A program made the position numbers and the translations under genes. From assembly GCA_943788985.1 (NCBI GenBank), contig CALSSJ010000046.1, positions 1 through 39,451 on the forward strand: DNA of 39,451 nucleotides, given 5' to 3'. Source of the stretch: an uncultured Lentisphaerales bacterium. Lineage in GTDB: Bacteria; Verrucomicrobiota; Lentisphaeria; JABSQK01; UBA12247. Shown here piece by piece: positions 1-39,451 of the stretch (positions are counted from its first letter, which is position 1; each line of letters opens with the position of its first letter). The notes under the pieces are model-generated. The model was not told the DNA's origin and made no database searches. It saw nothing but the letters and a program-made list of their open reading frames with translations.

Positions 1-1371
1 TTGGTGTTCGCGAGCCGATTAGGCACGTTCCCCTGCATTCCACGTTTCCACTCAGGTCTGTAGCTGCTTGGCCAGCTCCGGCTTTGCGGCAGCCTGATCG
101 TTCGCTTCCGCCGTGTCTCTAGGCAACGCATACAAGGCTGGAGCCCCGCCCGCGTTTTCCTTGATATACTTCGTCCGCTCATGCGTGAGTATCGAGTACT
201 CTGGTCCCCTCAAGATCCCGCCAATAGATGAATTCATGCGGTGGTGCCACACTCAGAGCCGAGAACATGCGGGATCAGAATCGTCCCCTCCATCGCCGGA
301 CTTGCCAAGGCGTCCCCACCCGCAACATTCGACGCCTGTGCGCCCGATATCGAGAGCCATCACCGGCGAGTCGTAGGTCACGCCTTGCGGAAGCTTGGCA
401 GGCCAATAAGCGACAAACGGCACATGCACACCGCCATCATACAAGGTTCCCTTCCCCCCTCGGAATGGCGCATTCGAGGATCCATTCCAGTTTCCCAGCT
501 TCTGCGGTTTGGCCTGTGGTCCGCCATTATCGCTCAGGAAAAAAGACCAGCCGTATTCTCGCGCACGCCCTTCGTTTCCAGCGCCTCGAGCACCAGCCCA
601 ATCCCGTGGTCCATCACATGCACCATCGCGGCATAGACTCGTCGTTTCTGATCCTTAATCTCAGAATACCGCGCGATCGCCTCCTTGGGAGCCTGCAACG
701 GCGCATGCGGGGCATTGTATGCTAGGTACAGAAAGAACGGCTTGTCCGCTGCCGTTTCTCGACAAAGGTTGCCGCATCCTGGCTCAGCGCCGTCGTCAGA
801 TACCCGTGTAACTCCGCTGGCTTGCCATTCCGTTCAAGCGCCTGCAGATACGCCTCCTTCACCGGCCGGCGTAGGTCGATCCGAAAGTAATCATGACCGC
901 CCCCAGAAAGCCGTAGAAATAAGTCGAATCCGCGGTTATTCGGGTGAACGGCGGCGCTGCGCCCAAGTGCCATTTCCCGATGATCCGGTGTAGTAGCCAG
1001 CCTTCTGCAGCCGTTTGGGGAACAGGGTCTCGCCGACATCGATCCCCAGGTACGGATTCGACGGGGTCGTAGCCGGGGTTCGTTTCGAATCCGAACCGAT
1101 GCTGCAAGCGTCCGGCTAGCAGTGCCGCCCGGCTGGGCCCGCAATAGGAATGGTTCGCGTACCCGCTGGTGAAGACACGCCAGTGGCGGCCAGCTTATCC
1201 AGATTCGGCGTCCTGATATCCTTGCCCGGTAAAGCCGGCATCACCATAGCCCATGTCATCGGCCATGATCACGATGATGTTTGGCTTGTCAGCGGCGAAC
1301 GCGGAAAGCGACAGCGCGAGAACACTCCAGATTGCGAGGGGCGTGTATTTCAAGAGGAATGGACTCCGCAC
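1..1371 (-). CDS. Cys-type (formylglycine-dependent) sulfatase with signal peptide; multiple frameshifts; 3' end at or beyond the window edge
   Basis: Fragments in different frames give: signal-like ALSLSAFAA then [17 protein letters not shown]; the signature [13 protein letters not shown] (Cys codon at 1141-1143, read manually); [26 protein letters not shown]-terminal LYAL..D.AE. Probable GTG start at 1371. Confidence 0.9.
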
Positions 1372-1614
1372 AGCATTTGGCTCAATGGGCAAAGGAAGTT
1401 TATCGCCACCTCGCCCAATCGCCAACATCCTTGGCGGGGACGCCGCCCGCCGCGGGCTTCATGGGCGGGAAAAGCGCAAAGCAGTCGACTCGTGTCGATG
1501 CTATCGATGGGGTCGACTCGAGTCGATCTTTCGGGGTTCGTTGAATTCCGCCAATTCGCCCGCAATGTGCCAATACTGAGCCGGTCCTTGGGAGAAACCT
1601 GTTGTGGAGGAAAA

Positions 1615-2787
1615 ATGAACCTGTCAGCCTCTATTCTTCGGAGCCTGGCCGTAGCGCTCTGCGCAAGCCCGTTAGCGTCAGCACAAGACATCCCGCCCCC
1701 TCACCGCCCTGACAAAGCTGGTCGCTGAATCGGCCCACCAGGAAGTGGACGCATTCCTCACCAGAACGCCAGAGGCAGTAGCCACAGTGCGAGCACCCGG
1801 CGTTGCCCGGCGTGGCGACCTGAAAATGCTGAAGATTCTCAGAAGCACGGTGCGGACCTGAATCAGCTGGGCTACGGCGGCGCGACCTGTCTGCACGAGG
1901 CAGCTCGTGCAAACCGCGCAGACATCCTTGAGTTTCTGTTGGTATCCGGCGCTGATTCTTCTCGCCTTATCTGGAGGCATGGCAACACCGTCCTTCATGT
2001 CGCAGCAGAGCAGAAATCTGCCAAGGCCATTCGCCTTCTCGTCAAAGAAGGCGGCAGCTGATCACACCAAAGAAACTACCTGGTCAAACGCCCTTGGCCC
2101 TCTTCCTGCAGGCTAAACCGGCACAAGATTTCCGCAAGACCTTGCGCTCATCCGACTCCTGGCCAGCAAGGCCAACGACAAGCCAGACGAATTTGGTGTA
2201 TCCCATTATCGAGCTCGGGCAAACGCTGGAGCTCAAGGCCGTGCTGCGCGCTTTGGGCTACCAAGAAGAATCGACAATCACGCCGGAAGGGCTCGAGGCG
2301 TTGCTCTGCGATGAGACGCGGCAGAAAATTGTGCGGCTCACTGCAGCCGAGCTACTTTCAGAACGCTACAAGCCAGCCGCCCGGGAGATCTTCGAGCGCG
2401 CGCACGAAAAGTGCGGGGATGACCTATTCGACTGGATGATTCGGGGAGATCTTGAGCTTCCCGATGCCGAGCCCGAGCCAGCCGAGCCAGCTGTCACCGT
2501 CGGCTACATGCCTTGGGACAACACCGAGTACTGGGATCTCAATGCGGACGACCGGGTGGACCTCGAGTTTCACGAGACGGGAGTCCAGGACGGAGGGCTT
2601 GCGCGCTGGGGTACGCATTGATTACGACTATGACGGATTCTACGACGAGGAGATCCGAATCGGCGGCTCATTCGTAAGCGGCTGGGTGCACAACACCAAG
2701 CTCCGCAAACCAGTAAACCCGATTCGAAAGCTCGAAAAGATCCGCATTTCCCCAAGCCGAGTCAGGGAGCTAAGAGAGGCCCGTTGA
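1615..2787 (+). CDS. Secreted ankyrin-repeat protein, frameshifted
   Basis: GGAGG at 1606-1610, ATG at 1615, signal-like MNLSASILRSLAVALCASPLASAQ. Manual translation of 1861-2058 gives two ankyrin-type repeats, GATCLHEAARANRADILEFLLVSGAD and GNTVLHVAAEQKSAKAIRLLVKEG. Coding-like sequence continues in ORFs 2094-2621 and 2452-2787; that these form one gene is inferred. Confidence 0.65.
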
Positions 2788-2791
2788 GGAG

Positions 2792-2826
2792 GAAGGGTGA
2801 AGAGTGAAGGGTGAAGGGTGAAGGGT
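2792..2826 (+). repeat. Heptamer tandem repeat (GAAGGGT) x5
   Basis: GAAGGGT GAAGAGT GAAGGGT GAAGGGT GAAGGGT directly after the stop codon at 2787. Confidence 0.85.
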
Positions 2827-2958
2827 TCAACTTCACTGTTGCTACTGCTGATCCGGCGGCTGAGCCGAGTGTGCGAGACAGCCAGGCAACCTGCTCAACG
2901 ACTTCTATCGCGGTACTACGACAGCCGTGGGATTGGTCCAAGCTGGGATGGGAGCGAG

Positions 2959-3103
2959 GCCTGTCGGAAGTCCCGCCTTCAGGCGGCAGTTAATGAGCAG
3001 TTTTAGCTGCCGGAGCGCCCGTACGGGAGCACTCTCCGAGCAGAGGCTTCGCGGGCTAAAGCCCGTCGGTTACTGCCGCCTGAAGGCGGGACTCCGACAA
3101 GGC
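2959..3103. repeat. REP-like doublet: inverted repeat whose arms are themselves hairpins
   Basis: AGTCCCGCCTTCAGGCGGCAGT (2969-2990) is the exact reverse complement of ACTGCCGCCTGAAGGCGGGACT (3072-3093), and pairing extends imperfectly to 2959/3103. Each arm contains the hairpin CCGCC-TTCA-GGCGG or its complement. Confidence 0.85.
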
Positions 3104-3269
3104 TTCGTGTGCAACGCGCGGTCTCGACAGAGGGGGCCGTCCGCCTGATTGAGCAGCGACGGGCTTGTCAACCAACGCCAGAAGCCTAGATTCACCCGTG
3201 ATTTTCATCTGGAAATTGGATATTCCATGTTGGACATTGGATATTCAGTAGACACACAGCAAGGCAATC

Positions 3270-4273
3270 ATGACCGAAAGAAACCACAGCCACGAGCAGC
3301 CAGCCACGCAGGAAAAGCAGCGTAGCCTTGATCCTTGGGGCCTGCTATCTGCGGCCCTTTTTATCGTCGCGATGATGACACTGGGCGGCTTCTTCGGCCG
3401 GTTCTGGTGGGCCGCTCGACCTCGCGTCCGAGCTCCGACTTCAATATGTGGAGTGCAGTCTGATCGCCGCGGCACTCTACGGCCTTGGGCCGACGCAAGC
3501 GCCACGCCGCCGCAGCGCTGCTCGTTGTCGCAGTGAACGCAGCGCTTATCCTGCCGATGTATCTCGGCAAAAGTCCGCCACCGGCACCGCTTCCTGTCGC
3601 CTGCTGCTCTGCAATGTCAAAAGCGATAACACCGAGTATGAGCAGTTCCTTGACCTTGTGCGCGAGGAGCAGCCAGACGCCATCGTTCTGGTCGAGCTGA
3701 ATCAGGCTTGGATCAACGCCCTCTCCGAGCTCAGGCGAGACTATCCGCATCACCTCGAGCATCCAGAAGAGGACGTCTTCGGCATCGCCTTCTACAGCAA
3801 ACTCCCGGTGCAAAGCATGGCGATTAAAACCCTCGGCGAAGTGAAGGTGGCCTCGGTCCATGCGGTCATCAATCACGGCGGCGTTGCCTGGAATCTCATC
3901 GGCACTCACCCCCCTGCCGCCTGGCGGGGGCGATTACTGGCGTTGGCGCAACGATCAGCTCGCTGAACTGGCAACCTTTATTCAGGGTTTGGACGGGCCG
4001 GTGGTGGTCCTGGGTGACCTCAACGTCACGCCGTGGTCTCATTACTTCCGCACCTTCGCTCGTGATGCCCAGTTACGCGACGGTGGCAAAGGCTTCGGGC
4101 TGCAAATCAGCTGGCCCACCTACTTCCCGCCACTCGGCATCCCGATTGACCACTGCCTAGTCTCGCCCCAGGTAGACGTCCACGACCGCCGAACCGGACC
4201 AGCGATCGGCTCCGACCATTACCCGGTCATCATCGATCTCGCGGTGGAGGATCAGCTGCCTGCGAGGCGATAA
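3270..4273 (+). CDS. Membrane-anchored endonuclease/exonuclease/phosphatase (EEP) family protein, frameshifted
   Basis: N-terminal hydrophobic helices, then RLLLCNV, PDAIVLVEL, VVVLGDLNVTPWS, PIDHCLVS and GSDHYPV, spread over ORFs 3270-3536, 3448-3966 and 3860-4273. Confidence 0.85.
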
Positions 4274-4360
4274 GCCGTAAATCGGGATGGCTGGCCGCTG
4301 ATTACTGAGTATAATCGAGGTGCCCACGCCCGCAGTAAAGAGGAAATGGAGAGATCAGCC

Positions 4361-5137
4361 ATGGCTTTTACGGCTTCCCTTGAGATCACTCAAGACCAGA
4401 TCGATCAGTATCAGCAAGAAGGCTACTTCATCCTCGAGAGCATATTCTCCCACGACGAACTGGAGATTCTACGCGGCGAGTGCGACCGCTTTGTCGAAGA
4501 AACCGACGCCGAGCTGGCGAAGGGGAAAGGCAACAATGGCATTACGCATCAGGGCAAGCGCTACTTCATCCCGAATACACACACGCGCAGCGCACACATG
4601 TACAACTACGCGTTCAGCCCCGTCTTCGCGGCCATCTGCCGGGCCACGCTTGGCGAGGAGGCCGTTCTTTTTCTCGATCAGATGGTGGTGAAATCGGCCG
4701 AGAAAGGGTTGCCGTTTTCCTGGCACCAGGATTCGGGCTATCTCAGCTTTGACCATCCGCCCTACCTCACGTGCTGGGCGACGCTGGACGATGTAACCAT
4801 CGAGAATGGCACCGTCTCGCTGCTGCCCTATTCCCAGTTGGGGATCAAGACGCGGGTAAAGCACATTCGCGCCCCCGAGCACAATGACATGGTCGGCTAC
4901 TTTGGCGAAAATCCCGGAATTCCGGTCATAGTCCCGGCGGGAAGCATCGCCGTTTTCTCCTCTGTCTGTTTCCATCGCAGCGGACCGAATACGACGGACA
5001 AGCCCAGGCGAGCGATGCTCACGCAGTACGCTTCCGCCCCGATCCTAAACCCGGAAACAAACCGAGCGATGTTCGACGGCCAGCAATTTCTTCGCGAGGG
5101 CAAGATCGTCGCAGCCGGTTTCTCCCAGCAGGCTTGA
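4361..5137 (+). CDS. Phytanoyl-CoA dioxygenase (PhyH) family Fe(II)/2-oxoglutarate oxygenase
   Basis: QYQQEGYFI, WHQDSGY (HxD), CWATLDDVTIENG, FHRSGPNTT..PRRA. ATG 4361 follows GGAGA; alternative start at 4346. Confidence 0.9.
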   Translation: MAFTASLEITQDQIDQYQQEGYFILESIFSHDELEILRGECDRFVEETDAELAKGKGNNGITHQGKRYFIPNTHTRSAHMYNYAFSPVFAAICRATLGEEAVLFLDQMVVKSAEKGLPFSWHQDSGYLSFDHPPYLTCWATLDDVTIENGTVSLLPYSQLGIKTRVKHIRAPEHNDMVGYFGENPGIPVIVPAGSIAVFSSVCFHRSGPNTTDKPRRAMLTQYASAPILNPETNRAMFDGQQFLREGKIVAAGFSQQA

Positions 5138-5609
5138 ACCCTCAATCGCAGCCGAGAAATCATCCGGGCCTGGTGGCGGCCTGCCGGGCCCGGGCAACGC
5201 CGACACGGGCCCAGGATGCAAAAAGACCCCCTCATTTCCGGAATCAGCCGCGATGCCGTTTTTACGAGCAGCAATTGCTGCGCAAGTCGGACGGGCCGAC
5301 AGGTCGCGACGAAAACCTAACAAGGAGGCCTACCCACAACAGAGTGTCGATCCACTGTTTATTCAAGCCCGCAACCAATCTTTTCCCCGATTCCGTCAGA
5401 AAAAGCCGACTGCGGCGGCAGCCTATAAGGTTTTATTTTCCGCCGCCTCAACGACTGATGCAGCGAGATGCTCTCGCGCCCCTGCTGCACTGAAGTATCG
5501 TCCGTGGCATCAGCGGTTCGGCCCAATGCAACTGAGCCACCGCGCAGCGCACGCCTGTACCCGAAGTAGACACAATCACACCGAAGAATTAAGAGCAACA
5601 TATTACGTT

Positions 5610-6482
5610 ATGATTTCCCAGATTATCACCCATCCGGGCGGGGCCCACAAAGACGACTTTCTTGCCTGCTGCGTGTTGGCCGCTCAAAATCAAGTGCCGA
5701 TCTACCGTCGTGAGCCCACCCCGCAAGACTTGGCCGACCCGACAATCTGCGTCGTCGATGTCGGCGATGAACACGCGCCCGAGCGCAATAACTTTGACCA
5801 CCATCAATTTCCACGCGATCACACGCCGATCTGCGCCCTCTCCCTCGTGCTTCAGAACTTGGGCCTCTACGACGACGCTCGTCGCTTCTGCGACTGGCTC
5901 GAGCCCGCTGAGTGGTTTGACTGCCGCGGCCCGGCGCGAACCGCAGATTGGCTAGAAGTGGATCGTTCGGTCGTCAACAAGCTGGTGTCGCCGATCGACA
6001 TCGCGCTGCTCCGCCGCTTTGCCGACTGCGCCGAACTAGCCCCCGAGCACACGCTCTACGAAGTGATGACCTGGATCGGAGGCGACCTGGTCGATTACCT
6101 CGAGACCCTGCGCACGCGGCTCGCCTTTGTCGCCGAACACGTCCAAATCTTGCCCATCGACGTCGCCGGCCAGCGCTTTCAGGCCGCCTTCATGCCCCGC
6201 ACCAAGCCCCTACTCGACGATCCATCCACCTCCCTGGCGCGCTTTCTGGACGCGAGGCACGGCAACGATGACACGATTGGCCTGATCTATCCTGATCGGC
6301 GCGGTGGTGGCTACGGCCTGTCGCGACTCCACGACGATCCGCGCCTCGACTTCACCCAGATTGGGGCGGAACCCGATGTGCATTTTGCCCACGCCAGCGG
6401 CTTCGTCGCGAAGGTCTCAGCCCACACCCCAGAGCGCCTTCAGGCCCTGATGGCGCAGGCCTACGTACCCGTGTCTGGGTAA
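5610..6482 (+). CDS. MYG1-like (DHH-type) metal-dependent hydrolase
   Basis: IITHPGGAHKDDFLAC, VVDVG, NFDHHQF and C-terminal VHFAHASGFVAK resemble MYG1 motifs. The homologous region begins at ATG 5610 inside the longer 5253 ORF. Confidence 0.8.
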   Translation: MISQIITHPGGAHKDDFLACCVLAAQNQVPIYRREPTPQDLADPTICVVDVGDEHAPERNNFDHHQFPRDHTPICALSLVLQNLGLYDDARRFCDWLEPAEWFDCRGPARTADWLEVDRSVVNKLVSPIDIALLRRFADCAELAPEHTLYEVMTWIGGDLVDYLETLRTRLAFVAEHVQILPIDVAGQRFQAAFMPRTKPLLDDPSTSLARFLDARHGNDDTIGLIYPDRRGGGYGLSRLHDDPRLDFTQIGAEPDVHFAHASGFVAKVSAHTPERLQALMAQAYVPVSG

Positions 6483-6916
6483 TGCCCGCGACCTTTGCCC
6501 ATCCGGCGGCGGTGCGGCCCCTGCTTCGCCTTGGCCAACCGGCGGCCTTTATCATTGGCCCGCTGACCCCGGTCGCCGCATACTTTCTACCCGGCGACGG
6601 CTTCCGCCACTGCCACCGCCCGGGTGCCGCGCTCTGGTTTGGCTTGCCTACCGGTCTCATCGGCTGGTTTGCCTTTCAGCGCTACCTGCGCCCTGTCCTG
6701 CTCGAACTAGCACCCGACTGGCTACGCGATCGCTGCTGGCAGCTGCGAACTCCGCACTTCAGCGGCTTCACCGCTTTCCTCGTGCGCCACGAGTCCTACA
6801 TCAGCCTTTTGAGGCTTCCACGCTACGCAGCCCTGGGGCTGAAATCTACGTTAGTTGCCGGACTTTTCGGCAGCATTTTTTGGGGCGCTCGCCTGAGAAA
6901 GAGGATCAAGCCATGA
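6482..6916 (+). CDS. DUF4184-like membrane protein, short and possibly internally deleted
   Basis: MPATFAHPAAVRPL...AFIIG.LTP resembles the DUF4184 N-terminus (MPFT..HPAAVLPL). Only 144 aa; overlaps both neighbours (TAATG and ATGA). Confidence 0.6.
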   Translation: MPATFAHPAAVRPLLRLGQPAAFIIGPLTPVAAYFLPGDGFRHCHRPGAALWFGLPTGLIGWFAFQRYLRPVLLELAPDWLRDRCWQLRTPHFSGFTAFLVRHESYISLLRLPRYAALGLKSTLVAGLFGSIFWGARLRKRIKP

Positions 6917-8079
6917 AAGCCACGCCAATCGCGATACTACTTTGTTTCTACCTACTGTCAGCAGTTGCAGACGAAGAAGAAACTCACCTGCGGACTCTGA
7001 AGCAGGCCTTCCATGATGACTTCCTAATCGGCGCTGCCATCGAGAAGCTCCTATTCGAAGAGGGCGCGCGGCCCACGCTTAAGCTGGTGCCCACTCAGTT
7101 CAACAGCATTTCTTCCTGCAACATGCTGAAATGGAGCCCATTCAATCCAAAGCCTGAGGTATATGACCACAGGGCTGCTGATGCCTACGTGGCGTTTGGC
7201 ACCAAGCACAACATGTACGTCGTCGGACATGTCCTTTTCTGGCACAACCAGACCCCCGAATGGGTATTCCGAGATGTGGACAGCAAGCAGCTTGACCGTA
7301 GCGCACTACTTGAGCGGATGCGCGAACGCGTGAGGCACCTGGCAACACGTTATGGCAGCAAGATTGAAGCCTGGGATGTGGTCAACGAAGCGATCGAAGG
7401 CAACGGACACCTCCGCAACAGCACCTGGACGCAGATCATCGGCAAGGACTTTATTGAGCAGGCCTTTCGGATCGCCCATGACGAGCTCCCCACTGATGTG
7501 GAGTTGCTATACAACGACTACTCGATGACGGGCCCAAAAAAGAGGGACGCAGTAGTCAGGATGATCCTCGAACTCAAACAGAGGGGAGTACGGATCGATG
7601 GGGTCGGGATGCAGGGGCACTGGTCGATCAATGGCCCCGCCCTTGCGGACATCGAGGCAAGTATAGTCGCTTTTTCCCAAGCAGGCGTTGAGGTTCATAT
7701 CACAGAGCTTGATATCGATGTTTTGCCGCGACAGCCCGGGATGCACGGCGCGGATGTTGCCAAACAGCTCGAGCAAGACGAGGCAATGGATCCATACCGT
7801 GATGGGTTGCAAGCGGAGATGCAGCAGAGGCTCGCACAGAGGTACGCAGACATCTTCCAGCTGTTTCTCAAGCATCGGGAGAAAATCAAAAGAGTCGCGT
7901 TCTGGGGCACCACGGACAACCACTCCTGGCTCAACAACTGGCCGATCAAGGGCAGAACAAGCTACCCGTTACTGTTCGACAGAAATGGTGCCCCAAAGCC
8001 AGCCTTTCACGCAGTAATTGGCCTGAAGGCCCCTAAGGATGCAGCTGACGATCCAGCCCCCACAGTGATCCACGACTGA
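6913..8079 (+). CDS. Secreted GH10 endo-1,4-beta-xylanase
   Basis: Signal peptide MKATPIAILLCFYLLSAVA; GHVLFWHNQTPEW; acid/base motif WDVVNEA; LYNDY; IDGVGMQGH; nucleophile motif ITELD; YPLLFD...PKPAF. Confidence 0.95.
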   Translation: MKATPIAILLCFYLLSAVADEEETHLRTLKQAFHDDFLIGAAIEKLLFEEGARPTLKLVPTQFNSISSCNMLKWSPFNPKPEVYDHRAADAYVAFGTKHNMYVVGHVLFWHNQTPEWVFRDVDSKQLDRSALLERMRERVRHLATRYGSKIEAWDVVNEAIEGNGHLRNSTWTQIIGKDFIEQAFRIAHDELPTDVELLYNDYSMTGPKKRDAVVRMILELKQRGVRIDGVGMQGHWSINGPALADIEASIVAFSQAGVEVHITELDIDVLPRQPGMHGADVAKQLEQDEAMDPYRDGLQAEMQQRLAQRYADIFQLFLKHREKIKRVAFWGTTDNHSWLNNWPIKGRTSYPLLFDRNGAPKPAFHAVIGLKAPKDAADDPAPTVIHD

Positions 8080-8230
8080 TCCAGAGCGCTCGCATAACGG
8101 GTTCTGACAAGACCGCCGCAGGCAGAGCCAGCCCTATTGGAACTGGAGCAAAGCGTCAACATTTTGGGGACAAGAATATCGGACAGCGATCTTCTAGGGC
8201 AACATTTCGAAAAGGAATCGCGTGCACCAG

Positions 8231-8796
8231 ATGAAGCCATTCAGGACACTATCACTGGTTCTCTTGCTGACCGCTTGTGCCCCCGGAACTGACGAGTATT
8301 TCATCGTCGATGAAACGCTGCAATAAGGGATTATGGCGGTACAGGCAGAGTGGTAATCTGAGTCCCTGGCGGCGATGGGCGAGCCCAGTCTTCGGCGTGG
8401 TCGCAAGGACGAACGGGTCTACAGACTCCTGGTGGTGACGGCGCGAAGAAACCACGTATCAGCACGTCTGCTGCTGTCAGACGGGAAATGGCAACTGGTG
8501 ATGCGACGCTTGACCCTGGGCCCCGTGAACCTTAGATGGACATGACAGTTGTTCTGAACGGTGCAGAGTCGACGAATCTCAAGAGCCTTCTCCAAACCGC
8601 GGATGTCTTTCAACAATCGAGATTCCCTGCCCGCGAATTTCACATCATGGACGGTGGCCACTAGGGATTCGAAGCCAACTTTTATGGAGAATACCACCTC
8701 GTGATTCGTGAAGAATTTCCGAATGGTAATCCGGAGGAGGCCGCCTTCAAGGAGCTTTGCCTCTGGCTGCATAAGAAGAGCATCGCAGTCAACTAG
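8231..8796 (+). pseudogene. Decayed lipoprotein gene of unknown function
   Basis: MKPFRTLSLVLLLTAC carries a lipobox (alternative GTG start at 8222 after AAGGA). Protein-like reading continues through in-frame stops and two frame changes: ...TLQ*GIMAVQAEW*SESLAAMGEPSL..VYRLL, then ..IMDGGH*GFEA, then YGEYHLVIR..AFKELCLWLHKKSIAVN*. Confidence 0.6.
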
Positions 8797-8805
8797 GCTT
8801 CCTCT

Positions 8806-8878
8806 TCTCTGCGTCCCTGCGCCCTGCGCCTCTGCGGGAGGATAACCATCCGTAGATTACGCAGATTTCCGCAGATTC
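8806..8878. repeat. Short intergenic tandem repeats of (CTGCGCC)-like and (CGCAGATT)-like units
   Basis: CTCTGCGTCCCTGCGCCCTGCGCCTCTGCG followed by CGTAGATTACGCAGATTTCCGCAGATT. Confidence 0.65.
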
Positions 8879-9026
8879 GTTCTCGACACGGCACACGACT
8901 GGCGCTCAAATCATGGCCTGTCTTGCGGTTACATCGTGCTTAGCCAAGAAGATCGGCAAAGCCGTCTATCCAGCTAGTTCGAGCGAGCTATGGTATCGTT
9001 TTTCAAGACCACGGAGCAGATGATTA

Positions 9027-10430
9027 ATGAGCGGATCTGACAGGGAAGGGCCAAAGGAAGCCTGCGGTGTCTTTGCGATCGCCAGCGAACAGGCAGCAGA
9101 GAATACACGTCACGGATTAATCGCTCTCCAACACCGCGGTCAGGAAAGCGCAGGCATCTGCATTCTTCGCGATGGAAAGTGCCATTTGCACCGCGGAATG
9201 GGACTGGTGCGCCAGGTATTCCGCGAACTCCCACCCGGCTGGGATGTACCGCATGACATGGCAATTGGCCACGTGCGCTACAGTACCGCTGGAGACTCTT
9301 CGGTGATTAACGCCCAGCCCTTTGCTGTAGAACTGGACTGCTGGCGGTTATCCCTGGCCCACAATGGCAATCTTTCGAATGGCGGCGTTCTGCGTGAACA
9401 CCTCAAACGCCAGGGCGCCATTCTGCAGGGCTCTACGGATACCGAGCTAATTCTGCACCTCGCAGCCAGGAACCATGTCATGGGCGAGACGCCGTGGCGC
9501 GCCCTGCAGAAGGCGCTGTCCTTTGCCGAGGGGGCCTATTCGATTGTCGCCTTATGTGAGGATGGCATGGCTGCAGTTCGTGATCCGCACGGATTTAGGC
9601 CGTTGGTCATGGGCCGACTCGATGGCAAGATTGTCTTTGCCTCCGAAACCAGCGCTTTCGATATGATCGGCGCTGAGTATGAGCGTGAAGTTGAGCCGGG
9701 CGAGTTCATCCACGTCGCACTTGATGGCACAACCACGTCCTCCATGCTCCCGCAACAAGCGCGCCTGGGCCACTGCATCTTTGAGTACATCTACTTTGCC
9801 CGTCCCGACAGCATCGTCTTTGGCGAGTGCGTCTACAAGGTCCGCAAGCGCCTCGGCGCGCAACTGGCTCGTGAGGCGCCCGTGGATGCCGATGTCATCA
9901 TGCCAATCCCAGACGGCGGCATGTATGCAGCACTTGGCTATGCCGAAGAATCCGGGATTCCCTTCGACCTCGGAATCATGCGGAATCACTATATAGGCCG
10001 GACTTTCATCCAACCCACGGAGGATGATCGACGAAACGCGGTAAAAGCGAAGCTCAACCCGATTCGGGATGCAATCCGCGGCAAGCGCATCTGCCTCATC
10101 GAGGACAGCATCGTACGCGGAAATACGAGCCGCGAGCGCGTCCGCACCCTCCGCGAGTGCGGGGCTAAGGAAGTGCACGTGCGCATTAGCTGCCCTCCGC
10201 ACATCAGCCCGTGCTACTACGGCATCGACTTTGCCGAGAAAGACCAGTTGATTGCGAATAGCCATACCTTGGATGAGATCAGGGAATTGATCCAAGTCGA
10301 TTCGCTGTCCTATCTCAGTCTAGAGGGCCTGCTCTCCTGCGTCCGGTCCCATCCCGTCGGCAATTTCTGTCATGCCTGTTTTTCCGCCGAGTATCCGATT
10401 GAGCCCCAGGGCGTCGTTGCCCGTTGCTAG
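9027..10430 (+). CDS. purF: Amidophosphoribosyltransferase
   Basis: Short propeptide then EACGVF (Ntn Cys), LQHRGQESAG, GHVRYST, LAHNGNL, CIFEYIYFARPDS, EDSIVRGNT, PCYYGID, FCHACF (Fe-S-type cysteines). Confidence 0.98.
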   Translation: MSGSDREGPKEACGVFAIASEQAAENTRHGLIALQHRGQESAGICILRDGKCHLHRGMGLVRQVFRELPPGWDVPHDMAIGHVRYSTAGDSSVINAQPFAVELDCWRLSLAHNGNLSNGGVLREHLKRQGAILQGSTDTELILHLAARNHVMGETPWRALQKALSFAEGAYSIVALCEDGMAAVRDPHGFRPLVMGRLDGKIVFASETSAFDMIGAEYEREVEPGEFIHVALDGTTTSSMLPQQARLGHCIFEYIYFARPDSIVFGECVYKVRKRLGAQLAREAPVDADVIMPIPDGGMYAALGYAEESGIPFDLGIMRNHYIGRTFIQPTEDDRRNAVKAKLNPIRDAIRGKRICLIEDSIVRGNTSRERVRTLRECGAKEVHVRISCPPHISPCYYGIDFAEKDQLIANSHTLDEIRELIQVDSLSYLSLEGLLSCVRSHPVGNFCHACFSAEYPIEPQGVVARC

Positions 10431-10487
10431 CCGGTTGCGAGGAAGTTCCGCATTCTTGCCATCTACTAATCTGCCCGGAAATTTCGT

Positions 10488-11027
10488 ATGATCCTCTCCG
10501 ATGCGACCCTCAAACGCATGATCGACAGCGGCGAACTGGACGTCAATCCGCTGGTTGATAACTCCATCCAACCTGCCTCGATCGACTGTCGCCTCGGGGA
10601 CCATTTCCTGGTGATGGAAGATAAGAATATGGGCGTGGTCCGCTTGGACGACGAGATCCTCTATCGAGATTTCAATGGGCCCAATCTCACGCTTCCGCCG
10701 CACTCGTTTGTGCTAGCCACGACCATGGAATACGTGCGCCTGCCAAACAATCTGACGGCATTTGTCGAAGGACGTAGCTCGATTGGCAGAATTGGTCTGT
10801 TCATTCAGAACGCTGGCTGGGTAGACCCCGGCTTCGAAGGCCGCATTACGCTCGAGTTGTACAACGCCAGTTCGCTGCCCATCATGCTGCAAGCTGGCCG
10901 CAGAATCTGTCAGCTCGTGTTCTGCAGCATGGACCGAGAGGCCGAGAAGCCCTACGCCGGCAAATACCAGGGCCAGAAGAAAGCCGTGGGGAGCCGCGTG
11001 TATCTGGACCAGGATCCCGAACTCTAG
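10488..11027 (+). CDS. dcd: dCTP deaminase
   Basis: MILSD, IQPASIDCRLG, VEGRSSIGRIGL, AGWVDPGFEGRITLEL, RICQLVF, KYQGQ. Confidence 0.96.
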   Translation: MILSDATLKRMIDSGELDVNPLVDNSIQPASIDCRLGDHFLVMEDKNMGVVRLDDEILYRDFNGPNLTLPPHSFVLATTMEYVRLPNNLTAFVEGRSSIGRIGLFIQNAGWVDPGFEGRITLELYNASSLPIMLQAGRRICQLVFCSMDREAEKPYAGKYQGQKKAVGSRVYLDQDPEL

Positions 11028-11029
11028 TG

Positions 11030-11731
11030 ATGGCCCCGGTGGTTCTGCGCGCAACTGGCCTGACCAAGACCTTCCATGTGGCGGGTCAACCTCTTACCGT
11101 CCTGAATGACGTGGACGTGACGGTCACCGCTGGGGAATCCGTCGCCATTGTCGGCCCGTCCGGCAGCGGAAAATCCACCTTTCTGGGAATCGCTGCCGGA
11201 CTCGACCAGCCTACGTCTGGTGAAGCAGAGTTAGTCGGCAAAGCACTGGGCGGCCTGAGCGAAGATCAGCGCGCAGCGATTCGTCGCGATCACGTCGGCT
11301 TTGTCTTCCAGGCCTTCCAGCTGATTCCTACGCTCACCGCGTTCGAGAATGTCCTAGCGCCAGCCGACCTCGCCGGAAAGCAAGCTGACCAACGGGCTCT
11401 GGATCTGCTGAAGCAGGTGGGCCTCAGCGAACGCCTGCACCATTACCCGAAGCAACTATCCGGCGGCGAGCAGCAGCGCGTAGCGATCGCTCGCGCGTTC
11501 ATTAATGAGCCAGACATTCTGTTCGCAGACGAACCCACGGGCAACTTGGACTCGACCACGGGCCAAGCCATCGAGGACATGTTGTTTGCCCTCAATGCGT
11601 CGCATGGCACCACACTGATCGTCGTGACGCATAACCATGAACTAGCGCTGCGCGCGGACCGTACCGTCGTATTTCGATCCGGCCGCGTCGTTGCCTGCGC
11701 TGATGACAATCCCAAAGGAGCCGCCCAATGA
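11030..11731 (+). CDS. ABC transporter ATP-binding protein (YbbA/LolD-like)
   Basis: Walker A GPSGSGKST, VGFVFQAFQL, LSGGEQQRVAIARA, ILFADEPTGNLD, VVTH. Alternative GTG start at 11027. Confidence 0.93.
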   Translation: MAPVVLRATGLTKTFHVAGQPLTVLNDVDVTVTAGESVAIVGPSGSGKSTFLGIAAGLDQPTSGEAELVGKALGGLSEDQRAAIRRDHVGFVFQAFQLIPTLTAFENVLAPADLAGKQADQRALDLLKQVGLSERLHHYPKQLSGGEQQRVAIARAFINEPDILFADEPTGNLDSTTGQAIEDMLFALNASHGTTLIVVTHNHELALRADRTVVFRSGRVVACADDNPKGAAQ

Positions 11732-13275
11732 GTCTATACCTCGGTCTTGATTCCAGCACCCAAAGTCTGTCCGCCATCCTGATCGATACCGCCAGCGGCG
11801 AGCTCCTGCTTGAGGAATCCGTAAACTTTGGTGCCGATCTCCCGCACTACAACTCACCTAGCGGGTTCATCCCGCACGCAGACGATGCGGTCCGCCACAG
11901 CGATCCGTTGATGTGGGTCGAAGCCCTTGAACTGCTACTCACTGCCCTCAAAGACCGCGGTGCTCCGCTCGCAGACGTGCGAGCTATCAGCGGCTCCGGG
12001 CAGCAACACGGCTCGGTCTATCTGAATAGCCCCATCACCGGCGGTTGGGATGCGGCCATTCCACTTGCCCCGCAGGTTGCGCCGCAACTGTCCCGCAAGA
12101 CCGCGCCGATCTGGATGGACAGCTCGACCAGCCAGCAGTGCCAAGAGATCGCAGTCGCGGTGGGGGGCAACCCAGTGCTGAGCAAAACCACGGGGTCGCC
12201 CGCCATTGAACGATTTACGGGTCCGCAGATTCGCCGCTTTTCCCAGCTTGATCCCGCTGGTTACGCCGCGACAAACCGCATTCACCTAGTCAGCTCATTC
12301 ATGGCCTCGCTACTAGCGGGCACCGACGTGCCCATCGACTTTGGCGATGGCGCCGGAATGAACCTGATGAATCTTGCCACCGAGAGCTGGGACCCCGCCT
12401 GCCTGGCGGCAACCGCTGATCAACTCGAGCGCCGTCTCCCTGGCTTGGCCGCTGGCAACACCGTAGTCGGCACCATCGCCCCCTACTTCAGCGAGCGCTT
12501 CGGCTTCTCCGCCTCCGCGAAGGTCACGGTCTGGTCCGGTGACAACCCAAACAGCCTGATCGGGATGGGCGCTCATGCACCCGGCACCGTGGTCATCAGC
12601 CTCGGCACCAGCGACACCTTCTTTGCCCCGATCGATAGCCCACGCACTGACCCCAATGGCTATGGCCATGTCTTTGGCAACCCCGCTGGCGGCTTCATGA
12701 GCCTGATCTGCTTTACCAACGGATCCCTTGCCCGTGAGGCCGTTGCCGAGGAGTTTGGTCTCGACTGGGACGCCTTTGCCCAGGCTATCGCCGACACCCC
12801 TCCCGGAAACAACGGCAACCTGATGGTCCCCTACTTTGTCCCGGAAACCACCCCGCGCGTACCCGAGGCGCTGGTCAAGCGGCTCGGAAGCCCAGACTTC
12901 CAAAATGGCAAGTACGCCGCTGCCGCCGCGCGCGCCGTCGTCGAGGCTCAAGCGATCTCCATGCGCCTGAACTCCACCTGGATCACCGATCGCCCTACGG
13001 CCATTCGCGTTACCGGCGGTGCCAGCCAGAATCGTGGCATCACCCAAGTCCTAGCAGATGTCTTCGGAGCGCCGTTGCAGCGTCTTACCGTCGGTAACTC
13101 CGCGGGTCTCGGCGCAGCGATGCGCGCAGCAAACGCAGATGGCGTCAGCTTTGCAGCTTTGAACGAGGTATTCTCGACCGTCGATCCAGACTTTCAGATC
13201 ATGCCTGGCGGTGACTATCGTGAGCTTTACGATGAGCTGACTTCACGCTTTGTGGCTGCCACCGAGGCCGACTGA
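11728..13275 (+). CDS. xylB: FGGY-family carbohydrate kinase, eukaryote-like xylulokinase type
   Basis: LYLGLDSSTQS, AISGSGQQHGSVY, PIWMDSST, ERFTGPQI, IHLVSSF, GDNPNSL, ISLGTSDT, NGSLARE, TGGASQN. Confidence 0.85.
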   Translation: MSLYLGLDSSTQSLSAILIDTASGELLLEESVNFGADLPHYNSPSGFIPHADDAVRHSDPLMWVEALELLLTALKDRGAPLADVRAISGSGQQHGSVYLNSPITGGWDAAIPLAPQVAPQLSRKTAPIWMDSSTSQQCQEIAVAVGGNPVLSKTTGSPAIERFTGPQIRRFSQLDPAGYAATNRIHLVSSFMASLLAGTDVPIDFGDGAGMNLMNLATESWDPACLAATADQLERRLPGLAAGNTVVGTIAPYFSERFGFSASAKVTVWSGDNPNSLIGMGAHAPGTVVISLGTSDTFFAPIDSPRTDPNGYGHVFGNPAGGFMSLICFTNGSLAREAVAEEFGLDWDAFAQAIADTPPGNNGNLMVPYFVPETTPRVPEALVKRLGSPDFQNGKYAAAAARAVVEAQAISMRLNSTWITDRPTAIRVTGGASQNRGITQVLADVFGAPLQRLTVGNSAGLGAAMRAANADGVSFAALNEVFSTVDPDFQIMPGGDYRELYDELTSRFVAATEAD

Positions 13276-13290
13276 TCCGCGGGCTGCTAC

Positions 13291-13854
13291 ATGACTGAGT
13301 TCATTGTCTTTCCACTGATTGGCGCGGCAATCGGCGCCGTCACCAACAAGATTGCGGTCCGCATGCTGTTTCGGCCCTATCGCGCGTGGCACATCGGCCG
13401 CTGGAGGGTGCCGATGACGCCCGGGGTCATCCCCCAGCAGCGCGAGGCTATCGCTGCAAACATCGCCGAGACCTTCGATGCTAACCTGCTGTCTGGAGAT
13501 GAGCTTCATCGCATCTTGACCGGCGACAAGGCGCACCAGCGCATGGATCAGAAGGTCGAAGAAATCCTCGATCAGCTCGGTCCGTTTGCTAGCATGGCAC
13601 GGCCTTTCAAGCCAAAGATTGTCACTGCCATCCTGGAAGGGCTCGAAGAGTACGTCAAGGAGATGATCCAACCAGGCGGCGAGTTAGACATTCGCAAGCG
13701 CATAGAGGATCGCATCAATGCCATGGACGTGGCCAAGCTTGAGCACCTCATCATGGGCTTCTCCGAGAAGCAGTTTCGCTACATTACGCTCTTCGGTGGG
13801 CTCATCGGCTTTTTCATCGGCCTCTTTCAGGCAGCGATTACGCCCTTTCTATAG
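13291..13854 (+). CDS. DUF445 family membrane protein
   Basis: PLIGAAIGAVTNKIAVRMLFRP, TPGVIP, C-terminal YITLFGGLIGFFIGLFQ. Confidence 0.85.
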   Translation: MTEFIVFPLIGAAIGAVTNKIAVRMLFRPYRAWHIGRWRVPMTPGVIPQQREAIAANIAETFDANLLSGDELHRILTGDKAHQRMDQKVEEILDQLGPFASMARPFKPKIVTAILEGLEEYVKEMIQPGGELDIRKRIEDRINAMDVAKLEHLIMGFSEKQFRYITLFGGLIGFFIGLFQAAITPFL

Positions 13855-14129
13855 GCGTACGCTGCGGGGTGCGCAGCTACAGATGTGCCACGAGCCCACT
13901 GCCATCCTGCATGGGGCACATCTAAAGTTGTGAAACGGGATTTTCGCTGCTGTTCGGCGTGTCCGTTGTCGCACAACGTACAGCGGGCCGCTCGCACTCT
14001 CAGGTCTGTTGTTTCTCCCGGCCCGAGGGAGCGCCGCGCTCCTTGGTCGCTAAAGTTGTGAGCTCCGACGGCGCTGCCTGCGGCCGTCGCAGTCACCATT
14101 TTTCTGCAATAAATTGCCCGTAACAGGAC

Positions 14130-15293
14130 TCATTCAGCCTTGCGGTGACGCACCTGATCCAAGGCAACAGCGGCAACGATAATGGCACCTGTCACGATCT
14201 CCTGAACGAAGTTCTCGAGACCAAGAACGGTACAGCCTTTGTAGACGATCATGATAATCAGGGTACCGATGATCGTACCACCAATGCCGCCTACGCCACC
14301 GTTTAGGCTGGCACCACCAATTACAACGGCAGCAATCACGAGCAGTTCGGTGCCCATATCAGTTGTCGGGTCGCCCATCCCCAGCCACGAGAACCGCAAC
14401 ACACCGGCGATACCCGCGCAGCCAATGGCTACCACATAGGTCAGAATCTTGGTTTTCTCTACGTTGATGCCGCAAAGCCGAGCAGTGTTCTCGTTGGAAC
14501 CGACGGCGTAGATGTGACGGCCAAAGCGGGTGTAGGTTAGCATCAGCCCGATGACAATGGCGAGCACGATCCAGATCCAAACGCCCGGCATCGGCAAGAT
14601 CAAGTCGCCGACCTTGATGTCGCGCATCAAGTTGTTGAGCCAGATCGCTGTGCCATCGACTTCGTCGATGTCCGCGTAGACGGCACTCCCGCCAGCCATC
14701 CACTTGGCTGCACCGCGCAGCGATGCCCAGAGGCCGAGAGTGACGATAAAGGGGGGCAAAGGCGTCTTCTTGATGGTGACCCGGTTCAAGTACCAAAGAA
14801 TGCCGCCCGCGACGATACCAAGCAAGATGCAAACAACGAGTGGCATGCTGTTACCATCACGCAGCCAGACGATGACAAGCCCGCCGAGAATGACGGCAGC
14901 GGCACGGCCAATGTGCCCCACCACGGCGGCACCAATCAGCAAACCAATGGCACCGCCAAGAACAATGCCGCCGATCGCCGCGCAGAGCGGCCAGAGTACC
15001 GGGTATTGCTCAACCAAATAGGTATCACCAGACTTCAGGTTGAGCAATCGGGCAAGGATGATGGTCACCGCGGCTAAGGTGCAACCGACGGAGAGATCAA
15101 TGCCACCGGAAATAATGATTAACGTCGCCCCCACGGCGGCGATGCCAACGATGGCCGAGAGCATCAGAATATCGTTCATCGTGCCCCACTGGCAAAAGTC
15201 TCCGCCACCGAGAATGGCGAAGAGGCCAAACACGAAAATCAGGGCAATTAACGGACCGGCCTGACCGGCGATCTTCAATACTTTCTGGTTCAC
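14130..15293 (-). CDS. Monosaccharide ABC transporter permease (RbsC-like)
   Basis: IIISGGIDLSVG, LPPFIVTLG, TRFGRHIYAVGSNE..ARLCGI, ELLVIAAVVIGGASL.GG.G, VQEIVTGAII. Confidence 0.93.
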   Translation of the reverse strand: MNQKVLKIAGQAGPLIALIFVFGLFAILGGGDFCQWGTMNDILMLSAIVGIAAVGATLIIISGGIDLSVGCTLAAVTIILARLLNLKSGDTYLVEQYPVLWPLCAAIGGIVLGGAIGLLIGAAVVGHIGRAAAVILGGLVIVWLRDGNSMPLVVCILLGIVAGGILWYLNRVTIKKTPLPPFIVTLGLWASLRGAAKWMAGGSAVYADIDEVDGTAIWLNNLMRDIKVGDLILPMPGVWIWIVLAIVIGLMLTYTRFGRHIYAVGSNENTARLCGINVEKTKILTYVVAIGCAGIAGVLRFSWLGMGDPTTDMGTELLVIAAVVIGGASLNGGVGGIGGTIIGTLIIMIVYKGCTVLGLENFVQEIVTGAIIVAAVALDQVRHRKAE

Positions 15294-16847
15294 TGCATGT
15301 CCTCTGTGCCGGTTGCTTCTAGCATAATGCTATGCTCATCTACATCTGCAATCGCCTTGATTGCACCAAGTTTTCCTTTGCACATCACGCCAATGCGGTC
15401 GCAGGTGCCAAGGAGCTCAGGTAGATAGCTGGAAATCATTAAAACGGCTTTGGGCTTGATCCCATTCTCGGGATCGCCAGAGGCCAGTTCGTCAATGAGT
15501 TGGTAGATCTGAGCCTTGCTGCCGACGTCGATGCCACGGGTGGGCTCGTCGAGCAGCAGGATGTCGACATTGGAATGGAGCAGCCGAGCAATCGCCACCT
15601 TCTGCTGATTGCCTCCAGACAGGCCGTCGATTGGCTGAAAGGGCGATGCGCACTTGATCGGGATCTTCTCGATCCACGGTTCGCAAGCCTTGCTCTGCCA
15701 GCCCGGCGTAATGAAAAAGGGCTGGCTGGCCATCGTCAGGTTGTCGGCGATGGAAAGCTCGGTGGCGAGGCCTTCGCGCTTGCGGTCTTCACTGACGATT
15801 CCGACGCCGCCATCCCACAACTGGTGCGGGGTGAAGTTCCCCCCCGCGTTTCCACTTATGGTCTCAATCTTGATCATTCCAGAGCGCACGCTGTCAAGCG
15901 CAAAGAGACAGCGAAAGAACTCTGTGCGCCCCGCGCCGACGACGCCAGCGATGCCGACGACTTCGCCGCGATGCAACTCCAGCGAGACGTCGGCAGGTTT
16001 GTCGATCCCCGCGACGTTCCTGACCTCGCACACGCGTTCGCAGACGACGCGGTCGGAGCGCGGGTAGAGGTCTTTGACATCGCGCCCAACCATCATGGCG
16101 ATGATGTTGGCAACTTCCGCTTCGGCGGTGACCCCGCTACCGACGCTCTGGCCGTCGCGCAGGACCGTGAAGCGATCGGTGATTTCCTGGATTTCCTCCA
16201 GAAAATGAGAGATGTACACGATCGCATAATCCTTGGCCTTGAGCTCACGGATCAGCGTAAACAGATTCTCAATATCATGCTGAGAAAGCGAGCTGGTTGG
16301 CTCGTCAAAGACCAAGACTTTGGCACCGGTAGCCATGCTCCGGGCGATCTCAATCAGCTGCTGCTGCGCGTTGGAGAGCGTACTTACGATCGTATCCAAG
16401 GGCAAATCCTCCAGCCCCACGTGAGCGAGCGCTTCCCTGGAGATGCGTCGCACTTCTCCCCAGCGCATGAACGGGCCCATACGCGGCTCATCGCCAAGGA
16501 CAATATTTTCCATGACCGAGAGGTGCTGGGCGAGCGACAGTTCCTGGTAGATCATCGCCACGCCAAAGTCGCGACCGTCGAGCGGACTCTTGGGCTGGTA
16601 CGGCTGGCCCGTCGATCCACATCGCGCCGGTATCGGCTTGATGCGCACCAGAGAGCGCCTTCATCAGTGTGCTCTTGCCTGCGCCGTTCTCGCCGATGAG
16701 GGCGTGAACTTCGCCAGCATGCACCGCAAGGCTGACCCCACCAAGCGCAATGGTGGGGCCAAAACGCTTGGTGATTCCGGCCATCTTCAGGCGCGGCATG
16801 ACCGATGAGGCTGTGCCAGCGCTGGCGTTAGCGACAGTGTCGGTCAT
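15290..16847 (-). CDS. Monosaccharide ABC transporter ATP-binding protein (RbsA-like, two NBDs), one frameshift near 16606-16610
   Basis: [16 protein letters not shown] in ORF 16488-16847; [25 protein letters not shown] and [12 protein letters not shown] in ORF 15290-16648. Removing one base of GGGCC gives IDGQPYQP. Confidence 0.92.
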
Positions 16848-16854
16848 GGTGTGG

Positions 16855-17871
16855 TTACTCCGCCTGTTTGAGAAGCTTCTTGCTTTCCGCCGTCTCGAGG
16901 TTGTCCGTTGTCAGGATTCCCGCACCGGTATCGATGCGCTGTGGCACAGTTTCGCCACTCAGGTGCTTGGCGAGGGCAGCGACAGACTGAAAGCCCATAT
17001 TGAAGGGATTCTGGGCGACCAACGCCTGGATTTCGCCGCTTCTCAGTGCTGCCACGGTGGGGCGTGAGGCGTCGAAGCCGACGAATTTGACCTTGCCAAC
17101 GAGCCCTTTTGCCTTCAAGGCACCGAGCAAGCCGACAGTCACGGGGTCGTTGGAGGCGAAGACGCCGTCTGCCTCCTTGAGCTTGTCGATCATGCTGATA
17201 GCGCGGTTTTTGGCATCGGCAATGGTACCCGTACCCGCAGCATAGGGATCGGCGATGACCTCAATACCCGGGTGCTCCTTAAGTGCTTCGATGCAACCGG
17301 CTTCGCGGTTCTCGGTACTGGCCGAGCCTTCGATGTAGCGCAGGATAACCACCTTGCCCTTGCCGTCCAGCAGCTTGGCCAAGGTCTCGCCACCACGCTT
17401 TCCCGCTTCTTTATTGCTGGTCGCAGCAAAGGTGATGAAGTCCTTTCCCGCTTGGGCTTCGAGCGCCGAATCCATGATGACCACAGGAATACCGGCAGCG
17501 TTGGCGTCTTGCACCGCACGAATGATACCGGGAGCCTTTGAGTCAAGCGGTGCGAGGACAATGCCGTCGACCTTCTGTGTCACAAACTGTTTGATGATCT
17601 GGACCTGCTGACTGCGGTCAGATTCGACCAACCCGCCCTTCCAGATAATCTCAATGCCGTTCTCTTTGCCAGCGTTTAGGGCGCCAGCCTCGACGCTCTT
17701 CCAAAATGGATGTGTCGTTCCCTTGGGGATCACGGCAATGCGCAGTGCGCCTTCTTTTTCTGCTGGGGCAGCACCCTCAGCATTCTCGGCGGCGGGTTTG
17801 CTACAGCTTACGACCAGTAGTGCGCTAAGCACCAGCAAGGCCAACAGTGAATTGATGGACGTGGTTTTCAT
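16855..17871 (-). CDS. Sugar ABC transporter substrate-binding lipoprotein
   Basis: AGGAG precedes ATG 17871; lipobox-like [43 protein letters not shown]. Confidence 0.93.
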
Positions 17872-18090
17872 GAATCTACTCCTGATTTGTAACATGTGAT
17901 TCGATCTCCTCCCCCAGCGCGTCGATGGCGGCGGCCTTGCTCCCTTTTGTTCTGGGGCACGAGCCTGAGATCCTTGGCCTCGACTACCCCTCAGCTTCTG
18001 TTCTTGTGATTTCCTGAAACGCTTTGTCTGCATGAATTCCTTGAAAAAGATGCTGGAAGCCCCCCAGCTAACGACTTCCACCCCGAATCA

Positions 18091-18106
18091 GGTAAACATG
18101 TTTACC
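18091..18106. promoter_or_regulatory. Perfect 16-bp palindrome, candidate LacI-family-like operator for the sugar ABC operon
   Basis: GGTAAACATGTTTACC, ~220 bp upstream of the binding-protein start. The operator role is inferred. Confidence 0.55.
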
Positions 18107-18272
18107 CAGCCGCTCCCAACGACGCCACTATAACGCTTGGCTGCAAATGTGATAACTCACCAAAGCCATTTTTAGATGAGAAAAGCTGAGCGCAGCAGGT
18201 GCGTAGTGACCGCTATTGTTTCGCGAAGAAATAGCAGCCCAATCCGAGACCCTGCTATTGCCCCCCGCATTC

Positions 18273-20501
18273 TCAGCCGATAGCTGATAGCGCGTCGTTG
18301 AACGTTTGGCTCGGACGCATGGCAGCCTCAGCCTTGGCGGCATCCGGCTCGAAGTAGCCACCGATGTCTACCGGGCTGCCTTGCGCTGCATTCAGCTCGG
18401 CGACAATTGTGCTCTCTTGCGCGGCCAACGTCTTTGCCAGCCCCGAGAAGCGAGCGCGAAGGTCCGCACTCTTAGACTGAGCAGCCAGTGCCTGCGCCCA
18501 ATACAGAGCGACGTAGAACTGGCTTCCGCGATTGTCGAGCTCATTCACCTTACGCGACGGGGAGCGATTCTCATCAAGATACCTACCCACAGCCGTATTA
18601 AGACCATCCGCAAGCACCTGCGCTGCCGGCAACTTTGCCTTCTCTGCCAGGTCCTCCAAGGAAACCGCCAGCGCCAGAAACTCGCCGAGCGAGTCCCAAC
18701 GCAAGTGCCCTTCCTTGACGAACTGCTGGACGTGCTTCGGTGCGGAACCACCGGCTCCGGTCTCAAACAAGCCACCGCCAGCCAGCAATGGAACGATCGA
18801 CAGCATCTTAGCGCTGGTACCGAGTTCCAGAATCGGGAACAAGTCCGTCAAGTAATCACGCAGAACGTTTCCGGTCACCGAGATGGTATCTTGCCCGGCG
18901 GTTGCTCGCTCGCAGCTTACTCGGGTGGCCTCAACTGGGGGCAGAATGCGAATATCCAGGCCGCTCGTGTCATGATCTGGAAGGTAGGCTTCGACCTTAG
19001 CGATCAGGCTGGCATCATGCGCCCGCTCTGCGTTGAGCCAGAAGAGAGCTGGAGCCCCCGTGGCCCGCGCCCGTGAGACAGCGAGCCGAACCCAATCGCG
19101 AATCGGGGCATCCTTGGTCTGGCACATCCGCCAGATGTCGCCCTGCCCGACTACGTGCTGCATCAAGACCGCGCCCGCCGCGTCCACGACCCGCACCGTC
19201 CCGGCGGCAGCGATTTCAAATGTCTTATCATGGGAGCCGTATTCTTCCGCCTTCTGCGCCATCAGGCCAACATTCGCGACGTTCCCCATGGTGGTCACGT
19301 CAAACGCGCCGTGCACCTTGCAGTAGCTGATCACTTCCTGATACACGCCTGCGTAGCAACGATCTGGGATGATCGCCTTGGTATCCTGCAGCTTGCCATC
19401 CGGCCCCCACATCTTGCCAGAGGTCCGGAGCGCGGCAGGCATGGATGCGTCGATAATCACGTCGCTTGGCACATGCAGATTGGTGATGCCCCGATCGGAG
19501 TCCACCATCGCCAGCCGTGGGCGCGACGCGTAGGTCGCCGACAGGTCGGCTTCGATTTCCTCGCGCTCAACGGCCGGCAACTGTTGAATCTTGGCGTAGG
19601 CGTCGCCGATCCCGTTGTTCGGGTCTACGCCCAGGGCATCGAACGTTGCGGCATGCTTCTTAAACACATCTGCGTAGAACACGCGCACCGCATGTCCGAA
19701 GATGATCGGGTCCGATACCTTCATCATCGTCGCCTTCAAATGCAACGACAGCAGCACGTCCTCGGCCTTCGCGTCCTCAATCTGCTCTGCTAGGAACGCC
19801 TGCAGCGCCTGGCAGCTCATAGCCGATGCATCGATCACTTCACCAGCCTGCAGCGACAGCCCATCCCTCAGCACGGTCGTGCCAGCAGCGGTGACCAGCT
19901 CGATCCGCACAGTCCCGGCTTCCGCCATCACGTGCGATTGCTCACTGCCGAAGAAGTCATTGGCCGACATATGGGCCACGTGGGACTTCGAATCCGCAGA
20001 CCAGGCTCCCATCGAATGTGGATTCTTCCTTGCGTATTCCTTCACCGGAGCAGCGACCCGACGATCGGAATTTCCTTCACGCAAGACCGGGTTCACCGCA
20101 CTGCCGAGCACCTTCGCATAGCGCGCTTTGGTCCTCTGCCCAGCTGCGGACTCCGCATCTTCCGGATAGTCGGGAACCCCAAAGCCCAAAGCCTGTAGCT
20201 CCTCAATCGCAGCCTTTAGCTGCGGAATCGAAGCGCTGATATTTGGCAGTTTGATAATATTTGCCCCGGGCGTCTTGGCCAATTCTCCCAGCTCGCTGAG
20301 AGAATCGCTTCGGCGCTGCTCTGGTGTCAGGCAATCTGGAAAGGTTGACAAAATCCGACCGGCCAATGAGATATCCCGCAGCTGCACGTCGATATTTGAG
20401 CCGCTGACAAAGGTCCGAATAATCGGCAAAAATGAATAGGTCGCCAAAGCTGGCGCTTCGTCAGTCTTCGTGTAAATGATGGTCGGTGTATTGTCGGACA
20501 T
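18273..20501 (-). CDS. icd: Monomeric NADP-dependent isocitrate dehydrogenase
   Basis: 742 aa; [70 protein letters not shown]. Confidence 0.98.
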
Positions 20502-20588
20502 GGTGTCTCCGATACGTTTCTGTTTTATTAGAAGATCTAGAAATTGATAGAGAGCTGCGGAGTCCGCAACGTCTGTGAGACCGACTGG

Positions 20589-21347
20589 CTAGAGGCTTTT
20601 CAACGCCCTCATCCGCCCGACTGCGTGCTCGCGCTGCGGCTTGTAGCGCTCTCCTGCTTCCAGCAGAAACTGCCGATAGAACTTGCGGGCCAGACTGGGT
20701 TTGTTCGCGTAGAAATCTGCAATTCTTGCTTTATTCAGCCAGATGAGCGGGTGGTGATCGCTCAGATCCAGTGCCTTGGCGACGTGGGAAAATGCCCCAC
20801 GCGTGTCCCCTCGCCCGGCGTGCCAGACGGCGCGCTCGTTACTCAGCGTTCCGGTATCCCGATACTGCTCGTGCGCGTCCAAGGCCTCGTACAAATCGCC
20901 CGCATTGTCCAAGTTCAGGAGCCCAGCACAGGAGGCATAGAGCAAGAGGCAGTCTACGTGCTCCGGCTGTAGTGCATGCGCTTGGCGCAAATAGGTGAGC
21001 GCATTTTGGTAGTCCTTGTCGCCATAGTAGAACTTCCCCAGTATGAACTGCGGCGCAAAGGCCTGGGGATGACTGTCTGCCAGCTTCCGCCCGACCTGAA
21101 TCGCCTGGTCCTGCTCGTCCGTCCGCCATAGCGCGTAGACATACAACGCGTCTACGTCCGGGTCATTGACGCCGTGCTCATCGCGGCAGGTTTTCAGCAG
21201 TTCGCGCGTCGTCAGCCAGCTTTGACGATCGCCGTGACGCGCCGCTTCGAGCGCCTCAGTCAACAACTCGCGCGGATCTAGTTTTCCACAGCCTGCCAGC
21301 ACAAGGGCTGCGACGAGAAAAATCAGCAACGAGCGCGCGGTGCCCAC
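20589..21347 (-). CDS. Tetratricopeptide-repeat lipoprotein
   Basis: Lipobox LVLAGC; TPR-like helices such as FILGKFYYGDKDYQNALTYLRQAHALQP; GTG start just after the trxB stop. Confidence 0.8.
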   Translation of the reverse strand: MGTARSLLIFLVAALVLAGCGKLDPRELLTEALEAARHGDRQSWLTTRELLKTCRDEHGVNDPDVDALYVYALWRTDEQDQAIQVGRKLADSHPQAFAPQFILGKFYYGDKDYQNALTYLRQAHALQPEHVDCLLLYASCAGLLNLDNAGDLYEALDAHEQYRDTGTLSNERAVWHAGRGDTRGAFSHVAKALDLSDHHPLIWLNKARIADFYANKPSLARKFYRQFLLEAGERYKPQREHAVGRMRALKSL

Positions 21348-21349
21348 GG

Positions 21350-22294
21350 TCAGTCTTCCTGTAGCTCAAGCCAGCGCTCGGCATCAAGCGCCGCCTTACA
21401 GCCCATGCCTGCGGCCGTGATGGCCTGACGATAGGTGTGATCTCCGCAGTCTCCCGCGGCGAACACCCCTTCCACATTCGTTCGGCTACCGGTTCCTTCA
21501 AGCAGCACATAGCCTTGGTCATCGGTGGCAATCTGCCCCCCGAGAAACGCGGTATTCGGCGTATGCCCGATCGCGACGAACACCGCACCGCATGGCACCT
21601 CTGTGGTTTCAGCTGTCTTGAGATTCCGCAAGCGGACGCCAGTAACCTTGCCCACATCTTCACCAAGCACTTCAGCGACCTCGCTGTCCCAGGCTACCTC
21701 GATTTTTGGATGGTTTATGGCCCGATCCGCCATGATTTTAGACGCACGAAATTCATCGCGACGGTGGACAATTGTCACCTTGCTGGCAAACTTGGTTAAA
21801 AACACTGCCTCTTCCATGGCCGAGTCCCCGCCGCCAACCACGACGTGCGGAACATCTGGAAAAAAGGCCCCGTCACACACTGCGCAATAGGTAACGCCCT
21901 TGGTTTCCAGCGCATCCTCAGAAGGAATGCCAAGTCGGCGTGGGGTGGCCCCGGTCGAGATAATAACCGCCCGGGCCTGAAGTTCCTTGCCACCAGCCAA
22001 GTGCAGAGTCTGCGGCCCACCATCCTTAAAAGTGACCGACTCCACGATGTCATACTCGAGCCGTGTGCCAAAGCGCTCAGCCTGCGCCTGCATCTTAGCC
22101 ATCAAATCATAGCCAAGAACGCCCTCTTCGAAGCCCGGATAGTTCTCGACATCCGTGGTCTGCGTAAGTTGGCCACCAGGCAGCTCTCCAGCCAAAATCA
22201 GCGGTTTAAGGTTTGCCCGCGCGGCGTACACAGCTGCGGTATATCCGGCTGGGCCGGTCCCGATAATCACAAGGTCTTCCATTCTGTCCTTCAT
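21350..22294 (-). CDS. trxB: Thioredoxin reductase
   Basis: IIGTGPAGYTAA, GGQL, VENYPGF, redox motif CAVCDG, VGGGDSAMEEA, VFAAGD, YRQAITAAG. Start could be 22300, 22294 or 22282. Confidence 0.97.
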   Translation of the reverse strand: MKDRMEDLVIIGTGPAGYTAAVYAARANLKPLILAGELPGGQLTQTTDVENYPGFEEGVLGYDLMAKMQAQAERFGTRLEYDIVESVTFKDGGPQTLHLAGGKELQARAVIISTGATPRRLGIPSEDALETKGVTYCAVCDGAFFPDVPHVVVGGGDSAMEEAVFLTKFASKVTIVHRRDEFRASKIMADRAINHPKIEVAWDSEVAEVLGEDVGKVTGVRLRNLKTAETTEVPCGAVFVAIGHTPNTAFLGGQIATDDQGYVLLEGTGSRTNVEGVFAAGDCGDHTYRQAITAAGMGCKAALDAERWLELQED

Positions 22295-22296
22295 AT

Positions 22297-23310
22297 TCAA
22301 ATCACCTTCTCGGTCCAGCCATCCGGCGCGGGATCATCCCCCACCTGGATCGCACGAACTCGTTGATATAGTTTTTGCAACACAGGGCCACACCCGTCCC
22401 GGGGTCCTACCTCGGTCACGTGGTCCCCACGCACAATGCGATTCACCGGCGTGATAATCACGGCGGTACCACAAGCACCGACTTCTGCGAAGTCCGCAAT
22501 CTCGTCAAACGCAATCGGCCGTCTCACGACCGGAATGCCTTCAAGCTCGGCCAGAGCCATCAGCGTTCGGTTCGTGATGCTCGGCAAGGCGCATTCTGAA
22601 TCCGGCGTAACATAGCCACCATCGTGCGTGATCGCGATAAAGTTAGCGGTGCCGAATTCGTCCACAAAGCTGTTTGTGCGGGCATCCAGGTACAGATTGA
22701 TCTGATGGCCCTGCTTCTTCGCTTCCAGCCCAGGCAACAGACTTGCTGCGTAATTACCGGCGACCTTCACATGTCCCACCCCGCGCGGTGCGGCTCGATC
22801 GTAGCGGTTATCTACGACCGCTGTAACGGGTGCTAGCCCGCCCTTGTAGTAGTCCCCAACCGGGACCACCAGTACGATAAACGTGTACTCGTCAGCAGGG
22901 CTCACGCCGATCTGCGGCCCACTACCAAAGAGCAACGGGCGGATGTACAGCGCACCGCCAGTGCCATAAGGCGGGACATACTCGATATTCTCACGAACTG
23001 CGCGATTCACAGCCTCTCGAAAGAGTTCTCTGGGCACATTGGCCATCAGAATTCTGTCTGCGGAGTCGTTCATGCGCTGCGCGTTCTCACTGCCGCGAAA
23101 CACCCGCACTTGCCCATCTTGGTAGCGGAAGGCCTTGAGCCCCTCGAACGCAGCTTGTCCGTAGTGCAGGACGGTCGCTGCGATGTGCAGTTTCAGGTAT
23201 GGCTCAGTCTCGAGTACACCATCGTCCCACGCACCGTCGCGCCACGTATAACGTACATGGCACTTCGTTGCCATGTATTGAAATCCCAAAGAGTTCCAGT
23301 CGATCGTCAT
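22297..23310 (-). CDS. ilvE: Branched-chain amino acid aminotransferase
   Basis: IDWNSLGF, LHYGQAAFEGLKA, YVPPYGTGGALYIRP, KVAGNYAAS, LPSITN, EVGACGTAVIITP. Confidence 0.97.
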   Translation of the reverse strand: MTIDWNSLGFQYMATKCHVRYTWRDGAWDDGVLETEPYLKLHIAATVLHYGQAAFEGLKAFRYQDGQVRVFRGSENAQRMNDSADRILMANVPRELFREAVNRAVRENIEYVPPYGTGGALYIRPLLFGSGPQIGVSPADEYTFIVLVVPVGDYYKGGLAPVTAVVDNRYDRAAPRGVGHVKVAGNYAASLLPGLEAKKQGHQINLYLDARTNSFVDEFGTANFIAITHDGGYVTPDSECALPSITNRTLMALAELEGIPVVRRPIAFDEIADFAEVGACGTAVIITPVNRIVRGDHVTEVGPRDGCGPVLQKLYQRVRAIQVGDDPAPDGWTEKVI

Positions 23311-23425
23311 GTATTCTGTTCAGCCGGCTGATGTGTGCGCTTGCGAGAAACCCTAACCTGTAAATCGGCTCGCTTATCGGTCAACGCGTAAATCACACAC
23401 CGACGCTTAGCGTAGCGATGCCCCC

Positions 23426-26400
23426 TCAACGCAAGCCATCCAAGCCGCCGCTGGAACGCAGGCGGATCTTCGTGCGTCCGCGTGTCGAGAAAACACCACG
23501 GCGGCGATCGTAGACGATGGCCTCCTCAGGCACAATCTCATGCGGACCTTCGCGCATCATTGGCTTGCCGGACAGGACGATCGTCCCGGCATCCAAGTCG
23601 TAAATCGCCTTATCGCCGGTCGCGACGCGATCCTCACTCACGATCGTGACGTTGCCCTCGGCGGTGATGCGCTGGAACTCGTTGGTTTGCGGATTATTCT
23701 TCGCCCGCAGGCGATCGGCCTTCAGGCTGATACGATCGTCGATGACTTGAACGTTGCCGATAAAGATCGCGGTGCCGTTCTCCATATCGTATTCGACGGC
23801 ATCCGCGGTGATCTGGGTAGGCGCTGGTGGCAGGTCCAAAGCCTCGGGCCATTCGGTATCCGGCAAGGCGGGCTTAGACGGCTTTGGCTCTGTCACGTCG
23901 GGCTTTGGCTGCGTCGGGGCTACCGGCGGAACGGCCTTACTCGGCTTACCCGACGGCGGCCTGATCATTGCCAGCTCCACCGGTTCAACAGGAAGCACTG
24001 GTTTCACAACAACCGGCGCAACCTCAGCAGGCGCTGTTACTCTGGGCGGCTGGCGCTTGGCCACCACTGGCGGCGGCTCCGGCTTGGCAACGACAGCGGG
24101 CGGGGTCGGGACCACAACTGGTGGTGGCTCGCGCTCCACAACAACCGGCGGCGGTTCGGCCTTCACCACGACAGCTGGTGGGGGCTCGCGCTCCACAACA
24201 ACCGCCGGTGGTTCTGCCTCCACCACGACAGCTGGTGTGGGCTCGCGCTCCACAACAACCGCCGGCGGTTCGGCCTTCACCACGACAACTGGCGGGGGCT
24301 CAGGTTTTGGGGACCTCGCAATCGGCGGCTCTGGTGCCACAACACGAGCTAGCTCCTCACGCCCCCGGTTTGGAAACAACGCGCGACGAAACGCAGAATT
24401 CACCTCGCGCGGCGCGTCAGCGCTCGAGACGGGAGTAGATCGGGACAGCGAAACTGGCGCGATGCCGATCCTAGCGCTGATGGTCGGCGAAGGTTCTGGC
24501 TCCTTGGCCAGCGCAACCGGCTCGGCGGGGGGCTCGGCCACTGGCTCGGCGGCGGGCCTAGCTGTCACCGGCGGGGCAACCGCCACTGGCGCCGCCGCAG
24601 TAGCGCCAGTGTTCTGGAAGCGCGCTGCCACCTCGGGCGGCAGTGGTTGGGCCGCATTTCGCTGCGCTTCGCGGGCCCGCAGCAGCGCCAGAACGCCGGC
24701 TGAAGGGCGACTCTCAGGGATTGCGGCCTTTGTGGGGGGCGGTGTCCGGACCACGGCTTCTACTGGCTCTGCCATTACCGGCGCAACCGCTTCGACTGCG
24801 GGTTGGGATACAGCAAGTTCCGACTGCACTTGCACGACCGGTTCGACCAAGGTCACTCTCGGACGCTCAACGACAGGCACTGGCACCTGTGCTGGCTTCG
24901 GAACCTCCACAGCGATAGCTGGCTTCACCGATTTCACCGGCTCGGGTGTAGTCGCACGTTCAACATGCCGCGCCAAATCCGATGCGGCTTCGCTAACTGT
25001 GGGTGGTGCCTTAACGGGTGGTTTTGCGGACTCCGCAACACCCGGCTCGGGCTTATGATCCGCACCTGCTAGGCGCTCAGCCCGGCTTGGCCCCAAAAGA
25101 TTAGCCAGCAACCGCCAGGCGCCAGGCACATGGTGTGAGAGTTGCTCTTGCAGGTTCAATGCACAGTAGATCCACTCGCCCCGCTCAATCTTTAGATAGA
25201 CCAACCCGCCGTCCTGATCAGCATCACCTGGATCTTGAACCAGTAGCAGCTTTCTAGCAGTACTTGGCAAGCGGTCGGTCGCCAGAAAAAAGCGGCCACG
25301 CTCAACCTGCCAGTGATCGAAATCTAGCCGACTGAGCTCGTTTGGTTGGGTCAGCAGCGGATGCAGCGGAGCCAGCACTTTGACTCGCGCTCGCTCATCG
25401 GTCACCGCATGGCTGGGGCTGGAATAGTGCAGCCGAAACGGCGCGCAATTCTGAGTCGCAAAGGCTGCGTCTTGATGCATCACCACCAGACGCCCACCAT
25501 CAAGCGCATAGGTGAGCAGTCCCTCGCGGGCATCCACCAGTTCGTTGCGATAGTCGTAGGCTCCAGGAGCCAGGATGATCGTGTCGAATCCATGAAATCG
25601 CCGCGCGGCCAGGTCGCTGTCCTGCAGGATCGTCATGTCCGGCACAAGGGTCTCAAAGGCAGCAATCAGGTTCAGATCTGGCCCTGGTACGCAGGCGATT
25701 CGCTGTGCCGTCGGGCGCTTAGTCGCAACCGGCGAAAGAAGGCAAAGCGCCTCATCCGCATAGGTAAAACGGCCCACATGACGTGGATCGATCTCGCGCA
25801 CGGCGGAGGAGATGCGATGGCGCCCTGCTCGGAACAGTGCTTTGACCTTTGCGGACTTCGCAGCGTCTGCGTGCCTGTGCGGCAACGTCAAGGTGAATCG
25901 CACGGTCCGCGCTTCGCCTTTCTTCAACTCGAGCGGTACCCGTGACGGGGTGATGGTCCAGCTTGGCGGCACGTCCTCGAGCGTAAGCACGCCGGGCACA
26001 TCGGTCGCCGCCGCCAACGCCGCTGTGATGTAGCAGGTCGCACCCTCGGGGCCAAGAAACGCCGGGACCACGTCCCGTGCCAGTGAAACGTCCACCGGCG
26101 ACAGCACGCGCAATTGGGTTCGCACCCCGGCACCATCGGCGCCCTTGCGCAACTGTCGCGCCTCTACCGCGACCGACACGGGCGCATTCTCGGCACCGGA
26201 AACCGCGGTGGCGTAGCTGCCAATATCAAACCCTGCCTGATAGGTCACCGTCGCATACGCGACCGGCATCTCCCCCAAGGCTCGGTGGCGGCGACCAAAC
26301 GGCAGACGCCAGCCACGCTTCACGTCAAACACCGTCGTAGACGTGGCGTCATCCGGAATCTGAACTTCCACCCGAAACTTGGCAGACTGCCGCCGTTTCA

Positions 26401-27725
26401 GAACCTCGGTCACTTCCTGATTCTCAGGCACCAGCTCGTAGTGCATCGGAACCAGCTTGCCAGCCTTTCGCTGTAATAAGGTCAGGCGTACGCGCGGCTT
26501 GATCACCGGAGCTGACGGGGCGAAAAGATGCAACGTAAAGTTCACGGTTTCACCGGGCAAGGCCAAGTCACGGTCACAGCGCAGATCTACCTGTAGGCCA
26601 GTGGCCTGGTGCAGGGCCCGCGTAAAATTTCGGGCGCTGTCCTCGTAACCCGCGGCCAGCCCCGCATCGAGCTGCTCCGAGGCTTGGGCAGCATAGCGGG
26701 CAGCGGCCAATCCCGGAACGAGATGCAACAGCAGGCGGTCTGGGGCCCCCCTTCATGTCGCGCGCAGCCGACGCGTTGATCCGAATTTTGTCCGCCCAGC
26801 GACCGCTAGCTGCGACGTTGGCACTGGTCAAGGTTTCCGGTCCCCGGAGAAACTTGTCGAACGGGTCGCTGCCTTCCGCTGGATCATCGCCCAGTTGATT
26901 CTGCAGCAAGGATAGGGAGACGGATTTCAAGCCACCGCGCAGCCGCGGCAACTCCAGCGAGCGATACGAAGCGCGCGCCATGACCGCCAGTTGCGCGAAA
27001 GACTTGCCAGATGGTGCCTGCTTTGCGACATCGATCGAGTACTGGCGCTTGCCAGGCATACGCTCACCGACCAGAAACAGCGCATCTGGTCGCCACAGGG
27101 CTTGCCCAGTCGTCGGAAAGCTGCTGAATCCGCAGCGCTCGTAGGCGCGTTCGACGAGCACCCCCAGCGCGCGCTGCTGACCATTGGCCTCGGCCGACCG
27201 CCCGGTGAAATGGGTCAAGACGACGTGCGGGCGATAATCGCGCATCAGCGTCACCAGTTCAGCAATTGCGCGCTTTTCGTTCCACTGCATCAGCGCGTCT
27301 GTGGCATTCTTGCACTCGCCGACGTCCGGAAACCCCAAAAAAAACACGTCAGATTTCACAATCTTGGCCGCGGTCAATGCCTCCGCACTACGCAATACAG
27401 CTAGCGCGTCTCCGCGTTCCAGCCCGACTTGATTGGCACCGCGTTCGTTGCGGGTGATAAAAGCAGAGGCGACGTTCGCATATCTACGCTGCGACAAGTA
27501 GGCCAGCAGCGCCATCGGCTCATCCCCCGGCTGCAGCCCCACATAGAGAATGCGAGCCGACTCGGATAGACGCGAAAGACTCTCCTGCACAGCTTCGAAT
27601 CCGGCAACTTCGTTGGGATCATCCAGCCACACGGTCCCTTTCATCAGCCTCTCCTCGGCAGAAAGCGAGCAGCAGGCCAGGCACAACAGCAAACAGAAGG
27701 CGCGTCGAGTCAAGATGGTATTCAT
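23426..27725 (-). CDS. Large exported protein (~1430 aa): PIG-L/LmbE-like domain with degenerate metal site, beta-rich and GATase-like middle, Pro/Val/Glu linker, C-terminal LptA/OstA-like domain; one frameshift at 26746-26751
   Basis: Signal peptide MNTILTRRAFCLLLCLACCSLSA. LmbE-like ILYVGLQPGDE, TRNERGANQVGLE, MRDYRPHVVLTHF. Middle region DGGRLVVMHQ, VTDERA, HPLLTQPN, DFDHWQVERG, VPGAWRLLANLL. C-terminus ITADAVEYD...AIFIGNV...AEGNVTIV...ATGDKAIYD...IVLSGKP. Removing one G from a G6 run fuses ORFs 26574-27725 and 23426-26728. Confidence 0.8.
24060..24303 (-). repeat. Intragenic 57-bp (19-aa) tandem repeat in the proline-rich linker
   Basis: GGCTCGCGCTCCACAACAACCG at 24126, 24183 and 24240 (period 57), encoding units like EPPAVVVEREPPPAVVVKA. 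Confidence 0.9.
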
Positions 27726-27943
27726 TCGGCGGGGAGGGCCTACGCACGGGCGAGGAGTAATCGGAAGTATACGCCTACCTCACGGCATGGTCAATCCGAT
27801 GGATCGCAAGGCAACCAGCTTGGACCACAGATCTCGGCTACTGTTCCCCTGAAATCTCATATCAGCCCGTGGCAAAATTCGGTCGCATGGGCAACAAGCC
27901 CCCGGCGACTGACACGATGGACACCATCCAAGACGCGGTTTAT

Positions 27944-30309
27944 GTTTCAATCCACGCCCCCCCGAGCGGGGGGCGACTTGGGCAGTCTAGTGATACACCC
28001 CCGACAATCCCAGACGTTTCAATCCACGCCCCCCGAGCGGGGGGCGACTATCTGAAGCTGAATCAGAACAGATGCTAGGTGTGTTTCAATCCACGCCCCC
28101 CGAGCGGGGGGCGACCTACTGGCGGGGCGACGTTGTCGCTCTCGCTGGCGTTTCAATCCACGCCCCCCGAGCGGGGGGGCGACCTAGCCGACGGCGACGG
28201 CGACCAAAACTTTATCGTCGTTTCAATCCACGCCCCCCGAGCGGGGGGCGACGTACGAAAGGGAATGAACTGAAACACTAGGACATAAAGTTTCAATCCA
28301 CGCCCCCCGAGCGGGGGGCGACCGCCTTCATTGGCCTCCTTTATGGCGGCCATATTATCCGGTTTCAATCCACGCCCCCCGAGCGGGGGGCGACAAGTTG
28401 AGCAAGCTGGCCGCGCAGTGCACTACATGGTTTCAATCCACGCCCCCCGAGCGGGGGGCGACACAGGCTCGTATCTTTACCTGGCCAACATCCACGGCGT
28501 TTCAATCCACGCCCCCCGAGCGGGGGGCGACGACCCCGTGCGATCACTTCGCCGCTAATCCGCTCGGTTTCAATCCACGCCCCCCGAGCGGGGGGGCGAC
28601 CCTCGCCTACCCAGAGCGGGTGTGCGGAAGTTATCAGTTTCAATCCACGCCCCCCGAGCGGGGGGCGACTATGGAGAACGGGAGCCGGGTAGGCTTCGTC
28701 GACATAGTTTCAATCCACGCCCCCCGAGCGGGGGGCGACCCTATAATACGTGCGAGAGACCGTGAGACTGTGAGTTTCAATCCACGCCCCCCGAGCGGGG
28801 GGCGACCTGACTGCAAGATTATTACTGCCATCCCACTGACCGGCCAGTTTCAATCCACGCCCCCCGAGCGGGGGGCGACCCGAAGCCGCGCACATTCCAC
28901 CACCACCGACTCAGTTTCAATCCACGCCCCCCGAGCGGGGGGCGACCCTCGTGACCAGAACGGTTGCCTTGATTCCGAGCGGATCAGCGGCGTTTCAATC
29001 CACGCCCCCCGAGCGGGGGGCGACTAGCCGTATTTCACTCACTCGCCCGAGTCGCTTACCGCCGCTTGTTTCAATCCACGCCCCCCCGAGCGGGGGGCGA
29101 CGTATCATCGCTGGCGCTCTGCTATTGGCGAGTTTCTCCAGCCGTTTCAATCCACGCCCCCCGAGCGGGGGGCGACGGGCGCGCCGAGGATACTTGCGCC
29201 GAGTCGCTGCCCGAGCTTGTTTCAATCCACGCCCCCCGAGCGGGGGGCGACTCTCCTTGATCTGTGCCTGCGTCTTACCAGACGGCGCGTCAGTTTCAAT
29301 CCACGCCCCCCGAGCGGGGGGCGACGGCGACAGTCTGTAATCGTACCAAACACATTGCGCCGCCGGGCACAAGTTTCAATCCACGCCCCCCGAGCGGGGG
29401 GCGACCCTAGCGCAGATCGACGCGGCTAGCCTGCTTGCTTCTGAGGCGCGAGTTTCAATCCACGCCCCCCGAGCGGGGGGCGACCCGCACGCCAGCCTGG
29501 GGCACCCCTCAACCCATCAGTTTCAATCCACGCCCCCCGAGCGGGGGGCGACCGCAATAGCGATTGCGCGGTGATTGCCCGCTACGATTGTTTCAATCCA
29601 CGCCCCCCGAGCGGGGGGCGACGCAAGATTTCCAACTCTGTGCGCAGTCACACGACGCCAACGGCAGTTTCAATCCACGCCCCCCGAGCGGGGGGCGACA
29701 TGCGGCATCAGCCGCGTGGCTTGGTCAGTCCGCACGACGTTTCAATCCACGCCCCCCGAGCGGGGGGCGACGAAGACACCTGGTACATCCTAGCGCAGCG
29801 AAGAGAGCCCGGTTTCGTTTCAATCCACGCCCCCCGAGCGGGGGGGCGACGTGCCTCCGATCGCAGCTCACCTGTAGATCCTGCAGGTTTCGTTTCAATC
29901 CACGCCCCCCGAGCGGGGGGCGACGGGCTGGCGATTAGCGACTTGCTGCCAGGCTTCGGCAGCAGTTTGTTTCAATCCACGCCCCCCCGAGCGGGGGGCG
30001 ACCCGCCAGGTGGTATCGTTTGGGCCAGGATGCTACTCCGCCTTGATTTTGTTTCAATCCACGCCCCCCGAGCGGGGGGCGACCATGATTGCACGGTAGA
30101 TCAGGACTGGAGTTCGCCGTAAGACCCGTTTCAATCCACGCCCCCCGAGCGGGGGGCGACGCCACGTGCAGTCATGGGCGTCGTTGCTCGGCTTAGCCGC
30201 GTTTCAATCCACGCCCCCCGAGCGGGGGGCGACCCTCGACCGGGATGCGCATCCTCCCAAACGCGCCGCTATAGCGGTTTCAATCCACGCCCCCCGAGCG
30301 GGGGGCGAC
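27944..30309 (-). CRISPR. Type I-C CRISPR array: 33 repeats, 32 spacers
   Basis: The 33-nt repeat reads GTCGCCCCCCGCTCGGGGGGCGTGGATTGAAAC on the - strand (8-bp stem, ATTGAAAC end). Six copies carry an extra C or G in a homopolymer. Spacers are 34-48 nt by manual count. A possible degenerate trailer repeat ends at 27909, with a further 34-nt spacer at 27910-27943. Confidence 0.99.
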
Positions 30310-30496
30310 TGCCAGCTCACAAGTCGCTGACAGCGAGCAACATAGCATGCGGATTCCGCGAACCTGCTGCAGTTTGAGAGATTTTACGCTTACCCTATGG
30401 CAGGAAACTACATAAGTTGTTGTATGTCAGAGAGCTACGCCAATTGCGAATCTTCTACGTGAGGCGATGGGCGCTTAGGGTTCGCGATCGCGCGAG
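30310..30496 (-). promoter_or_regulatory. CRISPR leader
   Basis: Non-coding stretch between the cas2 stop and the first repeat; contains GCGAACC (30358), GCGAATC (30446) and inverted GGTTCGC (30479). Confidence 0.85.
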
Positions 30497-30791
30497 CTAG
30501 AGAATCAAGGGACCCGTCGGATCATGTCCTGGCTTCGCTCCGATATGCTCAACTCGCCGCTTCCAATTGTCGCCGAGAAAGTAGAAGCGCAGGCTGTCGG
30601 TGTCGAGGTTAATCCGGTCGAGCAGCATCTTTTTAAAGCGGAGAAACCGATCGGGTTCGATGAGGCACTCGAAGACGGAATATTGGACTCGCTGTCCATG
30701 GCTTTCACATAGTTTCGCGACCCGGCGCAGTCTTGCTTGGCCACCAGAGTCCTTGGGTAGAAACGTCATAACTGACGATAACCATCATCAT
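30497..30791 (-). CDS. cas2: CRISPR-associated Cas2, with a one-base frameshift at 30755-30757
   Basis: MMMVIVSYDVST starts at the cas1 stop, then after one extra base continues KDSGGQARLRRVAKLCESHGQRVQYSVFEC...DSLRFYFLG. Confidence 0.93.
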
Positions 30792-31810
30792 CGCCAAATG
30801 AACCCTGGGTAGGCATCGAGTTCACCCCGAATCCGCTGCGCCAGTAATCGTGCCTGCTGGTGAATCACAATGCCCAACTCCATTCGTTCGTCCAAGTAGG
30901 GGTGGCGGATGACTTCTTGTTTGCGTTGTTGCCAGGCGATGAGAACGAGCTTTCGCGCGTCGCCGGAGAGTAGGACCGCGCCAGCCTCGTCGGTGGAGAA
31001 GTCGCGGGGGTTGAGCTGTTTTCGATTGAGGAGCGTGAAGGCAACGCGATCTGCGAGGACCGGCCGGAATTCTTCGCACAAGTCCAAAGCGGCGCTTGGC
31101 CGGCCAGGGCGCTCGCGGTGCAGATAGCCAACCGCCGGATCGAGTCCAACGCTTTCTAGGGCACCAACGCAATCGCCAAGCAATAAGGCGTAGAGAAACG
31201 AGAGCAGCGCATTCGCAGGATTCTTGGGCGGTCGGCGCGTTCGACGCTCAAAGCGGAATTCTGGTTCGGTGCGGGTCATGATGGCGTCAAAGGCTCCGAA
31301 GTAGGCGCGGGCGGCCTCTCCCTCCACTCCCCTCACCTGGGCGAGTTCATCGCAACGCCGCGCCCGCCGGAGGCAGGAGCGAAGCGTCTCAGCGGCGGCT
31401 GAGAGCTGCACGTTTTCGCCACGATCGCGCAAAGCGCGAAGTAGTTGGGTGCGGCTGTTTGCGATCTTCGCAGAGATCACATCCCGCGCGATGGCAAGCG
31501 TGATTTCGGCGCAATCTGTGCAGCGATACTGGGCTCGACGCAGGAGTACATTTCCCTGCGTGGGCCCGGCAACTCGGGCCTGAAAACGCCCATAGCGACT
31601 GAGGAAGCACAGCTGTATATTCCGACTGGCACAAAACGTCAAGAACGGCGTGGAGCAGGCGACGCGCCCGAAGCAGATCACAGATTGGATCGTGTGAATC
31701 GGGACGCGGAGCTTGACCTCGTTCTCAATCTTCACGACGACCGTTTCACCTTGTTTATTGAGCCGGGCGTCTTCGTTGGTGATGTAGAGCGTGTTAAGGA
31801 TTCGTTTCAT
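30788..31810 (-). CDS. cas1: Type I-C Cas1
   Basis: MKRILNTLYI, GNVLLRRAQY, RGVEGEAARAYF, RRPPKNPANALLSFLY, GLDPAVGYLH, ALDLCEEFR. Confidence 0.97.
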   Translation of the reverse strand: MKRILNTLYITNEDARLNKQGETVVVKIENEVKLRVPIHTIQSVICFGRVACSTPFLTFCASRNIQLCFLSRYGRFQARVAGPTQGNVLLRRAQYRCTDCAEITLAIARDVISAKIANSRTQLLRALRDRGENVQLSAAAETLRSCLRRARRCDELAQVRGVEGEAARAYFGAFDAIMTRTEPEFRFERRTRRPPKNPANALLSFLYALLLGDCVGALESVGLDPAVGYLHRERPGRPSAALDLCEEFRPVLADRVAFTLLNRKQLNPRDFSTDEAGAVLLSGDARKLVLIAWQQRKQEVIRHPYLDERMELGIVIHQQARLLAQRIRGELDAYPGFIWR

Positions 31811-32468
31811 GGTCAGCGAGATGGCTCTGGAGTTGCTGGGTGAGCCAGGCGGGAGCGGCCTGTTTGCGCGCTACGGGTAAGCAGATGGACAGCAGGGAAC
31901 AGTTCTTGCATTTTGGTTCTCGTTTGGCTGTCGGCATCTGCCCGCTGCTGAGCATGGCATGAATTGCCTCTGCCGTTTCCCGAACCAGAGCGCGCAATTC
32001 TGCTCCGAGCTCGACTTGGTGACGTCGTCTGGTTTGTCCGTAGAACAGCGCGGCCGCCGGTATACTGCAGCCAAACATTTCCTCCAAGCACATCGCCTGC
32101 GCACAGAGCTGCAAGTCGTCGCAATGGTCGCGCTTGGGGCGGCCGCGTTTGTACTCGATGGGAACCGATCGCCAGCGGCCTGGCCAATCGCGTACAGTGA
32201 CACCGCAGTCGTCCCGTATGAACTCTACGACATCGGCTCGGCCGGCTAACCCCAGAGCCCGCGATGCCAGTGGCACGGCGCGGACGATGCGCGAATCGCC
32301 CCGGCTCTCGAGGCCGGGACGATCTGCGCATTCATGCAACTGTTGCCCCTGGGTTGTCAGCACGTTCTCTGCCCATTCCTGGTTGAGATGAATCAAGGCA
32401 CACTGCCGCGGACAGAATCCATAATGCTGCAGAGCAGACAGCATAACGAAGTCTGATTCGTCGTACAC
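31794..32468 (-). CDS. cas4: Cas4 nuclease
   Basis: LSALQHYGFCPRQCAL, GRADVVEF, PIEYKRG, QLCAQAMCLEEM, KCKNCSLLSICLP; four Fe-S cysteines present. Confidence 0.96.
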   Translation of the reverse strand: MYDESDFVMLSALQHYGFCPRQCALIHLNQEWAENVLTTQGQQLHECADRPGLESRGDSRIVRAVPLASRALGLAGRADVVEFIRDDCGVTVRDWPGRWRSVPIEYKRGRPKRDHCDDLQLCAQAMCLEEMFGCSIPAAALFYGQTRRRHQVELGAELRALVRETAEAIHAMLSSGQMPTAKREPKCKNCSLLSICLPVARKQAAPAWLTQQLQSHLADHETNP

Positions 32469-32502
32469 GAGCCGTCCTTTGCGGTGCCGTTCGCCGCTGC
32501 CG

Positions 32503-33357
32503 TTACAGGCGTTGGTCGAGCGTCACACCCACCGGAATACCCGCGGTATCGACTGTGATTGCGTAGTCCGCAAAAGCCCGCGGCACTTCCACCCCGGGCG
32601 TAGTTGCCACGCTGACTCGCTCAAATAGTGCGTGGGCCGGCGCATTGCCCAGTTTCGACTCATGTTTGAACACAAGGAGCCGACGTGCGGACATCTCACC
32701 GCGGGATGCAGAGCGGTCCAATTCGAATGCCTGCTCGAGCCCTTTCCAGAACAGTGCAAGGTCGTCCTCCGAAAATCCCGTCTGATCAGCCAGGTGTGGA
32801 TTGATGAAGCCATGGCAGCGGTACAGCGCGTAGGGGACGGTGAACTTGCGTCCCATGGTACGGTTACCACCGTCCTGCTTTTCGGCCTCCTTTTCAGTCG
32901 TCACCGCACAGCGGGTAACCGCGTGTTCGGAGGCAATGATGGGATCTATGCTCCGCGAAAACGCCAACTGAACCGGCCCCCGCACTTGACCGCAGTTGAT
33001 TTGGGTGGTCATGACCGCGCCGAAGGTGCGGATGTCGTAGAAGTTCGCGCACATCCAGTCGCGTGCCCGGTTGACCGTGGCCTGTTTGGCTTTCTTTGGG
33101 TCCAGGCCCAGGTCTGTGTACGCTCGCTGATGTTGGTTGTTGAGCACCGCCTTTTCCTTGACGTAGATGTCGTGTGGCGACTGTTCGCCCTTGACCAGTC
33201 CGACGAAGTTGCGAATCTTGCGTTTGAGGCAAACATCGGTGACGAGCCCATGCCCTGTTTCGGGATCCACGCGCGGGAGATTGCCGGCATCTGGATCCCC
33301 ATTTGGGTTGCCATCGCGGACATCGAAGAAGAAGACAAAGTCGTAACGGTTGTTCAT
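32503..33357 (-). CDS. cas7c: Type I-C Cas7 (Csd2)
   Basis: [55 protein letters not shown]. Confidence 0.97.
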
Positions 33358-33725
33358 GGTTGTGGCTCCTGATCAGTGGTTTTCTTGGTGAAGAGATTCT
33401 GGCGTTGATGGTAGTAGCCCAGCGCAAACAAGCCTTGATCGCTCAAGCCTAAGTGGCGGGGAAACTCAGCGAGGGCACCGGCGATGGCCTGAATGCGTTT
33501 CTCGGCAACGACCTTGCGGCCACCTTCGAGCTTGCTGATGTGGTGTTGGCTCATGCGAATGAGACGCGGAAAGACCACCGCTGGCGTTGCCGAAGCCGCA
33601 CTGAAGTAGCGATCCTTGATCGTCGCGTTGAGACCCGGCAGGGCATCCTCTTGGGCCTTCTCCAACGCCGCAAAAAGTCGGCCTAGATGATACGCAGGTT
33701 CGGGGCGGGATTCGTCAAGTGACAC
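33354..33725 (-). CDS. cas11: Probable internally translated Cas11 small subunit within cas8c
   Basis: AAGGAGG (33731-33737, - strand) lies 5 nt before an in-frame GTG at 33725, giving a 123-aa product starting [19 protein letters not shown]. Confidence 0.75.
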
Positions 33726-35076
33726 GTCGACCTCCTTGTTGTAGTTTCGAATAAGAATGGCTTTGAGAATGGCAGCACGCGCATACGGGATGGTGCGGTC
33801 AGCACGAATGCGACGAATGACGGCGGCAAACAATGCCTGAGGATAGGCCGTCTGGGTCAAGACGCTACGCAGCAGCGCTCCGCCCAGTAGCGGCGGAATT
33901 TCCTTCGTGTCGCGCGCGGTCTCCTTTAGCAGCCGCCACAGAGGCAGATGCTCTAGGGTCTTTCGGCCCACTGACGATGGCCAACTCCCGCTGGTGCTGA
34001 ATCACTGCGCCGAGTTGCTGCGCCACGGTGCCGGTCTGCCAAAAGCGAATCGAGATCCGCCCTGCATTCGGCGCCAGGCAGAGAATATTAAACCCGACAT
34101 CGGCATCTGGAATTCGCTCCAAACCATCGACCAACTGCTTCATTGTTTCGGCGAGTTCCCGCGTGGTGTCCTCATCCTCTGACTTTTTCGGTCCTTCGAG
34201 GCAGTAGTCGAACAGCGTTTCCGCCGTGGACGGAGCATCTGCCCAAAACACACAGGTGTCTCCGGCAACCTGTACCCGATGCCGACCGCCGCGTTCCAAC
34301 AGCCGGTTTAACGCCGTCCCGTACTTGAAAGCAGACTCCACGCCAACCGGGCCGTTGTAGCTTTGCTTGTAACCGTAGCTCTCTACGGCATCGAAGTTGA
34401 AGCTGACAACCAAAGCACCGGCGCCTTGAGCGCCATTTACTCCCTGGATTTTTGGCGTATGCGTCGCGGCAATTACTGCGTCTTCGCCAGTTAACAGGCA
34501 GGTGCCGACGGCCCCGTCGTGACTGCCGCTTATTCTCGCCTGAAGAGCCGGAAGATCATGTAAGAACGCCTGGGTGCCTCGGCCCACGCGCACCACACCA
34601 AAACACCCACTCACATCCTCCAAAACCGATAGGTCGGCTGCCGCCAGATCCCAGGTGCTGAGGAAAACACAAAATGCCGAGAAGGCGGGTGTATCAATCT
34701 CCGGCTCTAAGGCAAACATAGCCTCAATGTACGCCTGATGGGCTCCTGCACAGCGGGCTGTCTTCTTCTCTCTATCAGCCTCCGCGATCGTTTCGAGATT
34801 GACATAGCCGAGCATGTAGTCGGTCCGATCCCAGCCGAAAAGACTGGGATTCAGGCCACTGCCTGAAGGCTTCGCGGCCCCTGGTACAACCATGGGATGC
34901 GATCTGAGATTCTTGCCATCGCTCTCCCGCAGGTCATGGATGCCGATCAGCGAGCCATCCTCACGGATGACCACTTCAAAGGCGATCTTCTGCACCGAAA
35001 AGCCCATGGGGGCGATGCCGGAGTTCGGGTCGGAGGCAAGGCGGTCGTAGTAGTTACAAAGCTCATGTAGGATCAT
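33354..35076 (-). CDS. cas8c: Type I-C Cas8c (Csd1), one frameshift near 33956-33958
   Basis: [43 protein letters not shown] in ORF 33865-35076; [33 protein letters not shown] in ORF 33354-33971. Confidence 0.95.
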
Positions 35077-35777
35077 CGCCGCACCTCGCAGTCGTCGCCG
35101 CCAGGCACCTCAATGACCCCGCCGGACATCACGGGGCGAAAGAAATGAGGGGTGGGCTGAACCTTGGCGCCGTCATTCGAGCGCACCACCTTTCCTTTCT
35201 TGTCGAGGACAAAGTCGATGTCATTGAGCATCCAGCCTAGGTCTCGCTCTCCGGCCAGTTGGGGCGCTGGCTCCGGCAGCGGATCTTCAGCCCACGAGAA
35301 ACTGGCAGGGAACTCCCTACACCCCAGATACGGGTGATGAAAGTACTGGCCACGTTGAGCGCGACGCCGGAAGATTTCCAGATGCTTTTGCGCCGGATCA
35401 GTCCCGGAAACTACATCGAAAAATGCCTGAATCACGTAGTCTACATCCCGCAAGACCGTGGCCGCCCGTTGCTGCCGGTCGTCCTCGACAGCAATCCCCA
35501 TCGGGCTATGTAATCCCCCAGCCATGATAGCCGCTGTAGGCTTTACTGCCTTGGAGGCAACCTCATTTCTGCGGATGTTGGAAAACCGGATGGGTGCCAG
35601 GACATGGATTTTCTGGATCCGCCAGCGAATCTCTGGCTTCCAGTAAATGGCTTCCAAGATGCCACGAGCAGCGGACGGCGTGATCACGTCATAGCTTACC
35701 CGCTCCGCCTTCATTTCCGGTCGCGTGAAGCAGGCCCAGTCCCCCCAAACGCGCAATCGTATCCCAAAATTCCCCAT
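35073..35777 (-). CDS. cas5c: Type I-C Cas5 (Cas5d)
   Basis: VWGDWACFTRPEMKAERVSYDVITPSAARGILEAIYWKP, IRRNEV, PYLGCREF, DLGWML. Confidence 0.97.
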   Translation of the reverse strand: MGNFGIRLRVWGDWACFTRPEMKAERVSYDVITPSAARGILEAIYWKPEIRWRIQKIHVLAPIRFSNIRRNEVASKAVKPTAAIMAGGLHSPMGIAVEDDRQQRAATVLRDVDYVIQAFFDVVSGTDPAQKHLEIFRRRAQRGQYFHHPYLGCREFPASFSWAEDPLPEPAPQLAGERDLGWMLNDIDFVLDKKGKVVRSNDGAKVQPTPHFFRPVMSGGVIEVPGGDDCEVRR

Positions 35778-35798
35778 AGCTTTGTCTCCTCTGTTCTA

Positions 35799-38011
35799 TC
35801 AGATGATGGTTTCTTTGGTCGGCAGCAGGCACCCTGCGCCCAGATCTTCGGTATCAATGCCGGTATAGGGACCGTAACAGTCCTCTCTTAGCAACACCCA
35901 CACGCCATGGCATTCGACAATTGCACCCGCCGCATCCAGAGCTCGTTGTTCATGGTCGTGCACCGAGACCACGTACCGCTGCAGGCGACGCCAAGTCTTG
36001 GCGTCTGGTGGGTAGTCGCTATGTAGGCTGTCTGCCAGCTTTTTCCCCTCGGCAGTCCAAGGCACGACCACACTCACGCCCGCTTCGCGTACGATGCGGT
36101 ACCGGTCGTTCATCGTACGAAACTGATACTTGAGCTTTGCGGGGTTCGCAGACAGGCATTCGAGAACGCGCTGACCGTCCCACTGGCCTTGTCTACGCCA
36201 GTAGTAATGGTCGAAATACGCGGCAATCGTCCGGGGGCTGAGTACATCCGTTTCGGGCGTAATCAGTTCCTTTGCCGTTTCCATTGAATTACGCAAGTGC
36301 CCGCACGGCGGCAGATGCTCTGAATCAAACCAAACGACCCGTCCGATATCCAGTCGCCCTTCCCGATTACAGCGCCCAGCGGCTTGAACCAGCGAATCTA
36401 AGCCACAGGACGCCCGAAATACGACCGGAAAGTCGATATCCACACCCGCCTCAATCAATTGCGTTGACACCACTCGGCAGGCAAGGCCTGCCGTGAGGCG
36501 AGCCCGGATTTCAGCCAGCGAACTCGTTCGGTGTTGCGCACACATGCGGGTACTCAGGTGAAAGACTGCCTCCCCCCCGCCCAAGCTTTCATATAACTCG
36601 CGGGCATGGCGGCGCGTATTGACGATACAGAGCACTTGGTACTCGCTGGCCAGCGCGACCGTCAGTTCCGGGTCGCGCAAGACGCCGGCTTGCTCCACCC
36701 TCGTGCGCCGCAAGGCCGCATGTAGTGCCTCGGGATTCTCGACAATGTGCCGCGGCCTCCGCAGTCCAATGGGAAAATTACGACGCTGCTCAATTGCAGG
36801 CTGGGTCGCACTGCAAAGCACGATACTACAGCCATACTCATCGACCAATTCCTGCAAAGCCAGCAGCGTTGGCTGCAGTAGTTCCACTGGTAACGCCTGT
36901 GCCTCGTCCAGCACAATCACACTATTTGCGATGCGGTGCAGCTTGCGACAGCGACTTCCCGATTTGTAAAGAGCGACTCTAGAAGCTGGACGTTCGTGGT
37001 CACAACGATGGGGGCATCCCAATTCTCCGCCAGAAGTCGCGTACGAGTGGTCGCATGCTCAGCTGCAAGGTTGCTGTGGTGCTCGAGGACAGTGCCAGCC
37101 GGCACGTCACCAAATGCGCCCCGATAAACATCTGCATTCTGCTCGACGATACTGGTGAAGGGCATAGCAATAATCACCCGCACCTTTTCATGGGTAACTG
37201 CGTGATTCAGAGCAAACTGCATGGAAGACAGCGTCTTACCCCCACCTGTCGGCACACACAGCGTAAAAACGCCTGGAGATTGTGGCGCGGCCTGGCGACA
37301 TAAATTCAGCACGTGCTGCCGGAGGTCATGTACCGAGCCACGGCCACCAATGCTCAAATCCTTTAAATGCCCCCGCAGGCTTCCCGCCAACTGCCCAAGC
37401 GTGGGTGGGGATAGCGCTCGGCGTTTCGCCCGGTCGGGAGACATGAATGCCTCGGTGCACAGAAAGTCAGCGTCCACCAAGCATGAGAAGATCATCCTTG
37501 CAAACAATGACACCTTGAACGAACAGGTTTCAGTTGTTGGTGCCACGCGGAAATTGGGCTGCGGCAATCGCTCGTTTTTCAACCAACTGGCGGCAGCATC
37601 CTGCCAAGACTCAACTCGGCGTTCAAGACGCTCCCGCAGCACGCCGCCGTTCCCGCCATCCCAGTCCGCCAAGCCAGCATGGTGCCCAGCAATCACATAG
37701 CTCATGAGCCTCCCCCAGTCGCCGAATGATTCGGCCGCCAACTGAGCGCCCGCGGTGGAATGATCCACTCGCATGCCGTTTCCAGTGAGGTCACCGACGT
37801 GGGGATCTCCCGCACGAGATAGGTAGTCCTGAAAGGCATCCGAGAATTTTCCAATGTCGTGATATCGCCCAGCAATTCGCCCCCATTCCTTGGCGCCAAA
37901 ACCGGCTGCGAACTCCCCAGCCAAGGTCTCAACCTCCGCTAGGTGCTGTTCAAGGCGCTCCCAACCATCCTGCGGGCCCTTCTTTGTGTGCGCCCAATAC
38001 ACTCCTGGCAT
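35799..38011 (-). CDS. cas3: Cas3 HD nuclease-helicase, one frameshift near 36958-36960
   Basis: WAHT, LEQHL, YHDIGK, DHSTAGA, IAGHHAGL, LVDADF, PTGGGKT in ORF 36917-38011; LDEAQ, STQLIEAGVDIDF, QAAGRCNREG in ORF 35799-37022. Adding one G restores NRGSRCRKLH. Confidence 0.96.
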
Positions 38012-38427
38012 TTTTGCTCCTATCGCCCTCAGCTAGCTACCGGCCTCGTGCGGCCAACGTTCAGCTCAACATAGCCGCATTTGATCACACATCTAGCGGC
38101 ACCTTGAAAATAGAAAAAACTAGAGAAATGAGTACTTTTTCTTAAGCATATCATGGCTCTAATTCACCGCGTTCAACAGTGCTGACTTGAGTTTTCACCG
38201 CCGTACTGCCGCTCCGCGAAGAACGTCTCTGACGTCTCCTTCTGGTCCGAACCTCAATAGTGTCGCAACCCGACAACTGCAACAATCTGGCCCCGGCCAT
38301 TCACCGTCAGGCTCAGACATAGATTGTGATCCGGCGGCAATTACTGCGGTCCGAGGGGCTCGCCTCGGCCGCCCGACACATCTGGACGGACTCTTGAGCC
38401 AAGCCAGCGTAAGCGTCCGATCTGCAA

Positions 38428-38496
38428 GCTGGGAACGGGGGACTCGCCCGCGGCTATGGGCCGTTTTGGGCCGGGCGGGCCGCCCGCGGTCCCAGC
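38428..38496. repeat. GC-rich imperfect inverted repeat (REP-like), possibly a terminator for the PhyH gene
   Basis: GCTGGGA...CGCCCG pairs with CGGGCG...TCCCAGC; the right arm has an internal hairpin GGCGGGCCGCC. Confidence 0.5.
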
Positions 38497-38569
38497 AAAG
38501 CCGTTTGCACCATTGCCATAATTCGGCTCCTATCAAGCGGTTAATGGGATACAGAGTATGCGGCCAGAG

Positions 38570-39367
38570 TCAGGCACGCCAGACCAGTGGAAAGCTGTCA
38601 CCCTGCAGCTTTTCCCCATCTGCAATCCCCCCTATTAACTTCCTGCACAGGTGGTTGTCGCCAGCAGCGTTGTAGCAGGTCCTTTCCCCCATGAAATGGA
38701 TGGCGATGGCGCGGCGCGGGCGAGTACTGGTATTCGCGTGCGAGCCATGCCAGGTCAACCCGTGATGAAAATGGACTACACCCTTCGGGACCGGGCATAG
38801 CACTCGCTCTACGGTATGCCCCTCACACTGTACCGGTAAGTCATCAAAGTCCTTCATCGCATGCAAGGCATCAATCTGCTTGCCCCAGCGCTGAGACCCT
38901 GGCACCATACTCATGCAGCCATTGTCTTCGGCCGCATCATCCAGCGCCACCCAGGCAGTTACTTGGTGCGGCTCCGAAAGGATCGGCCAATAAGGCCAAT
39001 CTTGGTGCCAGGGGTTGCACCCGCCGCCAGCCGCCAGTTTGTACTGAATCTGGTCATGCCAGACGCGAATCTCCTGGGCCTCCAGTAGCTGCCCTGCAGC
39101 CTCAGCCAATTCCGGCATAAATGCCAATTCCCGAAAGCTGTCGCTGGCCAGCCAAATATTCACCACCTGCCAGATCGGCTGAGCATCCCCCCGCGCCAGA
39201 TTCGCGATGCTTGTCGGCTGCCGAGCACGCGCATCACCCCGCGACGCAAGCACGCGCGTCAAGGCTTCGCAAAGCCCATCCACCGCCGCTGCGCTCAATA
39301 TTCGAGGCCCTAAGACATAGCCATTTTCTTGAAATTGTTCCCGCTGCATACTGCTAAGAAGCGCCAT
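38570..39367 (-). CDS. Phytanoyl-CoA dioxygenase (PhyH) family Fe(II)/2-oxoglutarate oxygenase
   Basis: GGAG before ATG; QFQENGYV, PWHQDWPYW, AWVALDDAAEDNGCM, WHGSHANTS..PRRA. Confidence 0.92.
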   Translation of the reverse strand: MALLSSMQREQFQENGYVLGPRILSAAAVDGLCEALTRVLASRGDARARQPTSIANLARGDAQPIWQVVNIWLASDSFRELAFMPELAEAAGQLLEAQEIRVWHDQIQYKLAAGGGCNPWHQDWPYWPILSEPHQVTAWVALDDAAEDNGCMSMVPGSQRWGKQIDALHAMKDFDDLPVQCEGHTVERVLCPVPKGVVHFHHGLTWHGSHANTSTRPRRAIAIHFMGERTCYNAAGDNHLCRKLIGGIADGEKLQGDSFPLVWRA

Positions 39368-39451
39368 GGCCCTCTCCAGATTGTCTTTACATACGATTCA
39401 TAGATGATAGAATGCACGATAGAAAAAGAGATAACAAGCGCTGATTCTCTC

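Follow-up and report, generated by a model that had tools for sequence, protein, structure and literature searches.

Why should a single type I-C CRISPR array hold two length classes of spacers? The question is raised by a contig of an uncultured marine Lentisphaerales bacterium (39,451 nucleotides, CALSSJ010000046.1; hereafter the window), whose array is resolved by a regular-expression parse into 33 repeats and 32 spacers, numbered S1 to S32 from the trailer end (Table 1). Spacers S1-S14 measure 38, 34, 34, 36, 37, 39, 35, 36, 35, 36, 37, 34, 40 and 34 nt (mean 36.07, sd 1.94), and S15-S32 measure 45, 43, 42, 42, 41, 47, 46, 35, 37, 44, 39, 45, 41, 44, 48, 44, 40 and 43 nt (mean 42.56, sd 3.36). 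The parse exactly reproduces the coordinates, the lengths and the switch between S14 and S15 that a first-pass annotation of this DNA had reported and interpreted as the trace of a historical change in adaptation. We favor a specific form of that interpretation, to which we assign a probability of roughly 0.45: the step lies in one real array, and the incoming DNA's non-PAM end was no longer trimmed to size while cutting at the PAM end went on.

The locus and its two spacer-length regimes

Type I-C is defined by cas8c (csd1), cas7c (csd2) and cas5c together with cas3, cas4, cas1c and cas2 in one operon without cas6. This is the complement of the window, with matches to TIGR01863, TIGR02589, TIGR01876 and TIGR03640 (Dvulg subtype) in addition to cas4, cas2 and the HD and helicase regions of cas3, in the order cas3-cas5c-cas8c-cas7-cas4-cas1c-cas2, followed by the leader and the array. 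On the minus strand the repeat reads GTCGCCCCCCGCTCGGGGGGCGTGGATTGAAAC, beginning with GTCGCC and ending in ...GGATTGAAAC; this 3' end, the GC-rich hairpin and the length are those of type I-C repeats (~32-33 nt), and the repeats of two other arrays (L103 and L181) are one base away. The 3' end of a type I-C repeat supplies the 11-nt 5' handle. The strand on which the repeat reads and the type I-C operon upstream place the leader at the high-coordinate end, which makes the long block the more recent of the two, as the first-pass annotation had supposed. Its description of the repeat as unchanged throughout holds for 27 of the 33 copies, which are identical 33-mers; the other six (R1, R4, R10, R17, R27 and R29, three per block) have one added C or G within a homopolymer run. 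Past the trailer end, a stretch alike at 16 of 33 positions, including the last 6, is a possible degenerate terminal repeat, a weak resemblance judged by eye.

Table 1. Features of the type I-C locus in the window
Feature	Coordinates	Strand	Remarks
Possible degenerate terminal repeat	27877..27909	-	
Type I-C CRISPR array	27944..30309	-	33 repeats, 32 spacers; crRNA sense is the minus strand
Old block, S1-S14	27978..28913	-	34-40 nt
S9	28532..28566	-	35 nt; contigs of runs X2 and X3 carry a protospacer with TTC flank
New block, S15-S32	28947..30276	-	35-48 nt
S15, first long spacer	28947..28991	-	45 nt; same site as S9, opposite strand
Leader	30310..30496	-	between cas2 and first repeat; contigs of X1, X2 and X3 connect cas2 with the leader or with the last repeat
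cas2	30497..30790	-	frameshifted in the window near 30751-30757; N-terminus MMMVIVSYDVST in another frame
cas1c	30788..31810	-	340 aa; TIGR03640, 472 bits (cut-off 385)
cas4	31794..32468	-	TIGR00372, 133 bits; apparently intact by alignment
cas7c (csd2)	32503..33357	-	TIGR02589, 384 bits
cas8c (csd1)	33354..35076	-	two frames in the window, break near 33956-33958; one G fewer there in an X7 contig
cas5c	35073..35777	-	TIGR01876, 166 bits
cas3 (HD nuclease and helicase)	35799..38011	-	two frames in the window near 36917-37022; extra C behind 36957 in an X3 contig

The change-point test that the first-pass annotation had called for places the least-squares break at S14/S15, with a statistic reached in none of 20,000 permutations, and the lengths in the two blocks differ accordingly (Mann-Whitney p=2.6e-5). 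Neither block shows a trend of its own (Spearman rho -0.03 in the old and -0.007 in the new), indicating that the change is a step and not a gradient. Twelve of the 18 new spacers exceed 40 nt, the longest reaching 48 nt. The spread is also wider in the new block (sd 3.4 versus 1.9), and the normal-length spacers S22 and S23 lie inside it; incomplete trimming fits these two features better than a new fixed ruler does.

The setting of this step among type I-C systems is given by 49 canonical arrays found beside relatives of the Cas1 (1,344 spacers), with means of 32.5-36.1 nt, sd values of 0.46-2.10 and a longest spacer of 40 nt, and by 21 further array rows from this phylum, of which 19 have a full-length repeat (means of 32.2-34.8 nt) and two a cut repeat consensus. 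These arrays bear out the premise that type I-C spacers typically measure in the mid-30s. With a mean of 36.1 and an sd of 1.9, the old block falls at the top end of the canonical range, and the new block is an extreme outlier against all 49. The array thus departs from the low-to-mid-30s lengths and narrow spread of its type, which are a usual property and not a formal criterion of type I-C. The best Cas1 relatives share 52% identity in genome_contigs, and in metagenome_contigs 56% at full length and 58% for two partial matches. No close relative was found in the collections searched, and the exact repeat was found neither in metagenome_contigs nor in the GTDB family of this genome, which is the sole member.

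That the step is a sequencing or parsing artefact is highly improbable. The assembly does carry one-base indels, viz., in 6 of 33 repeats, in three frameshifted cas genes and in a split Exo_endo_phos gene; such indels shift a spacer by ~1 nt, whereas 16 of the 18 spacers in this unbroken row are longer by 4-13 nt, and the repeats lie at exact positions. The homopolymer indels of the repeats are likewise too small for a change of 6.5 nt, in agreement with the initial argument that one-base errors cannot produce the shift.

Spacer targets and the position of the extra bases

Contigs from marine sequencing runs contain protospacers for the old spacers S1, S4, S9 and S13 with the 5'-TTC flank that is the PAM of type I-C, and that of S13 is contiguous across the full 40 nt. 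These contiguous TTC-flanked protospacers, including all 40 nt of S13, show that old-block spacers vary in length at the PAM-distal end. S12 is an exception, with GAC as its flank in one X1 contig, and the protospacer contig of S22 (35 nt, new block) has a CTC flank. The first long spacer could be placed through S9: the opening 16 nt of S9 and of S15 are reverse complements of each other but for one mismatch, and when the two are read through each other TTC stands directly 5' of both. As S15 starts at this inferred TTC, its extra 10 nt lie PAM-distally. This arrangement fits one of the options first put forward, a change in the trimming nucleases. The protospacer mapping proposed alongside it has thus located TTC at five spacers, with S15 the sole long one placed; no protospacer for any spacer above 37 nt besides S1, S13 and S15 was among the run-contig matches listed. 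Among the 18 spacers of at least 39 nt, none has an internal TTC at the position of a retained PAM, and one has GAA at that of a flipped PAM.

Wider searches returned no targets. With the whole array as query, BLAST found nothing in 50,697 phage records, and among 72,556 plasmids it matched 17 records, all of them array-to-array and none a protospacer. Exact scans of IMG/VR with S13 (40 nt) and with 25 nt of S15 had 0 matches, the BLAST matches listed for the array in 400 further genomes from the phylum were repeat-to-repeat, none of them a protospacer, and short-word BLAST of the 32 spacers against the 48 contigs of the genome found only chance-level matches of 16-21 nt, i.e., no self-target.

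The pairing of S9 and S15 also bears on a different acquisition route, in which the old spacers were naive and the new ones were primed, from Cas3-made fragments, or drawn from some other substrate, with their ends processed differently. S15 lies atop the S9 target but on the opposite strand, an arrangement that priming by S9 would be expected to leave, and target variants with a first-position mismatch to S4 and to S9 occur in run contigs and could prime. In the type I systems studied, primed spacers are not known to differ in length from naive ones. Such a route would also need a single switch that was then kept for 18 acquisitions, and we consider it improbable.

The ends of the new spacers contain a further signal. 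In S20, S26, S27 and S28 the spacer end copies the adjacent repeat end (a degree of copying reached by 9 of 20,000 shuffles), and AA starts 5 of 18 new spacers but none of the 14 old spacers. Neither feature would follow from simple under-trimming, and the PAM-proximal junction may therefore also have changed in the new block. Mis-placed integration cuts would cover only S27, which copies the first 6 nt of S26, and not the ends of S20, S26 and S28. Easier unwinding of the duplex end is not indicated, as the AT-richness of the three PAM-proximal bases is 0.48 in both blocks by hand count. The PAM-distal ends look non-random (CGAGG three times, AGG in 5 of 32).

The gain in length had been likened to one extra Cas7, and hence to a naturally elongated Cascade. 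The lengths lend this option no support: they are spread evenly over 39-48 nt without 6-nt steps, and the excess over 35 nt in the new block, taken modulo 6, occupies all six classes.

The adaptation genes and the continuity of the array

The frameshifts of cas2, cas8c and cas3 are probably assembly indels, as contigs of other runs lack them (Table 1). A contig of run X2 with one base fewer at 30751 encodes a full-length Cas2, and an altered Cas2, one of the causes initially suggested, is therefore set aside. Elsewhere in the window, an Exo_endo_phos gene is also split in two (3379-4270).

An altered Cas4, another of those suggestions, is disfavored by the retention of its nuclease, Fe-S and PAM-reading residues: the Cys, D..VEF, EYKRG and CxxCSLxxxC motifs are kept, as are the residues that line the PAM pocket according to the solved complex. 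At residue 29, Asn replaces a Glu conserved at 90%. Cas4-deficient adaptation would be recognized by the absence of nuclease or Fe-S residues, together with lost PAM selection and randomly oriented spacers. Here the motifs are present, and S15, the sole long spacer in which this can be tested, shows TTC and the correct orientation.

A second adaptation module acting in trans, i.e., a longer-ruler Cas1-Cas2 of chromosomal, plasmid or phage origin that added the newer spacers, appears very improbable. A search for other cas1-cas2 loci, also proposed at the outset, found no second cas1, cas2, cas4 or array in the genome assembly, which is 83.6% complete, and this single set makes acquisition in trans unlikely. 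Binned genomes often miss mobile elements, which leaves some room for such a module at this completeness; the I-C PAM and the correct orientation of S15 argue against it. As a rule, moreover, an integrase acts specifically on the leader and repeat that belong to it.

Cas1 is the component with the most conspicuous substitutions. It aligns at full length with the solved Cas1 of Alkalihalobacillus halodurans (8d3l, E=3e-94) and differs from its homologues at R16, R49, N197 and Q325. Three of these changes (Y16R, D197N and R325Q) fall in columns kept in 52-54 of 54 homologues, and Arg49 stands where the solved I-C complex has the duplex-end Tyr49. The run contigs agree with the window at the deviating codons. 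A Cas1 without the duplex-end tyrosine and with three near-invariant positions changed is the basis for proposing that Cas4-Cas1-Cas2 evolved a relaxed or lengthened ruler and that the I-C Cascade naturally uses 39-48-nt guides, which we consider rather unlikely. Were it true, the array would be a fossil record of an integrase changing its measuring rule, and the locus would provide naturally occurring long-guide I-C effectors along with a Cas1 variant from which the length-setting residues could be read. We retain Cas1 as a lead and not as the cause of the long spacers: the Tyr49 column has R in two homologues (L043 and L099) and N, Q, H, P or V in many, all with normal arrays, and deviation at 5 of 84 conserved columns is no outlier (homologue median 3; 7 of 54 deviate more).

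The same substitutions would also suit an intrinsically relaxed ruler in a joined array. Here, the resident Cas4-Cas1-Cas2 would always have made spacers of ~40-48 nt, and the 14 short trailer spacers would have been brought in from a second array sharing its repeat, through recombination between repeats inside the cell or through an assembler that joined the arrays of two strains. The long block is the one physically attached to the leader and the cas genes, and run X7 has another array with the same repeat, carrying a 35-nt spacer that is not in the window. No contig of four runs (X1, X2, X3 and X7) spans the S14/S15 junction, and most of S15-S32 lacks a listed run contig in array context; these Logan contigs break at the 33-nt repeats, at a depth of 2-3, so that their gaps weigh neither for nor against a join. 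Contigs of X1 and X7 have loose ends at 27911, where they diverge from the window 2 nt past the putative terminal repeat, and pieces of X1, X2 and X7 contigs also terminate there. The departing flank contigs are deeper (7-11, versus 2-3 for the cas genes), pointing to strain differences at this locus.

Against a join stands the S9/S15 pair: S15 hits the site of S9 on the other strand, as expected if both stood in a single array or lineage confronted with one family of phages. Together with the assembly, which joins the two blocks, this overlap argues for their continuity. The 48 contigs for 4.6 Mb and the indels suggest an assembly of the long-read type, in which single reads would span the 2.4-kb array, making a chimera of the assembler's own less probable. 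The normal arrays beside Cas1 proteins with substitutions in the Tyr49 column, and the ordinary number of Cas1 deviations, count against the intrinsic ruler here as well. We regard a relaxed ruler in a joined array as unlikely.

Among the host nucleases, the check for DnaQ-like exonucleases recommended with the first-pass annotation gave a single PF00929 match in the genome, of 33 bits, which is weak evidence confounded by the completeness and the assembly indels. It is the weakest best match among the 60 of 61 genomes of the class that have one, and all 14 genomes of the same order have a best PF00929 E-value of at most 5e-13.

A proposed change in prespacer sizing and its relation to known systems

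A recorded change in adaptation therefore remains the best reading of the array: the step is real, and of the causes first offered for it, acquisition in trans, an altered Cas2 and an altered Cas4 are disfavored. In the form that we propose, one type I-C array growing at its leader end would hold the record of changed prespacer sizing. Before the change, Cas4 would have cut the PAM end beside TTC, and cellular 3'-5' exonucleases would have trimmed the non-PAM 3' overhang to the Cas1-Cas2 footprint, giving ~35 nt. After S14 the PAM-side cut would have persisted with the non-PAM end left untrimmed past the footprint, yielding spacers 4-13 nt longer and more variable, with occasional normal ones (S22 and S23). 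The likeliest cause would be a trans-acting factor, i.e., a host exonuclease lost or changed, or transfer of the locus to a different host. In the long crRNAs, seed and 5' handle would be normal and the added bases PAM-distal. Among the published experiments consulted, none gives a shift of +6 nt, which counts against under-trimming.

In Pyrococcus furiosus, Cas4-1 and Cas4-2 reportedly change spacer length, as cited in other Cas4 papers. Inactivation or mis-expression of a stand-alone Cas4 changes spacer length in Synechocystis I-D (PMC5896167), in type V-A (PMC9419969) and, for Cas4/Csa1, in Sulfolobus islandicus I-A (bioRxiv 10.1101/486738), with a shift towards longer spacers in V-A and I-D. 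As in those mutants, spacer length here would depend on end-processing nucleases in addition to the Cas1-Cas2 ruler. Where a size is stated, the published shift is small: loss of Cas4 activity moves the I-D mode by 1 nt (PMC5896167) and leaves length unaffected in the I-G fusion (PMC6547450). Those mutants also lose PAM selection, whereas the present Cas4 looks intact and S15 keeps TTC; and unlike the laboratory mutants, this natural array contains both length states. In type I-C, the PAM end is the only one that Cas4 cuts.

The closest solved counterpart is the I-C Cas4-Cas1-Cas2 of A. halodurans (8d3l, 8d3m, 8d3p and 8d3q; bioRxiv 10.1101/2022.05.30.494039), with which the locus shares gene set and order, a repeat type ending in ATTGAAAC, the TTC PAM and the conserved Cas4 nuclease and PAM-pocket residues. 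It differs in that the canonical spacers there are 32-37 nt, against a mean of 42.6 and a maximum of 48 nt in the newest 18 here, and in the Arg for Tyr49, in a column that varies among normal-array homologues. In the I-B system of Haloarcula hispanica, spacer-size heterogeneity is reported to be tuned by the PAM-distal protospacer end (PMC5416893); size variation lies at that end in both systems, sequence-dependent there and with non-random ends here, but theirs is described as a spread of a few nt round one mode and not as a step between two regimes. Long-spacer Cascades have reportedly been engineered in Escherichia coli I-E (PMC5009729, PMC6859484) and Shewanella putrefaciens I-Fv (PMC4937334) with added backbone subunits. 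If the long crRNAs are loaded, the Cascade of this bacterium must likewise accommodate extra guide length; the lengths here differ in being natural and not in 6-nt steps. We found no report of a within-array spacer-length switch in the open-access collection searched, as judged by titles and the starts of abstracts.

Spacer-length control in Cas4-containing systems is only partly understood, and how host exonucleases and Cas4 share this task with the Cas1-Cas2 ruler is known mainly from in-vitro work and laboratory mutants of small effect. In the present natural array, spacers of normal length and long ones share a single repeat, leader and cas operon, with the PAM apparently kept. At least one long spacer is extended PAM-distally, and the locus offers a clonable test case for which component determines the non-PAM end. 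Should the long guides prove functional, it would also bear on the guide-length tolerance of the minimal I-C Cascade, which is used in genome editing.

Spacer length in a type I-C array

The CRISPR-cas locus lies on one of the 48 contigs of a binned genome of 4.58 Mb (completeness 83.6%), the window being that entire contig. The repeat, read on the - strand as GTCGCCCCCCGCTCGGGGGGCGTGGATTGAAAC, has the type I-C form and, since the cas operon lies upstream of the array on that strand, the leader falls between the two and S1 is the oldest of the spacers (S1-S32; repeats R1-R33, both numbered from the trailer), just as the first-pass annotation had numbered them. That annotation had proposed an abrupt switch in spacer length recording changed adaptation, and all 32 of its lengths and coordinates equal the parsed values. 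S1-S14 (27978-28913; old block) have a mean length of 36.07 nt (sd 1.94), at the upper edge of the normal I-C range, and S15-S32 (28947-30276; new block) a mean of 42.56 nt (sd 3.36), with 12 of the 18 exceeding 40 nt. The change-point test suggested earlier places its optimum at S14/S15, none of 20,000 permutations matching its statistic, and the lengths in the two blocks differ accordingly (Mann-Whitney p=2.6e-5). No trend of length was found inside either block, so the change is a step: it is real, statistically extreme, and sits inside an otherwise standard I-C locus. A full-text search of the open-access literature found no report of a within-array length switch of this kind. The G+C content of the spacers is 0.614 in the new block vs 0.558 in the old (Mann-Whitney p=0.03), with 0.583 for the whole genome. 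The repeat, described at first as unchanged throughout, is not strictly so: six of the 33 copies, three per block, carry one added C or G in a homopolymer, differences that look like one-base errors.

Features of the CRISPR-cas locus, with variants seen in contigs of other runs and Cas1 substitutions
Feature	Position	Strand	Description
CRISPR array	27944-30309	-	33 repeats of 33 nt, with 32 spacers
leader	30310-30496	-	between cas genes and array
cas2, cas1c, cas4, cas7c, cas8c, cas5c, cas3	30497-38011	-	directly upstream of the array
cas2 frameshift	30751		X2 contig has one base fewer; would close the frame
cas8c frameshift	33956-33958		X7 contig has one G fewer; would close the frame
cas3 frameshift	behind 36957		X3 contig has an extra C; would close the frame
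Cas1 Y16R	within cas1 (30788-31810)		Tyr in 52/54 I-C homologues
Cas1 D197N	within cas1		Asp in 53/54 I-C homologues
Cas1 R325Q	within cas1		Arg in 54/54 I-C homologues

Around relatives of Cas1 in the genome and metagenome collections, 144 loci were parsed for arrays, and the 49 arrays with a canonical I-C repeat end (1,344 spacers) served as the reference set; their mean spacer lengths span 32.5-36.1 nt, their sd 0.46-2.10, and no spacer among them is longer than 40 nt. When the array was compared by BLAST with 400 other genomes of the phylum, the matches listed yielded 21 further array rows, of which the 19 with a full-length repeat have means of 32.2-34.8 nt, the repeat consensus being cut in the remaining two. 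No close relative of the locus was found in the genome and metagenome collections searched: the closest Cas1 has 52% identity in the genome contigs and 56% over its full length in the metagenome contigs (58% in two partial matches), a search of the metagenome collection for the exact repeat found no match, and the family contains no other genome.

Four runs of marine metagenomes (X1, X2, X3 and X7), belonging to three studies, were compared as Logan contigs with the window over 27500-38200. Contigs of X1, X2 and X7 track it as far as 27911, with a depth of 3-11 vs 2-3 for the cas genes; beyond this point the X1 and X7 contigs run, in the letters displayed for them, into a common sequence unlike that of the window, and the X2 record likewise extends past it. 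It seems that only some members of the population carry the CRISPR-cas island. The divergence point lies 2 nt beyond what may be a degenerate terminal repeat (27877-27909). A 97-nt X7 contig (placed on 29218-29253 and 29968-29996) consists of a repeat, a 35-nt spacer absent from the window, and another repeat; a second array sharing the repeat, with a normal-length spacer, exists in the sample of a different study.

Protospacers and the side of the extension

Run contigs matching single spacers with non-repeat sequence on either side were taken as protospacers and, among the matches listed, are available for at least five of the 14 old-block spacers and at least one of the 18 new-block spacers, the short S22. 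TTC lies immediately 5' of the targets of S1, S4, S9 and S13 in crRNA sense (the - strand), and CTC flanks that of S22. The proposed check of a full-length match beside a TTC PAM came out positively for S13, which matches over its full 40 nt and hence has its added length on the PAM-distal side; for the long new-block spacers no contig is among the matches listed. Target mismatches at spacer position 1, beside the PAM, occur for S4 (28184-28219) in X1 and for S9 (28532-28566) in X2 and X3, and such variants may be escape variants able to prime new acquisition. S12 and S13 (28740-28847) have their targets head to tail on a single X1 contig, ~3 nt apart, with GAC rather than TTC as the 5' flank of S12; these neighbouring spacers thus derive from adjacent stretches of one element.

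S9 (35 nt) and S15 (45 nt), the latter being the first long spacer of the array, have their first 16 nt in common, in opposite sense and with one mismatch. Each, read through the sequence of the other, has TTC immediately 5', and the X2/X3 contig with the S9 target confirms the S9 flank and continues into diverged S15-homologous sequence. By these mutual flanks, S15 begins at a PAM in the right orientation, with its extra 10 nt PAM-distal; it is the only long spacer placeable on a target. Consistent with this, no spacer of ≥39 nt (18 in all) has a TTC at the position that a retained PAM would occupy. A two-block array might also be an accidental join of unrelated arrays; the S9/S15 overlap counts against this, and argues that both spacers come from one lineage facing one phage family.

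Integrity of the cas genes

The window copy of cas2 is missing its first strand, with MMMVIVSYDVST sitting in another frame (30751-30790), and cas8c and cas3 (36917-37022) are each split into two frames; the X2 version of cas2 demonstrably encodes a full-length protein. The non-cas gene Exo_endo_phos is split alike into overlapping frames (3379-3963 and 3845-4270), whose products match profile positions 4-101 and 116-225. The cas frameshifts may represent a true strain difference, but the one-base differences in other runs, taken with the split Exo_endo_phos and the repeat homopolymers, point to one-base indel errors throughout the assembly rather than to a decaying CRISPR locus. Several other window genes match their Pfam models in part: MYG1 over positions 1-64 of 318, DUF445 over 2-77 of 368, and FGGY_N from position 95 onward.

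A second cas1-cas2 locus, envisaged as a source of the longer spacers, did not emerge: the genome, at 83.6% completeness, gave one cas1, cas2, cas4 and array each. Cas4 retains its N-terminal Cys and the D..VEF, EYKRG and CxxCSLxxxC motifs, along with the active-site and PAM-pocket residues named by the I-C cryo-EM study (bioRxiv 10.1101/2022.05.30.494039); Asn replaces one 90%-conserved Glu, and the protein looks intact by sequence. The alignment of Cas1 with its solved A. halodurans counterpart covers the full length of both; at the place of Tyr49, which caps the 22-bp duplex in the latter (bioRxiv 10.1101/2022.05.30.494039), it shows R49. That column is variable (Tyr in 12 of 54 homologues), with Arg in two homologues that have normal arrays. 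At codons 16, 197 and 325, the contigs of other runs spanning them show no difference. With 5 deviations in 84 conserved columns, set against a median of 3 and a maximum of 11 in homologues with normal arrays, Cas1 is no outlier, and we regard residues 16, 49, 197 and 325 as leads and not as evidence.

Trimming and integration of the longer spacers

In the I-C system studied (bioRxiv 10.1101/2022.05.30.494039), Cas4 cleaves the PAM end only, cellular DnaQ-like exonucleases presumably trim the 3' overhang at the non-PAM end, where loosely bound Cas4 retards them, and the non-PAM end is the first to integrate, at the leader side. Incomplete trimming of that end would produce a PAM-distal extension varying over 4-13 nt, with occasional normal-length spacers such as S22 and S23 to be expected. 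A new fixed ruler, in contrast, should yield a narrow new length peak, and fits less well with the 4-13 nt spread of the extension and the normal S22 and S23 inside the new block. The suggestion of one extra Cas7 finds no support in the lengths, which spread evenly over 39-48 nt without 6-nt steps; engineered Cascades accept lengthened guides (PMC5009729, PMC6859484, PMC4937334).

As for the trimming nuclease, the sole PF00929 (DnaQ-like) match in the genome (G000:C10:61929-62414, locus L194) scores 33 bits. Of the 61 genomes of the class, 60 have a match, and this is the weakest of their best ones; all 14 genomes of the same order have much stronger ones; this weakness could be a product of genome incompleteness and indel errors. 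A plain Cas4 defect is unlikely because Cas4 looks intact here. The published length effects of Cas4 loss range from small to none: it is reported to add 1 nt to spacer length in I-D (PMC5896167), to have no length effect in an I-G fusion (PMC6547450), to give a tail toward longer spacers in V-A (PMC9419969), and to alter length distributions in S. islandicus (bioRxiv 10.1101/486738).

Some features of the spacer ends do not fit this picture. The 3' end of S20 (29326-29372), GTCGCC, and, within 29772-29968, the 5' ends of S26 and S27 (GAAAC) and S28 (AAAC) are tandem copies of the adjacent repeat ends, all four falling in the long-spacer block, a result reached by 9 of 20,000 shuffles. S26 and S27 have their first 6 nt in common, which for S27 is what a spacer-side cut made too far along would give; this does not account for the ends of S20, S26 and S28. 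Nor are the PAM-distal ends random: CGAGG stands at the crRNA-sense end of S10 (28601-28636), S15 (28947-28991) and S32 (30234-30276) and AGG at that of five of the 32 spacers, which may reflect a PAM-distal preference of the kind known from a type I-B system (PMC5416893). Together, the repeat-copying and the non-random PAM-distal ends suggest that integration was less exact in the new block. The main interest of the locus is that it presents a step in spacer length that is directly testable.
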